Below are positions 1 through 42,593 of a stretch of DNA of 42,593 nucleotides, one piece after another; within the stretch, counting starts at the first letter, position 1; each line of letters begins with the position of its first letter. The notes beneath the pieces were generated by a model. The model worked only from the letters and a program-made list of their open reading frames with translations, was not told the DNA's origin and made no database searches. The translations under genes were made by a program, and so were the position numbers. The DNA is taken from the NCBI RefSeq assembly GCF_006345805.1, contig NW_021835131.1:1-42593 (forward strand), read 5' to 3'. This stretch comes from Octopus sinensis. Its lineage: Eukaryota.

Positions 1-996
1 TTATATTAGATTCACATATTCAGTATATAAAGGGCATCGATTAATATCTGATAAAAAGAATGTGAAGTTTTCAATTACATAACATACAATCTGTGATTTA
101 AAATAAACCTAAGATGGTAACCAACTTAGTGAGTGCTTACACTTATTCTCATCAATTCTGTTCGCTCTGAACCATATCATACATCTGCTTTCGGATGGAA
201 CTCGCATTTGTACGTATTTCCATTTACGTAAACTTGGCTAATTTTCTTCTATTTTCAATTCTGAACATAATGGAAAAATAAAAAGCAAAAATTATGAAAC
301 GCATTTCCTCTATAGAGCATACAGTGCTCTTACATCTACATATCTGAAATGACCTAGCACATGTTTTAGTGACATGCTAAAAGAAACTCGATTTAAGACA
401 GCATGTTTATAAATTTATATCAGTTAGGTTAAACCACACTCTTTAAACGAAAACGGGGGAAGTTAAAACGTTAAACTAATTGAAGACGGAAGAATATTTA
501 CCTACAGATATATATGCAATTAGAAGGTATATTAAGAGAAATCCTGTGAGAAGCATATCAACGGTAAAATGAATCAATTTTGTCAAGCATTTAAGAAATA
601 TCATGCAGTGTTCTTTACATAAGAATCTGTGCATTAAGTTGTTATGTTTAACCTGTATATTCTCTCAAAGCGCAAACTTAATCTTAGACACGTAGCAAGG
701 AGACAAATGTATGTAGCGGTTGCTGTATTGCTTTTAAATATTTTCTCTCTACGCTTCGTATGAAAAATAAGTGTGTGTGTAAGTAAAACTATCAAGGAAG
801 TCTGTATGTAATGGTGCAATTTGATGGATTTAGCGTCAAATCTGCCTAAAATCACACCCTACTGTTTTATATAAAGAAAGGTGCCATTGAGTAGGGCAAT
901 GCTAAATATCTATAAACAGACGCGATGGTCACGGTTAGAATACCTTTAATTACCGGTCAGTTCAATCGGAGCTGATGAGGAGCTAAATGATAAATA

Positions 997-1413
997 TTCT
1001 TTACTCTTTTACTCTTTTACTTGTTTCAGTCATTTGACTGCGGCCATGCTGGAGCACCGCCTTTAGTCGAGAAAATCGACCCCGTGACTTATTCTTTGTA
1101 AGCCCAGTACTTATTCTATCGGTCTCTTTTGCCGAACCGCTAAGTGACGGGGACGCAAACACACCAGCATCGGTTGTCAGGCAATGCTAGGGGGACAAAC
1201 ACAGACACACAAACATACACACAAATACATATATATATATACATATATACGACAGGCTTCTTTCAGTTTTCGTCTACCAAATCCACTCACAAGGCATTGG
1301 TCGGCCCGGGGCTATAGCATAAGACACTTGCCCAAGATGCCACGCAGTGGGACTGAACCCGGAACCATGTGGTTGGTAAGCAAGCTACTTACCACACAGC
1401 CACTCCTGCGCCT
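997..1413 (-). mobile_element. tRNA-headed SINE, family C (CORE-like), full length
   Basis: Minus strand starts AGGCGCAGGAGTGGCTGTGTGG (A box) and has GGTTCAGTCCC (B box), CORE-like CTTGGGCAAGT, an internal TA/TG microsatellite, 3' stem-loop CAGTC-AAAT-GACTG and a (TAAAAGAG)n tail. Many copies in the window. Confidence 0.9.
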
Positions 1414-1724
1414 ATGTAAATTATTCTTTGAAATAAATCTCAGAACTGATCACATGAACATCATCGTTTGTTACGCCATGTTCATTTTAAATCAGTGAGG
1501 AACCCACACATCGTCACTCGAACTGCCAGAAATAGAAGTTAAATCTGCCTCAAAGAAACTTTTCTATCTGAAAAAAAGGGAAAATTGGACAGAGCATTCC
1601 AAGAGTGCTCAATACTTTGAATAATAATGCATGTTACAGTGGGAATTCCTATAATCGAAGGGTTACGGGATCAGGGCTGGCTAATCTGGTGTCAAAATAA
1701 TAGTAGTAATAACACTAATATTTT

Positions 1725-2125
1725 TTCTCTACTCTAGAAACAAGGCCCGAAATTTTTGGGGTGGGGCCACTCGATTAGATCGATCCCAGTACGCATCTGG
1801 TACTTGATTTATCGACTCCGAAAGGATGAAAGGCAAAGTCAACCTCGGCGGAATTTGAACTCAGAACATAAAGACAGACGAAATACCTATTTCTATTTCT
1901 TTACTACTCACAAGGGGCTTAACATAGAGGGGACAAACAAGGACAGACATAGGTATTAAGTCGATTACATCGATCCCAGTGCGCAACTGGTACTTAATTT
2001 ATCGACCCCGAAAGGGTGAAAGGCAAAGTCGACCTCGGTGGAATTTGAACTCAGAACGTAACGGCAGACGAAATACGGCTACGCATTCGCCCGGCGTGAT
2101 AACGATTCTGCCAGCACACCGCCTT
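1725..2125 (-). mobile_element. tRNA-headed SINE, family B, dimer
   Basis: Head GGCGGTGTGCTGGCAG..GAGTTCAAATTCC and body GCCTTTCAYCCTT(T)CGGRGTCGATAAAT, present twice. Junction at 1887/1888. Confidence 0.88.
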
Positions 2126-2261
2126 ATAATAACAGTAATATTAACAGTAAGACTAAGTGAGATGAGAATCTTGTGGCCATGTTTCCTCGTGTGGAGTAAC
2201 AACCCCTTGTCACTGGGTGAGGAAGATTGAAGTGTACGTGGTTGAATATTCAAATGATGTG

Positions 2262-2647
2262 GAACTCCGTCGGTTCCGACGACGGGGGTTCCAGTTGATC
2301 CAATCAACGGAACAGTTTGTTTGTGAAATTAACGTGCAGGTTGCTGAGCACTCCACATTCACGTGTATCCTTAACGTAATTCTCGGGGAGATTCAGCGTG
2401 ACACAAAGTGTGACAAGGCTGGCCTTTTGAAATACAGGTACAACAGAAACAGGAAGAAAGAGTGAGAAAAAGTTGTGGTGAAAAAGTACAGCAGGGTTCG
2501 CCACCTGAAGCTCCACGAGACTCTGGCAGGTGCCTCGTGGAGCTTTAGGTGTTTTCGCTCAATAAACACTCACAACGCCCGGGCTGGGAATCGAAACCGC
2601 GATCCTACGACCGCGAGCCCGCTGCCCTAACCACTTGGCCGTTGCGT
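2262..2647 (-). mobile_element. tRNA-headed SINE, family A, near full length
   Basis: Reverse complement of the 9757-10140 copy (head ..GGCCAAGTGGTTAGGGCAGCGG..GTTTCGATTCCC; tail ..CGTCGTCGGAACCGACGGAG). Confidence 0.88.
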
Positions 2648-3759
2648 ACAATTTTAAATTAAAGGTTCAATCCACCTGATACGCTCCTAAAAATGACAGT
2701 TTCTGTCATACAATATCACTCACAAAATATGGGTCGTTTCGAGGTTATAGAACCGAGAACATCTCAAGGTACCACGCAGTGAGACCGAACCCGGGACTTC
2801 GTTGTTGCAGAATGAACTTGTTAATCATTCATCAATACTCACCATGTATCATAAAAGGTATTCAACAGTATTATAAAACATGTCATAAAACATACGGTAT
2901 TGATTACCCTGAAAGGGAAATATTTCTAAGGCTGAATATTGAAGTCTTTGACATTACAGATTACAACAGTTTTCTTATTTTATAAGGTACTATGATTAAC
3001 TTTGCCAGCAATGACAAACATTTCTACAGTCTTTTGATAAATTTATTATTCAATCCGAAAGATATCTGAGACTTATGAAGCCAGATGAGAACAATAAATT
3101 GGACTTATGTCAATTAAGTATGGGTGATACAGCAGCAATTTATACAAAATATTGTGGCTTAAGATTACCAAATCCAAGCCTGGAAAGGATATTACATACA
3201 ATTCAGGATCAAATCTTTTTTTATTGCATCTGATATGTAGCAGAACAGCGTGAAACAACAGTCTAAACTATCGATTAGTAGCTTTATCAGATCTTTTATG
3301 GAAATATAAAAACAAATGTCAATCCTATAAGCGAAATTTCTTATCTCATGTGCGCAGGTAAGCTGTATCGGCGCAGATCGACGGCCTTTCCCTTGCAATC
3401 TTATCGGTAGCATGAAGAAAAGTAATTTCAATGCAGGAGTAACATTCGCTGACACATGGTTAAATTTGATCGAGGGACGACCGAGGATGTTGCACATGCA
3501 CCCAAGTTGTGAGTGCGTTGCTTCTTATAGCAGAAACAGCTGTTTGCTAATGAGTGTGTTTATGTAAGTCTTATTGTTTTGTCATTCATTAATTGACATT
3601 ACGCTTAGTACTCATCTTATGCTTTAGCTATGACTATATCGAGTTGTAACTGATTATTTGTATCACTATACCTAAGCTAAATGATATGACACACGCGCAC
3701 GTGCCGCGCACACATGTGTATGTATGTATGTATATATATGAGAGTGTATATATATATAT

Positions 3760-3952
3760 GTGACCGCGTGTGTACCGTTGGCGATTTTTTTCATCTGTCT
3801 TCCCTTCTCTGGATCTTTCCTTCTCTTATGTTTCCGACGAAGAGCTCCGCTCGAAACGTTAAACCCTCCTTCTTTCCTGAGCGTCCAATAATACTATATT
3901 TGTTCCACAACCTCACGTTGTTGTGATTTTTTGTGCTTTCATGTTTGGATTA

Positions 3953-3955
<3 letters not shown>
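3760..3955 (+). mobile_element. Short hammerhead-bearing Penelope-like terminal repeat fragment (family D), copy 1
   Basis: About 200 bp, closely similar to 40580-40786, embedded in (TA)n. Contains the hammerhead motif at 3830-3864. Confidence 0.7.
3830..3864 (+). ncRNA. Minimal type I hammerhead ribozyme motif with U4C core mutation
   Basis: GTTT-CCGACGA-A-GAGC-TCC-GCTC-GAAA-CG-TT-AAAC. Stem I GTTT/AAAC, stem II GAGC/GCTC. Core reads CCGACGA rather than CTGACGA. Confidence 0.7.
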
Positions 3956-3956
<1 letters not shown>

Positions 3957-4022
<66 letters not shown>

Positions 4023-4040
4023 TGCGTGTGTGTATGTGTA
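3957..4040. repeat. (TA)n-(TG)n microsatellite
   Basis: Direct inspection. Confidence 0.95.
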
Positions 4041-5674
4041 ACAAGAACGATGAAACAAGATGAACTACTAAATCAATGGACGGTACACCGTTGATTTCTT
4101 GAGTTTTGAAGATCCATTCATTAAATGGTCGTATTTAAATCTGCACGTCGTCTAACACTGGAAGACCAGTTTATTTATTATGCGTGTAAAAAATAATCAA
4201 CAATCTCTACTGTTCAAAATAGTTCTTTAGTTCAAAAGGTTCTAAAGAAGAAAATACTCTCCTTAACCCAATGTCTTGAGCCTGTTTACAACAGAGTATT
4301 GTCTTATACTCTCTCCAGGCCATTTACCTCGAGTCCCTGAAGCCAAGACCGAAGATAGGTCGGATGAAAATTCGTACCTTTGGATACGTTGCTGTTGTAC
4401 TTAAATAAATAGAGCTATTCACACGATAATAATGTCAAAATCATTTTGGAAGCAGAGGAAGGATACGTTATCAATTTATCGGTGTATTACAATTGTAGCA
4501 GACGATCCTATCTCGTGAAAAAGAATTAGAAGATTGCTTGCCTATTTGTATCACTATGTCCGAATAATAAACAATGGCTGCTTCTTTTTGTTATATTTTA
4601 CGTTGTTAATTACTAGGTTTTGTTTTACGCATCCATTATTTAAGCTTTTTGGAAATTTCTTTTAAATGCTCTTTCTTTGTCTTGTACGGTATAATATTGG
4701 ATGTTCTATAATTGTCTTATATTGTTAATGTTAATTACTATCGGTAGGTTTATGCGAGATCACGAGAGTCCCGTGGACATGCGTGCTCTCTGCATATTGT
4801 AAACATGTGAATGAAATGATTTCGTTCGCAGACAATTTCTGAATTATGAAATGTTTCTATGCTTAGATAGGGACTTGTTGGAATTGCGGGATACAACATA
4901 CAATAACTACAGACGCAACAACAAGAACAGCAACAGCAACTGCCAAAACAACAACAATCACAACTACAACAACATCAATTAGAACACCAACTGGTTAAAA
5001 GCTTAGCAGCTTTGTTCAGTGATTGGTCACGAAATGGAATAGATAATTACAATTCCCGAACCGTTGCGTAATTGACTAATTGTTTGTATGAATCCTAACG
5101 AGAGAATCACAATACAAGGTTCGACTACATTATAGAATCTCTCCTTCAAAACGTCTCACATCACGGATGTATTTACCAGGAAAAAAAAGATAAAGAAAAC
5201 AGAGCTTAATAGACGTAAACATATTTCTAGAAAACAACTCGGGATGTATGGCATCAGCCGAAAATCTCAAAGAAAGCTGAATATCATGGTGTCAAATTCC
5301 TATCTTGGAATTTAAAATAATATATATTTTGTTATTATGTAACCCTAGTTCAAGCTTGATCAAGTATATCTTTAATCATTAGCATTATCACGTTGACCAT
5401 TTCGTCTATTATCCAGACATTGTTTAAACTCAGGTCAGTGGTAATTGTGCAGGCAAATGATCGAATGCTTCCCAGCATATCCTTCCTTTTGTAATATGTT
5501 AGAATGTGTTTTGATGTAGATTTGGTTGTTATTTCTAGCATTCTGTGGGACAACTTAGCGAAACCTTCCTTTTTTTATTCGCAAGTATGGATGGAATAAA
5601 GTTAAATACAGATACTAAAAATAATTCGACAAATTCAGCACCAACTATAGTAATCTTTATCATTTAAGTTCAAA

Positions 5675-5875
5675 GCCTGCAGTATTGAGGGTAGCGGATT
5701 AATCGATAGCATCAACTCCGTGTTTTTTTTTTTTAGCTGGTCCTTTATTTAATCGAACTAGATAGGAGAAAAGACAAAGTTGACCTCGGTGGAAGAATAA
5801 GAGCCTACATCGTCGGAGTGACGCTATTGAATCCCTCAAAGTATTTTGTCCGACGCGCCAATGCGTCTGCCAGTC
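5675..5875 (-). mobile_element. Degenerate family B SINE
   Basis: Plus strand shows AAAGACAAAGTTGACCTCGGTGGAA and GCGTCTGCCAG, diverged versions of the family B body and head. Confidence 0.6.
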
Positions 5876-5934
5876 ATCAAGCTATGTTTCAGAGATATAT
5901 TTGAAATGCGATATCACTTCATGAAGGTTTTTTG

Positions 5935-6065
5935 CTTTAGTGGTTAAGGTATTGCTCTCACAATTGTATGATTGTGGTTTCGATTCCCAGCCTGAGTGTT
6001 GTGCTGCGTTCTTGAGCAACACACATCATTTCACATCACTCCGGTCCCCTTAGCTGTTACTGAGT
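5935..6065 (+). mobile_element. Old tRNA-headed CORE-like SINE head (family A')
   Basis: TTAGTGGTTAAGG..GGTTTCGATTCCC..CTTGAGCAAC..TTTCAC matches the head of 39870-40174. A family B copy follows immediately. Confidence 0.6.
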
Positions 6066-6079
6066 CTCAGCATGAACTG

Positions 6080-6295
6080 GGAACGAGCTGGCAGAAACGT
6101 TAGCACGCCGGGCGAAATGCTTAGCAATATTTCGTCTGCATCTACGTTCTGAGTTCAAATTCCGCCGAGGTCGACTTTACCTTTCATCCTTTCGGGGTCG
6201 ATAAATTAAGTACCAGTTACGCACTGGGGTCGATGTAATCGACTTCATTCCTTTGTCTGTCCCCTCTATGTTTAGTCTCTTGTGGGCAATAAAAA
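6080..6295 (+). mobile_element. Family B SINE
   Basis: GAGCTGGCAGAAACGTTAGCACGCCGGGCGAAATG..GAGTTCAAATTCCGCCGAGGTCGAC..TTGTGGGCAATAAA. Confidence 0.88.
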
Positions 6296-6895
6296 TTAAT
6301 AATAAATAGATAAATAAGAATTGGGAAGTTAATTCTGCGACAGACCTGTGTCCCGTTCAGGAGTGGGGATTGTAATCTCAGTCCCTTATGCGATATGGAG
6401 GGGTACTTATGCCCCGTCCTTCCCTATGGTTCATGACAGACCTATAGTTTCACATGTTACTCTGAGGACATCGGTACGACTTTGGGTTGTACGGCTTTCA
6501 AAACTACGCTAAATGCCAAGACCATTCGTCAACCGTCATCTTCGACATCTCTGTTACCAAGCACCTACATCTTTAATCAATACTTCATGGAATCCTGACT
6601 CTGGTGACTATTTTACTTTGTCTAATACTTGACTATTGACCCAATTATTTTTTATCAACTCCGTAGTGCCATTATTGTAAACCTTATCATACTTTTCAAA
6701 AATAAATAAATTGACAAACCTGTTTGTTTTACTTGCTGGTTTCGACTAGGGACTGCTTCCTTGTCATGCAGCTACTGTAACAATACATATTGAGGAAACC
6801 CTAGTACGATATAGTATTTGGTACAGATATGTTACCTAAACTGTAGATTCTTTCAAAAACTAGTGGTAGGGCGATATAAAACAATTTGGTATTCA

Positions 6896-7465
6896 GGCGG
6901 CGAGCTGGCAGAATCGTTAGCATGCTGGGCGAAATGCATAGTCGTATTTCGTCTGCCGCTACGTTCTGAGTTCAAATTCCGCCGAGGTCGACTTTGCCTT
7001 TCATCCTTTCGGGGTCGATTAAATAAGTTCCAGTTACGCACTGGGCTCGATATAATCGACTTAATCCCTTTGTCTGTCCTTGTTTGTCCTCTCTGTGTTT
7101 AGCCCCTTGTAGGTAGTAAAGAAATAGGTATTTCTTTCGGCTCTTTACGTTCATAGTTCAAATTCCTCGGAAATATACTTTGCTTTTTGTCCTTCTGAGG
7201 TCGAAATAACAAGTACCAGTTGAACACTGATGTCGATATAATTGATTTACCCCTTCCCCGAAATTGTTTACCTTGTGCCAAAATTTCAAACTAATATTCA
7301 AGAATTCTAAGTTGGCTTCGCAGAATTATTAGCGGGTCAGGCAAAATGCTTAATGGTATTTCTCACAGTTTTTTACGTTCTCAGTTCAAATTCCGCTGAG
7401 ATCGACTTTGCTAATCGTCGTTCCGAACTCGTTAAAACAAGTACCAATTAAGTACTTGGGTCGAT
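6896..7465 (+). mobile_element. Family B SINE cluster (full copy 6896-7126, then older partial copies)
   Basis: Full head and tail, then the junction GAAATA|GGTATTTC at 7126/7127 into a diverged body. A further degenerate copy lies at about 7310-7465. Confidence 0.82.
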
Positions 7466-7944
7466 GTATTTCCACAAAATTAAATACAAAGAATTCTGAA
7501 AGGCATGAACAATCCACATTTTCATGTGTGTGTGTGTGTGTTGGTGTTTTTCTACATCGAAGAGCAATAAGAGAATACAACATTTTACCGAAGTTCTAAT
7601 TAGAAGTAAGAAGTCTTTGTCATAACTTTGTATTAAGGGTTGATATTAAATATTTTCTTAGTGTGGTACCAAGCTACAAACATTGAATGAGTAAATGCAT
7701 AACAGTTTGTTATTATCACAGTCTTTTCTAGTGCATAATTAAAATTAATTGGCTTCACCTTAAGTCTAGAATCAATAGTAACTCACCTTGTGCAATTTTT
7801 CCACGGCACTAGTTCCAAATAAACACAGTTCAATATTCATCGTTACCACATTGAATTTTAAATTTTAAATTAACAATTATGTTGATAATGGTAATGATAA
7901 AAGATAGCGACGATGTTCTAGATAATAATGGTTCTGCAAATGGC

Positions 7945-8085
7945 GATGATGATGATGATGGTGATGATGGTGATGATGATGATGGTGATGATGGTGATGA
8001 TGATGATGGTGATAATGATGATGATGATGATGATGATGATGGTGATGATGATAATGATGATGATGATGATGATGAAGATAATGAT
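7945..8085. repeat. (GAT)n microsatellite
   Basis: Direct inspection. Accounts for the poly-D and poly-I ORFs. Confidence 0.95.
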
Positions 8086-8114
8086 CCTATAAATTACAAG
8101 AAGTAAAAATATCA

Positions 8115-8365
8115 ACACCGGTTGTCTAATGGCGGCGGAGGGCAAACATAGACACAAAGACAAACACACACACACACACACGCACACACACACACACACA
8201 CACACAGACCCCTCCCTCACACACACACATACGACGGGCTGCATTCAGTCTCTGCCTATCGAATCCACTTACAAGGTCTTAGTGGGCCCGAGGTTATAGC
8301 AGAAGACGCTTGTTCAAAGTGCTACGCAGTGGGACTGAACCTGGAAACATGTAGTTGGGAAGTAA
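8115..8365 (-). mobile_element. Family C SINE, partial
   Basis: ACGACGGGC..TTCAGTC..ATCCACTTACAAGG..GCAGTGGGACTGAACC with internal (CA)n. Confidence 0.8.
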
Positions 8366-9110
8366 GTATGTTTTTTTTTTTTTTGAGAGTTGAAACCGGT
8401 CGTGAAAAAAAGGAACGAGACTTTTTGAGTCAAGGGAGTTGCCGTTGTTTGCAAATATGTGGTTGAGTTGGTGAGTTGGTGAGTTTCGAACCGCCTATGC
8501 ACACAATCAAGTGTGTGCATATATTTGTTTAAAGAACCTTATATAAAGAATCTTTGGAATGTCTTACAAATTTACACTTTAACTCTAATAGACAGGATTT
8601 GGAGAATGCGGATCTGTTTCTTTTACTCTTTCTTTGAAAAACCTAGTATTTCTAGATTTTGTTTCTATAAATTTATATATACATAGCCTAAAGCACATGT
8701 TTTTAAAAGATTTATTTATGATTGTCTTGAGGAGAACACAAAACGATCAATAACATAGTTGCAAAGCGCATTTGTTTTAAGCAACAGAATTATTGAGGTT
8801 TGTGAATATCTGCTTCGGTTGACGAATAGTTATATGCGTTTATGTTTTGAGTAGATGGCACCATGTGCGCGTGAATGGAGTTAAACTGAATGTGTGCGTA
8901 TGTATATGCATGTCAATTTAATAACTAGCTGAGTCAGAACCTCATAACTCAAAAGGTTTCATACGCTTAAATATGTATCTATATCTTCAGACGTACGGGT
9001 TTCTTGTTATTTAATATCAATCAATTTCAAATGTGTGTGTTGAATGCTACATTCTTTCGTTTGCTTGCCCTCTAGGGTACATAAATCATACATGCATACG
9101 TATATAAGTT

Positions 9111-9152
<42 letters not shown>

Positions 9153-9154
9153 CA

Positions 9155-9731
9155 CACAGACATGCAAGAAATAAATAGACCCGTTTAATTTTCGAAATTT
9201 CTGATCAAAGCGTCTTAATATGTTTTCAGCGGTGTAGAATTTACAATGTAATTATTCTTTTTCATTTCAGATGTCATTATATTAAACATTTGTGAAGAGA
9301 AACCATGCCACACGCAAAAAATTCAGTAGAACTGTCAGATTTTCAAAGAGGTCGTATTGTTGGGCAATGTGAGGCCGGACTTGGCCAGCGAAAAATTGCC
9401 AAAAATCTTCAAATTCCTCTTTCTACTATTAATAGAATTATAGTGCAATTCAAAGCCAAGGAGGAGATTCAACAGATTCTCGTCCCGGCACACCTGCGCC
9501 CTCAGAAAGGAAGCTTCGCTGTTTGAAGAGAACTGTAGAAAACGAATCCCGTTCGAAGGCTTTCGACATTGCAAAACAGCTAGAAGTTAGTCCAAGAACG
9601 TGTGTTACACATCTGCATAAGCTTGGGTATTATGGACGAGCAGCTAGAAGAAAACCTCTCCTTCAACCAATTAATAGCAAATGAAAGATTTTGAAAATTA
9701 AAGGTGCCTATATATTTCCTGCATGTCTGTG
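9155..9731 (+). mobile_element. Internally deleted Tc1-family DNA transposon
   Basis: Imperfect TIRs of about 44 bp (CACAGACATGCAAGAAATAAATAGAC..TTTAATTTTC and its reverse complement at about 9688-9731), in TA-repeat context. Confidence 0.85.
9305..9683 (+). pseudogene. Tc1 transposase N-terminal HTH domains only, frameshifted
   Basis: ELSDFQRGRIVG..QRKIAKNLQIPLSTINRIIVQFK, then after a frameshift ..LHKLGYYGRAARRKPLL. The DDE domain is absent. Confidence 0.88.
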
Positions 9732-9756
9732 TATATATGTTCTTGTATATATATGT

Positions 9757-10140
9757 GGAGGCGCAATGGCCCAGTGGTTAGGGCAGCGAACTCGCGATCA
9801 TAGGATTGCGGTTTCGATTCCCAGACCGGGCGTTGTGTGTGTTTATTGAGCGAAAACACCTAAAAGCTCCACGAGGCTCCGGCAGAGGATGGTGGTGGTC
9901 CCTGCTGTACTCTTTCACCACAATTTTCTCTCACTCTTACTTCCTGTTTCTGTTGTACCTGTATTTCAAAGGGCCGGCCTTGTCACTCTCTGTGTCACGC
10001 TGAATATCCCCGAGAACTACGTTAAGGGTACACGTGTCTGTGGAGTGCTCAGCCACTTACACGTTAATTTCACGAGCAGGCTGTTCCGTTGATTCGGATC
10101 AACCAGAACCCTCGTCGTCGTAACCGACGGAGTGCTTCCA
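9757..10140 (+). mobile_element. tRNA-headed SINE, family A, full length
   Basis: GGAGGCGCAATGGCCCAGTGGTTAGG (A box) and GTTTCGATTCCC (B box). Ends CGTCGTCGTAACCGACGGAGTGCTTCCA. Flanked by (TA)n. Confidence 0.9.
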
Positions 10141-10229
10141 TATATATGTACATATATATATGTATGTATATCTCTATACATACCCCCCACACACACACTC
10201 TCACACACATATATATATGTATGTGTGTG

Positions 10230-10350
10230 TGGGTTCAGTCCCACTGCATGTCACGTTGAGCAAGTAACGTCTACTATAGCTACGGACCGACCAAACAACC
10301 AAATCCTTGTGAGTGGATTTGGTAGACGGAAACTGAAAAAAAGACTCTCG

Positions 10351-10352
<2 letters not shown>
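10230..10352 (+). mobile_element. Family C SINE fragment
   Basis: GGGTTCAGTCCCACTGC..TTGTGAGTGGATTTGGTAGACGGAAACTGAAA. Confidence 0.8.
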
Positions 10353-10391
<39 letters not shown>

Positions 10392-10600
10392 ATAGAAATA
10401 TTTTACAAAAAGAAAATAGAAACTACACTTGGGAATGTAAGGGGAAAGTAAGAAGAAAAATAAGCGAAAATACACATTGGAAATCAAAAACAGTAATGGT
10501 TTTTTATGAAAAGTAACAATAGATATATATAATTAGATGAACTGAGGTAGGAATAAAAGTAATAAAAGTCATTATTGTGAATTGTTAAAGAGATTCAAAA

Positions 10601-10644
<44 letters not shown>

Positions 10645-11119
10645 GTATATATGAATGTGTGTATGTGTGTGAATCTGATAGTATTTGTATGTGTGATTGT
10701 ATGTATGGGTTTAAATATGTTGAAGGTGTTATGCGTGTCAGACGGCGGGTTTTTTTGACTGGTTGCTTGTCAAACGAATGAGATATCGAAGGAGGTGATT
10801 TAATATAGAGTATGTTGTTTGCAGTTCTAAAATAATGCACTAGTATTGAGAGATGAACGGACAAGTTAGAAATATGTATTCAAAGGGAGAAAAATATATA
10901 GTTGTTGTATGAGAAAGTGAAACTAATTGCGTGAAGGGGAGAGAAAGAAAGGAGAACGAGGTCACACGGTCAGACTTTAGAGTTGGGGGTAAGGAAAAAC
11001 ATGCAAAATCAAAACAACTATTGATAGAGATCAATGATTGGAAGTGAGGCAGAGTAGGAAATTGAAATAATAGAAATATAAAATTCATATGAGGGTAAGG
11101 ACATGTAAATATATATTGG

Positions 11120-11121
11120 TA

Positions 11122-11213
<92 letters not shown>
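11120..11213. repeat. (TATC)n microsatellite
   Basis: Direct inspection. Confidence 0.95.
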
Positions 11214-11214
<1 letters not shown>

Positions 11215-11217
11215 CCC

Positions 11218-11684
11218 TTAAAAAAGATGGGTGAATGTAGCAAGGATGGCACGTATGAATGACGAAGCCACCTTGACTATGATTCTATGAACCGTAAAAA
11301 TTAATACAGAGAGTTGCTTATTTGCAAAAAAAAAGAAATATAACATGTGACTTCATTGACCGAGGTTACCGTGGTCTTTTCCGAAGGCTTTTCTTTCCAC
11401 GGGTAAATCTCACCTGTCCTCTCCTTTACACTTCATATTGACATTTCTGTGATAACGATCCCTATTGATCAATTTTTTTTCCTCTCCCTTTTTTTTTCCT
11501 CTCCCCCTCTTTAAAAAATTTTTTAATTTTTTATTTTATTCCCCCTTTTTTTGTCCTCTTTCTTTCCCTTTACGATCCCTTTTGATCGAAAACCAAACCC
11601 CCTTTTTTTACCCCCAAAAGAAAAGCTCTACCTTGTAATTTGTCCTGTCTGTGTGCAGCCCTGTGTGGCTAATAAAGAAACATA
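11218..11684 (+). mobile_element. 3' end of a LINE (probably L1/Tx1 clade): last ORF2 codons plus 3' UTR
   Basis: KKRWVNVARMARMNDEATLTMIL* resembles the L1/Tx1 ORF2 terminal 'F..RW' motif. Followed by a pyrimidine-rich UTR and AATAAA near the end, and begins right after (TATC)n. Clade assignment is from memory. Confidence 0.55.
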
Positions 11685-11722
11685 TCTCCCTGTCTCTATG
11701 TATATGCACACACACATATATA

Positions 11723-11766
<44 letters not shown>

Positions 11767-11767
11767 T

Positions 11768-11814
<47 letters not shown>

Positions 11815-12300
11815 TATATTATATATATATAATCAAAATAAGCAACAAGTATATCCGAGGTGGAGCAGTACAATTGTTTCATGCTACTTCATTTTATTAA
11901 ACGCTGTAAGCATTACATCAGTTTTAAAATGTCGAGCAATTTTCAGCCACTTATAGGATTTTCCAATCAAACGGATGATGTACATTCTTATCTCTATTTC
12001 ATTTGCCAACATTATAAAGAGGATAGATATATAGACAGAGAGGTTGATTTCATACTTAAGAACATGATAGTAGTAACTTCACTCTTTGACTGTAGATTTT
12101 ATCATTGAATTTACTTTGTTATTTAGATCTGTCAGTGAGGAGGGGGATTTTACTTTTGGTTGGATGGAGACGAAGAATATTTTCTATTTATAGATATAGG
12201 AAGGGGTAGTACAAATGTTAGAACCATAAACCTATTCCCATTTTGAGGAATTCAGTTAAGACACATTTGAATGTATTATAACAAAAATAGACTTAAACAT

Positions 12301-12551
12301 AAGGCGGGTTGCACAACACTGTCCAGTAAAATTTGGGAACTGAAAGAAAAAATATCGAATTTAACCTAAAATGGGATATAATAAGAAAGGCATAGCCTTA
12401 TAAAAATAGTAGGGATGGATGTGAACTTTGTTTTATGGAGACATATGGAAGTTTAAAAGATAGGAATAAAACAAACTTTTTGAATAACCGTTCCGAACTG
12501 GGATTATCTTGTATACATTCTGCTACACGTACGTTTAAGTATTTTAAATAA
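12301..12551 (+). pseudogene. C-terminal part of a PLE GIY-YIG endonuclease
   Basis: CTTLSSKIWELKEK/NIEFNLKWDIIRKA*PYKNSRDGCELCFMETY..FLNNRSELGLSCIH. Matches the T.LS..IW.LK..W.I....PY....C.LC..E...LN.RSE...C.H pattern of PLE endonucleases. One frameshift and one stop. Confidence 0.8.
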
Positions 12552-12735
12552 TAACATTCTGACCATTCCTAAATTTTCAAATCCTAATATTTTGTAACCA
12601 AATAAAAAATTAATATACCATACTAGCTTTTATTTAACCTGCCTAGATTACTAAGAAATTTCATTGTATATATAAATCTGAATATAATGAAATTAGGAAT
12701 TTTTTATTTTGATACTTTCCTATATTAGATGGAAG

Positions 12736-13230
12736 AAAAAATTTCTATATATCTAGGGAAATTACTTGGTTCATCTTGATTACCTCCCTTCCATTACTTT
12801 TTAATATATCTTATTGAATCCTGATATATTTACTAAATTGATAAAGTTTTTCTCCAAAGGTAGTAAATATTATGTCTAACATAATCTTTTAATTCGACTC
12901 ATTAATAAAACAAATCACCATTTACTAGCTAATTATGATTCTCTATTAATAGAAATAGAGATATATTAATATGAAATAATTACAAAAAAATTCTATATAC
13001 CGAGAGAAATTACTTGGTTCATCTTGATTACCTCCCTTCCATTACTTTTTAATATATCTTATTGACTCCTGGATATGTGCTATATTAATAAAGTTTTTTT
13101 TCACCACAGTTAGTAAATACTATATCCAACATTTGCTTTTAATTCAACTCATTAAAAAAATCCCCATTTACTAGCTAATTATGATTATATATTAATAGAA
13201 ATGGATATATAAATATATAAATATGAAATG
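12736..13230 (+). repeat. Two-copy tandem duplication, period about 248 bp
   Basis: GAAATTACTTGGTTCATCTTGATTACCTCCCTTCCATTACTTTTTAATATATCTTATTGA occurs at 12758 and 13006. Confidence 0.9.
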
Positions 13231-14181
13231 ATCTATATATTTTTTCTATCCCTATATAAGATACTAATATTTCTTGAAATTCTTTAGGAAATTGTCTAAA
13301 GAATATTTACTTAGATTTCTTAATATAGAATCTGGATGTCAAATGGTAAGGGACATTAAAATATCGAGAGCACTAGTAGTCTATGTTTCCCTACCCCTCT
13401 AACTTCAACCTACTAGCTTTTTGTTATAATACAAATGTGTCTTAACTGAATTCCTCAAAATGGGAATAGGTTTATGGTTCTGATATTTGTACTACCCCTT
13501 CCTATATCTATAAATAGAAAATATTCTTTGTCTCCATTCAACCAAAAATAAATTCCCCTCCCCATTGACAGACATCAAAGTGAACTAAATGACAAAATCT
13601 ACAGACGGGGAGTGAACATACTACTATCATGTTCTTAAGAATGAAATTAACCTCTCTGTCTATATATCTACCCTCTTTATAATGTTGGCAAATGAAATAG
13701 AGATAAGAATGTGCATTATCCGTTTGACTGGAAAATTCTATAAGTGGCTGAATATTGCTCGACATTTTAAAACTGATGTAATGCTTACAGTGTTTAATAA
13801 AATGAAGTACCATGAAACAATTGTACTGCTCTACCTCGAATATATTTGTTGCTTAATTTGATTATAATCACCCATTTGATTTATATGGATAATACCATAC
13901 CAAATTCTGGTACCTTTGACTTAAAGTACCATATTCATCTGAATCTAAATTTTGCTGATCTTATATATATATATATATATACACATATATACATATATTT
14001 TATAATATATTATTATTGATATCAGGATATCAACATTAGAAAATTCTTCAGAAAAATATATACGTACGTAAAATAATTGCTGTATTAAAAATATAAATAT
14101 ATATAAATATATACTTAAATTTATAAGTATAAATATATAATGTATATGACAGTTTTGAAAGTTTGAATTAAGCTTTCAGAG

Positions 14182-14273
14182 CATCCCACGATCGGTTCAC
14201 AGAAGTACTGTCCCTATAATGAAATCCTATATTGATAAGCATTTATAGACAACTCCTCTGCTCTTCAGAGATA
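14182..14273 (-). ncRNA. Degenerate hammerhead ribozyme with long stem II
   Basis: TATCT-CTGAAGA-GCAGAGG..TGTC-TATAA....TTATAG-GGACA..CTTCTGT-GAAC-CGATCG-TG-GGATG. A15.1 is C and position 17 is G. Confidence 0.6.
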
Positions 14274-14398
14274 TAAACTTTGAATTTTGTATAATATATC
14301 GAATGGTAGTTTTTTTAAAATATGAATTAATACTATAAAATGGTGTTTGTTTCAAATATAAATTAAAATTTAACATTATAAATTACTGCTTTTGATTT

Positions 14399-14490
14399 TG
14401 GTAAATACACTTTAGTATGAGAATCTTTAAATCCATATATAAGGAAGTATATATGGATTTAAAGACTCTCATACTAATGTGTATTTACCA
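14399..14490. repeat. Near-perfect fold-back hairpin (43-bp arms, 6-nt loop)
   Basis: 14399-14441 versus the reverse complement of 14448-14490, 2 mismatches. Confidence 0.95.
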
Positions 14491-14809
14491 TATTTTAAGC
14501 AATATTCTTTAAATAAACATCTTTGACTCTGCAACACTGTGTATAAACTTGGAATGACCAAGTTTAAATACTGCTGGAGCTCGCTCATAAGGTATTGGAA
14601 TCTTACATTGTCTATAAACTCTATATTTGGAAGGACCCATTTTAAATTCTGTTAGATTTTACTCATTAGTTATTGGAATCTTACATATATACCATTCTGC
14701 CTAAAAAATGGATCTACAACTTCAGTATCCCTACATATCTCAAATCTATTTTCTTTCCTCCACCTCACTCTCTATTTCTCAGAGGGTACTCATTTTAACG
14801 ATAGCCAGA

Positions 14810-14900
14810 ACGAATTTTATCGATCCAGAGCGTAAATATGGACGAAATGCCGCTAAGCATTTTTCTTGGCGTGCTAACGATGCTTCCAGCCCGCCGCCTT
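14810..14900 (-). mobile_element. Family B SINE fragment
   Basis: GACGAAATGCCGCTAAGCATTT..GCTAACGATG..CCAGCCCGCCGCC. Confidence 0.7.
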
Positions 14901-14903
14901 TTT

Positions 14904-15097
<194 letters not shown>

Positions 15098-16357
15098 TCT
15101 GAGCAGAATAGGTTATTCAGAGCAGATTAGAAGAGATTCTATAAAGAAATAAATGGAAAGTGTACAGATGAAAATTTGAGGCCAGATAATATTGAAAGTC
15201 AAAGGTTTTGGAGTGACATCTGGCGTAAAGACAAGGAGCACAAGAAGGATGCTGGTTGCAAGAACTAAAACAAATAGTCGTCTGTCCATAACAGGTAGAA
15301 CTAACCATTTCAGTTAAGGAAATGAAGGAAATCAGCAAAAAATGGGTAACTGGAAATCCCCGGGACCAGATGGAGGTCAAGACTTCTGGATCAAAAGATT
15401 TGGTGATTATTTATGCACGAATAGCTGCACAAATCAACACCTTGTCAAATGCCGACCAAGTAACACCAGAGTGGCTGACAATGTGTAAGACATCGAAAAA
15501 GGCAATACAGTAGACAACTACAGGCCGATATCCTGCTTGCTACTTATATCGAAATTATTGACTGGAATATTCGCAGAGTCAATATACGGACATCCAGGAA
15601 AAAGTGGTGTTCTGCCACATGAGCAGAAGGGTTGCAAGCGTAAGTGCAGAGGTACCAAGGATCAACTCCTAGTAGACAAAACTGTACTTAGAGACTGAAA
15701 GTGGAGGAAAATTAACTTAGCAATATCACGGATCCATTATCGTAAGGCGTAAGATATGATTCCACATTCTTGGATTATGGCATGTATGAACTTCCTTGGT
15801 ATTGCATCGAATGTTGAGCAATTGTTTGGAAAAAGTATGGCGAAGTGGCGGACGGAACTGAGAGCGTATGGAGGAAGTTTAGGGACATTAGAAATCACGA
15901 GAGGCATCTTCCAAGGGGACTGCCTGTCCCCACTGATCTTTGTACTGTGCACGATACAACTAACACTGTTTCTGAGGAAAGCAAAGGCTGGATATGTATT
16001 CAAAAGCCGCCAGCAAAATGTCAACTACTTGTTATTCATGGATGACCTCGATACGGTGTATACTTGTATACTTTTAGTGCTGATATCGGAATGGAGTTCG
16101 GACTGAAAAAGTGTGTAGTGTTAGTCTTTCAGAGAGGCAAAATCAAATGTATGGACGGGCTAGCGATACATTCGTGGGACGTTACGAAGCAGATAGACGA
16201 GACGGGCTATAGGTACTTGGGGATATTGGAAATGGATAAATTGATGGAGAAAAAAAATGAAAGAAAAATATAAGGTGGAGTATTTGCGCAGACTGTGACT
16301 GATCCTTAAGTCGAAATTAAACGGACGGAATAAGATTGAAGCTATCAACACCTGGAG
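15098..16357 (+). pseudogene. R4/Dong-clade non-LTR retrotransposon reverse transcriptase fragment, decayed
   Basis: Across frames: [108 protein letters not shown]. Confidence 0.9.
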
Positions 16358-16369
16358 GAAAACAAGCGG

Positions 16370-16509
16370 GAGGAGGAGAAGAAGGAGGAGAAAAAAGGGG
16401 AGGAGGGAAACAAGGAGGAGGAGGAGAACAAGCAGGAGAAGAAGAAGAAGAAGAAGAAGAAGAAGAAGAAGAAGAAGAAGAAGAAGAAGAAGAAGAAGAA
16501 GAAGAAGAA
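16370..16509. repeat. (GGA)n/(GAA)n purine tract
   Basis: Direct inspection. Confidence 0.95.
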
Positions 16510-16539
16510 CTACAGCATAAAGCCTGAAATTCTGTAAGT

Positions 16540-16725
16540 GGGAGCTAGCCAATTACATAAACCTTAGGGTTCCACAGGTACTGATTTTCGTGATCCAGAA
16601 AGACTGAAAGGCAAAGTTGACATCACCGGAATTTGAACTCAGAACGTAAGCCGTAAAGAAATTCCGCTAAGCATTTGTTACGACTGACTAACGGCGTGCA
16701 AACGACTCAGGCCAACTTACCGCCT
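16540..16725 (-). mobile_element. Degenerate family B SINE
   Basis: TGAAAGGCAAAGTTGAC..GGAATTTGAACTCAGAACGTA..CGCTAAGCATTT. Confidence 0.7.
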
Positions 16726-17104
16726 TCCTGGTTAATGGCAACTTAGTTTTGCCTGCCTCTGCCGGAAAAGTTTCAAGATGAAAAAGATGAAAAAGGAAGA
16801 TTTTGGCCGAGACGTGTATTGTCCAGGGTGTCTAATCTTGTTTTACAATTATGTTACTTCAATTACCTGAAATATTAAAATTTAAATAATATCCCGGAAT
16901 CTTCCGCTCGTAAAATCGCACCGTTTTGGCAGTAAAACAGAGACAAGGGGGCACAGGGAATTCAGATGTGTGGAATGTCGGGGTGGGTGGGGGGTGGGGC
17001 GCTTGGAACATTCTTCCAACGTTTCAAAGTGAAACTGATTAACTATTTACAAGCATCAAAATAATCAACACCGTTCTATTTAATCATCAATATTATACAC
17101 GTCA

Positions 17105-17960
17105 GAATCATCATTATTATCGTGGTCATCATCATCATCATCACCTTTATCATCATCATCATCATCATCATTATTATCATCATCATCGCCATCATCATCA
17201 TCGCCATCATCATCGCTATCATCATCATTATCATCATCATCATCATAATTATGTTCATCATCACCACCACCAACAAAACCACCACCACCACCATGATGAT
17301 GATCTTCATCTTCAACAATGACCCATCATCATTATCATCACCACCACCACCGACACCGCCTTCATTATAATGATCGTCATCATCACATTCATCCCACCAC
17401 TACCACCACTACCATCATCATCGTCATCATCATCATTTTGATCATCTTCAACAATGAACCGCTATTATCATCATCACCTTTATTATCATCCTAATAGTCG
17501 TCATCATCTCATCATCCTTCTCGTCATCAGTGTTGTTGTTGTCATCATCATCATTGTCATCATCATCACCATCATCATCATTTTCGTCATCATTGTGGTT
17601 GTCATCGTCATCATCATTGTCATCATCATCATCATCGCCATCGTCGTCGTCATCCTCCTCCTCCTCCTCCTCCTCCTCCTCTTCCTTCTCCTCCTCATCA
17701 TCTTATTAGCACGAACGACACCAATCTCACCTCGATCATCTTCATCACGATCTGCGTCTATGTCTCATCCTCCTCATTACCATCGTCATCGTCAGCTAAT
17801 TACCACTATCCGCCGCCGCCGCTCTACCCTCGTTGTCATGAACACCATCGTTGTTATCGCTGTTCTAATTTCCATTTCCATCATAAACATCGACATTAAT
17901 ATCGCATCGCCATCGTTGCATTATCATCGTCGCCATCATAATCATTACCACCACCGCCAG
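17105..17960. repeat. Degenerate (CAT)n/(CAC)n/(CCT)n trinucleotide tract
   Basis: Direct inspection. Accounts for ORFs 17076-17981. Confidence 0.92.
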
Positions 17961-18116
17961 TACCCTCACCGAAAACCATAATCCTTTCTCTGCAATCGCC
18001 GCCATCTCCATCATTTATATCGTCTTCATCTTTGCCGGTCTAATTACAGTTTTCACTCTCACCGTCACCATTGCTATCCTTATGTTTCTAAAGCAGCCTT
18101 CTTTATTATCTGTAAT

Positions 18117-18530
18117 AGGCGCAGGAGAGGCTGTGTGGTAAAAAGCTTGCGTGCCAGTCACATGGTTCTGGGTTCAATCCCACTGCGTGGTATATTGGGC
18201 AAGTGTCTTCTACTATAGCCTCAAGTCGACCAAAGACTCGTGAGTGGATTTGGTCGACGGAAACTGAAAGAATCCCATCGTATATATATATAATATAGTG
18301 TGTGTGTGTGTGTGTGTGTGCGTGTGTGTGGTGTATGTGTGTGTGTGTGTGTGTGTCTGTTTGTCCATCGCTTGGCAACCGATATTGGTGTGTTTACGTT
18401 CCCGGCAAAAGAAAGCGAGAAAGTCCTAGGCTTACTAGAATAAGTCAGTCCTGGGGTCGATCTGTTCGACTAAAGGTGGTGCCCCAGCAGGGCTGCAGTC
18501 AAATGACTGAAGCAAAAGGATAAAAGAATA
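18117..18530 (+). mobile_element. Family C SINE, full length
   Basis: AGGCGCAGGAGAGGCTGTGTGG..GGTTCAATCCC..(TA)n(TG)n..GCAGTCAAATGACTGAA. Confidence 0.88.
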
Positions 18531-18567
18531 TATATACATTTATCTATTTTAAATAATTGATACGGAA

Positions 18568-18697
18568 GGTATTGTGTACTGTAAGTTTTATTTAGCACTA
18601 TGATCGTTTCGGCTTACTTCTGCACTACTACCTAGTGAGTAGGGAACGTTCTTCATTCATCACCGTGCTAAATAAATCTTACAGTACAAACAGTACC
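18568..18697 (-). ncRNA. Inverted repeat enclosing a degenerate hammerhead core
   Basis: Arms 18575-18598 and 18665-18688 (23 of 24 paired). The minus strand between them reads G-GTGATGA..GAAA-CGATCA-TA. Confidence 0.5.
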
Positions 18698-18724
18698 GCG
18701 GTTGACGCCTATTATCTGTAATTA

Positions 18725-19135
18725 CTTATCCAGATTACATGTTCAGGTTTATACCTGTAATTATTGGTGCCATGGGATATGTAAAACATTGCCTAAACAC
18801 CGATCTCGAGAAATTAGGCAACTCAAAACCAGAAAGGAAAAAGTTAATTCGAAGGCTACAGATCCAATCCAACACTGTAACTGTAAAAATTTGTAAAAGT
18901 TCTCAGAAGTTTATCATTTAAATATATTTGAGCATGTCTAGATATGTAACTTTATGCGTGAGAATACATTCATAAAACATACAAATCTGCAGATACATAC
19001 ATACATACATATATACATACATACATACATACCCTGTTGTTGGTGTTGAAATTCCAAAGAAGGAGCCTTGGGTCTAGGTTAGAAATCGGTTCTTTCTTTA
19101 TTGGCAAGAAATCTTGAAATGAACTGAATAATGAC
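18725..19135 (+). mobile_element. 3' end of an RLE-type (R4/Dong-like) LINE
   Basis: FRFIPVIIGAMGYVKHCL..LIRRLQIQS..TVKICK* matches the P[VI]IIGALG..Q...GT..I RLE C-terminus. 3' UTR associated with (TACA)n. Confidence 0.75.
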
Positions 19136-19503
19136 ATACATACACACACATATCCATACACACACACAAACACACATACGCACACATATATACTAATTTA
19201 TATATATATATACGTGTCGGTGTGTATAGTATGTAAATAATGTATACACGTATAAGATATATAATGTGTATATATATATTTTTATCCTGACAATTCATTG
19301 TTTTACAACACTGAAGCGTTAATCATCACTTTTCGAAATGCAATCCATGGTATCTGATTATATCGTGAGTTTTCTCTTGTAAATCAATTTTTGTGAACCC
19401 ATGGATAGATAAAAAAATTTTTAGTCGAATGAATCTCGCCTCGTTGTAATCCGTTACGTCTTGAATAGGCCCACGCCAAATTCAAAATAATTTCAGTGCA
19501 TAC

Positions 19504-19581
<78 letters not shown>

Positions 19582-19833
19582 GACGCACACACACACATAT
19601 AGGGCTAGCTTCTTTCAGTCTCCGTCTACCAAAGCCATTTACAATGCTTTGGCCAGCTTGCGGCAATAGTGGAAGACACCTCAGGTGCCATACATTTATA
19701 TATATCTCTTATATACATTACAATTACCTATAAATCATACGTACATTAGAATAACGCATACACCACCCAACACAACACACACACACATATATATACTTAT
19801 ATGTATAATTATATGTACACATATATATATATA

Positions 19834-20812
19834 TGTTATGCAGATGATACAAAGTTCACAGCAATACAGAACCCTGAAGACACTAAGCACCTGCAATGTT
19901 GCTGGACGAAATATACAAGTGGGCTGAAAAGAATAGCATGCAGTTCAATGCTGAAAAGTTCAAGCTTTATACTATCAGCATGCAAAACTGATGCAATACC
20001 CAATGAATACACTGGACCCGGAGGGATTGCAATCCCAGAGGCACAATCAGTGCGTGACCTGGGTATTCACATGATTGATGACGTGACCTTTCATGTACAT
20101 GTTGCTAAACTGACATGAAATGCAGACGGCTGGCTGGTTGGATTCTTAGAACCTTTAGAACAAGAGAACAAGAAACCATGATGGTCCTCTGAAGACACTT
20201 GTCCTAAGCCACTTTGACTATTGCTCTCAGCTATGGTCACCATCCAGTGTCAAGTTGATCACAGAACTTGAGGCGATCCAACGAAGCTACACGAAGAAGA
20301 TAGCCTCTATGCAGAATGTAAGCTACTGAGAAAGACTCAAGAGATTAAAATTATATTCCCTGGAGCGTAGGCGGGAAAGATATGCCATAATATACATCTG
20401 GAAGATCCTGGAGGGAAGTGTCCTGAACTTTGACATCGAGAGTTACGCAAATGCCAGAACTGGGCGCCACTGCGTGGTGCCTAGGACTCCAAACTTGCCA
20501 TCAAGATGTAGGACAAGATTCTGTGATAGCCTGGGCTTCCGAGGCCCACAGCTCTTCAATATCCTCCCGAAGAACCTGAGAGACCTGCATGGGGTGGATA
20601 CAGATGTCTTTAAAATGAAGCTGGATCTCTTCCTGTCAGGTGTCCCAGATGAACCAACTTCACGGCAGGAGGGGCAGATGAGGGCAGCTGCATCGAACTC
20701 TCTCATGCACCAAATAGCAGTTGCTAGAAGCCTTCATGAGTGAAACCAAGTAGCAACACCAAATGGCGGTGCCCCCGCATGGCCACAGCTCATAAGCTGA
20801 AACTAGAATCAA
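19834..20812 (+). pseudogene. CR1-group LINE, 3' half of ORF2 (RT from YADD to the end) plus 3' tail
   Basis: YADDTK, MQFNAEKF, VRDLGI, GWILRTFRTRE, SHFDYCSQLWSP, LEAIQRSYTKKI, RLKRLKLYSLERRRERY, GPQLFNILPKNLR..FKMKLDLFLSGVPDEP. Stops and frameshifts present. Confidence 0.9.
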
Positions 20813-20934
20813 ACAATCATCATATAATATATATATATATATAATATATATATATATATAATCTTATTGTATAGTTATATGTACATATATATATATATAC
20901 ATACATATATAAATATATATATATATACATATAC

Positions 20935-20965
<31 letters not shown>

Positions 20966-21019
20966 CATATACACACACACGTACACACATATCTATATCT
21001 GTATCAATCTATTAAATCA

Positions 21020-21020
21020 A

Positions 21021-21108
<88 letters not shown>
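21020..21108. repeat. (TATC)n microsatellite
   Basis: Direct inspection. Confidence 0.95.
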
Positions 21109-21109
<1 letters not shown>

Positions 21110-21539
21110 GTATACATATCTACATATATTTATTCACTTATACAGAGCGAGTTAGTGGGAGGGAAGGATCGTGAGAGGTTGTGCTCTTTTTTCTCCACGT
21201 CTAACCACAAAATATTGTAACGTTTCCTTTTCTCTCTTTTATATTTTAAAATCAATAACTAATTTTTTCTTCAATTATGTTGCTTTCATCTTTCATATTC
21301 TTCTTCTTTCTGCTACACAGTCACCTGAATGTCTTTAGATTTCTTTTTTTTCTTCATTTTCTTCTTCAAACAATTGCTTGCTCTTTCGAAAAATGCCAGG
21401 TGTATTCTCCTAATTTCTATGCAAACGATACGAGTCTGAATAATTAAAGTATAGCTGTATTTTCAATTTGTTGTCTTTTATATCAACTTACATCTTTTAT
21501 CACAAGTTAATTGATAAGCAAAAAGAAACCGAGACAATA

Positions 21540-21566
21540 TCATATATACACACAGACATCTATATG

Positions 21567-21598
<32 letters not shown>

Positions 21599-21868
21599 CA
21601 TTCATACATACATATATACACACACATACATACATACATACACATATATATACATTCATACATACATACATACATACATACATACATACATGCATACGTA
21701 TATATATAAATTCATACATACGTACATACATTCATACATACATACATACATATATACACACACATACATACATACATATATATATATACATTCATACATA
21801 CATACATTCATACATACATACATACATATATACACATACATACATACATATATACACACATACATACA

Positions 21869-21904
<36 letters not shown>

Positions 21905-21994
21905 TATATACACACATACATACAATCATACATACATACATATACACACATACATGCATACATACATACATACATACATACATACATACATACA

Positions 21995-22030
<36 letters not shown>
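21540..22030. repeat. (TACA)n microsatellite
   Basis: Direct inspection. Accounts for the YIHT and MYVC ORFs. Confidence 0.97.
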
Positions 22031-22322
22031 TATATAAATGTATATATATATATATGTATGTCTGTATGTATTTTACATACATTTACATAGCTTTATATAT
22101 GTGTATATTGATTCCACCCCCCCCAAAAAAAAATATGCCTAAACGAAACTATATAAGAATGTTAGCGGAGTGCGGTTGGGTGATGTGTGTTGCATATTCA
22201 CGCTTATATGCACGGCTTATCTCTATATCTCTTCTTTTCCTCCTCTTCACCACTCCCACTCGCTAAAACCATATACGCATATTCGCACATATAAGCCCAT
22301 GTACACCTCTCTCTCTTCCCAA

Positions 22323-22396
<74 letters not shown>

Positions 22397-22674
22397 GTGT
22401 GTGTGTGTGTATGTATGTATGTAAATATACGTTTATATATTTATACACGTATCCACGAGTTTCTTAATACCTCATTCAATGCATATTTATATTGTAGTAA
22501 CACGGAAATCGATATGTAATTTAGATCGTATTAGAACTTACGATAATAGATATATGGTAGCATACATACGAAGAATATATGGGAATTTCAATTTTAATCT
22601 TGAATATCAGGTTTATGCCATTCACATCCACACAGGCATATCTGTCTGCGTATATGTGCGTGTATATATATATG

Positions 22675-22675
22675 C

Positions 22676-22770
<95 letters not shown>
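22675..22770. repeat. (TA)n-(GA)n microsatellite
   Basis: Direct inspection. Confidence 0.95.
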
Positions 22771-22772
<2 letters not shown>

Positions 22773-23175
22773 CGAGAAGGAGAGAAGGGGAGAGAGATAG
22801 AGAGGTAGAGGGAGAGAGTGAAAGAGAGACAAAGACAATGAGAAAGGGAGAGACAGACAAAGAGACAGAGAGGGGGTGATGGATAGATGGATAGATAGAC
22901 AGGAAGATCCACAGGCTGACAGGTATATATGTATACCTATAGTCATATCAACATATATATATATTTATATATATATGTATATTTATATATTTATACATGT
23001 ATATGTTTTATACATATGAATATATATATATATATTGGTAAAAACGGTAAGATAACAAAAGAAAGAAAGAGACCTCAATATTATGTAAATAGAGGAAACT
23101 CAGAGTTTTATCTTGACTATTGTATAATGGTAACATTTTAATTTACAGATATAAATATATATATATATATATATA

Positions 23176-24245
23176 CTAGCAAACGCACCCGTTTCTTTGG
23201 ACGGTTTAAGTCTCTTAGGTGGTACTTTTTTCCCCAAATGATTGAACTACCTAGAAGGTTTATTAGTAGCACGACAATCTATGTTTCCTATAAACCTAGG
23301 AACAGAAAACCAAATTGAAGGCTGGTTATTGTGGAGGTCGTTGCACTTAAATGATGATAGAACATATAAGGTTGCAAGCGATGCAAAGTAGAGCTACTGA
23401 AGTATTTTTGGAGTAGATTACAGATATAGTTGTTTTACATGAAAGCGAAATATCTTATCAGAAACAGCCACATAAATGGTGTAAAGAAATTGAGGGAAGA
23501 CGTTGAAACTTACCCTCTGCGAGTTTATTTCGTTCAAAAGCAAAGGAAGCCATTTTTTCGGAGAGAAGTATTATTGGTACATTAAAAAATGGCAATATAA
23601 TACCTACTTGAAAAAGCAGAGTTAAAGGAATGTATTTGCTACATGCTACAGTGTACGCTCACTCTGGAATTGACTTCAGGTAACGAAAAATGAAGACATG
23701 AAGATTTTAACTGCAATTTGCAGTGAAAAAATGTCACGTTGAAAGGTAGAAAGATAATTGCGAAGTTGTAATGACGGTAAAAATGAGCGGGATACATGTA
23801 TACGTACTCAAAATAACCAGTATGAGTCTGAGTTTTATTCTGAGCAGAGTTTACTTAAAGTTGTTCCCCTGCATATAACGACAGTCATTACTAAGGTATT
23901 ATGAAGGATTGAAAGGGATCACGTTCGCCGGTAACGCACAATGAAAATTGGAGAATGATTGCATTGTATTCGAGTTTTTAGCCATTCAGACCAAAGTCAG
24001 AACGTTGCCCAGTCTACACCACGAGGATGCAAACTCTTGTGGACCATCCCACGCCATCCCGCGCCGTCTCATGTCGGTGTGTCGAAACAACTGCTAAAGA
24101 TTCGACCTGAAAAACCATGTTGATGTATTGGTGAAAGAGGTAGCCATGTAGTCGATGGTGTGGCTTCATCGGGACGGCAGAGCATCCTTGCTGCTCTCAG
24201 ATAGATGTTCGGTCACTCCTTATGATAGCTTTGAAGTTGGGCCCG
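23176..24245 (-). mobile_element. Probable Helitron-derived segment (3' end supported, extent uncertain)
   Basis: Minus strand ends with hairpin CCGT..ACGG, about 11 nt, then CTAG followed by T, the same architecture as 33543. LHGYLFHQYINMVFQVES at about 24100-24155 weakly recalls the Helitron Rep motif GRLFHQY.VD....IES. Confidence 0.5.
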
Positions 24246-24274
24246 TCTATATGTCGGCGTTGTATCGCAATTGT

Positions 24275-24975
24275 TGTGGTTCAGCTTTTTCCCCTTTTAC
24301 CTTTCGATAAAAGATCCATTTTTCGTCACCAGTCACAAGTCTATCAAAAAAGGGTGAAATGAGTTCGCGAGAAGGGAGAGAAAAGCAGATGTCAACTCGG
24401 GATTTGCGGTTGCTTTCGGACAATTCATGAGGCACCCATTTTCCAAGTTTAGGAAACTTTCTAAGTTGTTGAACATGACGATGAACAGTTTTATGGTTTG
24501 AACTAAGCTTTATTGCCAATTCTTTAACTGATAATGCAGGATTTTCTTCAAATAATGCCTCATGGAGCTTATCATCAATCTGAACTGAACATCCTGTTCG
24601 ATCTTCATCTTCAAGGCTGAAATTTCCACTTCTGAATTTTGCAAACCATCTTCTGCAAGTTCTTTCATTCAAGCATTCTTTCCCATAAACTGAGTATACA
24701 TTTCGAGTCGCTTCGGCTGCAGAGTTTCCTTTTTTTGTACTCATAAAGCATTATGTGCCTTAAATGCTCTTTGGATACTTCCATGTTAGGAAGGATTTTA
24801 ATCAAAGAAATTTTAATTCTATTATTCTGTAAAACAATATTCAATTAGTTTCAATGTACAGTACACAAATGCATAAAAATAATTTCTAATTCCATTAGAC
24901 ATTCTAAAATACTATTAAATTTCATTCAATTTTAAAAAAGGTAAAATCGCACAGAACTTATGGGGTGATCTGAGA
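24275..24975 (-). mobile_element. Mariner element, 5' half with one TIR; transposase pseudogene
   Basis: ATG at 24784: MEVSKEHLRHIMLYEYKK, frameshift in an A run, then GNSAAEATRNV..RTCRRWFAKFRSGNFSLEDE..WVPHEL..RLVTGDEKWIFY. TIR-like TCAGATCACCCCATAAGTTCTGT at about 24948-24972. Truncated after the first catalytic Asp. Confidence 0.93.
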
Positions 24976-26629
24976 TAAATGCAAATAACCAAATATATTC
25001 AGAAGATGTGCAAGTCATATAACTATTTCTATACATGTGGCTCTCTTTTTTGAAGGTATCTCAGCAAGCTGGCTGGGAGGAAGGAAGGCATCTTCAAATG
25101 CTTGCAAGAGAGAAGACTTCTCTTAGCGCATTTGTTTTGCTAACCGAAGCTGCTAAGTCCAACAGCAAAATAGGCCTTTGTGGAATTTGAACTCAGAACG
25201 CAGGACAAATCTACTGCCCTGGATTGGTTTACCGATCTGGAAATATCGAAAACCTAAATTAACAAAGAGCTATTACTTGGTACACAATTTCGAAGCAGGT
25301 AAGCTTTTTTTAAAACTATCAGTCTCAGTTAATATTTTCAGTCTCAATTACCTATTTTACCTATGTACAGTTAACATTTTCAATCTCAATTAATTATTCC
25401 GTTTCTTTTTAGCACCACCAATGTAGTTTTTCTCTTACTTGTTATTATTTTAATTAGCATCTTATATATAGTTGTCCTCCCAAAGCTCTGATGTTGTACC
25501 AAGTTTCAACCAGGCAATAATGTTATTCAACATCTATATTCAACAAATTCATGCATTTAAGATACTACATGAAAAACAGATTCTATACAATCTTTCCGAA
25601 AAGTATTTAGTGCTTAAAAGAAATAGAATTCTTCAAGGTTTAAAGTTGAAAAGTCAATTCTTTGGCAAGCTACTCCATGCGTATATCGTAGATTTTGTTC
25701 AAATGAACACTACAAATTTTGCTGAAGCTATAGAGTATAGTTATTACTTCAAGTTATCCATAGATTAAATGAAAGATTAGAGATGTTGGTAGGTCCTCCG
25801 TCGGACTCGACGATGTTCGTTTTTTTTTCTTTTGTTTCGCGTAGCTGGTTTCCAACTTATGAAATCAAATCACAAGCTGTCGTATATTCGGCGGATGCAT
25901 ATACCCTTCCCTCTTTTCTTAAGCCGAAACTCATCGTGAGGTTGCTGAACGTTTGAATTACAGAAAGAAATAGAGAGATAGAGAGAAGAACCATCCTCTT
26001 GCTAGACAGTTATTATCGGCCCTGAAAGGATGAAGTTGGGCGTGATTTGAACTCAGAGCGCAGTGAGCCAGAAAGATTAATATAAGGCACTCTGTACAAT
26101 GCTGTAACAATTCTTCCAAATCGCCAGTTTTAGTGATGCTATGCTATTGTAGGCAATCTTCAAAGTATTTACTTTCAGAGACGTTCACTTAAAAAAGGTC
26201 ACATTTTCCTAACACCTCACATGATTGAATATTCCGAGAGGTCAGCTCGGGTCAGATATGGGGGCATGCACTAATTGCAAAGCGTTGCTACATCCGCTAT
26301 TTGTCGGTGATTTCCTAGTCCTGGCTGATGACACTTTTCCACCACACAGGTGAAACCCCTCCAACCCATGATCCTGTTTAGGTAGTCGCTACTGGAGAGT
26401 GTTTTACGAGGTCAGTGTGAACAACCTACCTCAAACTGTTTTACGAAGCACATAGGAAACAATGGGATTAGTCACTGGATTGCCGATCCCCTCACACTGG
26501 AACAAATTTATCTCATTACAAACGGTTTTAAGAATGTCAAAGATTTGAAATATATTTGATAAATTTTGCTAAACCAATTGCAATCTCTCTGTTAGATATT
26601 TACAGGTAAAATTCCGTCCTTTGAAAGAA

Positions 26630-26738
26630 ATACTAGCTACGGCGGTACATATTCTAAAACTGGAACGATACAGAGAAGATTGGCATGGCCCCCGCGCGAG
26701 GATGACACGCAAATTCGTGAAGCGTTCCATATTTTTTT
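26630..26738 (+). pseudogene. U6: Full-length U6 snRNA copy, probably a retropseudogene
   Basis: ATACTAGCTACGGCGGTACATATTCTAAAACTGGAACGATACAGAGAAGATTGGCATGGCCCCCGCGCGAGGATGACACGCAAATTCGTGAAGCGTTCCATATTTTTTT. The ACAGAGA box is intact, the catalytic AGC triad reads GGC (26682), and there is no clear upstream TATA. Confidence 0.95.
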
Positions 26739-26902
26739 AGGCTCAGGAGTGGGTGTGTGGTAAGTAGCTTGCTTACAAACCACATGGTTCTGGGTTCAAT
26801 CACACTGCGTGGCACCTAGGGCAAGTATCTTCTACTATTGCTTCGGGTCGACCAAAGCCTTGTGAGTGGATTTGGTAGACGGAAACTGAAAGAACCTCAT
26901 CG

Positions 26903-26940
<38 letters not shown>

Positions 26941-26943
26941 ATA

Positions 26944-26985
<42 letters not shown>

Positions 26986-27237
26986 GTATATATATATATA
27001 TATATATACATATATATTTAGGAATATCTTTGTGTGTCTGTGTGTGTCACCTCAACATCGCTTGACAACTGGTGGTGGTGTGTTTACGTCCCTGTCACTA
27101 AGCGGTTCGGTAAGAGAGACCGATAGAATAAGTACTAGGCTTACAAAGAATAAGTCCTGGGGTCGATTTGCTCGACTAAAGGCGGTGCTCCAGCATGGCT
27201 GCACTCAAATGACTGAAAGAAATAAAAGAAAAAAAAC
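26739..27237 (+). mobile_element. Family C SINE, full length, abutting U6
   Basis: AGGCTCAGGAGTGGGTGTGTGGTAAGTAGC.. through GGCGGTGCTCCAGCATGG..AAATGACTGAAA and an A-rich tail. Confidence 0.9.
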
Positions 27238-28139
27238 AAACATAGGTATTTTTATATTCATACAAGCGTGTCCTAATCCCCCCACTCGTTTTACTGTATC
27301 ATTTTCCCAGCGCTTCTTTTCAGCGGCAACTTGATAGAGTTTTTGGAGTGACGGATAAAATACCTTATGGCATTTATACCGACTCTGTTATCCCAATGAA
27401 GTCAACTTTGAATTTCACCCTTTCGGGATCAATAGTAAGGTACCAATTCTTGGGGCATCGGATTGGTGGAACTGTTAGAACTTCGGACTCGATGCTTTGT
27501 GGTATTTGCTCCAGCACTTTGCATTCTATGTTCAGTTCCCCGCTATGAATTACTTGACTGCTGAGCTTAGTCCGCATTAACACGGCCACCACCGATGACT
27601 TGGGTGATTTAAGCAGAGTCCAATCTGTTGCAAGTATTCCGACCAGCTATCGAGTTTGATGACACCATCATTAATCCCTCCCGTCAATCTTGGTAGACCA
27701 GCAAAATACCATGGTCCCTTCCGTTTGTTTTAGACTACAAAATTAGGGCTACATTGCCAACCATTAAAATTCCTTTCCTTCATTTTACCTGAATAATGTT
27801 CCGTATGACATCCAAGGATTTTCATCATGTCTTTATTATGCGCTAAATTTTAGGTTCCATTTTCCACAATCGTCAGAATAGCGGCAGCGAGAAGCTTGGT
27901 ATAATGATTTGTGAAGTTTTAGCTACCATCAATTTATATAACTTCACTTTGGCAGTTAGTACACTTTTTTTCTTCCTTTTGTTTATACTCAAGTAGTTAA
28001 ATATTTATACGCACAAATACACAAGTGCTTTTTTGCATACTCTGTCTCTGCATATTATATATGCTATACAAAACTGCAGATAGAAACACAAATATATATA
28101 CATGCATATATGTGTACGTATAGATATTATGTTTCTGTA

Positions 28140-28644
28140 CACAAAAACAGCACACACACACACACATATTTTTATGTATATATACAAACACACACATATA
28201 TACACATACATATATATTTATATGTATATTCATAGACATACACATGCATATATATATACATATTTATAGGTATATACATATACACATACATACATATTTA
28301 TATGTGTATATGCATATACACATACATATATATATACATATTTACAGGTATATACATGTACACATAGATACATATTTATATGTGTATATATATTTATATG
28401 CATATTTTATATATATATATATATAATATATACATATATACACATACAGATATATATATATTATATACATATATATACATACATACATATTTATATGTGT
28501 ATATATATTTACATGTATATATTAGGTGACGATCACAAAAACAATACCGACAAATATTTCACATACATGCATGTACGCATATCCATATATATCTACACAC
28601 ACTCTTACCAGCATAGAAACACGTACACGCACATACGCACTCAT

Positions 28645-28700
<56 letters not shown>

Positions 28701-28710
28701 CACACAAACA
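28140..28710. repeat. Mixed TA/CA low-complexity tract
   Basis: Direct inspection. Confidence 0.9.
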
Positions 28711-29089
28711 CATTTCTTATAGAAGCAACTAGACAAATGTATATGAGTTTGTGCGTATATATGTGTGTGTATATCTGCATGTGTTTGCGTGTGTGTCATG
28801 TGAACTGGTATACAAATATGGAATAGAAAGTGTTTGAAAAAATAAGATAAAAAAAATTACATAAATAAAATACTACAAAATTACATTAATCAAGTGAAAC
28901 ATTAAAGTTTAAAATTGCACTTGGCCTTTGTGCGTAAGAATCAAGATTCAATATTTCCTGATTCATGTTTCTCACTTTTTCATTTTATTCAGACTGATTA
29001 TTACGTTTTTACCTTGTATTATAGAAAAATGCTATGTTTAAAGATATTTCTTTAATACCATATCATATTATGTGTATATATATGTTTAT

Positions 29090-29547
<458 letters not shown>

Positions 29548-30262
29548 GTGTTGTGTATGTATCGTACTTGTTTTTATCTGTATTTCATTTTTGTTTCTTT
29601 TAGAAATAAATTTCCTTCCTTCCTACTTTCTTTGTTGTCTATTGTTTGTTTTATTATTATTTGTCTCTAAATTTGTGATTGGAAATTGTTGTGAAAACAA
29701 TGGAGAAATATAGGCAATCACTGCCTGCGACTTATATAGTAATATCTATCTTCGAATAGCAAAAGAAAGAAAAAAAACAAAAACAAAAAAAAGACAATAT
29801 GGAAATAAACATAAACATAAACAATAAAAATAACAATAGAAAAAAAAATGAAAGTACAAATAAGAAATAAAAACGAAATAGTAAAATACGAAGGAAAAGG
29901 AAAATGTATTAAAATGCCGACATCAAAGATCATATCTTGATTGTTTTGTATGTAAAAATAATAATTTCTGCTCTGAGGAATCTATAGTATACGTTAAAGA
30001 TTCTTGTCAAGATTCATTAACATTTCTTGTCACCTCGTCGCCTTTGATTTGTGTTAAAGTAGGACAGAGAGATTATTGTTACCCCGAAGATTATATACAT
30101 ATATATTGAAAAGAAAAAAATAAAGATAGAAAAGAAAATGGCACAACAGAGTAAAACATGTCTACGACAGAATGGAACGAAGCGCTGCAACATAATATTC
30201 TATTCTTTAATATAGATCCACGATGGATTATTCAGGACAACGAATTAAAGAAAATAAAAGGC

Positions 30263-30320
<58 letters not shown>

Positions 30321-30325
30321 GTAAC

Positions 30326-30403
<78 letters not shown>
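30263..30403. repeat. (TAA)n microsatellite, 5' flank of the RLE LINE
   Basis: Direct inspection. Confidence 0.97.
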
Positions 30404-30404
<1 letters not shown>

Positions 30405-31663
30405 GGCCGTGGTCTTTTGCAACTGGCAATAACAATGAAGATTGCTACAATTGGCCTAGACACCTACCTGAAAAACTCTGAGGACTGGATGTTAAAACTT
30501 GTCTCAAAACATGACAACAAGAAAGCATCATACTCAGTCACAAAACAGGCAAAGGAATATCTAAGTGAATTTCGAATACAACCAATTTCGGAATTAGAGA
30601 TAGATATACAAGAAACAAGCACAGAAAAAGCTAGGCGCATGAAAACCCGTGCCAAAATTGCGGCCTTAGATATTCTGAATAGTAAATGGCAAGAAAAACC
30701 TCTCTATGGCAAATACCCAAAGAGAGCGAATAATGCAGATATCGACAAAGCCCTGACCCATCAATGGCTAATGGCCTCTGGCTTAAAATCTGAAACAGAG
30801 GGATTTATCATAGCAGCTCAAGATCAATGCCTACCAACAAGAAACTACCAGGCCAACATATTAAAGAACGGCAGTAGCCCAACATGTCGTGTATGCCGAC
30901 AACAAAATGAAACCATTGACCATGTTGTCTCCAAATGCAGTCTTCTAGCGCCTACAGAGTACCTCAGTAGGCATGATAGAGCTGCACAATATATTCACTG
31001 GGTAATTTGCAAAAACTTGGATTTGCCCCATGAAAAAAACTGGTGGGAACACAATCCACCTCCTGTGCTTGAAAATGACCACATCTCACTCCTCTAGAAC
31101 TTCACCATTCAAACTGACAGGAAGATAGATGCAAATAGGCCAGACATTATATTGAAAGACTTCAGACAAAGAACATGCCTCCTCATTGATATGACTGTCC
31201 CAATCGATATAAACGTATCTGTCAAGACCTACCAAAAACTGAGCAAATATAAAGATCTTGAAATAGAAATCAGCAAAATGTGGAAGCTGAAGACTAAAAC
31301 AATACCTGTTGTCATAGGTGCCCTGGGAATGATAGCGAAAGGGACTGATTGCTACCTAACTCAGATACCAGGAAATCCCAAAATGGCAGAAATTCAAAAG
31401 ATAGTGCTCATGGGAACTGCTCATATCCTACGCAAAATACTCTCTATGTAATCCCAAGGTTTAAAACAAACTTTTTATTTATTTATTTATTTTTATTTAT
31501 TTTTTTTATGTATTAGACATTCACTAGTACAACACCAAAAAAAAAAGGGAGAAGAAAAAAAAAACCCAAATATATGGCACAGAACTTCAACCTGTTGTCT
31601 CTTGAGGTCTCTGGGTGAGACTTGGAGCCAACTTGTACAGACATAAAGCAAAAGTCAAACATA

Positions 31664-31664
<1 letters not shown>
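30404..31664 (+). mobile_element. 5'-truncated R4/Dong-clade LINE (CCHC knuckle, restriction-like endonuclease, 3' UTR) inserted in (TAA)n
   Basis: One frame, 30405-31451: GRGLLQL..ETEGFIIAAQDQ..CRVC..ETIDHVVSKC..RHD..NRPDII..LIDMTVP..KLSKYKDL..PVVIGALG..IQKIVLMGTAHILRK. A single stop (TAG 31095-31097) replaces a conserved Trp. (TAA)n on both sides. Confidence 0.95.
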
Positions 31665-31719
<55 letters not shown>

Positions 31720-31736
31720 GTAACAACAACAACAAC

Positions 31737-31776
<40 letters not shown>

Positions 31777-31785
31777 GTAATAATA
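31665..31785. repeat. (TAA)n microsatellite, 3' flank
   Basis: Direct inspection. Confidence 0.97.
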
Positions 31786-31787
31786 GC

Positions 31788-32090
31788 TGAGGCGCAATGG
31801 CCCAGTGGTTAGGGCAGCGGATTCGCGGTCGTAGGATCACAGTTTCGATTCCCAGACCGGGGTTGTGAGTGTTTATTGAGCGTTAACACCTAAAAGCTCC
31901 ACATGGGACCGGCAGGGGGTGGTGGTGATCCCTGCTGTACTCTTTTACCACGACTTTCTCTTACTCTTTCTCCTGTTGGCCTGTTCGCTTAGCCGGCGGG
32001 GTGGCGTCATTGGAAGGCTAAAACAATTCGAACTAATTGTGAACAGCGATGTGTAGCAACATCTGATGGTCAGGTCGGTCACGTGATCAT
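31788..32090 (+). mobile_element. Family A SINE head and body with an alternative tail (tail 2)
   Basis: Family A sequence to about 31972, then TTGGCCTGTTCGCTTAGCC..GATGTGTAGCAACATCTGATGGTC..GGTCACGTGA. Confidence 0.85.
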
Positions 32091-32114
32091 GTGATGATAA
32101 TGATAATAATAATA

Positions 32115-32510
32115 ATGGTTTCGAATTTTTCCACAAGGGCAGCCATTTTAGGGGAGGAGACTAGCCAATTACGTCGAACCCAGTGTTCCACTGGTACTTA
32201 TTTCATCGATACCGATAGGATGAAAGTCGACTTCAGCGGAATTTGAACCTAAAGCGTAGCGACAGACGAAATAACGCTAAGCATTTCGCCTGGCGTGCTA
32301 ACGAGTCGGCCAGCTCGTCGCCTTAAATAATAATAATAATAATAATGATTTCAAATTTTTGCTACAATGACAGCTTGCGGGAGGGGATTAAATCGATTAC
32401 ATCTGCCCCAGCGCGTAACAGCACATATTTGAACTTAGAACGTAACGGCAGATGAAGTACAACTAAGCAACTCGCCCGGTGTGCCAACGATTCTACAAGG
32501 TCACCGCCTT
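32115..32510 (-). mobile_element. Two family B SINE copies among (TAA)n
   Basis: GCGGAATTTGAACC..GACGAAATAACGCTAAGCATTTCGCC..CAGCTCGTCGCC, and a deleted copy at 32350-32510. Confidence 0.75.
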
Positions 32511-32511
32511 C

Positions 32512-32616
32512 ATGTGCCTGGTGTACCCTTATCAGACGGATATTCATGATGAGTATACTGAGCTGTGTATATTTCCCCCCAGTGTCACTTTGATGGCATG
32601 CACTGCTCTCTCACTC

Positions 32617-32661
<45 letters not shown>

Positions 32662-32998
32662 TAATAATAATAACAACTAGATCGATCCCTAGATCTAATC
32701 AGTTTTGAATAATTCACCTCTGTAAACATGGGTGCTTCGATCAACATCCTGAAACAACCCTTATTCAGGGACCTATTGAGCCGTATGGGTTACACGACCA
32801 GAAGAAAATTCTAACTGGGCCCTCACCTGCAAGATCATGCACTGTTTATCGTGATATGAGATCACCATGCCATGCACATATGGTTGTGATGCATGTGCCT
32901 GGTGTACCTTTATCAGACGGATAGTAATGATGGGTATACAGGGCTTCGTATATTTTACCCCAGTGTCACTTTGATGGCATGCGCTGCTCTCGGTCAAT
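32512..32998 (+). mobile_element. Two 5'-truncated copies of a (TAA)n-tailed retroposon 3' end
   Basis: ATGTGCCTGGTGTACCYTTATCAGACGGATA..CCCAGTGTCACTTTGATGGCATGCRCTGCTCTC..CAATAATAA at about 32512-32620 and 32893-32998. Confidence 0.7.
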
Positions 32999-33019
32999 AA
33001 TAACAATACTAATAATAAC

Positions 33020-33083
33020 AAAAGTGCAAAAAATCGTGTTAACTGGAACGACTCATGTACTGAGAAGAGCATTATCGCTGTTA
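33020..33083 (+). pseudogene. Last codons of an R4/Dong-like RLE ORF
   Basis: KVQKIVLTGTTHVLRRALSL parallels EIQKIVLMGTAHILRKILSM at 31388-31451. Begins in a TAA tract. Confidence 0.75.
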
Positions 33084-33542
33084 ACATCCATTCATGAATT
33101 TATTTATTTATTTAATTTTTTAGATACACATTTTATCTGTGAATATGCGTGTGTAATCTGGGAATGCATACAATGAGATTCTCTGCCTTAGGCGTACGGA
33201 AAACACACGACGAGAAATTGAAGAAAATTTGAAGAAAGAAGGAAAAAAACTACAACTTGTTACCAAGATGTAGGATGAGGGTGACAATGCAAAGACAGAC
33301 ACAAAGTGTAGGGGATATAATGAAATGATATAAATAAATGACAAAAAAAATGGGTTAGTATGCACGGTATACAAAGAAAAGCAAGGGAAATAATACAAAA
33401 GCAGTACAATGAATGCAATGGAATTAAACCTCCGATTGGAATTAAACCTCCGAAAGTTAACATAACTCTAGCATTTATAACGCCGTATTAACATGAGTTT
33501 CTGATCTCAATTAAGCTTCATATATCCTTATGTTATATTATA

Positions 33543-33939
33543 CTAGCAGTATCGCCCGGCGTTGCTCGGGTTTGTAAGGGAAATAACTATATAAGCATTT
33601 TTAGAGATGCAAAGTATAATAGCCATCTCAATATGGCTAACCACAAAGGAGGCGGGTGTTACTGTAGCTTTTTACGTTCTGAGATTTAATAATAAATTTT
33701 TAGAGAGTTACTTCCCTTATATATGCCAAAAATGTATTAAAAATGGGAAAAATTGATGGTAATTTTTTTTTTAATCGTAGACTCGTCGTAGATGCGCGAT
33801 AATACCCAGAAGGGCTCGATATGAATCACGACTGTAAGATACCCGGTTTTGGTTAAACTGCACCGCAAAATGTGGGAGTAGTTAGGAATCTAAATCGTAG
33901 GAGACAGACAACACACAACCTCTCTTTTATATATAAAGA
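33543..33939 (-). mobile_element. Complete non-autonomous Helitron, 397 bp
   Basis: Minus strand begins TC (TCTTTATATATAAAAG) and ends with hairpin CCCG..CGGG then CTAG. Inserted between A and T with no TSD. Confidence 0.88.
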
Positions 33940-33997
33940 TTATATGTAGCCTTTACACGGCTGCATATGTTTCATCACAAAATGCAACAGCTCAGGT

Positions 33998-34190
33998 GGA
34001 GGCGCAATGGCCTAGTGGTTAGGGCAGCGGACTTGTGGTCGTAAGAACGCGGGTTCGATTCACAGACCGGGCATTGTGAGTGTTTATTGAGCAAAAACAT
34101 CCAAGCTCCAAGATCCCCCGGCGGTGGTGGTTTGAACCCCGCTGTACTAATTCACCACAACTTTTTCTCAGTCTTTCTTCCTACTTCTGC
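33998..34190 (+). mobile_element. Family A SINE, 5' part
   Basis: GGAGGCGCAATGGCCTAGTGGTTAGGG..GGTTCGATTC..GCTGTACT..CACCACAACTTT. Confidence 0.82.
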
Positions 34191-34249
34191 CACAAAGCAG
34201 AGGAACGATGGTGTAACCCACTATGGTGTGGTAAACTTTCAGCCCCTAG

Positions 34250-34445
34250 TCTAGATTGCGAATCCTCTGTACCCCAGGATGGTTCAGCTCTCCACCCGTT
34301 AAAAGCCACCGTTTACAGAATGAGGATAACAACGTAGCTTTCGCACCCGTGCAACCTCCAGTCTATCGCGTGTGGTGGGTGGATCTTCAAGTTGCCACAC
34401 GCATTCTTAGTAGCTTATTCTTTGTGGCTAATGGCGAGAGTCCTG
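34250..34445 (-). pseudogene. Possible APE endonuclease N-terminus of a LINE
   Basis: Minus strand MRVAT*RS and a downstream ILGVQ-like stretch recall 'ATWNVRSL..ILGVQE'. Heavily decayed. Confidence 0.35.
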
Positions 34446-34448
34446 ATT

Positions 34449-34620
34449 AGAAGAAGAAGAAGAAGAAGAAGAAGAAGAAGAAGAAGAAGAAGAAGAAAAA
34501 GAAGAAGAAGTAGAACAACAACAACAAGAACAAGAAGAAGAAGAACAAGAAGAAGAAGAAGAAAGAGGAGAAAGAAAAGGAGGAGAAAAAGGAGAAGAAG
34601 GAGAAGGAGAAGAAGAAGAC
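34449..34620. repeat. (GAA)n purine tract
   Basis: Direct inspection. Confidence 0.95.
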
Positions 34621-34984
34621 AACAGCACAGTGTGAAGTTATGTTCTATTTTCTTTTTTTTTTTCGCATTCCTATGACTCTCTGAACTATTGATACCCAGG
34701 AGGTACATCTTGAGGTCAACGTTGATTTTTCAGGTTATTTATACACCAAAAGGAAAAAAAGTTATAATTGTTCTATTAGTTATAGAAACTGAAAACTTGG
34801 AAAATAATATGATAAATGATTCATGACAGTGTCTGTCTATTCTGTTGGGTGAGGAAGGAATGATCAAAATATTCGAAACGGTTTTGATTGCTGGTTTGAG
34901 AAACATTACAGTGTAACAAGTATAGTTCTGCAAGTATAGTTCCCACAACACGGAAACTTGGCCAGATGTATTCTACTATAGCGT

Positions 34985-35395
34985 CGTGGCTATGTAAGAA
35001 GCCTACTTCCAAACCACATGGTTCTGGATTTAGTCCCACTGCGTGGCACCTTGGGCAAGAAGATGCCTTCTACTATAGCGGAGGGCCGACCGAAGCCCTG
35101 TGAGTGGATTTGGTAGACAGAAACTGAAAGAGGTCCGTCGTATACACATACATACATATGTATATGTATGTATGTATTGTGTTTGTGTTTGTCCTCCCAC
35201 GATCGTTTAACAAACGATGTTGGTGTATGTAGGTCCCTGCAATTTAGCGGTTCGGTCAAAGATACCAATGGAATATGTACTAGGCTTACAAAGGATATGT
35301 CACGGGGTCGATTTGTCGATTTGTTCGACTAGATGCGGTGCACCAGCATGGCCACAGTCAAATGATTGAAACAAATAAAAGAAATAAAAAAAGAA
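34985..35395 (+). mobile_element. Family C SINE
   Basis: CCACATGGTTCTGG..GCACCTTGGGCAAG..GAAACTGAAAGA..GCATGGCCACAGTCAAATGATTGAAACA. Confidence 0.85.
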
Positions 35396-35442
<47 letters not shown>

Positions 35443-35503
35443 GTAAAAAATGAAGTTCGAAAATGCTGCTGTATTATACAATTTTTAATTTTTATATATA
35501 CAT

Positions 35504-35545
35504 TATAACATGTTTCAGTTCCTGAAATGAACCTTATCAAAAAAA
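35504..35545 (-). ncRNA. Minimal hammerhead-like motif with U3-A8 core variant
   Basis: TTTT-TTGATAA-GGTTC-ATTTCAG-GAACT-GAAA-CATG-TT-ATAA. 5-bp stem II and palindromic stem III; stem I is weak (3 of 4 pairs). Confidence 0.5.
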
Positions 35546-35784
35546 GTTATATATAAAAAAAGACAGCTCATGCCGTCAAACACAAGAAATTCATTTATAA
35601 TACACAACGGAGTCAGACATCTTAGAGTTCATGTATAGTTGATATATAGTTTGAAGTATATGTTCAAAGTGTTCGATGCAGTGGCCCACGGTGGCGATAC
35701 GTATTCAATACAAAAAACAGATCAAAGTGGTAGAAAGCGGTCAATACAGAAGATTGATGTTTCCGAAAGAGCGAGGAATTCATT

Positions 35785-36320
35785 TTTACCTTAAGCAAAT
35801 GTGATGACCCATGGTGGATGTTCGCTGGGTGGTTCTAGTGAGTTTTTGTGAAGTGCTCGGTTTTATAATGCCTGTTAGGTGGTCAATTCAGAGTAGCGTG
35901 ACGTCATCAACGTTTTGACCAATCGTTTCGTTAGGTGGCTTTAGTCAAGTAGAACGGGACGTCATCATTATTTTGACCAATCGCTGCATTATAACTGCCT
36001 CTTGTTTGTTTCCTGTTTTGACCAGTCGCTTCGTTAGTCGAGTAGAACGGGACGTCATCATTATTTTGACCAATCGCTGCATTATAACTGCCTCTTCTGT
36101 TTTGACCAGTCGCTTCGTTAGTCAAGCAGAACGGGACGTCATCCAGATTCTGCCCAATCACGACTTATAGCTACATTAGATCTGCCCCCTGTCTGTACTT
36201 GTTAGGTGACTAGTCAAGCAGAAAAGGACGTCATCAATATTCTGACTAATGACTGTCCCCTGTTTGTATCCTGTCCATTCTAGCAGAGCTAGACGTCATC
36301 AACTTGTTGACCAATCAAAA
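35785..36320 (-). promoter_or_regulatory. Promoter-like unit: 6x GACGTCA-N12-CCAAT array, TATA, Inr, Kozak ATG, 5' splice site
   Basis: Modules at 35900, 35958, 36051, 36135, 36227 (CTAAT variant) and 36292. Minus-strand TATAAAA at 35867-35861, TCACT at 35841-35837, CCACCATGG with ATG at 35812, AG|GTAAAA at 35790/35789. Confidence 0.6.
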
Positions 36321-36736
36321 TCGGGTCTGACCCTTAGCTGTATCGTATGTATCAGGGTCAGATTTGCACGAAAGAATTTTTTTTTCCCCCTTTTTTTTAC
36401 TAAGGCATATTTCCGTCAGAGTGAGTGTCTGTTTGAAGTAGCGGCCGTGGTGGAATTTTGCTTCTCCTTTTCGAAGGACTTATCTTTTGTTTTAGTATTC
36501 CTGACCCAGGGTGTTTAAACTTAGTCTAAATTTTTTTATGAAATATAGTTCTTTATTTTGGCGTTGTGTGAAGGTTGCGTTGTCACTGAATTTATAGAGC
36601 GGGTTAGTTGTAAATTTCGGATTTACATTTCCAGCACATCTATCTATGTGTCCGCTGACCGGTATTTTGCGGTAATCAGGGTTTCTAATTGGTGATTTAT
36701 GCACCGCCATCCTGTTACGTATATATATATATATGT

Positions 36737-36875
36737 GGAGGCGCAATGGCCCAGTGGTTAGGGCAGTGGTTTCGTGACCGACCAGACCATCAGATGTTGC
36801 TACACATCGCTGGTCACAATGCGTTCGCATTGTTTTAGCCTTCGAATGACACAACCCGCTGGCTAAGCGAACAGG

Positions 36876-36880
<5 letters not shown>
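36737..36880. mobile_element. Family A head fused to inverted tail 2
   Basis: GGAGGCGCAATGGCCCAGTGGTTAGGGCAG on +, then the reverse complement of the 31975-32085 tail. Confidence 0.8.
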
Positions 36881-36920
<40 letters not shown>

Positions 36921-37094
36921 TTATATATATATAGTAATAATAACAATATTAATAATGATATTATTACCATATTTATCCTACATTATATCGGTACAGTTCG
37001 GTGCAACTCCCAAAAACTGGTTAACCAGTCAACTTAATTAAACTGTAACCGGCATAATGGAATAGGAACTTTATTGCACATCCAAAATGTTTCA

Positions 37095-37161
<67 letters not shown>

Positions 37162-37608
37162 TATATATGAGAGAGAGAAAGAGAGAGAGCTTTGCTATTA
37201 TGCAAAAGTGTCGTAAGTCCAAAACTTTTCTTTATCAGAAAACGAAAGAATAGTTATACCATTCCATTTCTTTTTACATTAACAACTGTTTCAGCTTAAC
37301 AAAAATACTTTGTTGGATGCATAAAATCTTAACTCCATACATATACGATATTTTCAGTCAGAAATATTTTTGAAAAACTGTCGTATGTGGAACTTACTAT
37401 ACTTTTAAAAAATACTAAACCGTTGTACTATATTTCAGTAATTTTCATCTGAAGCACCTCGAGATACGATAGTTTGACCAAAGGAATCAGCTATTGCAAG
37501 CAAAATTAAATATTCGGAAAAAAAAACGCATTCGGCGAAATTTGGACATACAGCAGATTAACATAATAGCAAAGATATATATTTATGTATATATGTATTT
37601 ATGTATAT

Positions 37609-37710
37609 AGGTGCAGGCGAGACTGTGTGGTAAGAAGTTTGCTTCCCAACAACATGGTTCCGGGTGCAAAACCTATCACCTCGTGATACCTTGGTCAAGT
37701 AGTCTTCTCT
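37609..37710 (+). mobile_element. Family C SINE head fragment
   Basis: AGGTGCAGGCGAGACTGTGTGGTAAGAAG..CATGGTTCCGGG..ACCTTGGTCAAGT. Confidence 0.7.
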
Positions 37711-37789
37711 ATTTCTTGGTTTCTTCTTATGAGGTTCATTTCCACGTTAACCCATATTTGCTCAACATTTCTATGAATCAAAATTATGT

Positions 37790-38382
37790 ATTATTTTCTA
37801 CTCAAGGCACAAGGCCAGACATTTTGGGGGTGGGGGCCAGGCGATGAGATCGACCACATTATGCAACAGGTACTTAATTTATCGAACCCGAAAGGATGAA
37901 AAGCAAAGTAATGTAAAGACAGACGAAATACCACTAAGCATTTCGCCCGGCGTTCTAACGCTTCTTATTTCTTCATTGCCCACAAGAGGCTAAACATAGA
38001 GGGGACAAACAAGGACAGACAAAAGGATTAAGTAGATTATATCGACTTCAGTGCGTAACTGGTACTTAATTTATCAACCCCGTAAGAATGAAAGGCAAAG
38101 TCAACCTCGGCGGTATTTGAACTCAGAACGTAGCGGCAGACGAAATACCTATTTCTTTACTACCCACAAGGGGATGAACACAGAGAAGACAAACAAAGAC
38201 AGACAAAGGGATTAAGTCGATTATATCGACACCAGTGTGTAACTAGTACTTATTTAATCGACCACGAAAGGATGAAAGGCAAATTCGACCTCGGCGGAAT
38301 TTAAACTCAGAACGTAACTGCAGAAGAAATACCGCTAAGAATTTCGCCTGGCGTGCTAACGTTTCTGCCAGCTCGCCGCCTT
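37790..38382 (-). mobile_element. Family B SINE trimer
   Basis: Three bodies in tandem with one complete head at about 38382. Junctions at 38149/38150 and about 37962. Confidence 0.88.
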
Positions 38383-38544
38383 GATAAAATAAATATTCTT
38401 TTCTACTCTTGGCACAAGACTCGAAATACCCGTCGTGATAACGTTTCTGAAAGCTCACTGCCTTAATCGAGATTATATATTGCAGCATTGACAGACATGC
38501 AAAAGAGCATAGTACATGCATTTGCGTGTAATGTCTGTGAGCGT

Positions 38545-38955
38545 GCACGTGTGTGTGTGTGTGCATGTGTACGGATGCATGTGTATGTGTGTGTGTGTAC
38601 GTGTGTGTGTATGTACGTGTGTGTGTGTGTGTACGTGTGTGTGCACGTGTGTGTGTACGTGTGTGTATGTGTGTGTACGTATAAATGTACGTGTGTGTGT
38701 AAGTGTGTGTGTACGTGTATATGTACGTATATGTGTACGTGTGTGAGTGTGTACGTGTGTGTACGTGTGTGTGTGTACGTGTGTGTACGTGTGTGTACGT
38801 GCATGTGTGTGTATTTGTGTGTACGTGTGTTGTGTGTATGTGTGTGTACGTGTATGTGTACGTTTATGTGTATGTGTGTTTGTGTGTACGTGTGTGTGTA
38901 CGAATGTGTGTACGTGTGTGTGTGTACGTGTGTGTGTGTGTATACATGTGTGTGT
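38545..38955. repeat. (TG)n tract punctuated by TACG
   Basis: Direct inspection. Confidence 0.93.
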
Positions 38956-39191
38956 GTCTATATCTTGTTTCTATAAAACTGAAACAATTCCATAGGTAGC
39001 TATGTAGGTAAATTGCATGGCATATTTTACTAAATCACTAATAACGGACATGATTGATTTTTAATATAACTCAAGATTAGTCGCCATGGAAAAACTGGAA
39101 AAATTGTCAACTATAAAGAAAATGATATCGTAAATTTTAATCTTCAATATTTATTATGCGTTGGAAAAAGAATTTGCCATCTTTCTGTACG

Positions 39192-39360
39192 CAGACGTGG
39201 CATTATTGTAGGAAGTTTGCATACCAACTACAAGGTCCAATGTTCAGTTCCGTTATGTGTCACATTAGGCGAGTCAGATCGGCTTAATGAAAACTTTGTG
39301 AGTGGATTTGGTTGGCAGAAACTGAAAGTATACCGTCATATATATAACTATATCTATCTA

Positions 39361-39397
<37 letters not shown>

Positions 39398-39665
39398 ATA
39401 TATATATGACTGAAAGAAGTGAAAGAGTATACATATGTGTGTGTGTGTGTTTATATATGTGTTTGTCTTCCGATACAGCAGCCGCTCGACAACTGGTGTT
39501 GGTGTGTTTACGTTCTCGTAATCAATCGGTTGGAGAAAATAGCTGGATAGAATAAGTACCAGGTTTTGTGAAAAAAGTACTGGAATCGATTCGTTCGACT
39601 TAAATTCTTCAAGGCGCCGTCTCAGCATGGTGGCAACCAAATAAATGCCTGAAATAATTAAAACC
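39192..39665 (+). mobile_element. Degenerate family C SINE
   Basis: TTGTGAGTGGATTTGG..GAAACTGAA..GGTGTTGGTGTGTTTACG..GTTCGACT..CAGCATGG. Confidence 0.72.
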
Positions 39666-39869
39666 TAAAGAGAAAAGATACAAGGTCCGCACTCCGTACA
39701 AGTGCTTCCCAAGGTAAACGCCCGGATTATCGGCCTACTATACACACACAGGGACGCACACACACACACATACACACACACATATACCTACATACATATA
39801 CATACATATAAATACATATACACACACACACACAAATACAGACACACATATATATACACACATATATAA

Positions 39870-40174
39870 AGAAGCATTCCGTCGGTTACTACAAGGGTTC
39901 CAGCTGACAAGATTAACGGATCAGCTTGCTCGTGAAATTAACGCGCACTACACAGACACGTATACCCTTAACGTAGTTCCGAGGGAGATTCAGCGTGAAA
40001 GTAACAAGGCTGGCTCTTTAAAATACAGGTGCAACTCACTTTTGCCAGCTGAGTTAGACTGGAGCAGCGTGAAATAAAATGTCTTGCTCAAGGGCACAAC
40101 ACATCGCCGAGAATTGAAATCACGAACTTACGATCCTGAGCCGAATGCCCTAACCACTAAGCCACGCGCCTTCA
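39870..40174 (-). mobile_element. SINE family A': different tRNA head and CORE-like body, family A tail
   Basis: Minus head TGAAGGCGCGTGGCTTAGTGGTTAGGG..CCTTGAGCAAGACA. Tail CACGCTGAATCTCCC..ACGTTAAGGGTA..AACCGACGGAATGCTTC is shared with family A. Confidence 0.82.
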
Positions 40175-40231
40175 CACTCACATACACACACACATGTATA
40201 TACATACGTATACTTACATATACATTATATG

Positions 40232-40370
<139 letters not shown>

Positions 40371-40457
40371 GGTAGAAATTGATTTTAATCAATTAAAACC
40401 AGTGGCTTAGCATATAAAAAAAATCCGATTAAAAATTGTTTTACATACAAAATTTAG

Positions 40458-40579
40458 AGGACTGACCATAAAAGTGGACAGCCTATATGCTAAACATAGA
40501 CGTCAAATCGCCATTACCACAAGAATGATTTGACGTCTATGTTTAGCATATAGGCTGTCCACTTTTAGTGGTCAGTCCT
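40458..40579. repeat. Near-perfect fold-back hairpin (52/53-bp arms, 17-nt loop)
   Basis: 40458-40509 versus the reverse complement of 40527-40579 differ only by a 1-nt indel. Confidence 0.95.
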
Positions 40580-40786
40580 GTGACCGCGTCTGCATCGTTG
40601 GTGATTTTTTTCCTCCGTCTTCCCTTCTTTGGATCTTTCCTTTTCCTATGTTTCTGACGAAGAGCTCCGCTCGAAACGTTAAACTCTCCTTCTTTCCTTC
40701 TTTCCTGAGCGTCCAATAATACTATACTTATTCCACGTTCTCACGTTGTTGTGTTTTCTCTTTGTGTTTTCATGTTTGGATTAACT
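40580..40786 (+). mobile_element. Hammerhead-bearing Penelope-like terminal repeat fragment (family D), copy 2
   Basis: Begins GTGACCGCGT and ends GTTTGGATTAACT followed by (TA)n, as does 3760-3955. Confidence 0.72.
40650..40684 (+). ncRNA. Minimal type I hammerhead ribozyme, intact core
   Basis: GTTT-CTGACGA-A-GAGC-TCC-GCTC-GAAA-CG-TT-AAAC. CUGANGA and GAAA intact, stems I and II of 4 bp each, palindromic ACGT stem III, GUU cleavage triplet. Confidence 0.82.
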
Positions 40787-41997
40787 ATACATATATATAC
40801 ATATATATATACATACAAACACAAATTATATATATTTATGTATGATATATATTATATATGTATATATATATATATATATTAGATATATATATATATATAT
40901 ATATAATATATATATATATATATAGGTTGTGTGGGTGTGTGTGTGTGTGGTGTGTGTGTATTGAAGGATTGCGTGCTGTATCAGTTTTAATTGTATATTA
41001 TTGTTCCTCTGATTTCTCATTTCGTTTCATCATCTGCATTATAATTACTACTTTTCAGAAACGGCTCCTCGAGTTACAAACTTTGAAAAGAATAGTGACA
41101 TAGCGAAGCCCTTCACTTCCCAAGCAGTATTTACAGTAATGAAAAACTATTGATCCGCGTATATATATAATCGATTGAGAGTTATCGATTTTGTTTCGTT
41201 ATGTACAAAATAAAAATCTAATTATTTTTCTGAAATTTTAATGATGAATTATTATTTGGCGATAGAATTTACGCGCTGATTAGTTCGATTAACTGTACCC
41301 TTCTCATACAGTAACAACTATTTCATATACCACTAACCCTTTCATTTACTCCCTGAGTCAATAAAGCCTTCTTTTATACAATGGTGTTTAGTGCTGTAAA
41401 CAAGGATTGATTTACAAACAACGAGAATTCGAAATTATCTTCTCTAAATAAAGTCTACGAAGTGAATAAAAACTCGGAATTTTCGGCAAATGTTTGGGAT
41501 TTCTTTCTATTACGGCATTACGGAATGAATCTATCTTGCATTGTTTTCCGGATTCTGTATTATCTGAATATTAAATCCTTTAAGAAGATAGAGTTCTTCC
41601 CTAGATTCCTTACCTAGATTTTGTTAATCTTTGAAAACTTTTCTCTGTATTTGGCATCGAAATTCATGAAAAAAATATGATTTATTTGAAACCAAATCCC
41701 AAGAAATAGTGAGAATGTTGTTAACCACATATTCAGATAAATTTCTGTCTTCGTATGAAATATAGAAATATAAATATTTAAATCTGGTTTTATACAAAGG
41801 ATATTGACAGTAAAAATGTCTAACTTCGTTGCTCTGAAGTAGAATACCAAGATCAAAACACTGGTTATGTGAAGCACTGATGTAGTGTATGGGTTTTCTA
41901 GGAGTGGAGTTTACAACGTTAGATTATTTCTCAAGACGGGTCGCTCAGTGCATGCATACCCACCCACCCACACACCCACACACACATATATATATAT

Positions 41998-42160
41998 AGG
42001 CGCAGGAGTGGTTGTGTTGTAAGACGCTTGCTTCCCAACCACATGGTTCCCGGTTCAATCCCACTGCACGGTAACTTTAGGAAGTGTCTTTTTATATAGC
42101 CTCAGGTCGGCTAAAACATTGAAAATGGATTTGGTAGACGGAATGTGAAAGAAGCCCGTC

Positions 42161-42165
<5 letters not shown>
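41998..42165 (+). mobile_element. Family C SINE, 5' half
   Basis: AGGCGCAGGAGTGGTTGTG..GGTTCAATCCCACTGC..GAAAGAAGCCCGTCG then (TA)n. Confidence 0.85.
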
Positions 42166-42198
<33 letters not shown>

Positions 42199-42324
42199 AT
42201 GAAAAGGGAGGAATTTCGATTATCCCCACGTTGTTAGTCGTAATATATATAAGAAATTCAAGAAGGAAAATGCACGCTCTTCACATAGTTTTCCTGAAAT
42301 TTTTAATATATCTTGTATTGTGTT

Positions 42325-42357
42325 TATCGACCGGTTTCGCTTTCGCTATTCATGACA
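42325..42357 (-). ncRNA. Minimal hammerhead-like motif with A3-U8 core variant
   Basis: TGTC-ATGAATA-GC-GAAA-GC-GAAA-CCGG-TC-GATA. 4-bp stem I (one G-U), 2-bp stem II with GNRA loop, palindromic stem III, GUC triplet. Confidence 0.62.
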
Positions 42358-42593
42358 TTAAAATTTATCTAAATACGTATTTTCTTAAGAAGAATATTTT
42401 TTGTCCATAGAAGAATGAGAACATTACTCCATTACGAAAATACCGTAATCATTATATGAAATGTAATAAAAACAAGAAAACAGCCGGCATGGCAGACTCC
42501 AACCACGTCTCTTTTCTGTTATTATCTATTTGATTACAATACACCAAAAGGATTTACGACTTGTCGAAGACCCCTAGATTATACCACGAACGT

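Follow-up and report, generated by a model that had tools for sequence, protein, structure and literature searches.

Penelope-like elements (PLEs) of Metazoa carry minimal type I hammerhead ribozymes in their terminal repeats (pLTRs), and Schistosoma mansoni families with a U3-A8 core are among those described (PMC4209133). In that account, by Cervera and De la Pena in 2014, the min-HHRs have a short stem I, a G10.1-C11.1 pair and a small palindromic loop III for which dimerisation is predicted to be necessary, and they occur as thousands of dispersed, mostly solo copies and also as inverted pairs; they cleaved weakly in vitro and only as multimers. Positions 3 and 8 pair with each other in the catalytically active fold (PMC3884650), and 3-8 covariants were active in vitro in the study of Perreault et al. 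2011, whose passages on natural core variants report U3-A8 as the only natural swap, with no purine at position 3 (PMC3088659). In the hammerhead of the Anolis Poseidon PLE, single mutants at 3 or 8 were dead and C3G/G8C partly rescued the activity, cleavage needed the PLE protein, and active as this ribozyme is, no reads ended at its cut site (PMC11167929).

The window analysed here, 42,593 nt of the Octopus sinensis contig NW_021835131.1, contains a minimal type I hammerhead motif on its minus strand (Table 1). Direct reading of 42357-42325 gave UGUC AUGAAUA GC GAAA GC GAAA CCGG UC GAUA, 33 nt in length, as the preliminary description had it. The boxes U4 G5 A6 N7 N8 A9 and G12 A13 A14 A15.1 surround a three-way junction; the core as a whole is A3 U4 G5 A6 A7 U8 A9 with G12 A13 A14 A15.1, and the cleavage triplet, GUC, is of the NUH type with an A15.1-U16.1 pair. 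The literal consensus with C3 and G8 (CUGANGA) is not present in the window copy. The core departs from it only at positions 3 and 8 and the two changes are complementary (A-U), in line with what had been claimed. The cleavage site was placed after position 17, by standard hammerhead numbering. The earlier statement that all three stems, the GAAA and the GUC fit holds for the core and the triplet, but stem II has only 2 bp and stem III, with its loop of 2 nt, cannot close as a monomer.

Table 1. Coordinates of the A3-U8 hammerhead motif and its host repeat in the window
Feature	Positions	Strand	Basis or remark
Solo 5'-truncated 3' end (pLTR) of a Neptune-like PLE, ~210 bp	42196..42408	-	Genome matches and family end motif
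(TA)17 microsatellite adjoining the element 3' end	42162..42195	.	Typically found beside copies of the family
Minimal type I hammerhead motif with A3-U8 core	42325..42357	-	Sequence read and family columns
Stem I 5' strand UGUC	42354..42357	-	UAUC in younger subfamily b
Core box A3-U4-G5-A6-N7-U8-A9	42347..42353	-	A3 = 42353, N7 = 42349, U8 = 42348
Stem II, 2 bp, G10.1-C11.1 closing, 4-nt loop	42339..42346	-	
Core box G12-A13-A14-A15.1	42335..42338	-	Family columns
Palindrome ACCGGU, predicted intermolecular dimer helix III	42330..42335	-	Self-duplex -8.3 kcal/mol
Predicted cleavage site after C17 (42329)	42328..42329	-	Hammerhead numbering
Stem I 3' strand GAUA	42325..42328	-	U at 42326 private, C in family

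We searched the window with our own minimal-hammerhead descriptor (Watson-Crick 3-8, stem I of 4 bp, stem II of at least 2 bp, palindromic loop III) and obtained two matches, the motif at 42357-42325 and a canonical one at 40650. Dinucleotide-shuffled windows gave a mean of 0.03 matches (100 shuffles, 3 of them with one match), and this figure together with the hundreds of copies in the genome ruled out a chance match. Among the matches listed for the Rfam covariance models (best 150 of 185, E<=10) there was no hammerhead family; since the canonical motif at 40650 was likewise absent from these, the silence of Rfam does not come from A3-U8 alone.

Compared with the min-HHRs (PMC4209133), the present family is alike in its location in PLE terminal repeats, the short stem I, G10.1-C11.1, the small palindromic loop III and the dispersed, mostly solo copies with inverted pairs, but it has A3-U8 where those described have C3-G8 or U3-A8, a stem II of 2 bp where their descriptor requires at least 3 bp, and no extra nucleotide between A9 and G10.1 (0 matches in the A3-U8 family). 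With the natural core variants (PMC3088659) it shares covariation at the 3-8 tertiary pair, and it differs from them in having A3. With the Anolis hammerhead (PMC11167929) it shares the pLTR location, the pairing of 3 and 8 and the lack of cut ends; that one, unlike the present family, has the canonical C3-G8, belongs to the Poseidon clade and has an ORF that starts within the motif. Since cuganga and at least 3 bp in stem II are required by the published PLE descriptor (PMC4209133), the A3-U8 family fails it twice, and the predicted invisibility to CUGANGA searches was confirmed. We found no natural A3-U8 hammerhead in the literature searched; the small dimeric PLE variants of Lunse et al., or supplements, may hold examples. 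Judging by its title, the paper of Lunse, Weinberg and Breaker (RNA Biol 14:1499) is said to concern small PLE-linked variants that cleave as dimers. Term look-ups in PMC11014351, PMC6155905 and PMC10085705 did not find A3-U8 either.

A DNA search of the 2.7 Gb genome returned 2161 candidates, of which 40 were scored; the best matches covered 42408-42202 of the window at 83-92% identity, and the window fragment was ~12% diverged from the majority of its own subfamily. In other copies the repeat sits 3' of coding sequence for reverse transcriptase (RT) and a GIY-YIG endonuclease. At locus L121, a 635-aa open frame carries RVT_1 and GIY-YIG, each at E 1.5e-6 and the former slightly under the curated cut-off, and the A3-U8 motif follows ~290 nt past its stop; RT followed by GIY-YIG in a single ORF is thus seen in copies such as L121, not in the window fragment. 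Pfam searches of short fragments gave only a weak GIY-YIG match. The L121 frame had 453 homologues at E<=1e-30, which carry RT and in many cases GIY-YIG domains. Its translation has a CX2-5CxxC linker before the endonuclease, a trait of Neptune and Nematis PLEs (PMC8557442), and by this linker the host element is Neptune-like, the rows of our tree having held no named reference PLEs. Terminal repeats were found on both sides of the frames: among 25 loci with the 5' part of the ORF, 6 had inverted repeats upstream, one (the near-full-length L276) had a sense 5' repeat in which the motif precedes the ATG of the ORF itself, and one had the 3' part of the 5' repeat alone. Because the repeat follows or flanks PLE frames elsewhere, we take the window copy for a solo fragment from the 3' terminal repeat of a Neptune-like PLE. 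Its upstream neighbour had no match among the 133 other loci of the genome compared, and the copy is an old, solitary fragment that lacks a partner in its vicinity and is probably inert.

Of 61 copies selected for flank similarity or for their encoded protein, 57 had the A3-U8 core and none had C3-G8. Similarity-picked alignments had A3 in 37/38 and U8 in 38/39 copies. When copies were picked by the 3' flank only (30 copies, two of them rearranged at the 5' core), 26 of the 28 with an intact 5' core had A3-U8, the query locus included (counted by eye, as are the following pattern counts). The full motif with positions 3, 7 and 8 left free had 41 exact matches, 32 with A3-U8, 9 with a single change and 0 with C3-G8. 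A 22-nt core pattern had 231 exact matches in the genome; 86 of the 100 listed were A3-U8, and none was C3-G8, U3-A8 or G3-C8. A pattern with A3 and the CCGG loop III had 924 matches (control 10), with U8 in 92 of the first 100 rows listed. Contigs of public runs labelled organisms A, B, C and D, of which the organism B run was thin with only 17 contigs, held no variants at or above 5% at position 3 or 8. Hence the further copies and the joint fixation of A3 and U8 that the preliminary description had asked about were both found. With A3-U8 in 57/61 family copies, copy-specific decay at 3 and 8 was ruled out, and on the copies compared, A3-U8 is the state of the family.

Sorting placed 87 of the 92 copies in one of three subfamilies (44, 32 and 11 copies), which differ by ~11-18% at aligned flank sites; A3-U8 persists in all three, and their majority motifs differ solely at N7, loop II and stem I. 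N7 was A in 19 and U in 19 of the similarity-picked copies, loop II is GAAA, GAUA or GAUU across the family, and position 17 was C in 32/39 and U in 7. At the stem I position 42326, 35/39 similar copies had C, giving a G-C pair, and C made up ~97/100 of the summed contig depth in three runs, so the G.U pair of the window copy is essentially private. In subfamily b, a 16-nt deletion put GAUA on the 3' strand of stem I, and the 5' strand UAUC restores the Watson-Crick pair. This is the one compensatory change in stem I between subfamilies (G-C to A-U); stem II, with 2 bp, is invariant and thus uninformative. Variation in the family falls on tolerant sites, namely N7, loop II and the stem I position where A-U replaces G-C. 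The 24-letter motif had 0 matches in viral and metagenome contigs. Of the presumed-RNA runs, one had 17 contigs on subfamily b and another had none on the window, so these runs speak neither for nor against expression.

With the shared stem III and with neither A3 nor U8, we obtained 1750 matches in the genome (control 29); by eye, the first 100 listed were 90 U3-A8, 5 C3-G8, 1 U3-G8, 2 G3-A8 and 2 C3-A8. As these counts cover the CCGG loop III only, a dominance of non-canonical cores in the genome does not follow from them. The U3-A8 family found most often shares the 2-bp stem II, and its PLE frame has ~54-62% protein identity with that of the A3-U8 family. Between these sisters the best, and the only clear, non-coding match was the 25-nt core (E 1.6e-4): the other 9 of the 11 core positions, G10.1-C11.1 and the palindrome match, and the flanks no longer align. 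Przybilski and Hammann, in 2007, reportedly found any Watson-Crick 3-8 pair to be cleavage-competent, and some hammerheads are said in the same work to favour pyrimidine-3 with purine-8, a preference that would count against A3-U8.

Outside this genome we scanned 91 PLE-like loci without requiring 3-8 pairing, and the 25 matches comprised 17 C-G, 5 U-A, 1 A-U, 1 G-C and 1 U-U. For a count by family we kept 19 outside loci (repeat pairs merged) and 5 types from the octopus genome, 24 in total and hand-chosen. The antisense motifs of L170 (U-U), L182 (U-A) and L213 (C-G) were dropped, and a small family of the octopus genome with one U3.G8 wobble and one U3-A8 member was left out. All 24 PLE-type families were Watson-Crick at 3-8 (16 C-G, 5 U-A, 2 A-U, 1 G-C). 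Shuffled 3-8 pairings gave a mean of 11.9 Watson-Crick families and 0 of 200000 shuffles reached 24, a figure that is not a probability because the families are hand-chosen and related. From this covariation between families we infer selection for 3-8 pairing. Within the family, majorities of the two large clusters differed at 0/11 core sites and at 17/122 flank sites, which is not significant (p=0.36). The earlier proposal of a selected variant rather than decay is thus upheld as to decay, and as to selection it draws on the comparison between families. Fixation in one family counts as a single event, and if both positions change they have a ~1-in-3 chance of ending up complementary.

The retrozyme-like loci L123-L128 have a 5-bp stem II, some in ~360-nt tandem arrangement, and their near-identical members carry either C3-G8 or U3-A8. 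At L175:117 (+), a G3-C8 minimal hammerhead with U17 shortly precedes a PLE frame of 810 aa. The two A3-U8 lineages show C17, as opposed to U17 in L175; this may possibly indicate avoidance of a 3-17 mispair, the cases being few.

A FastTree tree (35 rows, two of them the same locus, midpoint root) joined the A3-U8 family and its U3-A8 sister at an SH support of 0.999. A second A3-U8 PLE, L162, was placed far from the first family and beside the U3-A8 element L160, also at 0.999; in L162, too, the motif follows the element's GIY-YIG frame, at a distance of 86 nt. Among outside relatives, the nearest that carry a motif have C3-G8 or U3-A8, and in 11/15 of the closer outside relatives, several with short flanks, there was no motif behind the ORF. 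The distant L162 with its own U3-A8 sister suggests that A3-U8 arose repeatedly in PLEs. In the simplest reading, the pair would have passed from C-G to U-A to A-U, twice, and the A3-U8 of the present family would derive from a U3-A8 ancestor. The variant had been described as much rarer than U3-A8; its recurrence in L162 makes it less singular than this implied.

Folding calculations pointed to the dimer. The single strand folded no better than shuffles (z +1.17), and the palindromic loop III can form an ACCGGU duplex of -8.3 kcal/mol; in the model, a dimer is the only state in which the motif can fold. For a copy with G-C in stem I, the double-hammerhead fold was the cofold minimum (-14.9 kcal/mol); for the window copy and subfamily b a fold with an open stem I (-12.7) was favoured over the dimer fold (-11.1) by 1.6 kcal/mol. 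From these cofold energies and the published behaviour of PLE hammerheads, we expect cleavage to be slow, dimer-dependent and possibly protein-assisted. A pair of motifs, supplied by tandem repeats of a single transcript or by separate RNAs, would join via ACCGGU into helix III; A3 would pair with U8, placing the ribose of residue 8 as C3-G8 does; and cleavage of the RNA would follow C17, in a probably slow reaction that perhaps requires the protein of the element to be bound. Cleavage would take place in transcripts of intact elements, and the solo window copy would have no role. We regard it as likely, with the reservations that follow, that the A3-U8 minimal hammerhead of this PLE family is self-cleaving, now or in its master elements, and that its 3-8 pair is kept by selection; it is a real variant, shared throughout the family, of the minimal hammerhead known from PLEs, and probably functional in the master elements.

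The family could instead be a dead or near-dead relic, in which A3-U8 drifted to fixation in a master that did not need cleavage and spread anyway. PLE insertion in vitro does not need cleavage (PMC11167929) and Naiad PLEs thrive without canonical hammerheads (PMC8557442). None of 30 copies picked by their 3' product started at the predicted cut, and all 30 ran through the site; this missing footprint, like the non-significant core-versus-flank test, is what a relic would give, and the active Anolis hammerhead also lacks such ends. A relic, however, would drift at all core sites, whereas the other nine of the eleven core positions, the closing pair of stem II and the palindrome match a sister with unalignable flanks. 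Stem I of subfamily b was moreover re-paired after the deletion, and a second A3-U8 lineage exists. For these reasons we consider the relic unlikely.

Less probable still is a non-catalytic fold, which would dimerise the PLE RNA, bind the reverse transcriptase or set the start of reverse transcription, cleavage being incidental. Folding is helped by the PLE protein, and insertion mostly uses uncut RNA as its template (PMC11167929); the continuity of the 30 sampled copies through the cut site, and the 5' junctions of L227, L243, L254 and L276 at or just upstream of stem I, would agree with this. However, G12 (catalytic), the NUH triplet and the 3-8 pair are all kept, and this is the pattern that cleavage demands. 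Very improbable, finally, is that A3 was favoured as part of an AUG start (A3-U4-G5, for the element protein or a regulatory uORF) with U8 compensated later: the anole PLE ORF begins inside its hammerhead (PMC11167929), a donor-like GUAAGU follows the cut site and the core AUG frame of L162 is open to the contig end, but the frame stops after 16-26 codons in 4/4 natural copies from three subfamilies, ends before the donor-like site in two of these (L049, L031) and is shifted by the 16-nt deletion between subfamilies a and b, and an ATG belonging to the main ORF lies ~30 nt past the repeat in L276 and L267, so that the core AUG as an ORF start is unsupported.

The reading of a cleaving A3-U8 hammerhead has several consequences. 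The active hammerhead fold is characterised by C3-G8, and a fixed A3-U8 beside a U3-A8 sister gives natural support for the pair; the two sisters on one scaffold also make a clean construct pair for an assay. The mechanism would be unchanged and tolerance of the swap is to be expected, which makes the gain a moderate one. Search patterns should be widened to any Watson-Crick 3-8 pair and to a 2-bp stem II. We lean slightly towards a broader view, in which purine-3 hammerheads would be a working natural class that arose repeatedly from U3-A8, cleaves as dimers, perhaps with the help of protein, and numbers hundreds to thousands per genome, with CUGANGA censuses missing whole families. If this is true, C-G, U-A, A-U and G-C on near-identical scaffolds form a natural series for the tolerance of the active-site pair.

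The donor-like GUAAGU lies 25-45 nt past the cut site, and 5' junctions lie near stem I in L276 (L276:782-1000, oriented) and in the three other loci named with it above; the GUAAGU may perhaps mark an intron of the pLTR. The PLE-like loci L215-L225 are on short contigs of bacterial MAGs, which are probably animal host DNA misbinned.

Elsewhere in the window, the second minimal hammerhead, at 40650-40684 (+), has C3-G8, a bulged A after A9, a 4-bp stem II, a CG loop III and U17. It is followed ~100 nt later by a TA microsatellite and is likely part of another PLE terminal repeat. Just upstream, at 40480-40560, there is a long inverted repeat (foldback) resembling inverted PLE 5' junctions. Weak HDV-like ribozyme matches (27-28 bits, under the gathering scores) were found at 23969-24047 (-). 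A U6 snRNA match of 94 bits with several substitutions, a gene or a pseudogene, lies at 26630-26736 (+). Judged by eye from their translations, frames resembling a piece of a mariner transposase and pieces of non-LTR reverse transcriptases lie at 24247-24750 (-), 15753-16106 (+), 30258-31451 (+) and 19750-20743 (+).
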